DNA of 64,000 nucleotides from Ylistrum balloti (Eukaryota). The translations under genes were made by a program, and so were the position numbers. The DNA is taken from contig NW_026782269.1 in NCBI RefSeq assembly GCF_031769215.1, positions 1,116,001 through 1,180,000 of the forward strand, in the 5' to 3' direction. This document shows, in pieces, positions 1 through 64,000 of the stretch; the stretch's first letter is position 1; the number at the start of each line of letters is the position of its first letter. A model generated the notes under the pieces. That model had not been told where the DNA came from, ran no database searches, and saw nothing but the letters and a program-made list of their open reading frames with translations.

Positions 1-862
1 CGAAATATAAAACCATGTTTCAAAAGAACCACAAACCATTTCATAATTTGGTATTCGAATTTCCGCTATTTTACAAAACACAAATATTGATATTGACCAA
101 ATTCAGTCATTTGGAACGATAGAAATTCCACTCTGGCTCATTAATTCACTTGAAGTTGACTTTTCACTTCATGAAATGGTTAAATCAGACACAGATACTT
201 AACCTTTCGTTCATCCTTCTCGAAATTGCAGTTAAAATATGAAACGTTTCTACATTTATATACTAATGGTTCAAACGATAAGGTTGCTGCGGCCATGGTT
301 ACACAAGATGAAACCTATGGATGCCGACTACCGAACAACGCCTCAATATTCTCGGCGGAAGCGCGAGCTATCTATCTCGCCTGTGAATATAGTCAAACAA
401 AGTAATGGGAACTGTTATCTATCCAAGCTCTCTTTCTATACTCCAGAGTCTTAGCAATAGAAATATCGAAAATATTTTCATTCCTAATACATTAATACTA
501 TATCATGAACTTTAACTTTCGTATTGCTTTTTGCTAGGTTCCTGGGCACATGGGCATACCAGGCATTGGAAAAGCAGATCGTGCCGCAAAAGAAGCTATA
601 TTGCTAACTCCTATTGTTTTTAAACTTCATTTTACCTATTTAAGACCATTTATTAAACAAACTTTAAAAGCTCAATGGCAGGAGGAATGTAATACATATA
701 CCAATAACAAATTGCATTCCATTAAACCTGTTATCGGTGAATGGTCTCCAGGCTATAGACACAAACACCGAGACGAAATTGTCCTTGCTAGTCTTCGAAT
801 AGGTCATACATACCTTACACATTTATGTATGTTGAAAGGCGAAGATAATAATTGGTGCATAG
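1..862 (+). mobile_element. Decayed non-LTR retrotransposon (LINE with RNase H domain, I/Jockey-type), 3' part; starts before the window
   Basis: Manual translation across stops and frameshifts gives PLWLINSLEVDFSLHEMVKSDTD (~128-200), LYTNGSNDKVAAAMV...RLPNNASIFSAEARAIYLA (~250-380), FC*VPGHMGIPGIGKADRAAKEA (~530-598) and RDEIVLASLRIGHTYLTH...LKGED (~770-850). These match the RNase HI YTDGS / SAEAxAI / WVPSHxGIxGNExAD motifs and the downstream RLRIGHTxLTH motif of RNase H-containing LINEs. Confidence 0.85.
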
Positions 863-1019
863 TGTTGTGTATTCTGTCAAAGTGGGTATGTACAAACGAC
901 ACCAGACAGTGGCGGCCATTTCAGGAACTACCCTTTTTTATTGTCATCCCCTATTCATACGCTAGGATAGTGTAATACATAAAACGACATTCCGGATCTA
1001 CACCCACATATATGTAACA
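863..1019 (-). repeat. 3' LTR (157 bp)
   Basis: tgttgtgtattctgtc...catatatgtaaca, matching 5471-5613 except for 2 substitutions, a 1-bp indel and a 13-bp indel. Confidence 0.95.
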
Positions 1020-1032
1020 CTCCTCCCCTTTT
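1020..1032 (-). promoter_or_regulatory. Polypurine tract
   Basis: Reads AAAAGGGGAGGAG on the minus strand, directly abutting the 3' LTR. Confidence 0.92.
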
Positions 1033-1324
1033 AGTTCTGAAGACAGTTAATTTGAAAATTGAACAAATGTCACGTTCATTTTTTTTTTTTTTTTTTTTAA
1101 TAAAAATGAATAAGGCAACTTTCACCACTGACCAGTCTTACATCTTCTTATTTCAGTCAGTCAAGATTATCACAACGGTTAAACTAAAAACAACTAGCTA
1201 CTTGACTAGAAACAATAAATGAGAATTATGCTTACTGACTAGATTAACAAAGAAACTCGCGTAGAGCCCTGGGGCTCTGCAGATCACACAGGATTATTAT
1301 GCCCGTACATACCATGATCTGACC

Positions 1325-2210
1325 CTACGAATCTAACCTAACAGGTGCTCTCCGATTAGTTCTCACGGGGTACCGATGTTCAACCCTTGTCATAGGTGAC
1401 GCTTTCTTGCTTGAGTCCTTTGGGCTGTTTACTTTACCAACATCCTGGGGAACACTGGAGTTTGTCACGGTTGTAGGCTTGGCAATCACCATATCAGCCT
1501 CTACGGGATGCTCCACCAATGGGTTCCCGGATACATCCTTAGGGACCGACCCCAGAATTTGATCGGTGTGGCGTCTCCAGACCTGTCCTGGTGAGGTTTC
1601 CACTTTGTATGAAATGGGACATGTTCTTGCCTTTACAATTCCATGTGCCCATTTGGTATCTCCTCTGTAATCCCTTACTTGGACTTGGTCACCAACTTCA
1701 AAACGCCTAGTTTTACCCGGATTGCTGTCCTTACACATTCGAGCTTGCGCCTTTTCCACTCTCTCCTTCAAGTTAGGCCGTAGCAAGTCCAACCTTGTCC
1801 GTAAATTCCTACCCATGAATAGGTTTGCAGGTGTCTCTTCTGTAGTGGATTGGGGCGTGTTCCTATAGGACATCAGAAAACATTGTAGTTTCCTCTGTAT
1901 CGACCCGTTATCCTTCAATGCTGACTTTAGTCCCTGTTTGAAAGTCTGAACAAACCTTTCCGCGAGTCCGTTCGTCCTTGGATGATATGGTGCCGATGTA
2001 ATGTGATGGATCCCATTTCCACGCATGAAATCTTGAAACTCAGAAGAAACAAATTGCGGCCCATTATCACTCACTAGTTGCTGAGGGATTCCATTTCTGG
2101 CGAAAATACACCGTAGCACTTCAATGGTCTTTGAGGCTGTTGTAGAACCCATCTGAACGACCTCGGGCCACTTGGAGTGGGCGTCCACCACTACCAAGAA
2201 CATACTGTTT
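1325..2210 (-). pseudogene. Integrase catalytic core and C-terminus, cut off from pol by a frameshift
   Basis: NSMFLVVVDAHSKW, LVSDNGPQF, HITSAPYHPRTNGLAERFVQTFK (rve DDE motifs), GPY/F-like region and RYPVRTNRRAP tail. No chromodomain seen. Confidence 0.92.
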
Positions 2211-5200
2211 AGCAAAATCCACATGGATCCTTTGCCAAGGTGTCATGGGGAATTCCCATGGGTGAACTGGCGCCTCTTTTGCTGTGTTTCTGTTACCCTG
2301 ACAACCATTACAGTTCTTAGCGAGCTGCTCAAGATCCTTGTCAATCCCTGGCCACCATACATGACTCCTGGCGAGAGCTTTCATCTTGACAATTCCCGGA
2401 TGTCCTGAGTGGAGTTCCTCTAGGACTCGAGGTTGCAGTTCTTCTGGAATTATCACTCTAATTCCCCACAGCAGAATGCCTTGTTGAACGGTAATATCAT
2501 TCCGTCGGTCATAAAAGGGTAATGCTGCTTTGTCCTTCTGTGACCACCCGTGTAAAACGTCATTCAACACTTTACAAAGAGTTGGGCTCTTTCTGATCCC
2601 TTTCACAATATCTGAAGCTGAAACAGGTAATGTTTCAATCTGGGAAACTTGGAACAGGTGTGACTCATCTAAAATCTCTCGTTCACTCTGTGTCCGAGCT
2701 GATTTTAACGGAAGACGTGATAGCCCATCTGCATTCCCATGCAGCTTAGTGTTCTTGTATTGTATGGAGTAAGTATAAGCCGATAGGAAAACTGCATATC
2801 TCTGCATGCGTGCTGACGCACTAACAGACATTCCTTTCGACGGACCAAAAATAGAGACTAATGGCTGATGGTCTGTGATTAGTGTGAAATGTCTCCCATA
2901 TAGGTAAGCGTTAAAATGTTTAATTCCCCAAATTATAGCCAAAGCTTCCTTATCAATTTGGGAATAATTTCTCTCCGCTGGATTTAACGTGCGCGAAGCA
3001 AACGCGATCGGGCGTTCAGCGCCACTCGGCATGACATGAGACAGGACTGCACCCACGCCGTATGGTGAGGCATCATAAGCTATGGAAACAGGTAGGTTTG
3101 GGTCATAATGAGCTAAGACCTGCTCTGATGTCATCTTTTCCTTTACCTTGACAAAGGCCTGTTGACACTCCCTAGACCACACCCATGGTGCATTCTTCTC
3201 CAACAGTTTATGTAAGGGTCTTAGAGTTGATGCCAAGTTCTGTAGGAACTTTCCATAGTAATTGACCAGGCCCAAAAAGGCTCTGAGCTGCGAGACATTT
3301 CCTGGTACTGCTGCCTCAACAACAGCTTTGATTTTCTCCTGAGTCTTGTGTAAGCCTTCCGCATTGATGACATGGCCACAGAACTCTATCTTGTCTTCAA
3401 AAATGTCACATTTCTCAATGTTTGCTTTTAATCCATACTTCTGAAGTCTACCTAGTACACTACCCAGGTTCTGTAGATGTTCCTCCTCAGTGCGTCCTGT
3501 AATTATCATATCGTCAATTATACATTGGACACCTGGGATGCCTTGTAGGATCTGCTCCATAGTGCGCTGCCAAATTGCTGGCGCTGCAGCGATACCAAAC
3601 ACTAATCTGTTGTAGCGGAACAATCCTCGGTGTGTATTAATTGTCAGCAGTGGTCTCTGTTCCCCAACAACCTCCATTTGTAGATAGGCGTTCTTCAGGT
3701 CGATTTTAGTAAAGTGCTGACCCCCAGACAGATTCGCAAATATGTCTTCAATCTTAGGCAAAGGATACTTGTCAATCACAATCATTGAGTTAACAGTAGT
3801 TTTGAAATCCCCACAAATGCGGACCGACCCATCTTTCTTGGGCACTACTACAATGGGAGTAGCATAGCTACTATGATCAACCGGTGTAAGTATACCTAGG
3901 TTAACAAGTCTATCAAGTTCCTTGTCCACAGCTGGCCTAAGAGAGAAAGGCACGGGCCTCGCTTTCATGAACTTGGGCTGACTATCCTCCTTTAATGTGA
4001 ACCTGGCCTGAATATCCTTTACTGTACCGAGATTAGGTTCAAACACCTCCGCGTATCTCTGGAGAATGGATTTTACTGAATCAGCACGGTTACTATGGTC
4101 TGACACTGCCGAAACTGCATGTATTTCTGCCCAGTTCAGTTTTAGTTCACTTAGCCAACTCCTTCCGAACAATGGAGGTCCACCGCGCTCCACAACGTAC
4201 AGAGGAAGATCACTTATTTGGTTGTTGATGTGTACTTTGACTTCCTTTACCCCAATCGGAGTGATAGTCTCACCTGAATAGGTCTTGAATACCTTTGTGG
4301 TGGGGTTTAATGTAACTTTCCCAAAATGCTCCACTAAATCCTGTTTCCGGATTACTGACACTGCTGAACCGGTGTCCAGTTCCATCCGTAGTGGTGTCCC
4401 ATCTACTCTGGGCTTTACCCAATAAGGACCTGGGGACTGTGTATCATGTACCGTGTATATGTCACCTACAATGTCACCATAGTCATAATACTGGTCATCT
4501 AGAGAGTGTACTTTCTTCCCATTTTTCTCTGTGTGTACCTCTCGCCGACACGCCCTTTTAATGTGACCTACTTTTCCACACTGGTTACATTTTTCATTTT
4601 TGAAGAAACATTTTTGAGGATCATGTCCTGGACGTGTGCATCGATAACACGGCTTCTCGTGTGAACTCACCTTGGGTTTGTTTTGCTGTGATGATTTCTG
4701 ATTTCTAGAGCTGAACTTTGGATTCTTTGATTTCAGGCTATGTACACTCAGACCCTTGTGTTTCGCTTGTAATTCAACCGCATCCCGTGCGGCGGTTTCC
4801 ATGGCCACTGCAATATCCACAGCTTTATCAAAACTTAAATCTTTTTCCGACAGCAACTTTTTCTGAACTGCCTCATTCTTCAACCCGCAAACGAACCGGT
4901 CCCTCAGTGACTCCATCAGCACGACTCCAAATTCACAGTGCTCCGATAATTTTCGTAATTGAGCTACATAATCTCTTACACTTTCTCCCTCCTTCTGATC
5001 ACGCTTATGAAAGCGGAACCTTTCCGCGATAAGTAAGGGTTTTGGGGACAGATGATTCTTTAATATCGCCACCAGTTCATTAAATGTTTTTGTCGCTGGC
5101 CTGTCCGGTGCAGTTAGGTCTCGTAATACATTGTATGTCCTTCCGCCAATCAGACTGAGTAGCGCCGGAACTTGTTTTTCATCTTTTATCTCGTTTACAA

Positions 5201-5288
5201 GAAAATATTGACCTAGTCTTTCACTGTAGGACTCCCACGACTCCGTGTCGGCGTCGAATGATTCTAATCGACCTATGCGACCTGCCAT
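2211..5288 (-). CDS. Gag-Pol polyprotein (Gag, two CCHC knuckles, aspartic protease, RT, RNase H, integrase zinc finger)
   Basis: 1055-aa ORF with CYRCTRPGHDPQKC and CNQCGKVGHIKRAC, LDTGSAVS, RICGDFK, DLKNAYLQ, CIIDD, DASPYG, NYSQIDKEALA, NADGLSRLP, and H-H-C-C (LHSGHPG...KNCNGC). It runs out of frame after WQRIHVDFA. Confidence 0.95.
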
Positions 5289-5452
5289 TATTATACCAGT
5301 AACAAAAGTTTATCGAGTTCACAGGCCCCCGTTGATCTAGCGAACGAACCACGTGGTGTAAGCTTCACAATTAAAACAGGGCGAAACTGACCTTCTGTTG
5401 ACTGTGATGGCGAATTTCAATGCATGATACTGTTACTGTTATGTCGTAACGG

Positions 5453-5467
5453 CCATCCTCGTCGCCA
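5453..5467 (-). promoter_or_regulatory. Primer binding site, tRNA-Ser(GCU)-type
   Basis: Minus strand TGGCGACGAGGATGG, 3 nt from the 5' LTR. It is complementary to CCATCCTCGTCGCCA, the 3' end of animal tRNA-Ser(GCU) as recalled from knowledge. Confidence 0.85.
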
Positions 5468-5470
5468 ATA

Positions 5471-5613
5471 TGTTGTGTATTCTGTCTAAGTGGGTATGTA
5501 CAAACGACACCAGACAGTGGCGGCCATTTCAGGAACTACCTTTTTTATTCATACGCCAGGATAGTGTAATACATAAAACGACATTCCGGATCTACACCCA
5601 CATATATGTAACA
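5471..5613 (-). repeat. 5' LTR (143 bp)
   Basis: Direct repeat of 863-1019, adjacent to the PBS. Confidence 0.95.
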
Positions 5614-6834
5614 CTCTCACTGTAAGTCATTTAACTTCATTGAATTTTATTTTGCTCGAGTAATACATTTACTTGAACTAACCAAGCCTTATCTAATATT
5701 TTATATCGATATTATCCTTACTAGTATGTGTTGCATTGTGTATATAAATTGGTATGTTTGTTTCTTTTGTAAGTAATGCTAGGTGTTTATGCATTATTTC
5801 TAATTAACCAGTACCGTCCCATATACTTGCTTGTCTGTTGTCTTGTTAAGGTAAGCCTGCATTTACAAGTTTAGAGAAAACGAATGGATGGCAGCAAAAT
5901 AGACTTTCAACTAGGCAGTTTCTTCACACATCATAAATGCTCCTTCTGCACTTCCATCCGGGCCACCAAGAGGGATTTATGAGTAAAAGTACCTAGTGAT
6001 GTCGTTAGATTGGCTGGCTACTAATAACGATACGCGTATTTTTGTGCCGTAATCTAAATCAAATCACACGTGCAATTTATCTTGACAGAACAAGTGTAAC
6101 AGCCTTAAATCCTAGATTAGGTATAAAATTAATCGATTGACGAAGAAAGGATCTGAGAATTGATAATTAATTTCAGTAATTACGTAGGAGAAATCGTTTT
6201 CCTTACTAATAAACAGTTTCGAATAATTCCTTAAATGATTCTCATTGAAAAGTAAAACTGTAATGATCGTAGTGAGTGTTCGAGGAATTCAAAGCAGAAA
6301 AAAAAGTAAAAAATAATTGTAAATATGGATATATTTATTTAGAAACAAATTAAGTTAACAAATATCAATCCATGAGTTAGATAAGTTGACACAATAACTA
6401 TAAAGAATATATTGTATAATTGTAAGTAGAAAGAATATATAATCTCCATATGATAAAGTACACAATGATCCAGATTATAAAAAAGTATTGTTAAATTGAA
6501 GGTAGAAACTTCAGTAAAAAAATTTAAAACATGAGGTAAGTAACAAAAACCTTATACTCTTGTTCCAAAATATAGCAAAATTTGAATGATTAAAATGTTC
6601 GAATGTGAGAAACAATTCACACAGTATGTACATACGGTTTGGTTCAGGTAGTATGGATTTCAAACAAAGTTTTCAGAAAATAACATGAAAAATAAAGAAC
6701 GACATTACAATATCTACTGGCATGCAAATCAATGTGAACATATATGTCAGATTGGTTATCAAGGTGATAGCTAATGGAAATGATATGCGTTTTCAACAGT
6801 GAACAAGAAGACTCTTATTCATGAATCCTCCATC

Positions 6835-7561
6835 TTATCCGAGGTAACGGAAGTAGAAAAGAGCGAAGACGACAACAAAACACACAAGGAACTTGTGAAT
6901 GGTATGGAAAAAGAACCAGGAAAAGCTACGATGGTTATGGACACAGTGAGGCGCCTCCAGGGCAGCGTACATCAGGGCGAAGAACAGGCTTAACATTACA
7001 CCGTCCTCCCATCGTCCAATTGGATAAAATTGACTGTAACGGAACACGTGGAAAGTCATAGAATACGAAAGGAATTTTTATTTTTCAACAAAATTATAGA
7101 CCTATCTCTATCTAGATGTTTATTGCACAAGAAATGTATAAGGCAATCGATATTATTAAACAATAAAACACGATTGAAAAGGGAAATAACTCGCTATATT
7201 CATAACTGAAAATCCGACGGTAATATACTTATGTATCATGTGAACTAATTCTAACGTTTTACATAAATTCTGAATAAGGATTTACGAGAACAATTTTGAC
7301 AAGAAAAATGGAATCATCATAGTAACTCTATCTAATATTGTATTATCAATCTGGATCTGATGTCAAGAACAAAACTTACTCGGTGACGAATTTCAACAGG
7401 ACAACTAAAAGGGCGTCACACACTAGGGCGGTGAGTAGGTATCTCTCGCCGGTTCTGTGTCCCCATGGCGACCTGTCGTTGTACCATAATATACTCACAA
7501 CTTCTGCTAGTATTCCTGCTATCACCATAGCAATGCTAAACTGGATATGTAGTTCCGCCAT
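6835..7561 (-). CDS. Small four-helix membrane protein, DUF1761-like, paralog 1 (126 aa); coding exons 7561-7380 and 7033-6835
   Basis: Phase-2 GTAAGT donor and ttacag acceptor join to give MAELHIQFSIAMVIAGILAEVVSILWYNDRSPWGHRTGERYLLTALVCDALLVVLLKFVTDQFYPIGRWEDGVMLSLFFALMYAALEAPHCVHNHRSFSWFFFHTIHKFLVCFVVVFALFYFRYLG*. A ttttcag acceptor 18 nt upstream of the ATG implies a 5' UTR exon. The gene model is supported by paralog 2. The family call is motif resemblance only. Confidence 0.85.
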
Positions 7562-9120
7562 CTTATGATATTTTGCTTGCTGAAAAGTTAAGAATTAAAA
7601 GAAAAATGTAAAAATATTGACATAGTGAAGTTCGTCTCCACATTAACCCAGTATTGGCAATGCTGTGCGTTTTACGTTATATATCTAAATATCTTTTTAT
7701 AGGTTCAGTTTATCTAAAAGTGATGTTAGCAAAAATCCCGTACAAGCTATAGTTTGACAACTGACAATGGATTCGACTGTATGTCTAGATGTTTCATTGG
7801 AGCCGAACCATATCAAACCGTTTCATATGAAATACTATCACGTTTCTCTAAATGACCAAGCGTTTTGATGTCACCTATTGTATCTAAAAACACCAGTCGA
7901 CCAGTTTCAATATTGGTTATGTACCTGGTCGTATGTGAACTTGTTTTATAACCTATAAGACTGATAAACATTGCACATTATTTTTCATTACAGGATTTTC
8001 AATAAATTTTTGAGATAACACTGTGTTTCAATTAAGATGACGATGTATGATAGAGTGGCCTACGATAAGACATCAATAGAATCTCTAGGTATATCGACAA
8101 TCGCCAGTTTGTAAATTCGATCGCTGGTGAGATTAAAGGGAAGCAACTCTAGTCTTCTTAGCTTGTTTTAAAGTTCAGAATGAAAGAGGTCATACTATAA
8201 ATAGTAACACAACAACAACACATATAAAATCGATATTTTCAGCATGCGACCAGACTTGATTGATGACAATTTAGTGGATTTAGAAACTCAATACGAATTC
8301 ACGGAATATAATAACACGAATTCGGCAAAACGACAAGTAGAGATGTCAAACTATAGCCTTGATAGTGAGCATCTCTTGGTCTGATCGTATCTAGAGAGTG
8401 AATTTGACAAAGAATTCCGATTTGACGTTTATGCATGTATTTGAGACCGAAAATGTAAATGGGATTGTATACTGCAAGCACATCTTAAACGATACACAAT
8501 TATGACAGTGCTAGTATGCTATATAGATCTACAGCCTCCAACTATTTATTAGTCTACACCTATAGATGCAAACACCGTACAATGTACGCTGTTGGTTCAC
8601 GCTAGAATGGCCTCTGAACCACCGTGAATTGATCGATGGTAATGTTAGATTTACCAATCTCGAACTGTAATAATTATTTCGAATACTATCAATGCACATA
8701 TATGAAATGTGTTGAAATTGACACCTTCATATATGTAACTGAGTTATATAGAGAAAGCTTACCTTTGACCCGGGGATATGAAGTGTATATTCTATAACCT
8801 GCTTCTCGAACGTTTCTTGCCGCGGAGGTCACGAGCGTCCCGCCAATAAAAGTTAACCAATGAAAATTCGTCTTGATGTGGTTTGTAAACAATGGCGAAA
8901 AGTACACGTAGGGTATAACAAGTGTGTACAGAGTTACACTATAGTATTATCAGCGACCAATGATGACAACATAAGTTGTGTACAAATATTGACCACAGGT
9001 GGTAGGTCCACATTAAGAGACTGACTTTCCTTCTCACGATACGTTTGAAACAGCTGAACTGATCAATTTCTTTATGTGAAAAAAGATGAAATGTTAATTA
9101 GCTCACCTGGAACAGGGACG

Positions 9121-10950
9121 TATACTATATAGAATACGTCCCTGGTAGTATACTATATAGAATACGTCCCTGGTAGTATACTATATTGAATACGTCCCTG
9201 GCTGTATACTATATAGAATACGTCCATGGCTGTATACTATATAGAATACGTCCCTGGCTGTATACTATATAGAATACGTCACTGTCTGTATACTATATAG
9301 AATACGCTCCTGTCTGTATACTATATAGAATACGTCCCTGGCTGTATAGTATATAGAATACATCCTTGGCTGTATACTATATAGAATATGTCCCTGGCTG
9401 TATACTATATAGAATACGTCCCTGGCTGTATACGATATAGAATACGTCCATGGCTGTATATTATATAGAATACGTCCCTGGCTGTATACTGTATAGAATA
9501 CATCCCTGTCTGTATACTATATAGAAAACATCCCTGTCTGTATAGTATATAGAATACGTCCCTGGCTGTATACTATATAGAATACATCCCTGACTGTATA
9601 CTATATAGAATACATCCCTGTCTGTATAGTATATAGAATACATCCTTGGCTGTGTACCAAATAGAATATATCCTTAGCTGTATACTATATAGAATACATC
9701 CTTGGCTGTATACTATATAGAATATGTCCCTGGCTGTATACTATATAGAATACGTTCGTGGCTGTATATTATATAGAATACATCCCTGTCTGTATAGTAT
9801 ATAGAATACATCCTTGGCTGTGTACCAAATAGAATATGTCCTTAGCTGTGTACTATATAGTATACATCCCTGGCTATATACTATATTGAATACGTCCCTG
9901 GCTGTATACTATATAGAATACGCTCCTGTCTGTATAGTATATAGAATACATCTCTGTCTGTATAGTATATAGAATATGTCCTTGATTGTATAGTATATAG
10001 AATACGCCCCTGGCTGTATACTATATAGAATACGTCACTGGCTGTATACTGTATAGAATATATCCCTGTCTGTATACTATATAGAAAACATCTCTGTCTG
10101 TATAGTATATAGAATACGTCCTTGGCTGTATACTATATAGAATACGTCCCTGGTAGTATACTATATAGAATACGTCCCTGGTAGTATACTATATAGAATA
10201 CGCTCCTGTCTGTATAGTGTATAGAATACGTCCTTGACTGTATAGTATATAGAATACGTCCCTGGCTGTATACTATATAGAATACGCTCCTGCCTGTATA
10301 CTATATAGAATACGCTCCTGCCTGTATAGTATATAGAATACGTCCCTGGCTGTATACTATATAGAATACGTCACTGTCTGTATACTATATAGAATACGTC
10401 CCTGGCTGTATACTATATAGAATACGTCCCTGGCTGTATAGTATATAGAATACGTTACTGGGGTATACTATATAGAATACGTCCCTGGCTGTATACTATA
10501 TAGAATATGTCCCTGACTGTATACTATATAGAATACGTCACTGGCTGTATAGTATATAGAATACATCCTTGGCTGTGTACCAAATAGAATATAACCTTAA
10601 CTGTATACTATATAGAATACATCCTTGGCTGTATACTATATAGAATATGTCCCTGGCTGTATACTATATAGAATACGTTCGTGGCTGTATATTATATAGA
10701 ATACATCCCTGTCTGTATAGTATATAGAATACATCCTTGGCTGTGTACCAAATAGAATATATCCTTAGCTGTATACTATATAGTATACATCCCTGGCTAT
10801 ATACTATATTGAATACGTCCCTGGCTGTATACTATAGAATACATCCCTGTCTGAATAGTATATAGAATACGTCCTTGACTGTATAGTATATAGAATACGT
10901 CCCTGGCTGTATACTATATAGAATACGTCCCTGGTTGTTACTTTATAGAA
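9121..10950. repeat. 28-bp minisatellite, ~65 copies
   Basis: Unit tatactatatagaatacgtccctggctg with recurrent variants. Confidence 0.97.
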
Positions 10951-11004
10951 AATGTTGGTATTTTATTGTTGTTAGGTATATACATAAGTTTTCTTTCATG
11001 TAAA

Positions 11005-12126
11005 AAAGTCTACGTAGTCACTGTATCTGTGTTCTATAATAAAGTCTGTGTAGACGTAGTCTCTGTATCTGTGTTCTATAATAAAGTCTGTGTAGACGTA
11101 GTCTCTGTATCTGTGTTCTGTAATAAAGTCTGTGTAGACGTAGTCTCTGTATGTGTGTTCTATAATAAAGTCTGTGTAGACGTAGTCTCTGTATCTGTGT
11201 TCTGTAATAAAGTCTGTGTAGACGAAGTCTCTGTATCTGTGTTCTGTAATAAAGTCTGTGTAGACATAGTCTCTGTATGTGTGTTCTATAATAAAGTCTG
11301 TGTAGACGTAGTCTCTGTATCTGTGTTCTGTATTAAAGTCTGTGTAGACGTAGTCTCTGTATCTGTGTTCTATAATAGAGTCTGTGTAGACGTAGTCTCT
11401 GTATCTGTGTTCTATAATAAAGTCTGTGTAGACGTAGTCTCTGTATCTGTGTTCTATAATAAAGTCTGTGTAGACGTAGTCTCTGTATCTGTGTTCTATA
11501 ATAAAGTCTGTGTAGACATAGTCTCTGTATCTGTGTTCTATAATAAAGGATGTGTAGACATAGTCTCTGTATATGTGTTCTGTAATAAAGTCCGTGTAGA
11601 CGTAGTCTCTGTATCTGTGTTCTGTATTAAAGTCTGTGTAGACGTAGTCTATAATAAAGTCTGTGTAGACGTAGTCTCTGTATCTGTGTTCTATAATAAA
11701 GTCTGTGTAGACGTAGTCTCTGTATCTGTGTTCTGTAATAAAGTCTGTGTAGACATAGTCTCTGTATGTGTGTTCTATAATAAAGTCTGTGTAGACGTAG
11801 TCTCTGTATCTCTGTATCTGTGTTCTGTATTAAACGTAGTCTCTGTATCTGTGTTCTATAATAAAGTCTGTGTAGACGTAGTCTCTGTATCTGTGTTCTA
11901 TAATAAAGTCTGTGTAGACGTAGTCTCTGTATCTGTGTTCTATAATAAAGTCTATGTAGACGTAGTCTCTGTATCTGTGTTCTGTAATAAAGTCCATGTA
12001 GACGTAGTCTCTGTATCTGTGTTCTATAATAAAGTCCATGTAGACGTAGTCTCTGTATCTGTGTTATATAATAAAGTCCATGTAGACGCAGTCTCTGTAT
12101 CTGTTATGATAACAAGGTCTGTGTAC
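11005..12126. repeat. 42-bp minisatellite, ~26 copies
   Basis: Unit gtctctgtatctgtgttctataataaagtctgtgtagacgta. Confidence 0.97.
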
Positions 12127-13540
12127 ATTCATATGTACATGTTTTTTTTAACAAAGCGTTCGTAGTTGTAGTAAACATATATATTATGTTATGAAGTATG
12201 TATATATTTAGCTGTACCTGTGTCCTATTGTCTGTAGATTCTCTAGCCGTGTTTATATTCAATGTAAATATCCATGAGCTTAGCTATAGTGTATGTATTT
12301 AACCTAAATTGCGTGCTATGTTATATGATAACAAGAAATGTTGCTTTCGTCTTTTTTCTGTCATGTAATAAAGTGTAAAGATTCAGCTTTTATATCTGTG
12401 ATCCGTGTTATGTATGCATGAAAATATAGATTAAATCTGTATATATCCTATGTACTGAAGCCACACAAAACTACCCAATTATTTAAATACGGCGGTTCAT
12501 AGGCTTTTCTACATCTTAATGAGATTTCGTTTTGCATCTATGTGGGTAAGTAAAACATGACCAATCAATGTCGAAATGAGGGAACACTACATCTCTTTCT
12601 TTTTGTAAAATTGGTTAAGTGTCCACAAATTTGAAAATGACGCGTTTCACTTCTTCAAGAATTGATTTAGAAAAACAAGATTTTATTTGGCGACAACCAT
12701 ATTATCGAATCGGAAACAACGATAAAATGCCAACAAAAGTATAGAATCGTTATCCAAACTCAAAATTGATGAAGCGAGGACAAAACATCAGCAAAAAGAT
12801 TTACACGGAGATCCTTATTAAACACAAGGGAAATCAGACCAGGTGTTCCGAAACAGTACGCGTCTTTTGCTTCATTAAAAGACACCTGCATAGTTATCCT
12901 TGTGTAATATCCAAAATCATCAAAGAAGATTATACAAAAGAAAAGAGAATGATAACTTTTAATGTAAATTCGATACAGAAAAGCCAATTAAACTCCAGTT
13001 TACTGCTGGTTCGTCCCTACAGGATTCATCGGTAATGTCGAGGTCCAAAATTTTGAAGCCTTGAAGTTGACTGAGATGATAAGATAATTCACTTCATCCA
13101 TCGACGAATACATGCTATGCAAATCTTTTCACGTTCCAAAATGAGAACAAAGTAAACTATAGCAAAACCACCTTGTATGGTAACGAGCATCGCCGCCTAC
13201 CTTTATTCTGAAGTAGGATATTCCCCAGAGACCTTGATGAAGACCATAAAACATATTCTCAAATGAAAACGAGGTTAACAAAATCAATGGAATCACCTGG
13301 CAGTTCTTGGACATAAGGAACATTTGGAAAGAATATTTTTGTAAACGGGTTGCGTGATGAAAGGTGTTCATTCATTCTTAATTTTTAAAAATTCTAACCA
13401 ATTTTATTGTCATAATGTAAAGAATTGGACATCAGAAGGGCCTATTTAAGTCCTCTCTCTGTTCCTTCCAAGAACGATTGAAATAACAAAACATTGCGAT
13501 CCGGTTAGTCTTGAACTAATTGATGACCATCAAATATGTA

Positions 13541-13850
13541 TTAAAAGTTATAAAAAGAAATGTCCCATATTACAGTATTACTTGTTCCCTTTTCAGAAAT
13601 TGTAGAGTTGACATATGATACACAATAATTACTTCCATAGCAAAATCGTTCATAAGTGTATTAGAAATTATAAAAAAAGATTAAGCAGGTTCGGCTTAAA
13701 AGTTATAAAAAGAAATGTCCCATATTACAGTATTACTTGTTCCCTTTTCAGAAATTGTAGAGTTGACATATGATACACAATAATTACTTCCATAGCAAAA
13801 TCGTTCATAAGTGTATTAGAAATTATAAAAAAAGATTAAGCAGGTTCGGC
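13541..13850. repeat. Exact 155-bp tandem duplication
   Basis: 13541-13695 is repeated at 13696-13850 (ttaaaagttataaaaagaaatgtccc...ttaagcaggttcggc) with no difference found. Confidence 0.93.
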
Positions 13851-14505
13851 TTGCATCGATATTTCAAATCAAGAAGTCTTTGTACTGAAACGTTAAGAGC
13901 TGTGTGGTAGCTGCAGTGTGATAGGCGTGTTGATTTCCTACTGTAACTTTACCATTTTTATCTTCAAACCTATGGTGTTTACATGTCGCAGTTGCCTCCA
14001 TATTTAAGGATTCATTGTCACGATTTTCAGAATACACGGTTTCGAGAAAAACATTATGATAAAAATGATTGGGAAGTTTTAGAACCACCATGATGAGCTC
14101 ATTGGGAAATATTATATTTACGATATGAAGTTGGACGTTTGGTTCCATTGTTTCCTTGTTCTCATTTGGGAACGTGACATTACTAACTGACAGAGATTAC
14201 ATGGTGGGTTTAGTTAATGAAGTTGCAGCCGTTTGTTCTTCTCTTAATCTCCTTGTAATTTTTCAGTAGTCCCCATGGAATTATTTTTTCTCATATTTTG
14301 CCACTGTTTAAGTGAATTCCGAGGTTGCATTATGGTTCTGAAAACCTGTTGATAGTTTATTCGTTGTAAATTAATATTCAACGTAACATTAACGTTAGGT
14401 AAACAAAAATGGCAGAAGACTGGACAAAGGCTCGCAACGTGCGTCTTTGTTCAGCCTAACCAAAATACAGCTGATATTTCACGACACTGACTGTATATTC
14501 TCTAT

Positions 14506-14537
14506 ATATCATCCCTGCAGTGATGCAGGGATGATAT
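14506..14537. other. Perfect 14-bp-stem hairpin
   Basis: atatcatccctgca-gtga-tgcagggatgatat. Confidence 0.9.
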
Positions 14538-15149
14538 CTATTATATCTTGTTGATAAATTCACATGCTCAATGGTTTCGTGAAGGGGTTCATGCATACAA
14601 TTGTAAACTCTAAGACATTTGGGAAACAAAACTTATAACAGACATAATGTGGAGCCGATATGCACCTTTAAGATAATTTATATATCAATATATATTTTTG
14701 TGCTAACAAATGCATGTGTTTTACGATTGTCCTTAAAAGAAGACAGGGCGTATTGAATCCATTTAATTTCCAGAAGGAGGATAAATGTTTGTACCAAGCC
14801 ATTGCTAACGATGTCGTATTCAAAGGTCCTCTGATTTTTAAGGATTGATAAGACAGTAATCGTTGTGATGCTTTGCTTAAAATAAACATCTACCAAGTTA
14901 AGTTGTAAATTCATGACGACCCCGATTATTCAATCAACGCGAAAAGGAATTGCTAGCTCGACGAAGTTGTTAATTAACAAGTACGGTTTCGGTATGGACA
15001 AGATAGGAATTCTTTTTTAAGGATAAATGTTATATCTATTTTATCTTAGAATCTTAGTCAAATACTTCTCTTGTCATATTAACAATGTTTCCTATACGAT
15101 AATTTCAAATATTAACATCGTGTAATCACTTTATATTTTATCAATGTGT

Positions 15150-15349
15150 TGTGTGTCCTGTTAACAGCCAGGGTCACTTAAGGACGTGCAAGGTTTGTGT
15201 CGTGGAGGAAAGCCGGAGTTTCCAGAGGAAAAAAACTGACCTGCGGCCAGTACCTGGCGACTGCAAAAGTAGGCCTCGAACTCGCGACCCAGAGGTGGAG
15301 GACTAGTGATAAAGAGCTCAGAGGCCTTAACCATTTGGACACCGTGGCC
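15150..15349 (-). mobile_element. tRNA-derived SINE with V-type central core
   Basis: On the minus strand: GGCCACGGTGTCCAAATGGTTAAGG (degenerate A box), GAGTTCGAGGCC (B box, 15272-15283), core TTTCCTCTGGAAACTCCGGCTTTCCTCC, and tail CCTTAAGTGACCCTGGCTGTTAACAGGAC. Confidence 0.85.
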
Positions 15350-15700
15350 TTCAGACCAGAATATTGTACAGTGCCAACTTTGAATACGTATTTAGTGATA
15401 AATACAGAGTATGCATCAGATAATGGAAAAGAGTATTGTATTTATTTTGTACTTTTGATAAATCAGAATGCACCCTCGAAAGATATTTGCAGCATATCTG
15501 CGAGAATAAATAAAATCTTACAATATCCAAGCTTTGTTGACTTGTCACCAACGAAGAAAATTATATATTAATAACAATAAACACTCGGATTTCGAATTAA
15601 AGCAATTTATCTAAATCAGTGTGTATAAATATGACATGAAATCAGATCTTAACTTCATTTCTACAAATGATATGTATGTTATGACTATTTCATTGACTAC

Positions 15701-17014
15701 TTAATACTTTTTAAAACTATGAAGTACAAATAGTATGATGAATGATAACATAAACTTGTGAGCGACGTGGTACATAAAATAGGAGGCACTGTAGGTATCG
15801 TAGACATAGTGTGGTCCTTGTAGTCCAGCATAGAACAGGGCCACCCACAAACTCAGTACAGCCATGTCTTCCCAACCTCGGCAGGTCCAATGGGCCCTTT
15901 GAATAATATAGAGGTATAAAATTGAAGTATTTCAACAGACAATACGCAGGATTAGAGACACCTTTTAAACTATAACTAGGATAATATTACACACCATATG
16001 AAAATATATGATATTATTTATAGAGGGCGTCACCGTCAATAGATGTTGAAGTAGGCATTGATGATTAACGAACCATGAAATACACAAAAAGAGGAGACGA
16101 ACATTACATGGGCAAGTTTGACTAGGTTAAAATGTGTTTAAATGGGAGAAGACTTGAAAATAGGCAATCTACTGTAGCCAGCATAGTACAATACTTATAT
16201 TCGTGTAGTAAAGCTTTAATGCAAACACATTGGAAAGAGTTGCGGGTGAAGTGAAGTTAAACCGGAGCTTACTATGTATATAAATTCCCTTGTGGTTAAC
16301 AGCAATATATAAGTTGTATATGTGAAACATACTTGTATTTTGTGCTAGCCGTTGAAATATTAAGCAAACACATTTAAAAAAAGAAATGCATTTACTCTAT
16401 ATGAATAGAAGTTTAAAATGCGATAGACAATCAAGTAATTATTTTCAAATCGAAATTCCTCAAGAGTATCAAGAGTATCAGACATTTATACTTGTAAGAA
16501 TTTTTGCATGAAAGAAGATTGCAACTTTATCCAATTTAATCAGTCATAATAGAATGAACGCCGACACGAAGTTCTTAAATATTAATTGTTTTCTAAGTTA
16601 AATTCCATCTATAAAATAAATCGTGAAGATGCATTTAAGATAATTCAGTTCATGTCCTAACGAACAAGATCAATAAGTATATTGGTAAAGTTGCCGGTGC
16701 TTGTTTTGATCCCTATCACGACTTTACCCTTTCACTACATTCGTTCTATACATCATCTATGTTCAGCAATTTAACTTGCAACATGCAATCAAACACAAAG
16801 ATGCATGACAGGTATTGCAATGTGATACTTACTCTTTGATATATTTGAGTACGTAGACTACGATGCAGTCACACAAGATAGCTGGGATCAGATATCTATG
16901 ACCGATGTGGTGGAACCAAGGTGAGTAATGAGTGTACCACATCACACTGAAGATCTCGGCGATCACCAGAGCTATTACCATAGCCACGTTGAATTTGACT
17001 CTCACTTCCGCCAT
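15701..17014 (-). CDS. Small four-helix membrane protein, DUF1761-like, paralog 2 (125 aa); coding exons 17014-16833 and 15896-15701
   Basis: Exon 1 has the same 182-nt length and the same phase-2 GTAAGT donor as paralog 1. The spliced product is MAEVRVKFNVAMVIALVIAEIFSVMWYTHYSPWFHHIGHRYLIPAILCDCIVVYVLKYIKEAHWTCRGWEDMAVLSLWVALFYAGLQGPHYVYDTYSASYFMYHVAHKFMLSFIILFVLHSFKKY*, which aligns without internal gaps to paralog 1. A 5' UTR acceptor lies at 17044-17046. Confidence 0.85.
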
Positions 17015-20000
17015 TTTGTTGTATTACTTGGCTCTACAAGTTACTGAAAAGAAATATTCAAATGTTTTATGCAGCAGATCATGGTATACTATCAGCAATA
17101 TTCGTTTATAGAAAATAAAAAGTCAAATCATATCATAATCAAATACCTTAGTATACGTCTCATCAAGTTTGAAAATGAGTTGACAGCATGAGATAGAAAA
17201 ATATAAACACAATAGACTAATTGTATTGTCAACTACAGCTTACGCGGTCATACAGCGGTAGGTAATGAAATGATGTGTTGTTTAAGGTGGCACACGCGAT
17301 TCATTTGCAGTGACTGTAAACATTGTTTTGTATTGGTGATGCTAGATGCCAGATTACCCCGGTACGTCTTGGTCAGTGTTACTTTAGGTAAACTACGTCA
17401 TGACTTATATGTAAATACTCTAGGCATTAAACAGCTGGGTTAATCGTACACCATATACATCACCCATATGGTTATCATATACAGCAGTATTCATCACATT
17501 ACTCGGCAGTGTCTTCAAGGTTAAGAAGCAAACATTCTATTTTACAACAATTGTGAAAACAAGAAAGAGAATACCGACATATTAATAGAATCTTAATTAA
17601 AAAACAAATCAGATGACGTTATTAGAAAATAAGAACAAAAGAAAGATTTACTCAGAGACTCCTGAAAAATACAACTCGTGTTGAACCAGACGATTAACAA
17701 TATCTTTATTTGTGCGCAAAACCATCTCGAAACATAAAAAAGCAGTTAAAATTTTGATGGAAAAACTTGTTTCATATAAAGGCATCGGTATCGTGTATAC
17801 AACAATAAGGTTAAAAGATGCATTAGTGTTTTGTTGTGTGTAAAATCACAGAAGTTTTAGGGAAAAGTCGACTTACAAACCGCTGTGTAAAGAATATGGT
17901 GTACTAAAGTATATTCATTGCAGACTGGAAATCACATTAACCTGTAAACCAAGCATGACTGCTGACACACACCACATACTACATCTACTTATGATGAAGC
18001 CATGACTGAGGTATAATTGTATGATCAATCATCAGTCTTCCTGCCAGTGATGTGGCTTAACTAGATTATAGATGTGTTGTGGTAGCCGCTGATAGAGGAA
18101 GCAGAGCTGACCATGTTAGATAGCCTTGCTTGCATGAACAAATCTATTTGTTTTGTTATAAATTATGATATCTAAAAATTCCCAATGCAATACATACCCC
18201 GTCACGCTTTGTTGTAGATTTTATCTTTGTTCTTGCTGCAGACAGAGATTCAGCACTCCCGTCTTTGTTTGTCAACAAATCCGTGAAAATGAGCACGGAT
18301 ATAGCTAACTGACCTTTCAGCCAATCAGGGGGCTATTTTAACACGTCTCCCCGCGGTTTGCTGAAGGGCGAGGCACAAGAAGATATAAATAGTGCAAAAA
18401 TTGCCTCGGTTGGAAGAGCATTCGACCTGGTGTACCATCGATCAATGTGTAAAGCCGTACTGTAAACACCCGACGTAAACTACATTTAGTCATAAATTGT
18501 TTCTTTTGTTTGCTGACATGACTCGATACGATGGAAAACTTGACGGCTCTCATTTTTAAACTCTATTTGAAAAAGAACTGTTCTCAAGAACTCCCTCGAC
18601 AAATTAACGCGACTACAAATGCAATTTCTAAAGAAATTGAAAATTAACAAAGTTTTCGAAGGGGCAATTCCAATCCCTTAGTTTGCCTTTCAAAATTATA
18701 GCATTGAATTGACCAAACCTAGAGATGACCTAGTTAAAACCTTATCGATTGTATGGGGAGATGTGTATGGATCAATTTACTTCATACACAATGTTTGAAC
18801 AACAAAGTCCTGTCCAGATATTAGCCTATTGGAGTAACATGACCCATACAATACAATATACTGTTATTTATACGTGGGAATACGAGTTCCAAATACTAGA
18901 TGGATGATAAACTGACTGGACTATGTTTCGGGTTTTTGGGCACAGATGATTGGCCCAATCGAAATTATTTCATATCTTAGTCAAATTACCAAGATTTGCA
19001 ATTTACTCCTAAAACTTTTTCGGTCCGGTTCACCAATTGTCTTTCTAAAACCTAACAAAAATGCTCCGACCCAAAAGAGTGGAAAAAAGGATTGAAAATG
19101 TGCTTTAGATACAAACATCTAAGATACTAATTGAATATGAAAATACATACCTGTGCATATCCTATGCCGCACTACAGAATTTCCAAAGTGGAGTATTTTT
19201 ATTGCAACAACTCTATCAGTTTTGTATAACAAATAATTGTACAAGAAAAAATGCATCAATGAATGACAACATTATTTATACTAATGTACAATGGAAATCA
19301 AAATATTTTGCTGGAATAGTATGTAAGTTTGCACTTATTTTTTGAGGATACAAAGTTCTAGGGTAAGTTTCGAACTTCCATGTAAATTTTTCCAAAGTGA
19401 AAGTCTTTGGAGCACTAGAATTTCTGCAACAGAAGCCAGTCTGAGATGTATGTATCAAAGTACGTGATATTATCGCGCGGTTGTTTGTTTTGCTTCTTAT
19501 AAAGAGTAGATTTGACCTTGAAGAGATTCGAGACCAGTTTCATTATATAAAGCTTCATTATATACGTACAAGGCAAGTCTACTGATAACACTGAATATTA
19601 TCATAATCAAAATGGCACAACCAATTTCTTTTGCACTAGATGTATATTTTATGACACTTACAGTGAATAGGGAAACCCTTACGATGAAGTATAAATATTT
19701 CCGTAAAATGTGGACTTTTTAGATAACAAAATTACATTTCATTCGTAGGATTTCTACTTAGCTCTACCATTCAAAATAACTCTGGAATGTTTCTGACAAT
19801 CTGTAAAGTCTGTAATATGTCCAATACGTCTAGTTATAACCATTAATTGCCACGTTGGAGATAAACATTACAGTATGTAAATATTTGTCAAAAGCATTTT
19901 CGCGCTGAAGACAGGAACGTGAATGGCGCGAGAATTGGCTCTTGTGGAGTCTAAGACGTAATTCCCCTACAGAACAGTAAAAGTTTTTTGGGTCCATGTA

Positions 20001-21359
20001 TATTATTCACGTGATCACATGCATACGTTTCTCTGCAAGCGCAACGGTCATGCATATATTTACAATTCAGCGTTTTCTCCTTCATCAATAGAACTCACCT
20101 AGCTATCTTGGTCAACTCAAGTAATGTCACGTTACAAAATACTAACGACCATCGAATACAGACAATTTGTATTATGCAGGCAAAATAGTTCCCAATGAGA
20201 TCCTGGTGACGATTACGAAACTTTTCCATCATTAATCTGCATCTCTCGAAACTCTGTTCGAAGTTAGCTGTCAGCTGTGGGTCTCTTTCACGGTAATCGC
20301 GACATTGGTAGCAAGCTCTTTAATTTCTAATAAACTGTGCCAACATTATGGTTTTGAGAAGCGTGATTTTAATATCTAGAAATGGAAAACGTAGGGAAAT
20401 CGACAGAATCAAGCTTATGATGCATCTTAGGAGAAATTGACATTGTTGTCAGCATGTGCATGATGTGTAGTAACGCATGCTAGCATTTCATTTCCAGGAA
20501 CCAATTCTAGTATGTATACCGTAAACGATGGATACAATTAATACATTATCAATATAACATATGGAACTGAAGGACATGTTAGGGTCTATGTTAGCTGTTT
20601 TAATAAGCTCTTCGGTAAAATATGCCTAATCTGCAATATTGATAGACAGATGGACAGTTATCGAGTATATTGTTGACAGGAAATTGATCATTCTTACGAT
20701 TTCACCCTTAGTGTATATTAGCTTCGCATTTGACATGATTCTTGCGATTTAATCAAAGTATAAATTCAGTCATATGATAGGGAAAAAAACCTCTAAATGC
20801 CAGAATGACGGCATTCTGAGCATTTTCGTCAAACAATTATCTATTTCGTTTTGGTGACTTTGACTTTATTCTACCACCATCATAGACCCAGTAAAACGTT
20901 CATATGTACTAGTAGAAAAAACATCGATTGGTAATCACAATGACAGGAAAGCAAATCAAAGTGAACAAAGGTAGTTTGTAATATTCTATACGTATGTAGT
21001 GACCAATGGAAGTCGATTTGGCCACGCTTTATAACATACCTATCTTGGAATGGGGTGTGGTAGTGTACAAAATGGAAACAAAACTTCAGAAATATATCTG
21101 TATAAGAATAAGACTAACCCGGGCAGTTTGAATAAATCAGGCGGACCAGGCTATCAGTCTTTTAAGGTTAAGTGGTAACGTGTAATGTCTGTAGATGATG
21201 ATTATTTACATTGGGTGTTTTTTTCTGTATACCAATCACATATTTCTAAAGCAGATCCTGAAGTTTGGTTTTCATACGATGATAAAAATAGACTTGTGAT
21301 TTACTGTCTAGCTAGACTCTAAGCTGTTAATTCTTACACTTAGAAACATTATAGAATGA

Positions 21360-21545
21360 GTGGATTTCATCCAAATCCATGATGGCCGCCTGTCGCACAT
21401 TTTGTTTTCTGATCACTTCCAAAATCAAAGAGGGCAAAACTAGGGACCAAGGGGAACATATAAATGAAATCTGAGAAAGATCCACCCAGTAATTCTCAAG
21501 AAATAGTGATATCAAAATTTGTTTATGGACGGGCAGACGACTATC
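21360..21545 (-). mobile_element. Degenerate Helentron-associated (HINE-type) non-autonomous element fragment
   Basis: The reverse complement (gtcgtctgcccgtccataaacaaat...tactgggtggatctttctcagatttcat...ccccttggtccctagt...gacaggcggccatcatggattt) is clearly homologous to 63760-64000. Confidence 0.7.
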
Positions 21546-24500
21546 AAAGATCTGAAGTTTAACATGCACAGAGAGGCTTTGCTGAGAAACTGCATATGAA
21601 GTTTGGTATCGTTGCAGCGCCAGAATTACGAATTGTCCTATAGAAGCTTCTATATGTTGACAATTCTAAACTTTAATGCAATTCAAGTTTTCAAAAACAT
21701 GACCTCAGTGTTTTCACAGTTTTTTTAGTCAGTTGTTAGAAATAAATGAATAGGAACCACAGTACTGTTAAAACACAATGTCAACTATGATCAGGATACT
21801 AATTCTTTTTAAACACTAAAATCAGTAAAAGAAACAAAAATCAGTGTTGTAAAATAATTTAATAAGATCAGAGTCCTACATTTCGAGAATATGTAGATCT
21901 CTTATATACAGTAGATATCAGAACATCTTTAAAATGAAAGTGCACTTATACCAAAATCACAAATTACCTTAGCACAATGTATGTAAGCTTTTACTTAACA
22001 GTTGAAACGAAAATTTAATGAAAAAATGTCTTTGTCCAATTACTGCATGACAAAGACATGTTTCTAAAAGAATACAGGATTAAACATCAGTTTACAGTCA
22101 AATAAATGATACAGATTCCCAGTTTTAGAGATGGTCAGTCGTTTCCTTTCTTAATTTCCCATGTTATAACATATCAAAAGGGGACATAAACTCTCATGAC
22201 ACATTTTTTTTTTTTCATTAAATGTTTAAAACACCAAAAAGGTGACATTTCATTCTCACAAAACAAATAACATAAATCACAGACGCTGTTTTACTTTTAA
22301 GTGAAATAACCACAAGCAGAGCTAATAAATGTAATTATAAATATTTCACAAATGAAAAAGTTTTAAATCAAAAATCATAGCTCTTCCTGGATTCTTCAAT
22401 TTTTATGTCTCTGTATGCGCCTTCATAAAACTTGGGTGGTTAGACAAAAATATTTAGTTACAAGCGTTTCAGGGATTTGACAGTGACATTTCATAATATC
22501 AATGTGAAACCTTCATCCTCAATCCAAATTTTCAAAAAGTGTTATGGTACCTCAAATTCACCAAGGACCAGGGTTAATACTTGAAAGCTCTAGTCATGAT
22601 ATGAAAGGGATATGAAATTATTTTCTCTCTGTACACTAGAGTATTGTGTATATCCATCTTTTCACATTTAGTAAAAACAACACAATCATTCCGAACGAGC
22701 TCAATGTAACAATTTAAAACAACAGAACATTACTAAAAGCATAAATGAAATACTGAATACATACAAATAATAATAAAAGATATTATAGTGATCTTAGCAA
22801 TGCTTTAGAAAAGTTAGCTTTGTGACCTTGAAGTATGAATAACAAAAATAAATAAAGACTGTACCAAAACTTTGTTTTGATTTTTGAGGTGTCAAGTTAG
22901 AAATTGTAGAAATATGAAGCAGCATGTGTGAATTACATATTTGAATATTGTACATAAAAACGTATTCACAGAAAATGTTGTGAATAGGAAATACCAAAAC
23001 TTACATTTTACCCTAAAATTTATAATTGTACATTGCTAATTGCATGCAGTAACAGAAGTAGATATGGCCCAGTTTTTTTCAATGACCTCACCTAATTCAC
23101 GTATGCATCCATTGTGAACGCATCGTACACACACCACTCAATGTGTGATATGCAATATAACAACTGTACTTGGCATAAAAATGTTAATGTGCTCAGAGTA
23201 AATTATAAATAAATATTACAACATGGACATTCAATTAAGCACAACTCAGAATGTCTCCTTCAATATGTAGTCTCACCTCAGTAATATTTGTGTAATGTAT
23301 TCAGAGAATTATAGGTCGATTTGTTAATTTGTTCCCACACATATCAAAATTAGTTACTGGAAAATAATCTGATCAGACATACATACAATAGGGAAAAAAT
23401 CCATAAATATAGGTCTTACCTCACTAAAGAAATCAAATCAAAATATTCTAATATTAAGTTTTCTTCCAAGACAAGGTCATTTTAGGTTCAAATATCTATT
23501 ACAAATTACATTTACAAGTGCATGGCAAGAATATGAAGCAACTGTTAAACTTGTTTTAAGACATACTGTTTCATTTTCAATAGTACATGAGAAAACAGAT
23601 TTCCATTTGAAATCATTGAAAAATTAATTAAATTAATATTCTTTTCACCAAACATTAACACATGATGTTTATTAATGCCTCTTATAATCATCATTATACA
23701 AATAATAGAGAACTCTCTTTTCTATTATAGCAAGATCTCTTCCATGGATAATAACACCAACATCATGCACAAATACAGGTTAGACAAAATGTAAGCAGTA
23801 AACTCTAATATTTACAATGTACACCATCTAATTTTTCATTTGATTATTGATTATAAATGAATTACAAATAATTCATAATTAATAATCAAAAGACTTCAAC
23901 GAAATTTAAGATTTAGATATGAATCTGCGAAAAAAACCCACAAACTAAAGTAAGTTCCATGATGGCATTAATGAAAAGTAAATGGTGAAGAGGACACATG
24001 TCAAAATATGATACAATATTTACCGGGTTTATTCTATGGACAACAAAACTCACACAAGATATCAAATCAGATCAAAAGAGATTGAGCAAATAATTGCAAG
24101 CAACAGGACGGTAAAATTGAAACAACTTTGTGCCTCTATATACAGTATAATGATTTGACAGAAAAAATTTACATTCACTGTAATACTATAGAATCAGGAT
24201 AAAGCCCTGAAGAATCTTTACAACTCAGTACAAACTCTGATACCAATATCTTCTTAATTTTGCCTTTGACAGATATGTAAGGGATATTGTATGAGTTTCC
24301 ATTTTTTAAGAAATTTAGAAATTATCTTTAAAAATCCAACCTTATGAAAGCTCATATAAAAACTTGACATCTCATGATGAAATGCTAAGAAATTCGGCTA
24401 GGTGTTGTTCATCAAAACTGCTCATCACAGCTTTATTTAAGGTGTTGTTTATGCATGATCCAACAGGTTGAAGCATGTCATGCATCAGGTATAAGCTTGA

Positions 24501-26689
24501 TCAAGTTATCTTGATGTTTCACTACAACTATCAAGGTGGCTTCAAGTTATTTCCTATTGTATCCTCATTCTATCACATTGGATTTCATTATCATAATAAG
24601 TCATATAAAACATGCTTCTCAAATCAATAACAGCATTGGTCCACTTTTTATCAGATCCAGAGGTACAAAAATTGATCAGTATTTTCCATTAAAGAAAAAA
24701 AACAGTTTTGTACCCTGAACCATTATCTATTGAATCTGCACACATCAATAAATAATCGTAATGATAAAAAAAGTCTGGTCTTCCGCAGTTACAAAATACA
24801 AAATTTTGATGCATGTGTGATGTACCATTTTTTGCAGCAGTGAATTTAATAACAGTATCAATTTTAAAAAACAATCTCCAATACAAATATAAACAAAAAG
24901 ATCATAATGTATTTAATAATTAACAATAAATGGAACAATAACAATTACACTGAAAGGTTTAGAGGACTTCAACTTGTATTCCATATAGATATGAACAATA
25001 CATTTTGTGACAGAACTGTAAGATGAGTGATTGCTACCACAAAAATTGAGTCGGTAAAAAGTTTTTTCTAAGGTAATTTCTTATGAAAAAACAAATGGTT
25101 TTATATTTGATTTAAAATGACAATAGTGTCAAACATTATCAGTATTCCTCCTCTCACAAAATTGTGTTCTTCTATCATCAAACAATATTTGGTTTCTATA
25201 TATATCTCATTGAGAATCATTATACATCCCCAATACATTGGTGAAAGGTGAATCATTCTGTAATGACAACTACATGATTTCAACTAGAATTCAATTTTGG
25301 TCTAAAATAGAGAGAAAACAATTGAAATTCTCTTTAATTTCTGTCTGATTGTGTCTTACTTGACTGACAAGAAGCAAGGAAAGATTTCTCAATACTTGTT
25401 GTCTCGATTGTCATCTATTGTCATTGATTCATTGTATCATTTTTTTTTAATCCGAGCAACACAGTAACTATAAATACAAATTTGAACAATAACTGCAAAT
25501 TCTAACAAAGTATCCCAATTACACGTGGGACAAGATGATTTGATCTCACTATGATGTAAACAGATGGCAAGAGTGACTTTATGATGTTTCTTTTAGTGGG
25601 CAAATATAAATATTGAGCCTCTTATAGTTAAACAGCCCGGTATGAAAGACACTCTGCAATTGCCTTATTAGTTAGATGTCATTTCAATGTGACATGATTT
25701 CACATTCCTTTAATATAAACATGTAGATGATGCCAATGAACACTAAAACAAGCAAAACCTTTCAAAATACTTTTGAAATTTTTCATGTCAGTCAACCTCA
25801 AATGAAATGAACCTCAATATATAATATCAGTATGCTATGAAACATAGAAAACAAATTCAATTGAAAGCACTCATTAGCTTACCTCAAGCATTTTACATAA
25901 CTTACTCAAATCCATCACATGTACAACTCACCCCCAAACTCAACCAGTTTCACGGTCACATTCCCATTACAAATGAATGTGGTGTTCAGCTTCATCATGC
26001 CAGTGATGTAACACTCACAAATAAATTGTGGCCTGATGATGACCTACTTAGCAGGCTGAAGCATGTCGGCTATTTCTTGAAACCTTAGGAGATGCTGCTC
26101 TTTCTTGTAGCTTGATATGATACAACTATACAATCCTCCATATATATGTATTTCCAATAAACAATTTGACAATTTCTTTTTTAAAGCTTATGAATTCCGT
26201 ACAATTTTCAAAGTTCTTGTAATATCTGTCTATAAAAAAAGTATTGGTCAAACGAAAAATACCCCATAAATGTTTTGATAAGAAAACACCTAATAATCTG
26301 AAACCCCATCAAGTCACATATACACATACATATTAAGAACATTTAGTAAAGTCTTCAAAAATTGTGAAATGTACAGGTATGATGGAGAAAGACATGTGGA
26401 AAATAGGTCATGGTTTCAGTACCTTACCAAAAATGTGAAGTCTGTGCACGTAAGATGACAAAAATGTACATATACTGGGCATATCAGCAACATGATCTTT
26501 AAATCATTTACACATTTTCACAAAAATGGGCTTGTCCTTCCATACCAATCAACACCATTCATTGATAAACAAACACCACAGCCATTCCTAAAGATAAATC
26601 AGATACTCAGCAGTAGCTAAATATCAACAATCTTGTCTTACATTTAAAACTTTCACTTTTGATTACACTGTCATAATGTCTGGAGTCTT

Positions 26690-26935
26690 ATGACATCACA
26701 TTCTATTACATCACACTATGTATATGATTGTATCACAATCTATTACATTACACTTTGTATATGATTGTATCACAATCTATTACATTACACTTCGTATCTG
26801 TGTCACACTATATTACATGACACTTTGTATCTGGTTGTATCACACTCTTTTACATCACACTATGTATATGATTGTATCACAATCTATTACATTACACTTT
26901 GTATCTGATAGTGTCACATTCTATTACTTAACACG
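26690..26935. repeat. 37-bp minisatellite, ~7 copies, in the likely SLC17A9 3' UTR
   Basis: Unit tatatgattgtatcacaatctattacattacactttg, ending ~90 bp downstream of the SLC17A9 stop codon. Confidence 0.9.
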
Positions 26936-27020
26936 TAAGATTTCACTGTATCACACTTCGTACATGTATGATGACATGCTATGCAGATGTTTCTGTTCAC
27001 TGTCTTTTATGGGGGACCCT

Positions 27021-30000
27021 TCATACTAGTTGCTTGCCTGTACCAAAGATGATGTACACAATCCAACCAAACAAACACACCCCAGCCGTCTGATTAAACA
27101 CAGCAGCCCAGCTCTTAGTAGCCTCCAGAATGTGACCTGCCATGTACACTCCCACAAAACCTGTACAAAAACCAAATCATAATTCAAGACCACCGCTTAC
27201 AGAAAATTTTTAAAATCATTGATATTATACACATAATTGTCTAATGTCTATGTAATTATACTACAAAGCAATTCCAAGATCACCAATATTATGATTACTT
27301 GATCTTCATACATTACACTGTACACTGTACTATTGTTTCTAGACAATCTCACCTGGTACTGCTCCAGCCATGTTCATAATACCTGAAAAAGACAAAATAC
27401 CTTTCTTATACCTTGTATATACAATACATAGCTGACGTAAGGTTACTTCTACATGCATTATAATATTATTATTGTGAGTGGTAAGATATAGTGTAACAAT
27501 TTCTTAAGTGGTAAGATATTGTGCAACATTTTTTTTATTGATCTATTTTGTGTGGTTATTGTCTAATTTCAGTCTCATTTTCCAAAATTTTGAAACCACA
27601 GAAACTTCAGTAAGAAAAAATTAACTACACCTGTAGATGTTAATTTCATGTCCTGCTCTCAATAGTAGGAAAATGGAAAGTGGAAAGCAAAAACAAATCC
27701 CTCAAATATCAACATTATTATATTGTGCATTTTCTACAGATTTTAAATGTTTAAAGCTATTGCAATCATCCCTCGTTATGATTATCATTTAACCTCAAGG
27801 TTTACCTCCTTTCTACAAGCTTTTTCTATGTGTTTATTCAAAGTATAGATGTGCCACGTCTTCAAAATCATCATACATATTGATTCTTACCAAACACAGC
27901 ACCAGCATGTCTCGGCGCGATATCCTGAGGGTTGACAAGGATGCCACTGTTATGGAAACCACAGCATGCCACCGCTATAGCCATGATAAACAATGCTGAA
28001 TAGTAACTGGTGGTATAGGATATCATCACTAGTGCTGCTGAGGTACCACACAGGGCTATACTCTGTAACACAATAAACAATGGACTGTCTAGTAACAGCG
28101 ATTTTGGAAATCATTGCTGATGCTGCTGAGGTACCATACAGGGTTATACTCTGTAACATGACATCTAACTTGTAACTGGTGGTATATAGGAAATCATATG
28201 TCCCTAACATGAATCAAAGGTCTATATACAGTTATTTATATGAAATAAAATATACCATTTAGTGCGAACATGTACATATAAAATCAGATTCAGGGTTTTC
28301 CATAATTTTTTAAGTAGTAGGCTGTGTAGTGAAAGTAGGAGGCTGGCCTGCCGTGTAGTTGTGTACCGAACATTATTACGGAACTGGATTGGTGTAGGCT
28401 GCCAAATGATCAAAGTAGCCTGTCAAATTGGCCGGCGACCGGCTCTTATGGAAAATCCTGAGATTAACATCTGTTACTTAAAATCAAGTAAAGGGGAATA
28501 ACTCTTTCAGTATACTACTGGTTAATGATTAAACTTACCTCCATGAACTTTCTCACGAATGTCACACTGAAGCCTGTAACAAAAATATCATAATACAGGA
28601 GACACCATGTTTGGGAGATTTACAAAAATGAGACAGGAACTGTATATTTGTTTCATACACTATTGGAAAATTTGGAATTCCCACATTTTACTAAAAGCTT
28701 CAGGTTTTGATGGAATTATATTCCAATGTGTCGTAGAAATTCTCAGCTAATAAATAAATGAACACAAGCAGAATAACTCCACAGACTTAATATCGCAAAT
28801 AGCAGTGTATGTGTACATATGTACTTCCTTATAATGACACACTTTATGAAGAATTTTTGTTTCCTGTTTTATCCAGATCGGTCAATATTTACCTTTGGCC
28901 AACATATGATCTGCAATCCAACCTCCTAGCACTGAACTGAACATGGTCACAATCCATGGCACAACATTAAACACCCATCCCTACAGCAAATTTATAAATC
29001 AATTCAAAATATGATCAATTGATCAATTGTAATTCTTTATCTCACAGCTGATTTTTGTTTGTTTTTATAATTTTTTGTTTGTTTCACATATATTATAAAA
29101 GCAAGGTGATTATCTTTATATTTTTATTCAGACAAAACTAAACATTTTATATAAAAAAAAATTCATACATATCAATCACACAGATTATATTTATATTTTC
29201 ATTAACTTGCCTTCAAAATAAAACACACCAATCCTTGAACTGTACATGTACATTTACGTTGCATAGTAAATAATAATTGTTTAAACGATACGGCCATGTA
29301 TGCCCCCACCCTCTCCCACTAAACGTAAATTTGAATTTTCTGGTGAATGTACTCTGTTCAAGCCTGAAGAAAAAATCAATAAAATAATTTTCTTTTATAA
29401 ACATAAAATATTGCAAAAATCAACTACCATAATAATAGTCTAATAAAGAATATTTACTTTTGAATTAAGTAGTGTATATGGAACTGAAGTTGAAGTAAGG
29501 AATTGTGAAAAGAGAAGTTTCTTTGACTCTATACTTTGAAGAAGTATTTTGATTTAGCTTGCACATACTGGTATTGTTCAAAAGTCTACTCATAGTACTT
29601 AGATCTAATAAGCAATATTCAATTTGATTCAAACAAATTCTTTGCTATGTTTCTCTATACAAAACACTACAGTATTAAGGATCTGTGTGACAAACCAGCA
29701 TAGTGTATTTTGATCTGATTGAAACCATCGGAATCAGTAAATACTTATACCTAGGTATAGATATAAAGTATAGTGTTTTCAAAATTTTCCCAAGTTAGGA
29801 AAAGTAGGAAGGTAGTACTCGTCTGATTAGACAGTGTTTTCATAAATTGTAGTTCATAGTTCTAAAGAATTTGAGATTAATTGTGTGAAGAATATTCAAG
29901 TAACAAGACCTATAACACATCATCAATATCTCTACAACTGTCCCACATCAATTTATAGTACCTAGAGCTGTGTTCTCCTTACAATGTATTTATATAGCAG

Positions 30001-33000
30001 AGTTCCTGAAAACTGGAGTACAAGTTTTGAATTTCCGTGGTTTTGTACTCTCATTTGGCAGTGATGGGGAACACCGAGTAGCTTGTATAAAGCAGCATTT
30101 AAAATTGTAGGTTTATTACAGATTAGAATATATTACAGGTTTCTTAAATACTAAAGAGGTATACCATACATCATTCATAAAACATGCTACATGGTGTGAA
30201 TTAAAGAGAATAAGGCATAAGTCAGTGATAAATCTACAATTCATTTTCACAAGGCCTTTTCAACTTTTACTAATGATTCCTGCGATGTAAAATTTAAGTA
30301 TTTCCAAAAATTCTGTGAGTACAATACTCAGGACTTGCAAGTAGATTGATCACTGAATAAGTGAGAAGGTTAGTTTTTGATTATTGATAACAGATTGTAG
30401 AGCAAATGAATATCAAATACATGAAAAAAAAGACAAAAGGTTTGTATTTCTCAGGAAACTGAGAAATGGACCAGTCTGTATTGTTGTGGTTGTGTCTTTG
30501 GGCAAGCCATTTTACACTGATTTCTCTGCATGACACGTAATGGTTGTCTGTATTTTGTTTAACTACTACAAACAGGCCCTGCCACAAAATGACCATGACT
30601 GTTCCCAGGGTGATAAACCCAGTGGAAGGCGAAAGACAATTAAGACACGTTACTTACAACTATGACAGAAATGTGCAAATTAAGATGAAAGATTGAATCA
30701 AGGAGTAAATTTATTTCAAAACATGGTGTAATTATATATCAAATTGTATGATGAAAAAAATAATGTTCTTTGACAACCATACATGTCAACATTCTTCACT
30801 GATCATTTAGATGATCTAAATATAGATCTGATCTATATTTGGATGGGACCTAAAGTTATGCTTACTTGACACGTTTATGGCATTACAGCAGAAGAAATTT
30901 ATCAAAGAGAAAGTACAATATATGTGATTTATAGAAAGAACTTTGGCAGACATAAGAAACCAGTAAATTCAACTACTAAGAAGTACTTGATAACTTCTGA
31001 TTTTCATAAGGTCATTAGATTCGCAAAATTAGAACCAAACAACACAGCTGATATACAGTATTATCCCATGCAAAAGGATTCAGTAAAACTAAACAAGGTC
31101 TACAGTTAGCATGCCATTACTTTTCATTTCAAGTTTTTTTTTGTCCAGTGAAAACTTTGAAAATAACATTAGATTACACAATGTAGACACATTTGTTTCA
31201 CTTCAATTTAAATCAATGCATGTTGTGTGTGTAGATATTTGGTTATTAGAAATAAACAAACATACTGTTAGACAGTCAGACACTTCAAACTCAAAGTAAT
31301 TAGCAAATCTAGATCTACAGAGAATCTAAAATATCAGGCAATGAGGCACTGATTCCCATCAACCATCTGTCATTTTTACCTTAGCATCAGGGAAATTTTC
31401 ATGAAAATATGTAGGTAACCAGGACAACAGGATAAAAAATGCATTATTTTCACAGAAGTGTCCAATGAGAAGAGACCTGAAAATAGAGAAGGATCATACA
31501 AATGTGAAAATTTCTGTACTTTTACCTTGGCATCAGGAAAGTTTTCATGGAAAAAGGTAGGTAACCATGACAACAGGATATAGAAAGCATTGTTTTCACA
31601 AAAATGGCCAATTAGTAGAGACCTGGAAGAAATTAGACATGAAAATGAGAAGCCATGTTAGCATATCCAACACAATGTAAATCTGTTGGCCTGTGGTGTT
31701 AGCTATCCATGCTTTAGCAATGTCATTATGACTTCATATTTCTTTCCTATTTTACAAAGACTTCAAAATAATCATAAGTCCATTGCCAAAAAAGTCTCTG
31801 ATAAAGCAATGCCGTCTACAAATGTACCTCCATCGGTCTTCTCTCTAATATAACTCTTAAACTAGAACCATCCTCTGGGGGTTAATTCCCACCCCTACAC
31901 CCCCTCTCTGCTGTTTCTGAAAATCGGGAATAGCTCAACCTGGTATAGATTACGCACATCTACAATGTATAAGGATTATAGCTAGCAAATATTGTTTCAA
32001 TTCAGTAGTTTAGGTGGATTGGTCGGTACATTGTTGCATCTACAGACAGATAGACAGTTAGACAATCCAATTCCAGTACGTCCTCCACTCCCCTACCCCT
32101 GGTGGGTCCGTTGGTGGGTATTAAATACATCCATCCTTATTGCTATCACAATTAGTATATACAATACTTAAAAAAAGATGATTGTGTTATCAATTTTATC
32201 AACTAGAGATAAAACCGGGAGAGGTATCATTAACAGAAGACTATAAAGCTAGTAATTCTACATTTTGTTCATCTGGTACCTTTGATTGAGGGAAATTTTC
32301 AATCACATAGGATGGCAACCATGATAACAGTATTTGGAATGCATTCGCACCACAAAAACATGAAAATAGCATAGCCCTGAAATGAAATGAACTTTGTCAT
32401 TTTAAAAATGCTGTTCAATTAAAATAAGATATGTAATACCCAGGCTGTTACCACCATTAAAAAAAATTAAATGACAAAAAATGCAAAAATACTAGACACA
32501 GTCACTACCAAGTGCAGGCACTGTAATTATTTGATATGAGAAAATATTAACATTGCATAAAACAATTTATTTTAATGAGAAATCCTAGTGTGATCTCCGT
32601 TTGATGTTAGACAGATCATCGAAATCTGCTCTTTTCCCCCAACATTTTTTTGTACATCTGAAATTGTTATATATGTAGTAGTGTATTACCCAGTAATCAA
32701 GTGTAGTAACATCTAAAATGACAATAAGTAAAATAGTTTAATGAATTCAAATATCACATTCACACTGGTCATTGGGCTAAAAGCACAATTTGGATACAAA
32801 GGTAACCTGTATTTAACTTTTCCATAAAGTCTCATAATACACCTTTCATTACTTCTTGGGAAATAGCAGTAAAAAAACTTCAAATAAATTGTTCTGCTGG
32901 AAGCCACTTTGAATGTCTGATAATGTTACACATGTAGTAAGCATAACTATGACACATATACAGACTAAGACACATATACAGACTATGTTGATGGAGTTTA

Positions 33001-36000
33001 AAGAAGACATTCTGGCATGGAGAAACAATGCTTATAAACTTAATACATAAAAGTCAAAATTGATAATGTTGATGGAGCTTCAAGAAGATCCAGCAATTCT
33101 GTAATAGCAACAATAAAAACCTTCACATGTCAAAATCTACGACCCAAACATTTCTTTATGCTGATGGACTGACAGACAGATAAACCATTTCATTTTTTTC
33201 TGCATTTTCTTCTCTTTTCTTATTGATTTATTCTGTCTTTTCATTCCACACTTAATTCCTAACTTAACTGATTCATTTCTTTCTTTCCTTTCCTATCCTT
33301 TAAAATTTTTTTGATGGTTCACAGTCTTTTACTGCACGGCCTGTATGAATTGAAATTAAAACAATATTAAGAATCCTTGTCTTCCTTTTTTTTTTGTTCT
33401 AAGTCACAGAATGTATGCCACTATCTCATATTTCATCCTAAGTATTAGAGGGCAAATACTCACCAGAATGCAGGTTTGACAAAGAGTGTAAGCCAAGGTA
33501 CTGACTTCTCTGTCTTGTGGTTGACTTTCTGCCCAATGCCCTCTCCAGCAGATACTAAAGGAATATACTTTTTTCTGTGTTTCTCTATCAATAAATAGCG
33601 CAGAAGTAGCATCCAAGTTATACTACTTAGACCTGAAAAGACATAAATATTTATTTGTTTAAATTAATCCAAATAATTATATACCATTGTACATTTAGTA
33701 AACATCCCATACAGCAGAAAACTAAACTAAGTTTAAGAAATGTGTTTTTCGGAGAGAACTTCACTCTAGACTAGTGCTCTGGGCTACATTATCTGTGGTA
33801 TGAAAAATACTTACGATTTACTAAAAGTTCAGAATAGAATAATTTTATTTACACTAGCTGTATATACTGTATATAACAACTATATTTGCATCTGTTTTAT
33901 TAGTTAACATCAGAATACCATTTACTTCTCAAAATGTTTTTTTAATGCTTCTTCATACTATTCTATGTCATTTTCGTCTGATTTTATCATTTAATTCATA
34001 TTGCTCTTGGATTATTCCATATTGTTTATTGTATGCTTATATGCACAACCATATATAAAAGAAAGTGAGGAATTCCCAGAAGGATATTACAGAATGAAAG
34101 TCAGAATTCTGATGGCAGGATACTTTTTTTTTTCAACAGGCGTAATATTACTAAAAAATTATTGCATCAAAATTTTCCATAGTTTTGTGCAACCAGCAGG
34201 TCACACTATGTCAAAATTCACAAGCCTGGACCATCGGACAAGGTGCTGATTTGTAATGTCATTTAATGGACTTCGGTTTAAGTATTAATTAATGTATGTT
34301 AATAGGTATCTTGGACTGATCCAGTTCACATTGTAGAATAAAAGATAAACATCAATTTAATTCTCATATATCTACTGGATGAAGAAAAATTGTGCAATAT
34401 GGTTATTTATTTTGGGATTTAATGTATCAATTTTAAGTAAGTGCTGATGGCTAGAAAAATTTGACATTGACTTTAAACTTAAGTAATCTGATAAATCTAA
34501 TTTATTATCAATTTATGGATATCTTTAACTCTTGGGAGGAATTAAATATTCCGTTTTCACATACACTTAAGTAATAATATCTCATTTTTCTTTTTTTCTT
34601 TCATTTGGTACACAACAATAATTGAAAAATTGTACTGTAATTGATATTTATTTCATCCAAAATTATTTCTTATGACTGATGTCAACATTCTCTTTCAAGT
34701 CAATTTTGACAAAATCCTTCCACAGTAAAATGGTTTTGTAAGTGTGTGTCATCTTTGTAAACTCACCTGCAAAGTAAAATACACTTTGCCAGCCATATTT
34801 ATCTAAAAGTATAGATCCTATACTGCCACAGAGCAAGGTGCTGCAGAAAGAAAAACAAGTTATAACATTTTCATATAACAGACAGAATAACGATGAAACC
34901 TTCTAACACAGGCCTCAAACATAGCAGTTATTGTCAATAACACTTATCTCTGAAGAAAATAATTCCCTCCATACAACAAATTAAAAGTGTAGCAAAGATA
35001 TTGAATTATATTGAATGTTTAAGTTATCTTTCAGATAAAAACTGTTCTTGAACCAATCAATTTTTCTTTAATGACCATTAATATTTCCCCAATGACCCAT
35101 TAAACATTTCCTATGAATACATTAGCAACAATTCACTCAAAGTTAACATTTATTTTGCAGACTATTTATTATACCAAACTAAACTATGATTATGCCAAAT
35201 GCTCAAAAGTCAGTGGATGTAGTGAAAAAAGCCTAATTGATATATAAAAGAAATGCTAGGGCAAAAGAGGGGAAACCACGTAGCCACAACCAGTCTAGCA
35301 AATATCTAAATATCATTTTATAATGATGATAACTTGTTAATTATTTGACAACCAAATACATACATATTTCATTTAGAAGTAACTTGACCAAAAACATAGG
35401 ATTCTTATCATAATCAGCTGGGGAAAAACAACAAGCAAAACATGTTAACTTTTGTCTGACAAAGAACCAAGCATGTAATAATTGCAAATTAAAGTATAAT
35501 TTTGAAAAAGCCCTTCACATAAATTACAAAATGACTTTTAAATGACCCCATGATCAGGAAACAAAATACTTATCAAAATATTTTTCAAATTTGGAATACA
35601 GGGGTATTTTGTGTTATGTTTGATTCTTAAGTGTAGTATGGATATATCTTTTATGTAAGCACTTTACAGTAGAATGATGTGGCTGAAGAAGAAAAGGGAA
35701 AAAGCGAAAGCAAAATTACCCAAGATGGGATCCTGAGCAGATGAAGCTGTAAGTTAAGGAGCGCTCTTGTTCTGACACTTTCCTTGACACCACGGAGCTC
35801 ATACTAGGATAGTGGAAACCTGACAGGGGAGAAAACTCAATTACTAACTAGTAATATTTGTTTTGAAAAATAAACCATGGTCTGTGATCTGTGTATTATA
35901 GATAATCCACAATGTAGTGAATGTCTGAAGTCCTTTTTCTTCATCTTTGTGACAGTCTTGAGAGAACTAAAATTGTATTTTCAGAAAAACACAATAGCAT

Positions 36001-39000
36001 TACAAATTGTACTGTAACATAGGAAAGTTGTTTTTCATTATTGAAATCAGCTAAATAATGTACTAACAGAATTCCACTTACTTCTGGAGAGATACCACAG
36101 GTTGAATACAATAAAATTGTATTGTATAAAATTGCCAAAAATGTCCTATTTTACAGTACAATTTCATGTTTGATCGATTCTCCCCTGCTAGATTAGATCA
36201 GTCTGACTGATATACAGTGTTGATTTCTGTATTACAGGTGCTGTAAATGAAGGAATACAGAGTTAATATAATATAGAAAACAGTTTTGACCCCTTTTTTT
36301 CGTAAATAATGCTTTGTTTAGAATCCTTTTTTTTTTCAATCTTTATTTTTCAGGATATTAGCAGCTTATGCCAGCCCTTCAATACCAATGACCTAAAAAC
36401 AGTTTCATAACTCTTATACACATTTTCTTTCCAAAACATTTAAAACAGATTTTTTCAAAAAAGAATCACAATGTTAATCAAAGTCAATCAGGATGATGAT
36501 CACTATGAAGTGAAAACACAGAAGTTGACCCTTTCATTATGAAGTCAGAAAACAATACCTGCTCCTCCATACTTTTTAATTGAATTCAACTGACTGAAGG
36601 AACATTACATGTATTAAAGAGCGTTCTGTCTTTGATTTCATAACAAGTAGGATGAACTTCATGCAAACATAAGGGATTTTCCAGCAAAGCCTGTACCTCT
36701 TTGGAATTCAAAAATAATTCCCATATCTTCATGTTTGGTTTCCTGCCAATCAGTGGTGTGTATATCAAGAATTACATGTTAATACTTCTCTGATTCAGTG
36801 TACTATAAAAAAAGCTGAAGTCTGGGGAAGATAGATGCTTTACTGGAATAGTCCTAGGGTAAGATTAAACATTGTAATAGAGTAAACATCTAACAAAATT
36901 CTAAAGAAATAAATGTCACTAAATACAGCATAGATTTACTATAAGTTTCACAATAACTTAATTGTTGATGTGTTGACATAATATCTTCAACGTCACATGA
37001 GAATGATTTTAATGTTATTGTTTACAAAATGCTGTGTATCAAAATAACAAAGTGACAAAGTTTAAATAGATGCTTGGTTTTGATATTATATAGGCAACAT
37101 TCTAACATTTACAGAGTGTATGTCTTCAAGCTGAGTGAAGAGTGTATGACAAGTAAAATATCCATTCATACACCAGGGTATTTAATTACCTATAACAAAC
37201 CATAACTTGGGTGTGACATCTCCTGGGTGTATTTCATTTTCTTAATTCGCAAAGTGGTATCATGATCAAAATCACCAAAATACACAAAAAATCTCTTTTC
37301 AGACCTTTTTTAAAACTTGTCAGTGAGGATAAGAAATGTGCACATATTTCTATACAAAATGCTAGCTATACTAGTTGTGTAAAACTTAACTTTTGATGTT
37401 TTTGTTTAAATCTTGAAGATAAAATCTTATATGTAACACTTCAACTTTTTGAATGATATATAGATAAAAACAAAATTATATTATACTAGATTAAAAGTTA
37501 AAGTTTGATTGTGAAACTTACAATATTCTATAATAGTATATTTTCCACACTAGATACATGTAGTAAACACCCTTATGTCACTATCTGGCCAGCTTAGCAG
37601 ATATAAAACATCTGGCAGCATACTGATGAGATTTTCATGAAGGTTTTGTATATTGCTGTGTTTGATAAAAAAAAACTGCAAACTTTTCCAAAAATCACTA
37701 TGAAATAGTATACATATGTATTCTATGATTACTTTATGGTCACTCTCTGACCAGATGATTACATCAGCTGTATCATATATTTGAAAATAAAAAAGCATCA
37801 TTTTTTCTTATATGTTTCTTTTCTATCTAACTTACAATTAATAAGAAAGGTCAGATATATCACACTAAATTTTTTAATTACAGATGTATTAAAATTTTGA
37901 CAATATCTTCAATTGTTTCAACTTTGCATCAAAAGAAAGTTCTTTTTTTATACATAGAATTTGATTCAATATTTGTAATACAAAAAAAAAATCTTTTACT
38001 TTGAAAGAAGATCAACTACTCCATGAAACTCCTATCTGTAGACACTAATGCATGATCTATTGAATTTTGTATGATAGTGCAACTAAGATGACCAGTTAGT
38101 GGCATTTCAAAGACATTTCAATCTTGTGATGCTGGAGTGTAAAATTATGTCCATTTAAATTCCATCCTTTAAGAAAATAGTATATGCCAGGCAGCTGGCA
38201 CACAGACTCACCCAAGGTATTGGCCTGTGGCGATGAGAGCTGAGTAGAAGGATTTCATCTCAACTGGTATGAATTGACCAACCAGACTGGTCATGCTAGG
38301 CATGTATATACCTAACAATATTGTAACAATATAAACATTTGTTGGTGGTATGTTAATACTAATGTTATAACATATACTTTAGATTAAAAAAATCATGAAA
38401 TGATCAGAAATGAGATGATGTAGTTATCCTTAAACAATTAACAAAGTGTAAAAATTCATACCTAATCTATAATAAAACCAGGAAATATTAGCAATGCCCC
38501 GACTCTTCTCTGATTTATAAATATTGGATCTTAAATGAGTTTTCATTTCATATGTGATTTTGTGAATCAAGTCTTATTAATTCTTTTTTGTGAATCTTCA
38601 CAAGCAAAGTTTAAAACTTTTAAGTGAGTTTCATAAAATCTCACGAAACGAAAACAAATTAAAAATGCTTTTATCACATAACTAAGAAAAGTTACATTTT
38701 GACAGGTTTTAAACTCAAATTGTGAATGATGAAATCAAACTGAAGCAGCCATTTTGTTTGCTTTTTTCAATTCATATAAAAACTAGAAAATGTCTGTAAG
38801 ACATGAATGCCCCCGCCCCCCCATTTGAAATAATAGTGAAAGGTCCAAATGAAGTTGTTAGGTGGTATATACTGATTTGGGACGGGACGGGACGGACATG
38901 GGCAACGCTATATGCCCCCGGCCATAAATGGCGGGGGCATAAATACTGCTGATCCCTGACTGAAACAGACACTAAATCATGCACTGGGGTATATTAAACT

Positions 39001-42000
39001 AGTGACATATGCAAATATATTACATGAGTGAATTCAGTGAATAACAAGCCGATTATGTGATAAAATAACATTTACAATAATGATACCCAGAATAAGGACC
39101 CTGACCTTAATCTTTAACCATAGACTGTGACATGCAATATTGATACATATTCATGTTTAAGATTTTATGGTTGTCTGAAGATGTTGAGTCTTCACCCAGG
39201 GGCATTCAAGTGTAACGTCATTCACAAAAGTTTCATACATGTAACATCAGTCAATATGTAACAAGTTTATATCTTGTTATATTGGAATTTTAACTTCAAC
39301 ATTGATTGTGACCTTGAAAGTTGGCCTATGTGATGTAAATGTGAAAAGCGAAACATAACTACATTACCTGTGGTAATATAAATGTATGCAAAGCTTCTAT
39401 CTACAAATATGAATGAGTTAAGAGTAGGAAAAGAATATGGAAAAAAAGACACAACATTTAGTGATAATGCACATGACATGTAATGTTGGTATCTTAATCT
39501 ATGAAAAAATGAAGGCTGCAACAAGAATCTTCAGGATATATCGCTGCCCTGCCAGCATTTTTCCAGTAAAACATAAGGGCCTTATAAACATGTATGGAAT
39601 GACATTTACTAAAAATCTCTTTACTTAGGTGACAAAATTGAAGCCAGCTGTAATGAAAAACCATGAATGTTGATAATGTCAAAAGTATACTGTTAATGTT
39701 TCACCATACCAGTAAAACCTGGTAAATCTGAACACTTACTAGTCCTGTAAAGATACAAGCAATAGGAAGCACACAATTCAATGCAAAAAAAAATAGGAGG
39801 AAATGAAGTTACCAATAGATTACTGTCATTTTAGACAACAGGTGTTATATTTTCTAACTAAATTAATGTTGCCTCCCTGCAAGCATTCTAACCATCAGCT
39901 TGATATAACATCTGTTACCCTCAACATCAGTCAATAGCTGCCTTTTGAATTTGAAAAAAAAAAATCCACTGCCAAAGAATCCTTCAGTGGTCTTATCACA
40001 TGTACATTTTTGATGTAATCAAAAAATTTTCCAATTGAAAAATAACACAAATACAATCCTGACTGAATTCATTCTTATCTATATAGTTTATACATAAAAT
40101 TACTAAACCCCAATCAATTATTACCTTGAAATATCCCAAGGAACACTCTTGAGACAACAAGTATGTGCAGCGTGAGGTACTTGTCAGTGGACAGATAGGC
40201 TAGCTGTGGTGTCCAGAAGGTGATCATGGACCAGAAACAGGCAGCAATGGGCATGACCACATCACCGCCCACCTTATCAGCCAGGTAGCCTCCCAGGAAC
40301 TGTGTCATTGTGTACCCCCAGAAAAAGCATGACAGTACTGAGCCCTGTAAGCAATTTAAACAAAATCAAACTGACATACTTATATGTGTTTTATCCATAT
40401 TTCATTACCATCTAATACATCAAAGTATTCTACAGTTTAAAAATAAACAATATTTGATTTAGTATGCCAAAACATCTATAAAAGCCACACCTCAAAACTT
40501 TTTTAAAGTTGTTTGTCTTTAAGACATATCATAAAGTCCTCATCAGATCATATATTAAATACCTGGCAGAATGATAAAAGAAATAAACAAATGTTCAATC
40601 ACTTATTGGCTTTAAACTAATTACTCTTTGTAGTATGGGACATAAAAGTTTTCTTAATCATTAAGTGTTCTTCATTTTTTTCTCTTGACATTGGAAACAA
40701 CTTCTCTTTCTTTCAAAAGGTCTCAACCCACAATTGAAGAGAATTGCTGATAAAACATTGCTGTAATTGCTTATACATACTATGGGATGAAAACATTTCA
40801 ACATCTTTTTAATGTTACAATTTAAAGATTTTTGTAATATACAAGTAACGTTACATACGCTCTGTGTTTTGTCCCAGCCAAATTCCTTGGCCATGGAAGC
40901 AACAACCAAAGGTGTGACTGTCCGACAAGCATAGAGGACCCCACAACCAGCAAACAGTCCTGTGGCCCATTGCTTTCTTTCTGTCCTGTGTAAACAGAAA
41001 AAAAATATTCACATTAATAGCTAATTAGTGTTCACTAATCCAATTTCATATGATAAACTAATTGTAAGACTGCAGACAACAATTTTTAGCTTCTTTTAAT
41101 TTTTGCTCCTGTCTAGAATTTCATGATATTTAGCACCTTAAAACTATCTAAAAGCACTCAACATTTGAAAAAAAGGTGTAACAACACAATCATAGCTTTA
41201 AAATATTGATGTTTTCTCTGAATGGAATAACTATTTCATGGAAGTAACACTGAATGGAATCAACTATTTGAGGGAAGTAACTCTGCTTAAATTTAAGTAA
41301 AATCTATTCTTAAAATAAGGGTGGACATTCCAAAGAATGGTAAAACAAGTGCTTGTACAAATAATGTACTCAGTGTTAAGAGATGACATGATACATCAGC
41401 ATTGATCACTAACCATCTCATTACAGGTTTTAACTATTCTATTAACAAAGAAATGTCCTAAAAGCCATTTTAATTGTCCTAAGTATGGTATTTTTTCTCC
41501 TATTGGCTAACAGCAATTTTCACTGTTCACTACATAAATCATGTCTGCTCTTATACATTTATAATTTTCAGTTTCTCTCGAATGAGTACATGATCTATTG
41601 TTAGTGATCAAGTGATGGTTACACATTCCAAATGAATATTAGTTAAAAAAAGTATAAAAGGCAGTCCTAACATAATGTTTTGCTGGCTATTGAAGCTGCC
41701 ATATGGGGACAGACTGCAAAATTCTACTGAATCTTTTATGCTTCTATGTTTCTACCTCTAGATCCTAGTCCTATATCATAAGACGTCGCTGATCAGCCTA
41801 TTACCTGATGTTATTGACTCTATTTATAGCTTAGAATTTCATGACAACTATGTGTACTTACGGTTTATCTATACAAATCCTCAAATCATTATGATATAGA
41901 ATCTAAACAATCATTTTCCATAAAAGAGACTCCCAACTACAGTCAATGGTTGTGTTGATCAGGCATTAAAATATGGTGGCTTACAAAAATCAATCGAGTC

Positions 42001-42930
42001 AACTATACATAGCAAATAGTAACAACAACTGGAAAGAAAATTCAGTATTATTTCCGATCTGCATACTTGCATATCATTTTCATATCATCCTTTCCGTATC
42101 GTTACTGGGGAGACCTAGTGTTGATGTTTCATCAGCTTTACATTGGAAGATGAATTAGAATAATTTATTTATTCATTTTTCGGGGTTTTATTTTGTCATA
42201 AATTTGTGGTAAGAAGTAATTACTTGAACCCGTTTCATCATTCAAATCTATATGAAAACGTTGTGTATTATCAAAATCTTAACTTGGAAAATGTGACTGT
42301 CGGCATGAGGAGGTTAATTACACGTGGTCGGTGCCTGTCTTAAGTTTCTTGTTGTGTACCCAAGATCCTTAACTTTAGAGATTTTGAATGTACTGTCATT
42401 GTCAATAGAGGACTGATTGCGGCGTTACTGATCGCCTTGGGGTTTATGTTATCCTCCGAAAACTCAATGCTTTAATTTACTTCGTTTCTGAGCGAATCAT
42501 AATGTTCAACAAATCCTTCTAAGTCTCGTTAAATCATTTTCTGTTGTAGGGTGTCATTCTAGGGGTGTCTGACTTTGACGGTGTTATCGAAATAAGAATC
42601 TGATTCTATGAAATGACAGTATTGGTTTATATCGTTAAAAAGATTAATCTATCAACTACCATCGAGACATTCGATCAGTCTCGCCTTAAAATTAAAAAGC
42701 GCAAATTACTTTCAGGTATCGTTGGGTCACAACGCAATCAATGGAGCAGGACATTTATGACAGCTACTGCCTAAAAACGGAAAAAGACAACTCACAGTAT
42801 GTCTGAAACTTCGAAAGAGATAAATATATGTGTACCTATTCCAATATTTCCTATCCAGTCCCTTCACATCGTCTGTATCACTGATAGGAACTTTTATCTG
42901 CTTGTAGACGTCATCATCACGCTTCGCCAT
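27021..42930 (-). CDS. SLC17A9: SLC17A9 / vesicular nucleotide transporter (VNUT)-like MFS transporter, 448 aa. Exons 42930-42836, 40985-40859, 40344-40125, 35819-35720, 34840-34767, 33632-33464, [31622-31526 OR 31476-31380], 28980-28893, 28573-28539, 28062-27891, 27382-27353, 27160-27021
   Basis: All introns are GT-AG and the phases are continuous (1347 nt including stop). Motifs GSVLSCFFWGYTMTQFLGGYLADKVGG, GFHYPSMSS, FILLSWLPTFFHENFPDAKGWVFNVVPW, FHNSGILVNPQDIAPRHAGAVFGIMNMAGA and TKSWAAVF match SLC17A9 (human ILLSWLPTFFEETFPDAKGWIFNVVPW, NHSGISVNIQDLAP). Confidence 0.93.
31380..31476 (-). CDS. SLC17A9: SLC17A9 alternative exon 7B (97 nt)
   Basis: tttcag|G...AAG|gtaaaa; encodes SLLIGHFCENNAFFILLSWLPTYFHENFPDAK. 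Confidence 0.9.
31526..31622 (-). CDS. SLC17A9: SLC17A9 alternative exon 7A (97 nt)
   Basis: ttccag|G...AAG|gtaaaa; encodes SLLIGHFCENNAFYILLSWLPTFFHENFPDAK. Confidence 0.9.
38781..38943. mobile_element. Short non-autonomous Helentron/DINE-like element in an SLC17A9 intron
   Basis: Subterminal atgcccccg motif near the 5' end, (GACGG)n microsatellite, and terminal stem-loop tatgcccccg-gccataaatgg-cgggggcata (38911-38941). Confidence 0.7.
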
Positions 42931-44160
42931 ACTTCGCCAAGTCTGGGTCAATAAGACGTTTCTGTCGCTGTTGCTACAACGCTTTTGTTCCTTTAAGGCT
43001 GCACGCCACTGTAAGAGGAACGAAAAAAATATTAAAATACTAAAAATCAGACAATCACGATATCACCTGTTGAAAATGAGTATATAATGTTTATCAACAC
43101 GTTACAAGAAGTGTTGTTTCACGACATTATTGATATCAGTTGTCAACACTTGATGCTTACATTTTCTGACAGAAATAACGAAGTGGATATGCAAGCTAAT
43201 CGCCTTCAGATTCTCCTTTCTTGTTCATCTTTATTCGCTAGCTAATTACTGTGGTGCTTTGCTAACTTTGATTTCCCCCTCATATTGATGAAGAATATCA
43301 ATTTTTGGCTCAACCCTAGTGGCAAACGAGTGGATCACAATGATTTAGTTTTAAATTCATTTTCAAAATGGCCCTATCGAGGGTAAAATATTGATATATT
43401 CATTCTAAAAATCTGGTATCGTTCACGCAAATGGAATTGTTGTTGTTTTGATGCTTATAATCCTTCTTGGCACAATTAGCTGGTGGTTGTATGCTAAAGA
43501 TTAAAGATGGATGCCTTTTTCGAGTTTTCCACTTCTAATATCTGCTGCTTCCAATCAATTATAACGAATATCTTGCCTAATATTCCCCTTAAACTCTGTG
43601 TCATTATTTATATTATGTAATACTTGAAACAGTTTTTTAGGATTATGACTAAAATCAAAAGAATGTATGGTTCTGGAATTGCTCACCTGATCTGCAGCTT
43701 AAAAAGAATACTTTGTCAGATTGTAAATTCAATTTCTGCAAGCTTCAAAGTCCACTCCAAAGATGTTTATTCCACAAATGCTATGACCCAAGGCCTATTA
43801 GATGTTGAAAAACTAAGAAATCAAAGTTCTTAACACATTTGACACCTCTGATCTTGAAAAGACAGGCAAGCAGGGTAAAGGATAAATTTTCAAATTAAAG
43901 CACTCGCGCAATATCGCCTGTCGGATTACAGGCCTGCTGAAAAGTACTCCTCAGAATTCACTAGTACGAAAAGCTGACATATAAAACAATAGAACATGCT
44001 ATTTAACAGACACATTTAAAATTTATTAAGTGAAGGTTTTGTTAAAAAGGCCTCCAACAACATTCAGTGTCATGAATAAATGCAATGATTGAGATAGTGT
44101 AAACATCATTAAGTATGCTATGCCTTGTGATGAATTGTGAGATGACAAGGAACTGTCAAA

Positions 44161-44650
44161 CACAAGAGGTCGAATAGACCTGTATTGCTTACCTGGCCTG
44201 TTGATTACAAGGAACTTTTTGTGGAATCGTCATTTCGTTATAATTTTGCATGTTTGATTAAGCCTATTTCCCAAGAATGCTATGACACAAACATATAATG
44301 ACACTGTGTTGTGGGTTAACGAAAAGATGTGATTTTAACACATTCAACCCAGTTGTCATCAACTCCTGAGACTGCGTTTTGTCCTGAAATATAGAACATA
44401 ATCTTGACCCTAGATTTCTCATTTACTGAAAAGGGTAAAGATTTAAACACATACAACTCCTTGAACCTTTATAGTGGGTAAAGGTTATTTGTTTGAACAT
44501 AAGATGTAGCTCTTTATCTCAGCATGCTACAAACTCAATATTAGCAATACCCTAGGTCTTTAAGAGGGTGGTTACTGAAACAAGTTGTTTAAAAGGAAAA
44601 GTTGATGCCAGACAGACAATAGACACCATGTCATGGCATAAGCCCATCAA
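44161..44650 (-). mobile_element. Degenerate HINE-type element
   Basis: acaagaggtcgaatagacctgtattgcttacctg at one end. At the other end the reverse complement reads gatgggcttatgccatgacatggtgtctattgtctgtctggcatcaacttttccttttaaac, the same layout as 62037 onward. Confidence 0.55.
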
Positions 44651-46453
44651 CATCTCCATCAAGTGGTTAGCAAATTATACATAACCCAGTGTCAATCAAA
44701 TGGAGATCAAATAGAAAACAATTTTATGCGCACTTGTGAGATTACAAGTACTGTCATTGTCAATGCATGCAAGGCAAAGTTGAACTTGCTCAATGAATTA
44801 TCTTTATCAGCTTGACGACCCCACCTGGTCATTCAATCAGATCTGCCCCATTTCAAATTTTGTGTGATGCAACACTTGCCGTAAGAGACCAGCAACATTT
44901 TTCTGATCAGTCTGAAAATCAAACAGTCACAATGGGGGATCAAAAGAAAGCCTACATATGAAATCTGAGAAAGATCAATGAAGTGCCTCTTCAGAAATAT
45001 TGATAAGAAGCATGAATGGATGAATGGCGATTTGATCAGCATACCATGCCATGATGGTGGGCTAAAAATTTGAAAGCAAGTACTTGACACTCGGACTGAA
45101 ATGTCCTATATACCAACTTCAATCTGATTGAAAGAGATAGAATCCAAGTTCTTTATTATCTTTAGCTTTATGGCTAATTGGTTCAAAGAATAACTACAAG
45201 CACAAAATACCAATACCTAATGACATTTACACAACATCCATCCAACACTTTGTACATCAACACACAATAGACCAAGATTCTCTTCAGCATTTACTTCTTC
45301 TACCACAGTGATAAATTCCCCTAAATTAACAATGTCTTTTTTATTACTTGTTGTTAGCAACTGTACTAGTTTAAACACACAATGGTTTCTTGTATGATTG
45401 CTTTGGTGGGAGTTTCAAACAATGTTTCAAAATACAGACATTTAAGAACCAAGTGAAATTTAGCTTCAACATCTTCTAGACTACAAAACTGTACATAATC
45501 TGTTTCTATAGCTAATGTCATATCTACCGATTTCTGCATTAAATTTGTTTGCAGATAATTGTATTTTCATTATGCCTTTAAAATATGGTTTATCAATTGC
45601 TTTCTATGACATATATGTTTATGTAATCCTTTACTACAACTGCATTCTGCATGTTTATGTTACATGTAGCTGTGCACAAATACGCTAGCACTATAAATTA
45701 CCATTATTTTCACATTTCTTTCCATTGAAATTTTAGACAAATTAAAATTAGAAGCCTTTGAAATTTACGAGTAATCATAAATTGGACTGTTTATAGAGTT
45801 ATGTATTGGATAAATCATTTGCAGACACATATGGTCAGAATCTGACAATCTATGACCAATAGATAATTTCTTGAATACCCCATATTTCTCTATCAACATG
45901 GTCCCCAGGACTTAGACTTTTCCAGGCACTTCTGTCTAATATGTCAATGAGTCTTTCTTTGAATATTGGGATAATCTTTTCCCCTTATTGACAACTTTTA
46001 CATTGAAATAAAATGACTGAGTATATGCAAGCCCCAATAAATACATGCACATCTCCCGAATGTATGCTTTTGAACAAGAAAACAAAGTGGAAAAAGAAAA
46101 CATAAAATGTAAAAAAAAAAATTAATAACAAAAATAACACCTGAAAGCATTAAAAAATTTATTCAGTTTAATAGATTGATTATTAACATTCTGAATTCTT
46201 TATAAATATTCAATTAATACTTTCCAACACTTTATAAGCATCTTATGACATGCATATCCAACACGATCTTACTGCATGTGCATGTAATATGACAGGGTGA
46301 TAAAATAAGGTTATACTGCTTCAACCAATATTACATACAAACATAGGTATCCTAACATTCAACAAATCTTATCCTTCTTAAAAAAATATGTACAATTATA
46401 GCAGTGATATTCAAAACTTTTTTAAAAATCATGTCTATACACACTAGTTGCAG

Positions 46454-49400
46454 CTACATTTCTTTCTCAAGCATTTTTTTCATCTTTTTATATTCTGATA
46501 TTATTTCTTGGTAGTGAAATTTCTCTGGCATATGGTTGAATAGGCGAACTAGGTTGAATCGCTCCACTCCTGGTTGACTATAGTACATTGTCATCTGTTT
46601 CACTAAAATTAAAGCTTCACTTTTTGTCTGAAATAAAGAAATTGAAGATATTTTTCATTGGTTTCAAAAAAAGATAAGACAATAGTGACCAGGTTATACT
46701 AAATTTATTCAACATGTTTGACAATTTTTGTCATATGGCACAATCCTTTTGGATGAGTGTTGTGTCAAACCATTCAACAAGTTTATCTGATATATAGATT
46801 ATTGATATCATATAAATAATAGCATAGACAAGAGTTTAAGATTCTATTGGTCACTGTCAAATCTGTTTTAAATAGCAATTTTTACAACTTGTATCAAGCC
46901 AGCTTTGCATGCAGTTTTAACAATATAAATCCTGTTTTTCTTGTTAAAACATGATTATTTGAAATGCATAAGTTGAAAACATACACTGTTTATTGTTTTA
47001 TATTTTAGGTCAAGATTTGTTGACTGGTATAAATGGATTCCAGATCATAACATTATCAATGTATTATATGTATATATGCCATAGAAGTGACTTAATACAA
47101 ACATTACAACACTAGATTCAGGCATATATGTATCAGATCAAATAAAAATAAAAGTATCAGATGTGGTAAAAGTTATCTTACCAGAATATCACTGTTATAT
47201 TGGCCAGCCATCAGAACGATACCTGTAAAGAATAATTATACAAGTATATACATACACATACCAAAGGGATTTGGCTTAAAGGTCACTCTGAGAGTTGCAG
47301 CCTAATCGTCTTGGAACACAGACTTTCTTTTTTCATTTTTGTCGAATTCAGAAAGAAGATTATGCAATAGACTTGTAAGTACGCAATATATCTTATCTAT
47401 AAAATATCATCCATTTATATATGTGGGTTATAAACATAATGCACAATAACTCTGTGAACTTGAACAGAAAACATGTGGGACAGGTCATATCCTAGAAGAG
47501 AATTTTGACAGATATGTTAATACATTCTGTATTATAGCAATGTGTAGAATAGCAGATACACCTTTACATCAAATGCTGACACTGATATTGGTACATGTAA
47601 CATTATAAACTAAAATCCTCTCTTACATACCGGCATAAAAGCTCATTAAAGCAGACAATGTGATAAAATATATCAAACCTTTTTCTTGTTTAAGTTCCTG
47701 AAAATGAGTGAGCGTAAGACAGGATAAGGCTTTTTCTTTCTGAGTCTGTAAAATAGAAAAGGCAGGTTAATACTCCAACTTTCTTTCAGGTAATTAGCTG
47801 TACCTGTTTTTATGATAGATATTCACAGAAAATTATTTTTAAACCTAGAACATTGCATTATGCATCCGTATATTCACTTACTAGAAGAAAAGTGTCTCTG
47901 TCATTTATGAAGATCTGTCTTTCATTTTACCAAAAAAATTATTTCACAATAAAAAACTTATATTACAGACATCGAAATGATCTTTCTTTGGTGTATATAG
48001 GTAAGCAAGAAACTGATACTTAAGTCTTTTAGTACATACTTGGTACATTATTAAAGGTGTAAAGTACACATCTTTCCCACTGAATTGTGAAAGGATAAAC
48101 TCAAATCCATCTTGTCGTGGTAGAGGGTACACAAACTGAAAGGTACACAAAGTTATCAGTGACAATATCAATTTTAGACACTAAACCAATTAAAATATCA
48201 TAATGTTGTATAGTAGCTTTCTAGTACCTACAAATCTTGACGTTTCCCATTAATAACATAAATGACAGCAACTTATTCAAGATTTATGTATCAAATGAAT
48301 GATGTTAACAATAGGACATATTAGGGACAGCTATATCCTTGAAAAAATGTCAACATGTATATATGTATATAACAAGCATGTTAGTAGGTTTATATTCAAC
48401 ATAATAAGGGACCTTGAAAGGATCTTGGTTAACACAGCACTTTACTTTTTTTAATCTAGAAAAAATTATTCTACATCCCAAGCTTCAACTGTTGAATTTC
48501 ATAATGGGCACAAAATGACCATATTGTTGTTAATTCAATCATTCTCATTACTCAAAATGCATATCATAACTAGCTACTGGTATAATGACTGAAACCAACA
48601 TAAAAAAATATTTGAGAAAGGTTCATAAATTGAAGTGCTTTAACAGTTTTATGAGAGAAAGTGAAAACAGCTGTTACCTATTTAAATCAAAGATAGACAT
48701 CTGTTAGCTATCTGTTTTCCTTATCCATATTTATATTGACCAGGTAACTAGCAGAACAAGAGACCAAAAGGCACATGTTAACATATGATTAAAGTAGAAA
48801 CTTATGTGTGAGAAGACAGATCCACCTGTTTGCCATTCTGTTTTTAATCAGTCTCGAAACTCAATTATTACAACACAATGGGGACCAAAGGAAACCTATA
48901 AATACAATATGCTAGACTGAGGCACTTTCTGTACTTCTTCACAAACACCAAATAAAACAAACTGCTTTAGGACAAACAGATAATGAAAGAAGTACAATTT
49001 GAAAAGCCTATAACAAATGATGGTGGCTAGAAGTTTTGATGATTATGGGAAAAGAGGCACTATCTTTTTTAAAAAAATCAGATAAATACATTTTTCTGAT
49101 GAGTAACTCAAACATACTTGGTAAATAAAAATGTTTCATGGAATATTGTATTGGAATTTTACCTGTGAAGTCAATAAGATACTTACGACTGGACACACCC
49201 GAGCCTTCTCCATTAAATACTCATAATCCATCTCCTGTAACATACAACCCCTCAAATGTTTACTACTTTAGGAGCCAAATTTAAAAGAAGCCACAAAATA
49301 ATGAGCTAAATACCAGCATTAACAGAGGTGATCTACTCTATCAGGCTGGTATGATCTGTTCTCTGTGAATTTCAACTTTTCTGCTTTGATACAAAATCTC

Positions 49401-51496
49401 ATAAACAGAAATTCTCTGTTAAATATAGAATTTTGTTTGTTTAAAGTTGATCCACCAACTCTTAAACTAAATAAGAAACAATTAAAATAACAAGACTTTG
49501 CTGTATGTACATGATATACACTGTCTTATATAATGCTATTTTTGTATAAACATCTCCAACATTAAAAAAATGCCAAGAAACAAGACCAAGGAACAATTGA
49601 AAGTGAACAACACGTCCTTTTGGTATATCATAACAACACAGTGACATATCTATGTGCATACCTGTAGTACATAGTCCTTTCAAAATAGTACTGGATCATA
49701 TAGCAGAGAAAATTATTAGCTTACCTTGACAACACCAAATACACAATCTTTAGATACGTGGTATTCTTTCCATATCTGTAATAGAATAATCATTGTTAAA
49801 ACAATTGGAACTTTTCATTTAGACAAAGAAGATATATTCTGTATAGCCAGCATGTTCTCTCTCTAAATCAAGTAAAAAAATAAAATAAAAATACAAAACA
49901 AAAACAAAACAATACACAGACACAAAAAGCAATTTGATATGAAATTGTGATAATGCATTTTTTTTAACTCATTTCCTTTATATTACAAATGTATACTAAT
50001 ATCAATTTTTGTTATCTAAATACCATCACTGAAATAAATTATAAACCTGAGAATTAACCATCAGTATTACAAACCACTGATGTCTGTCATATTCTTAGAT
50101 TCCATACATAATTTGTATATCTTGATGTTTAAAAATTATACATTACATGTTCAATTTGTTCTGGGGTTCTGTCCTTTAGTAGGTCCACCTTCATGATTTC
50201 ATGTAAACTCTAGATAAAAAAAAATCTTTGTAAAGACAGCAAAAATAGTTTGTGGCATTGCATTCAATAGATTGTAGACACACATTCTATAACTGAATCC
50301 ACATTTTTGAATATCCACAATTATGATCTACTTGATAAACTATTTTTTTAATGGGATTTTAAAGAATTTCTTCTATTTCCACTATTAGTCCCTGTTTCTC
50401 CCACACTAGGGGGCCAAGACACACAGTTTAAACAAAATTCATACCCCTGCAACCAATGATGCTTCAGACTAAATTTGAGCAAAATCAAACAATTCCTGAA
50501 ACAGGAGTAACGTTTTAATGAACTTGCAAAATTTCCCCTTTTTGGCCTCACCTCTCAGGCCCTGGGCATTTCTGCATGAATTACATTACCTCACAATTAT
50601 TGGCATTAGAGCAATTAAAGAAGACAACTCATCATCATGCATTTCATAGTTCCCTTCATATTAAATTGAAATGACCTTGAGGAAGTTGTCATCAACACAT
50701 GTTCCAAAATCATTGCTGGTGAAAATGAATTATTTTGATATCATTATTAGACTTACTTTAGGTGGCCAGCTGCCAGGGATGGCCCCTTTCTGTGATCCAC
50801 TTTCAGGATTTTCAGGATCTACAGGAGGTGGGGCTAAGTCTTTCCTCAATTGTTCAAGCTCAGCTTGCTTTGTTGCCTCCATTTCGTCCAGTTTGGCTTG
50901 GAATTCTTCAGGAGCTTCACTGCAATACATGTCATATTCTTTTACATATTGAAGTAGTTTAATTTCATATAACTTTTTCTCTTTTAGAAATAAAATAGGT
51001 ATCATTGGAAAGCAACAATTTCAGCAGCTGACTCTTCAATTTCAAAGTATCAACATCCCAACCTTGTTATCATAATAATTGACTAAAACCAGCTTCAAGA
51101 ATAATCATATTTTCTTTTATTCATTTTTGTCTGAAAAATCATTAAAACAAATTGTTATCATTGTTTAAATAATAGTAACCTTTGTTTTTGCTTTAGCTTC
51201 TGCTTATACTTTTCAAAGAATGCATTCTGCTCCAAATCAAATGTCTTAGGTGATTGTTTTGGTGCACTTTCACTGCTATACCGTCGCACTACAGGTGCTT
51301 TGGGTAACCCTGCTAAGTCCATCATTGTTGGCCATCTTAAACCACATGAAGGTGAACAGGTCAGCGTTGGTATGGATCTGCTTTTGGAGACAAGGCTACT
51401 AGAGATGTGACGATTTGGAAGACGTGACCAACAGGACAGACACACACGTAACAAATTAACCTGAGGCATTACTCCTGTGTCAATGCTGTAGTTCAT
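46454..51496 (-). CDS. ATPAF1: ATP synthase mitochondrial F1 complex assembly factor 1 (ATP11 family), 330-339 aa. Coding exons 51496(or 51469)-51180, 50919-50757, 50209-50147, 49775-49725, 49234-49187, 48135-48040, 47745-47679, 47222-47182, 46627-46454
   Basis: GT-AG introns with continuous phase (1020 nt from ATG 51496). Segments LEQNAFFEKYKQKL, SEAPEEFQAKL, SLHEIMKVDLLKDRTPEQIEHIWKEYH, KARVCPVFVYPLPRQDGFEFILSQF, EKGIVLM and LVRLFNHMPEKFHYQEII match human ATPAF1. The N-terminus is Arg/Ser-rich like a mitochondrial presequence. The start codon is uncertain. Confidence 0.92.
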
Positions 51497-53453
51497 CAGA
51501 GTCCCCGCTAACACATGAAGGCAATCTTTCTGTAGGATCTATCAAAAAATTATGAGAGTCATTTTCAGATTTCATAATCCTGCAGGCACAAATTGCACGA
51601 GTCTGACATAAAACATATAAAAATAAAAAGTATTACCGGTATCTTAAATACCTTGACTTTCTCTACAAGAATCATAGTATAGAATGTGCACATCCCAGGA
51701 AAAAGTTGAGCTTTGATGACTTCTTTCCTGGAGATGGAGTGCACATGTGTAACTCCAGTAAAATATCTACTGCATAAGCTTCATACATGTATTACTAAGC
51801 TAGAAGTCATGGGTTCAATCCATTACGAGAACACTTAAAAAATCAAATTATCTCCCTCAATCAGTAATATTCCTTATAACATTTCATGCTTCACAAATAA
51901 AGACAGAAGAATCCATATTTTAGCTTGCATTGTCTGAACATAGGTTTTACAGTGATTTTGTCTAGCATCATCAAATAAACTATTGATCTATATGGAAATG
52001 TCTATACCCAGATGATTAGATTTACCTAAAAATGTTACATTCCATTTAAAAAAAAGGGTAAATTTGTTTATTGTGAAATATCCATTATGTTTCATCAATG
52101 AATTTATGTACTTTTTCTAAGTACATATATATCAATATTCTTGTTACTGAATTTAACAAATTATCAATAAATCCATCTTGAATGCTAAATGCATGTCATA
52201 TTGCCTGTCAAATGAATGAAATGTCCATGAATGATTAGACCTTTTTCTTTACAGAAGCCCAAACATGCAATTTGAAATTTTTAAAATTTTCAATAATTTT
52301 TTATGACACATTTCTGCTCTTGAATTAACTAGCAAATTGTTAATATTGAAAGGATGAAATCAAAGCTTTATTTAAACATTTTATAATAAGTTTGTATATG
52401 AAAAAAAAAAAAAAAATACACAAACAAAAAATTATTATAGTTTTACCATGTAATTATACTTTTAAGATGTGTACTTTGAACCGTTATCTAAAATTCTTAT
52501 GTAAATGTCATTTTACTTTTAACATGACTCTAGATTCTCTGTGACTCAAAAACATCACTACGACATGGAAGGGTAGACACTGGACCCAAACATGTGTCAA
52601 AGAATTTCAGTAAGGAAGTCAGTATTTAACAGAAAATACTGATATTTACAAATAGTTTACTGAACACATTTCATTAAAGGCACATATTTCAATAAGTTAC
52701 ACAAGTACACTTCTTTGGGCAAATTTTGATCACAAGCACATAGATCACTGATTTAAAAGGAAATAATATTTTTTTTAAATATCAAACTTTTGGCTTTCTA
52801 TGTCAAAACTAAAAGGTCAGTTCTTCTTAAGTAAGAAAACATGTCTTCAAAACAGAAGTTCGTCCCAAAATTGAATATCTCTCATTACTCAACAGCTATC
52901 GTATTCACTGTAATATACAGTTTACTTCATCGTACTCGCTACAGAAGCAAACGTCTATTTCGATAGTAAGTATTTGAGTTAATAATAAGTAATTGCATAA
53001 AAAATTGTCTCTTACACTTAGAGAATAAAATTCATTGTATGGCAAGCCAGACTGAAAAAATAAATAGGCAATGATATCAATATAGAAAGGAAAGGACATG
53101 CGGTTCAATTACATGAGACAACAGTTCAAGTCAATGTAATAACCAAATATTAGATTTGGGTCCGAAACTGATGTACGTGAATTTGAAAAAAAATGTGAGT
53201 GGATCAATTTGGTGGTGCGAAGAGATGTGCCGCAGGCTGTGTAAGTTCAATTAAGAAATGACAATAAGAAATGTAGAATGCAACCATTAAATTGTTAATA
53301 CTTACAGTAATTAGTTGTAGGTCGGTGCAGCAGTAAGTCTGCCACAAGTAGAAAGCATGTACCCGAAAATTCTGTCCTTGTGACTTAAGCGCTTGAATCA
53401 TATGTGTGAAACCATCGAAGAAAGTAAGGGCCTAAGTGACGATGATATTAAAG

Positions 53454-53755
53454 CATTTGTTTGAGTATGATCAACGAGTTGGCAATCACAATATGTGTTG
53501 TTCTGTGTTTTCTGCGCTGGTCTACCATCATTAACGTGAAATGATATGTTTCGAATGCAATGTCGTTTAGGTAAGGGACTTAAATAAGATATTTTTTAAC
53601 AGATTGAGATCATCTTTGGACTTGCGAGGATGCATTAAGCATTTAATCATTTGTTTGAGTATGGTCAACGAGTCGGTAATCGCAATGTGTTCTGTGTTTT
53701 CTGCGCTGGTCTACCATCATTAACGAGAAACCTCCTTGGATTTGCGAGGATGCAC
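53454..53755. repeat. Imperfect local duplication in the ATPAF1/EGF-gene intergenic region
   Basis: catttgtttgagtatg.tcaacgagt.gg.aatc.caat...gttctgtgttttctgcgctggtctaccatcattaacg occurs at ~53454 and ~53649; ttgga.ttgcgaggatgca occurs at ~53615 and ~53736. Confidence 0.85.
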
Positions 53756-54870
53756 TGTTGTCAAATGCATGCCTTCGAACAGGTTGGGCACAACCCCTCA
53801 TGTAGTATTTAGTCCTGCATTTCAGGGGATTACTGTATAAATAATCAGTTGGCTAATCAAATAGAAACACAAATTTGCAACACAAAAGGATGTCATCTTT
53901 TCAACATTACACAATAGCAAATGTGACAACGTATATACAGTAATTGCATAAAAATATTTATTTCTGTTATCTAACTTTGTGTTAAAATTACAGTCTTTAT
54001 CCCTGACTTTGTTTTTTTATTGACTACAGTGTGTAGCCAGTGGCAGCGTTTAGTTCAAATGTTATGCATGCATATATATGTATATACATTGTGTAGGTGA
54101 GCAAGAGTTTACATTTGTGCAATTTTTAGTCACACTACAGGCAGTTGATAAACAATGGAGGTGATAATTTTTTGTGATTTTTAATAAAAACGAGACAATT
54201 AACTTTTTTTTTTGGTAAAAACGTACAATGATGACTTTGGTTATTTGGCCACTTGAAAAATATGAGGCCCTTTTTTGTTGCAAATGTTTGAAAGAACTGT
54301 ATGTGTTTCTATTTCAAATGACCCAGCATTTGAGTAACTTATGCCATTTTCTCCACTTATTTTTAATCAGCATAATATGACTTACAATGTACATTTACAT
54401 AAATGAGTCTGGGTTCAAAGGAGAAAAATCTCTTGTAACAAGATCTGAAGGATATGTTGGAGATTCAATGCATCCACATAAACCAAAGGATGTTCCTAGA
54501 CTGTGTTTCATACTTATTCTTGTTTGGAACATACTTAGAGAGTCTTGACTGCCTGTTGATGATTATTTCTTATTCCACAATGATAATTTTGCAATGAGTG
54601 TATTTGCAGACAGGGCTCATTTAATATGTATGATGATGTACAGTACTAATGATCAGTTCAGAAGTTACATATTCAAATAGGAGTATAAAATAAAATTGAT
54701 AGTACCGCATCTGATAGGTAAGTATGTTAAAACTAGTAGTTGTACTTGAAATGTACAAATTATGTACAAAATGTAAATCAATTAAGTTGATAGAAAAACA
54801 CAGAGAGTTTTGAGAGATTTTTTATATTTCAGACTTTAGTCCAGGCTAATGTAGAGGCCATGAAAGCAGG

Positions 54871-57800
54871 ATGAATTCCAGCAGTTGTTGGCTGGCTGAA
54901 GCACTCCTGTTCAGTTTGTATTTAATACAGACGTCTTACTCAACCTGTAAGTCTCACAATAGCTAATCACATTTTATTCTAAGTGGTTTACTTGCTTTCA
55001 GATTCATTCAGTATATTTCAAAATACAATACCTTTTCCATTACAGTACATGTATATAGTAAAATGAAATGTAATTATATCAAAATTTGAGCTGGTTTTTC
55101 CCATATACTTAATTTTGAAAAACCATGTTTATTAAGACACACATACTTCTGTTCGTAAATAACAGACATCTGTTATTGAGTTTATAGAGATACACATGGA
55201 TTATAGGTTAACACAAAATGGCTGTCAACTTAATCTTGCTTAGAAATTGTGATAAGAATGTATCATAATTTATTTATGAGATACACAAGTAAAGGTTCAA
55301 ATTGTCATGTAGATTAGCAAATGTTTGGGAACTCCTTCAACTTGGTATACACTGTATATCAGTACACTGTATTTTCAACCAGCTTTGCCACCAGTAGATG
55401 TCAATGTATGTAGCCCAAACCCTTGTGAGCATGGCGTGTGTACAGCTTTACGTGGATACCAGTTCTACTGTACTTGCATACCAGGTAATTAATATATATA
55501 AGAGCTCAGAGATTTTTTTACATTTTTTTTTCTCAATATATTGCAAAATCTATATATAAAAACAGCAAACACAATTCTTAAATTGTTATGTCTACTAATG
55601 ATAAGGAAAGGAAATTATTAACCTAAAATTTAAACATCTAAATCATAAATGCTGTCTATGCTGGCACATCATCTAAAGGCTATTGGTTCTTTGTTTAGCT
55701 AAAACATACCAAGATCATCTAAAATGATACTTTGTGCTTTTTTGCTTAGCACTCAGCACTGAATGTGATGGAAAACAAAAGTCATGCAGATGTGTTGGCT
55801 TTGTGACATTTGGGTTATATCACACTATGAAATGGCCTTTGCATTGGCATTATTGGTCCTTGAATGAATTATTGATTAGAGGACATAATACAGAACCAAT
55901 GGAACCATTATTGTCTATAGAATTTGTGTTATCATTGCTTTACAGACTGGGTGCATTTCTTTCGTCATGGATATCAACACACATTCATAAATAATCATTT
56001 CATGTTCATGGTTTATATCTTATCCTTTCTAAGATAATTGTTAACAAAGATAAAGTCTGAACTGAAATCTACTCATTTAATAAACTTTCAGTTATATATG
56101 CCAATTTGGATTTTCAGTCATGAGGATACCATACTCAGAATGATCAACTGTGATACAGTATATTGATATTTTTTCTTTCAATTTGAACAGGATATGGAGG
56201 CAGTCGATGTCACCTTCTTTTCCATGCATGTGCAACTCACCCCTGTCTGAACGGAGCCACATGTCAGGTCAGTCAGTGATACAATGTGATCTAAGATGTT
56301 ACTCAGTTGTCTTCAAAAAAGGGAAACAAAACAAATTTGTTGTCACAGGAATAGATCTAAAATTGATTTAAAATTTGTGATGTTCAATAGATTTATAGAC
56401 AGTTTAATTGGCTCTTTGTTGTTTGTTTTTTCCTATGTGTGCTGACTTGAGCTTATTTCCTTTTTTCTCTGACATGGAATGGTCATCCTGGAGTCATGTA
56501 CTCACGATATGGACATCAATGTGTGAATGTGCAATAATAATTTAGTTAGATGATTTATTTCTCATGAAAAGAACATTTTGTTTGTTTCAGGTAACTGCTG
56601 CAGGCTACACATGTAAATGTGCTGATGGATATGTTGGAAGGCAATGTGAACAAGAAATGGATGAGTGTGTCAGTCTTCCCTGTCAGCACGGAGGAATATG
56701 TACTGACAGACAGGGGTCATTTAGCTGTGAATGTCCAGTAGGGTATACAGGTATAAGTTGTAATTATTACTATTTGTAGTGGTATATAAGAGAACATTTA
56801 TATTTATCATATCTAGAAGGGTATGAAAGAATGAGGAAAAATATGCAGTCCTATACATATATATGAGAAACTTTATGTGATGTACATGTATGTATCGTAT
56901 TTGCATGAGAGATGTAGGTAGGATTGTTCTGCAAAAGGCACATTAATGTTGCAGATGCTGAATGTGACATATATTTCATGCTTCATATTGTTTATCACAA
57001 AGTCTTTTTGGTCAAAGCACTGGTATTAGATAATAAACTATACATAATAAATACCTTTTAAAGTCTTCTTCATATAAAACAAAATAACTTTGAAATATGG
57101 GAAAGTTTTTTAATCATTATTGATGTCCGTGTATAACATTTAGTCTTTAGTCCTAACATTATCATTATGTAATATGTTGATGTGCTCTGTCTACAACAAA
57201 CAGGAGAGATGTGTGAGACAGACATAGATGACTGTGAGTTAGAGCCGTGCCTGTTTGGAGGTACCTGTCAGGACCAGGTGAATGGCTTCAGTTGTGTCTG
57301 TCCCCCAGATAGAGCTGGAGCTACATGTGAAAGGAAACAGCTGTGTTTAGGTAAGACTAGGTACATGTAAGATGAAGTGTTACATATGTACATGTCAAAG
57401 TAGTTTTTGTTGTCATGTATTTTGGACTACTCATTATTATGGTTGCAGTATTAATTCCTTTCTAAGAAATTTATTTGAAAATATCAAGTGAGTATTAATA
57501 TCTGGATACCAACTTGATGTGCATTAATTTCTTACTGACACTCCTTTTTACCTGAACCTTCTGACTGTAAAGTAGTGAAAGGTGTTCCTTTTGAACTGTA
57601 AATATTGTGTCATGATAAAAACCCCATGTGTGTTTCATTGATTGTAACACGAAATTGTGATGTGTTACCCCAGGGTTCAGACATTTAATACTTTGAAACA
57701 AACATGATGAATTGAGAATATAAAGGTCAACATATTGATGCCTACTAGTCGTTTTTAAAAGTATGTAAGGTTTGTCCTCTGTAGTTCTGTCTGTCATTTG

Positions 57801-60800
57801 TCCTTATCAGTCTTTATGTGTATTGTAGTTGACCCTTGTATGAACCATGGAGTGTGTATTCCCATTGGTCAGTCCCAGCGATGCCACTGTCTGGCAGGGT
57901 TTACAGGTACCCTGTGTCAGACTAATATTGATGAATGCTCTCTAGCCCCATCGCTGTGTAATGGCCATGGTAAGTATATTACATTAAAAGAGGATATTAT
58001 GGAAAGGCTCAATTTAAAATACTATCCTACTGAATATCATCGTATGATAAAACCACAAGAATGAGTCTTAAATTTTAAATTGTGGATATTTGAAAGATCT
58101 TGACGATAATCTCTGAAAGCCTCTTTTTTGTGAATTATATTATGATTTGATATTACTTTAAATGTATATACATCCTACTTCATTTGTGTTGGATATTCTA
58201 GTTATAATATCCTTGAATCACTCCATGTACAAAGGTCAGCTGATATATCGAAACATTGTTGTCTGGTATCCTTTTATAATGTGTGTACGTTAAAGCTTTA
58301 TATTAAATGCATGGTTTCTCTTTGCTCATCTGGTTTGTAAATTTTTAAACATTACATTGGGTCATTGATGGTTTCTGTATATTAAGGTATTGTTAGCTCA
58401 CATTTTATTGTATTTATCAAAGAATTATTAATAAGGCTTCCACATGTTATTATGGTTGATTGTTTGGTCATTAATTTTTGCAATCTTGTTTGAATTTTTT
58501 GAAAGGTACATGTGTTGATGGGATAGATGGCTTCAGTTGTACTTGTTCAGACCACTTTACTGGTCCTACTTGTGAGTCCGAAGTCAATCCATGTGATTCA
58601 TTTCCCTGCCTAAATGGAGGACAATGTTGCCATAGAAACAAGTTATTCTGTCCTTCTGGCTTGGGTTTAGGGGAGTACCAGTGTTATTGTGATTCCTCTG
58701 CTGGCTACAGTGGTAAGTGAAATTAATCTCATTTTTTTTTATCTTCTGTAACCAGTCATTTATAAAAAAAAGATGGTATGTTTTTCTAGAATAGTTTTCA
58801 ATGTTTGTATCAATTGTTTATTATACTGATATGCTGTTTTCAGATTCTTCAAATGTCCAGAAACAGTAAACTTTCAGACTCTGATGTTACGTAGCTAATA
58901 TCTTTAATTCATATTTAAATCAGAGGTGTTACTGTTATACTCTGTTGTATTTGAGTGTTAAACAGTTTATACATGAGATTTACTTTACTTTGCAGGAAAT
59001 CACTGTGAGTTTTCCAATCCCTGTCATAGCCAGCCATGCCAGAATGGGGGTTTGTGTACTATGTCAGGTGAACACCACATCCAATGCACATGCCCACTGA
59101 CTTTTACTGGTGAGCATTGTGATATACCTCTGCCATGTGCTAGTCAGCCGTGTGTTAATGGCGCCCGCTGTGTGGGGACAGGGACAACCTATACGTGTGA
59201 CTGTGGCCCCGGTCACACTGGAACTTATTGTGAGTTCAGGATCCCTTGTCATTTTAATCCTTGTCACAATGGAACTTGTGTGGTCAGTGAAGGTCAAGAG
59301 ATGTGTGATTGCCCAGCTAAAACCATCGGTCAATTTTGTGAGTTTGAACATCCATGTGTAAGTCTGCCATGTAAAAATAACGGGATTTGTGAACTGATAT
59401 CAACTGAAGAATTCAGTTGTACATGCACGGCTGCTTTTACTGGGAGATTGTGTGAATCTAGACTTCCCTGCTCTATTATGCCGTGTGAAAATGGCGGTAC
59501 ATGCATTTCTAATGGATCAACGACAGAATATGAATGTAATTGTACTCAGGAATTTACTGGTAAAAATTGTCAAAACAAAAGACAATTCCCTTGTCAGCCT
59601 ACTCCTTGTTTAAATAATGCTACATGTATAGAAACATCAGACAGCTCGTTCCTATGTAATTGCCTGGAGGAATTTGCTGGAATAACTTGTGAAAATTTCT
59701 TGGAATGTTCCAAGCATCCTTGTCAAAATAATGCCACATGTTTGAATCTACCCAACAATACATATTCCTGTATTTGTCCTGAAAGCATAACAGGGCCAAA
59801 GTGTGAGACTGTGCTTCCTTGTGCAAGTCAGCCTTGCAAGAATGGTGCAACTTGTGTTAATTCAATTGACAATTCAGCATTCAACTGTAGCTGCTTTCCT
59901 GGATATACAGGACGTTTATGTGAGAGTTATGTCCCTTGTATAACTAAGCCATGTTTTAATGGTGGTACCTGTACTAACTCTGGGACATCATTTGATTGTA
60001 GCTGTATACCAACCTATGAAGGTTTACAGTGTGAGAAGTACACACCCTGTGGAGACAGTCCCTGTGAGAATTTTGGTGTGTGTAATGATATTAATGGTTC
60101 TTACAAATGTTCTTGTCCTATCAATTACACTGGTCATCACTGTGAGACTGCCATTTATCCTTGTATCAAAAACCCTTGTCAACATGGGGGCTTATGTGAG
60201 GAGTTAGGGGTGGGGCTGTATTCCTGTACATGTCAGTCAAGCTATGTTGGTCATGACTGTGAAAATTATGTGCCATGTGTCAGTGGCCCTTGTCAGAACG
60301 GGGGCACCTGCCTAAACAAAGCTGATACCTTCCAGTGCTGGTGTGTGGAAGGTTTTACTGGGGACAGCTGTGAGAGTCGTGTCCCATGTGAAGATAGCTT
60401 TTGTGTCCATGGAACTTGTGAAGAAGGAAAATGCATCTGTGATGCAGGGTACACAGGACAGTCATGTGACCTGGCTCAGAAAACATGCAGTCCTGACACC
60501 TGTATCCATGGCAGCTGTATATCAAAGAATGATCTGTACATCTGTGTTTGTAACCAGGGATATACAGGTATGCAACAGAAAAACATTACCTTGGGATATT
60601 CAGTTATCTAACTAACAGTGATTCTCATTGTCATTATTTAAATGCACAATTTATTTTTCTTGCCTAAAATTTTTCATAATTTTGTTTTTATTATGAACGT
60701 TTTCAAAAAGCTATACCAACAAGTTGTTAAGCAGTATATATGTAAAACAATTTTACTGTATCATTTGATTTCAGGCCCATTTTGTAGTCAAATCAAAGAT

Positions 60801-63274
60801 CCTTGTTATCCTAACCCTTGTAAGAATGGTGGATATTGCCAGGTAGCTGTTGGAATGACAATACACTGGTGTCAATGCTCATCAGGTTTCACAGGTCTCC
60901 AGTGTGAAACACGCATTCTACCTTGTTACTCTCAACCCTGTTACAATGGTGGTAGCTGTGTGGACATGGTAGACAACTATAAATGTATATGTACAACAGA
61001 CTTCATTGGTATGAACAATATTGTGATGATCTTTTAAATTTAAATAAAATTGATTTGTTTTGATTTCATAGAGAATTCAGTTTTCACTGTAAGAAGAAAA
61101 ATAATACTAATCAAATTGTTTGGTTTTGCCCTAAACTGCTTAGCTCAACAGAAAATTAACGGTGATGTGTTTTGACAGGCAGTCGATGTGAAGAGAAGAT
61201 AAGCCCATGTGACCACTCTCCTTGTCAGAATGGTGCTTATTGCAGTGAAACAGATGGAAATTTTCAGTGTATTTGTCCACCAGGATTCTCAGGTAGGTTT
61301 TACACCAATTGATACCTGGAGTTCCTAATTTCTTTGTTTTTGTATGGGAATAAAACATAAAGCAGTGTGTACATTTCAGTTTTTGTGAAAACATTAATAT
61401 GCCTACCCAAATGGCATATTTCATATTGATGAAAAAATGTTCTGTTTTATTTGATGAATGAAACATAAACTATATATTGGACAATAGTGAAATCACATGC
61501 CTAAAGCTCCTGATTTGTGGATTTCTAAAATATCTGAAACATGTTTTGTGTTAATTTGATAGAGAAAGTTCCACTTCGTCATTGTAATAGGTCATGATGC
61601 AATTTGATATTAATTTTTTTGTTAATTCTGAATCATTTGTTGCATTTTAAAACAGAGACAATAAGCAACAGAGAAAATGTAGGAATATAGAAATTACTGA
61701 AAACTTCTTTTATCTGTGTATAATTGTTATACTTGTAGGGATAAGATGTGAGCTTGGTGTAAATGATTGCCAGAGCCAACCCTGTCAAAACAATGGTATT
61801 TGTAGTATCTCAAGCAGTGGAGTTGTATGTAGCTGTTCACCGCCCTACTCAGGTATATAATTTGTTTGAGTAATGGCAGTAGTAATCAGACTTGTTGAAG
61901 AATTAAAGTCATGAAATGATGTTTCATCAGCTTTTTTTTCTACTTCGTTCTTTGGGGAGAATCTCCAGCTGATTTCTAATTCTCTGTTCCATGGCTTTCA
62001 CCATTGTTAGACATCTATGACATTTACCCAATCTTCTTAGGTCATCTGACCCAAAAGGTCAGGATGAACAGATGAACTCTTGCTATCATATATCATCCCT
62101 TGTCTTGTGTCGTGTGCTGTCTGTAAACTTTTCCTTTAAAACACTACTCCTGCTTAACACATGGGTGGGTTTCAACCAAATTTGATCTGAAACATCATTT
62201 GAGTTGGAGCCTCAAAAGGGTAGTTAGTCAATATTTTGCTTCAAAATGCTACTGTTCCTTAATGCTTGAATGAGTTTCATTCAAATTTTGTATGAGACAT
62301 CTGTAAAGGTAAGCAATTAATTCTTAAATTCAGACAGTTGATTCAACCCCCAAGTATCTAGGGACAGGGCTCCAAATGGAGAAGTGAGTCAATATTTTGC
62401 TTCAAAATGCTACTTCTTTTTAATGCCTGGGTAGATTTCAACCAAGTTTGAACTGAAACATTATTGCAGGTGGTTTATCATTTCTGAAATCCAAAAAGTT
62501 GATTTAACCCATAGGGTCCTGGGAGCAGGGCCCAAAATGGGAAAGTTAGTCAATAACTTTGCTGCAAAAGGCTACTCTTCCTTAATACTTGATTAGATTT
62601 AAACCGAATGTGGGTTTGTGCATCCATTTATGAATTGTCAGATTAACTTTAAGGGTCATGGCCCTTTTGTTTATTTTCTTTTCACTTTTCTTTTGGATAG
62701 GGGATGGTGGGGGGGAGGGGGGTTAGATGGGATTTTTTATCGAGGATTTCTTTATTCTTCCTTTTCATGCCTAGGAGGGGGATTTTTTAATTGCAATGAA
62801 CAATCACACATCCTTTAGGATTTCTTTATTCTTCCTTTTCATGCCTAGGACTAATCCTCTGCTTTGACTGACAGTCATTATAATCTGTATTCTAACACCT
62901 AATTTAATTGCAATGAACAATCACACATCCTTTATTGGCAATTGTATAGCATACACGAAGTTGCTGTTCAGATGCGATTGATGACTAATAAGAATTTCTC
63001 TAACTTTTAAAAAGTTGATATCTCTGCCAAAAAAAGCTCTCTCTGTATGATTTAAAACTAGAATGAATTCTCTCTTATCCTGTGTACTTCATTATGGTCC
63101 ATATTTCCAATCTAATCTCAGAATTTACTTGTTGTTCAGGTCTGTATTGTGAGACCCTGGTGACATCCTGTGACCCAAATCCGTGTCAGAATGGTGGTCA
63201 GTGTGCTGTGGATGAGTATGGTGTCTTTTGTACATGTCCAACTGGAGTGACCGGCTGGTTCTGTCAAATTAATG
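54871..63274 (+). CDS. Signal-peptide multi-EGF protein (Notch/Crumbs/Eyes-shut/fibropellin-like), 5' part, continues past the window. Exons 54871-54946, 55383-55484, 56191-56267, 56591-56750, 57204-57350, 57829-57969, 58506-58712, 58996-60567, 60775-61008, 61179-61292, 61739-61852, 63140-63274
   Basis: Signal peptide [24 protein letters not shown] followed by 26 six-Cys EGF modules, a few with Ca-binding D-x-D-E-C starts (EMDEC, DIDDC, NIDEC). All introns are GT-AG and phase-consistent. No C-terminal domains are in the window, so orthology cannot be assigned. Confidence 0.92.
62037..62660 (+). mobile_element. HINE-type element with a 161-bp internal tandem repeat
   Basis: Terminal ttaggtcatctgacccaaaaggtcaggatga stem-loop, then tgtctgtaaactttt, then gtcaata.tttgct.caaaa.gctac recurring at 62227, 62388 and 62549. 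Confidence 0.7.
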
Positions 63275-63673
63275 GTCAGTTTGCATGAAGTAAATGTTTA
63301 TAAGTTATACCATGTGACATACCATTGTGAGAGCAATAGATTTTGCTGTAAATGACAAGACATACATACTGCTTATTAATATATATAACATATTTTCCTG
63401 AATTCCCAATTTTATTTTTCTTAATTTTGTGAATATTACACAGGAAATCTCCTAGTGCTTAACATACAGGTCATGTTTTTTAACAGTTGATATATTTGTA
63501 AATTGCCAATATCTTGAAAATTACATTTTAAACTTCTCAAGGTGTGCTGGTGCAATTGTGCAGGAAATTGACAGGAAGCCATCAAAGTGTTGTTCTCAAA
63601 AGTTGAATATGGCAGCCATGGTGGCCATATTGGAAAACAATTGCAAAGTCATGGTTTCTCTGAGCAACACCTA

Positions 63674-64000
63674 TTTTTAGCCCACCATCTATTCAAACAG
63701 ATGGTGGGTTATTCAAATCGCCCTGCGTCCGTGGTCCGTGGTCTAGGCGTCCGTCCGTCCGTCCGTCCGTAAACAATTCTTGTTACCGCTATTTCTGGAA
63801 AAGTACTGGATGGATCTTTCTCAAATTTCATATGCAAGTTGTGCATTGTACCTTTTTTGAACTGACAGGTGGCCATCTTGGATTTTTGAAGTAAAAGTTT
63901 GTTACCGCTATTTCTGAGAAAGTACTAGATGGATCTTCCTCAAATTTCATATGCAGTTTCCCCTTGGTTCCTAGTTGTGCATTGTACGTTTTTTGGACTG
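63674..64000 (+). mobile_element. HINE-type (Helentron-associated) element, truncated by the window end
   Basis: tttttagcccaccatct...agatggtggg stem-loop (63681-63708), (GTCC)n microsatellite, then repeated units gttaccgctatttctg.gaaagtact.gatggatctt.ctcaaatttcatatgca. Confidence 0.8.

Follow-up and report, generated by a model that had tools for sequence, protein, structure and literature searches.

Adjacent alternative exons for transmembrane segment 7 in a scallop SLC17A9-like gene: a probable mutually exclusive pair differing by a reciprocal Tyr/Phe swap

Mutually exclusive exons that arose by tandem duplication are uncommon; in the cases studied, the isoforms they yield are often tissue-specific and important for function (PMC9741552). 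In two described systems, exons 2/3 of alpha-tropomyosin and exons 4a/4b of OGDH, homologous exons lie next to each other and the branch point falls inside a steric threshold of ~50 nt from donor to branch point, which was derived from vertebrates; the size of the OGDH intron has long been conserved (PMC7969005). Homologous exons of the same length that swap a transmembrane segment are described in a human-centred paper, according to which they are over-represented among ion transport proteins and convergent in several phyla. An exon pair comparable to these cases is present in the scallop Ylistrum balloti, within the 64,000-nucleotide stretch of genomic DNA analysed here (the window).

The gene occupies positions 27021–42930 on the minus strand of the window. 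It consists of 15 exon positions and, with a single copy each of exons 4 and 7, encodes 448 amino acids; the exon model is open from ATG to TGA over 448 codons with exactly one exon 7. The predicted product is 94.4% identical to Argopecten irradians XP_069126561 over all 448 residues (~94–95%). This orthologue (94% identical) matches Pfam MFS_1 with an E-value of 2.7e-51, and the nearest solved structures are those of sialin (E 9e-47) and VGLUT2 (E 7e-39), over residues 64–445. The top named matches, from molluscs, annelids, arthropods, amphioxus and echinoderms, are all SLC17A9 or SLC17A9-like, the remaining top matches being unnamed. An earlier note on this DNA had assigned the gene to SLC17A9 (VNUT), which is borne out by the MFS_1 match, the SLC17-type sequence over the whole length and the named top matches. 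The gene is accordingly designated SLC17A9-like, from a pectinid scallop, with ATP transport as its predicted activity, on the basis of best matches. The duplicated exons are flanked by constitutive exon 6 (33464–33632, minus strand), whose donor at 33464 leaves the TG of a Trp codon, and constitutive exon 8 (28893–28980, minus strand), with its acceptor at 28980; both junctions had been placed correctly. Further downstream, the acceptor and first ~47 nt of exon 9 are present as a partial tandem duplicate (28063–28156, minus strand) that would be out of frame if used. Partial exon 9 copies resembling this one also occur in Pecten maximus and Mizuhopecten yessoensis. Open reading frames upstream of the gene (51538–50733) were considered as ATP11, which is found at the oyster locus, and Pfam gave no support for this identity.

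Exon 7 is present in two adjacent copies of 97 nt on the minus strand, 7A at 31526–31622 and 7B at 31380–31476. Each is flanked by cag on its 5' side and gtaaaa on its 3' side, and each is entered in phase 2 and left in phase 0. The positions, AG/GT sites and shared phase reported in the earlier note all match the minus-strand sequence. The two copies are identical at 81/97 nt and 30/32 amino acids, and both belong to repeat family D1. A recount of the 16/97 differing bases returned the same composition as before, with 14 synonymous changes, all at third positions, and two nonsynonymous ones (codon 14, TAT/TTT; codon 23, TTT/TAT). The latter constitute a reciprocal Tyr/Phe swap: 7A encodes NAFY..PTFF, with Tyr at residue 276 and Phe at residue 285, and 7B encodes NAFF..PTYF, with Phe at 276 and Tyr at 285. 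When sets of 15 substitutions were drawn at random, 0/20,000 left two or fewer amino acid changes, so that the similarity at the protein level is not due to chance. The intron separating 7A from 7B (31477–31525, minus strand) measures only 49 nt, whereas no other intron of the gene is shorter than 192 nt. It does contain the two branch-point-like motifs that had been pointed out at 21–32 nt from the 7A donor, TTCAC and ATGAT, with a candidate branch-point A at +21 and +32, respectively.

Orthologues of both 7A and 7B were found in four pectinid genera, represented by Y. balloti, A. irradians, P. maximus and M. yessoensis. Within these four, 7A copies differ from one another by 4–9 nt and 7B copies by 1–4 nt, compared with 13–18 nt between 7A and 7B. 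In a tree, the 7A copies form one group (64% of bootstrap trees) and the 7B copies another (84%). The Y..F state of 7A and the F..Y state of 7B are unchanged in all four genera; splice sites, length and frame are intact in both copies, and the only other variation is a conservative exchange of Ile and Val. Between 7A and 7B, dN is 0.027 and dS is 2.2, giving a dN/dS of 0.012. Purifying selection on both exons, as claimed previously, is supported by this ratio and by the orthologues of each exon in four genera; judging from these alignments, it is strong for both. Relative to P. maximus, the dS of 7A and 7B amounts to 0.17–0.23, and that of the constitutive exons together to 0.55 (range 0.22–0.87). 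The constitutive exons served as the neutral yardstick, the introns of the window aligning with those of other scallops only in small islands. That 7A and 7B diverge so little at synonymous sites, as regulated exons usually do, suggests a constraint at the RNA level.

The conserved doublet was also sought in other molluscs. It is present in the three other scallops, and exon 7 is single in the oyster, venerid clam and periwinkle loci; in the oyster, the introns flanking exon 7 are too short to house a second copy. With one exon 7 in each of these three lineages, a duplication older than the scallop–oyster split is unsupported. Among the species sampled, scallops alone have the duplication, and the comparison of loci indicates that it took place before Pecten, Argopecten, Mizuhopecten and Y. 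balloti diverged.

A third, divergent copy of 97 nt, missed in the earlier note, was detected by a repeat finder (family D1, 66%) and by tblastn. This exon 7z (32280–32376, minus strand) has cag/gtacca sites, the phase of 7A and 7B and an open frame, as a candidate third alternative; the intron between 7z and 7A is 657 nt long. Exon 7z is intact in P. maximus, with 12 nucleotide and 7 amino acid differences from Y. balloti (dN 0.114, dS 0.228). In A. irradians it is decayed, with 17 additional nucleotides and a stop. It was not found in the M. yessoensis locus, and no annotated scallop isoform contains it. Exon 7z is possibly a third exon-7 variant. The assertion that exactly one of two exons must be used thus holds as far as the frame is concerned, which needs exactly one exon 7, and falls short by overlooking this third candidate.

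Taking together the reading frame, the conservation and the gene models of other species, 7A and 7B are probably mutually exclusive alternative exons derived from a tandem duplication, one being used per mRNA. Two VNUT isoforms of 448 amino acids would result, identical except for the position of a Tyr hydroxyl in transmembrane segment 7 (TM7), at residue 276 with 7A or 285 with 7B. Such a pair, with its repositioned Tyr, had been proposed from the Y. balloti sequence; the orthologous exons in four genera and the RefSeq X1/X2 isoforms presented below support it. In the exon model, a transcript with both 7A and 7B meets a stop at residue 303, nine codons into 7B, and one with neither exon meets a stop at residue 273, early in both cases as had been stated. 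It is presumed that these frameshifted products would be cleared by nonsense-mediated decay (NMD). The orthologous 7A–7B introns measure 51, 51 and 63 nt in the three other scallops, the longest being that of Mizuhopecten. With lengths of 49, 51, 51 and 63 nt, no branch point can lie as far as 50 nt from the 7A donor. The 7A donor and the 7B acceptor would then be unpairable by steric exclusion, as in alpha-tropomyosin, on the understanding that the ~50-nt threshold is a vertebrate and not a molluscan value and that the branch points are candidates only.

Introns of 50–65 nt are spliced in many invertebrates, and the steric block may therefore fail in scallops, chiefly for the 63-nt Mizuhopecten intron. 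Exclusivity could in that case be established only after splicing, a possible if rather doubtful alternative. The short intron would be spliceable, and transcripts with both exons or neither would be made, frameshifted and degraded by NMD, which may tune expression. The early stops created by double inclusion and by double skipping are as this alternative requires, and because the 657-nt intron between 7z and 7A is not steric, the reading frame must act there. However, the length of the 7A–7B intron has stayed within 49–63 nt across the four genera, whereas all the other introns have changed by hundreds to thousands of bases; the neighbouring introns are unalignable among scallops and their lengths vary by kilobases. 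Such conservation of length is a prediction of the steric mechanism. In the exon-7 cluster, no convincing docking/selector RNA structures were detected, the inverted repeats being AT-rich and attributable to chance, and no conserved island upstream of 7A is common to all four scallops.

Steric exclusion, if it operates, bears on how one exon is chosen; what the choice means for the protein was considered from homologues. Exon 7 encodes TM7, and residue 276 aligns with Tyr306 of sialin, which belongs to both the substrate pocket and the luminal gate, in agreement with the earlier description of this segment as a cavity-lining TM7. By this correspondence, gating or the handling of substrate could be modestly different between the two isoforms. 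Pfam returned no match for the lone 32-residue exon peptides, which are too short. In 165 homologues, the states at the two positions are F..Y (94), Y..Y (34), Y..F (11) and F..F (10). The 7B state is thus the commonest. The sole exon 7 of Littorina encodes a 7A-type peptide, and oysters have Y..Y. A permanent need for Tyr at 276 or 285 is ruled out by the 10/165 homologues with Phe at both. As both Tyr/Phe positions vary freely among homologues, a large functional switch is not implied, and the difference between the 7A and 7B proteins may be functionally slight.

These observations lend themselves to another interpretation, in which the exons are mutually exclusive, the swap itself is neutral, and the copies are kept because splicing regulation has been split between them by tissue or stage, as an exon-level subfunctionalisation. 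Free switching between Phe and Tyr at both positions, F..F included, is consistent with it, as are the 7A-type peptide standing alone in Littorina, the Y..Y of oysters and the constraint at the RNA level suggested by the low synonymous divergence. It is nevertheless judged unlikely. The diagnostic residues are invariant in four genera despite a dS of ~0.55 between Y. balloti and P. maximus, and one base change would abolish either of them. Moreover, the residue corresponding to position 276 is the pocket and gate residue of sialin, and its alanine mutant transports poorly. That either exon is a dead copy, a pseudo-exon, or results from misassembly is most improbable and already contradicted, by splice sites, reading frame and length that are intact across the four genera with Ile/Val variation only, by the dN/dS of 0.012, by the contrasting look of a truly dead copy in the decayed Argopecten 7z, and by an independent DNA contig, ~1% different from the window, that covers 28850–31973 including both exons. 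An artefact had been deemed unlikely from the outset, and the same arrangement in three other scallop genomes confirms this.

The same gene contains a second pair of alternative exons, absent from the earlier note. Exon 4b (35720–35819, minus strand, 100 nt) is the canonical TM4 exon and carries the ERS motif, and exon 4a (38212–38311, minus strand, 100 nt) is a divergent alternative TM4 exon. As with 7A and 7B, these are homologous exons of the same length whose alternative use is enforced by the frame, inclusion of both or neither producing early stops in the exon model. Unlike 7A and 7B, which differ by two residues and are adjacent, 4a and 4b differ at 23–25/32 residues and lie 2.4 kb apart, a distance at which the mechanism cannot be steric. 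Exon 4a is present in 7/7 mollusc loci examined, with a dN of 0.055 and a dS of 0.375 between Y. balloti and P. maximus, and 4a-type sequence is found in the annotated X2 isoforms, as opposed to X1, of C. gigas, Ruditapes, Mercenaria and Littorina in RefSeq. On this distribution, the exon-4 pair is much older than the exon-7 pair and common to bivalves and a gastropod. An intronic island, AATCTAGCAGGGGAGAA (36178–36194, minus strand), is identical in the four scallops at 341–382 nt upstream of 4b, in otherwise unalignable intron. Its CAGGGGAGAA segment is complementary to TTCTCCCCTG (35824–35833, minus strand), which lies within the polypyrimidine tract of the 4b acceptor and would be the other arm of the proposed stem. 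The duplex has a computed stability of ~-27 kcal/mol, compared with -16 to -19 for shuffled sequences. In scallops, this conserved RNA stem may regulate the choice between 4a and 4b.

With the exon-4 pair and the exon-7 variants, 4–6 isoforms are conceivable at most. Scallop VNUT could be viewed as a combinatorial cassette in which two independent exon clusters exchange cavity-lining helices, TM4 (4a/4b) and TM7 (7A/7B, with 7z in Pecten and Y. balloti), its 4–6 isoforms differing in gating or substrate, with a steric mini-intron at exon 7 and a long-range stem masking the 4b acceptor; as a whole, this scheme is put forward as a speculation that is probably wrong in part or in full.

The earlier note knew of no described mutually exclusive pair in SLC17A9. 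A literature search found no paper on the exon-7 event; databases do contain it, as the predicted RefSeq isoforms of three scallops display the swap. These X1/X2 pairs (A. irradians XP_069126561/62, P. maximus XP_033737750/52, M. yessoensis XP_021361983/84) are of equal length and differ at only 2–3 residues, including both swap positions, three of the isoforms having the 7A state and three the 7B state. They represent the same gene and exon pair with the same reciprocal FF..TYF / FY..TFF swap, from loci with the same tandem exons. They differ from the present case in being computed gene models of other species, none of which includes exon 7z or exon 4a; the annotation of scallops thus omits exon 4a and possibly exon 7z.

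Since predicted isoforms precede it, the exon-7 pair illustrates well a kind of splicing that is already known, and is not a new kind. Beyond three points, which are a tyrosine pair, a steric test and the annotation, it is an unexceptional instance of a mechanism already well known. Two residues that natural selection has kept different across four scallop genera offer a minimal natural mutant pair for the role of tyrosine in SLC17 transporters, and could probe Tyr at 276 in the vesicular ATP transporter, which is less well understood. Among molluscs, reports on oyster alternative oxidase (PMC5589949) and coq-2 (PMC7434440) likewise describe a duplicated exon whose alternative splicing yields two forms of an enzyme or transporter, in different genes and folds. 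The pair resembles those of the human-centred paper in the swap of a transmembrane segment by homologous exons of the same length; SLC17 genes are unmentioned in the main text of that paper, and the exon-7 event is confined to scallops in the present sample and changes two residues. Finally, alpha-tropomyosin and OGDH have a longer intron with the branch point unusually far from the acceptor, whereas the 7A–7B intron is only 49–63 nt long and its branch points are candidates. This conserved short intron provides a simple test of the vertebrate steric limit in molluscs.

The transporter gene on the minus strand was assembled as 15 exon positions from 42930 to 27021, including a micro-exon of 35 nt (28573-28539) and a small exon of 30 nt (27382-27353). 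Given a single exon 4 and a single exon 7, the reading frame stays open for 448 codons. Exon 3 by itself matches Pfam MFS_1 and sialin. A profile search retrieved molluscan proteins named 'voltage-gated purine nucleotide uniporter SLC17A9-like' in RefSeq, and the model is 94.4% identical to XP_069126561 of A. irradians over all 448 residues and 76% identical to a Saccostrea cucullata protein. The names of these relatives support the identification as SLC17A9 made in the earlier note. By the same comparisons, the window belongs to a pectinid scallop distinct from A. irradians, P. maximus and M. yessoensis. Open frames upstream of the gene (50733-51538, minus strand) might be ATP11, the neighbour in the oyster locus; a Pfam search with these frames gave no match.

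Exon 7 is present as a tandem pair on the minus strand, 7A (31622-31526) and 7B (31476-31380), each of 97 nt, with a pyrimidine tract that runs into cag just before the exon and gtaaaa just after it. The copies differ at 16 bases. Fourteen of these are synonymous third-position changes, and two fall at second positions (TAT/TTT in codon 14 and TTT/TAT in codon 23); the peptides read NAFY..PTFF in 7A and NAFF..PTYF in 7B. The intervening intron of 49 nt offers two candidate branch adenosines, one at +21 in TTCAC and one at +32 in ATGAT. The earlier note had described this arrangement from the sequence, with its splice sites, branch-point-like motifs and reciprocal swap, and all of it was found again on the minus strand. 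The pair was also recovered independently by a repeat finder (family D1, 84%), with a third D1 member at 32274-32382. In the 15-exon model, where the flanking junctions proposed at 33464 and 28980 are both correct, the predicted early stops occur at residue 303, nine codons into 7B, when 7A and 7B are joined, and at residue 273 when exon 7 is skipped entirely.

An assembly artefact, previously deemed unlikely, is excluded by an independent 3.5-kb contig from a public DNA run, about 1% different from the window, which covers 28850-31973 and carries both exons. A second contig from the same run covers 31947-33657, including a third copy, 7z. In two low-depth contigs of this run, a partial match to 7B or 7A gives way to unrelated sequence (at window positions 31492 and 31579); these contigs may represent a paralogous locus, a structural variant or an assembly chimera.

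When other molluscan SLC17A9 loci were examined for a conserved doublet, 7A followed by 7B was found in A. irradians, P. maximus and M. yessoensis, each exon of 97 nt with AG/GT sites, and a single exon 7 in C. gigas, R. philippinarum and L. saxatilis. The duplication is thus placed on the scallop lineage, before the split of the four genera. Between species, 7A copies differ at 4-9 nt and 7B copies at 1-4 nt, compared with 13-18 nt between 7A and 7B and 11-16 nt between either and the single oyster exon. In a maximum-likelihood tree, the 7A copies group together and so do the 7B copies; support is moderate, as an alignment of 97 columns would lead one to expect. The proposed purifying selection on both exons is borne out by a dN of 0.027 against a dS of 2.2 between 7A and 7B; dS between the window and P. 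maximus is about 0.55. Across the four genera, the sole variable residue inside either exon type is one Ile/Val, and the Y..F state of 7A and the F..Y state of 7B are invariant.

The 7A-7B intron measures 51 nt in A. irradians and P. maximus and 63 nt in M. yessoensis. It is by far the shortest in the gene, the next being 192 nt, and its size is kept in the four genera, whereas neighbouring introns differ by kilobases and do not align; this comparison of lengths fits selection for a short intron. Wherever it sits in an intron of 49-63 nt, a branch point would be under 50 nt away from the donor of 7A. In vertebrates, U1 and U2 are proposed to be unable to assemble together below a steric limit of about 50 nt (PMC7969005). 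Steric exclusion would follow if molluscan spliceosomes respect this limit, which they may not. Products with two or no exon 7 would be removed through the frame rule, presumably by NMD. A repeat search and a comparison of the four scallops revealed no conserved complementarity of the docking/selector type around exon 7. The interpretation of 7A/7B as a mutually exclusive pair giving two isoforms is supported.

Alignment to human sialin places exon 7 at TM7, as had been claimed, with residues 276 and 285 corresponding to Tyr306 and Tyr315. Tyr306 of sialin lines the putative substrate pocket (PMC9858498); it stacks on Phe116, closing the luminal side, and the Y306A substitution reduces transport (PMC11116495). 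By this correspondence, a hydroxyl is present at the pocket position in 7A and missing in 7B. Among 165 homologues, residues 276..285 are F..Y in 94, Y..Y in 34, Y..F in 11 and F..F in 10, and the only exon 7 of Littorina encodes the exact 7A peptide. Since all four combinations occur and Littorina manages with the 7A peptide alone, the difference between the isoforms is likely a fine adjustment, not a switch.

The third copy, 7z (32376-32280, minus strand), is also 97 nt long, with cag/gtacca borders and the phase of 7A and 7B, and differs from 7A at 14 of 32 residues. Its splice sites and frame are intact in the window and in P. maximus (L002:14944-15040), with 12 nucleotide and 7 amino acid differences (dN 0.114, dS 0.228), and it is conserved above the surrounding intron, which fails to align. 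The A. irradians copy (L001:~10567-10680) is decayed, with 17 additional bases and a stop. 7z was not detected in the M. yessoensis locus and appears in no annotated isoform; two readings fit, a minor third variant or a copy in slow decay.

Exon 4 is also duplicated: 4a (38311-38212) and 4b (35819-35720), both of 100 nt on the minus strand, are frame-exclusive in the gene model and differ at 23 of 32 residues. The pair is present in 7/7 loci, and precisely this block sets the RefSeq X1 and X2 isoforms apart in C. gigas, Ruditapes, Mercenaria and Littorina, which dates the cluster before the bivalve-gastropod split. Exon 4 encodes TM4, aligned to the sialin segment with Phe179 and His183; both clusters thus swap cavity-lining helices. 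Exon 4a is missing from scallop gene models despite purifying selection (dN 0.055, dS 0.375). In Branchiostoma SLC17A9 proteins from different taxa, the equivalent block differs (34 residues in P0226 vs 33 in P0242 and P0251), a hint that an alternative exon arose at this position independently or earlier.

A 17-nt intronic island (36178-36194, minus strand) lies 341-382 nt upstream of 4b in all four scallops, the rest of the intron being without alignment. Within it, the 10-nt CAGGGGAGAA is perfectly complementary to TTCTCCCCTG of the acceptor tract of 4b (35824-35833, minus strand). The predicted duplex has about -27 kcal/mol vs -16 to -19 for shuffled introns, and by forming this candidate stem the island may hide the acceptor of 4b. 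Neither arm varies, which leaves no covariation by which the pairing could be judged. The clam has another element, of 11 nt and close to the donor of 4a, with complementarity to its own 4b acceptor that is not significant against shuffles. The exon 4 pair and the island, like 7z, went unnoticed in the earlier note. Partial tandem duplicates of exon 9, made up of its acceptor and the initial ~47 nt, lie directly upstream of the real exon and are out of frame or contain stops; they are present in the window (28063-28156, minus strand), P. maximus (L002:21038-21225) and M. yessoensis (L003:19760-19831), and none was found in A. irradians.

The 7A/7B event is already annotated in three scallops: the RefSeq X1/X2 pairs of A. 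irradians, P. maximus and M. yessoensis, all inside the 90% cluster around the A. irradians protein, each consist of two proteins of equal length that are identical but for two or three residues, both swap positions included. Transcript evidence presumably lies behind this annotation. A full-text search returned no paper linking SLC17A9 to mutually exclusive splicing, and SLC17 is absent from the main text of a survey on human tandem exon substitutions. The claim that no such pair had been described for SLC17A9 therefore holds for the searched literature but not for the databases, whose models already contain the choice. The 7A/7B pair is a well-conserved example of a known mechanism, observed here in scallops only.
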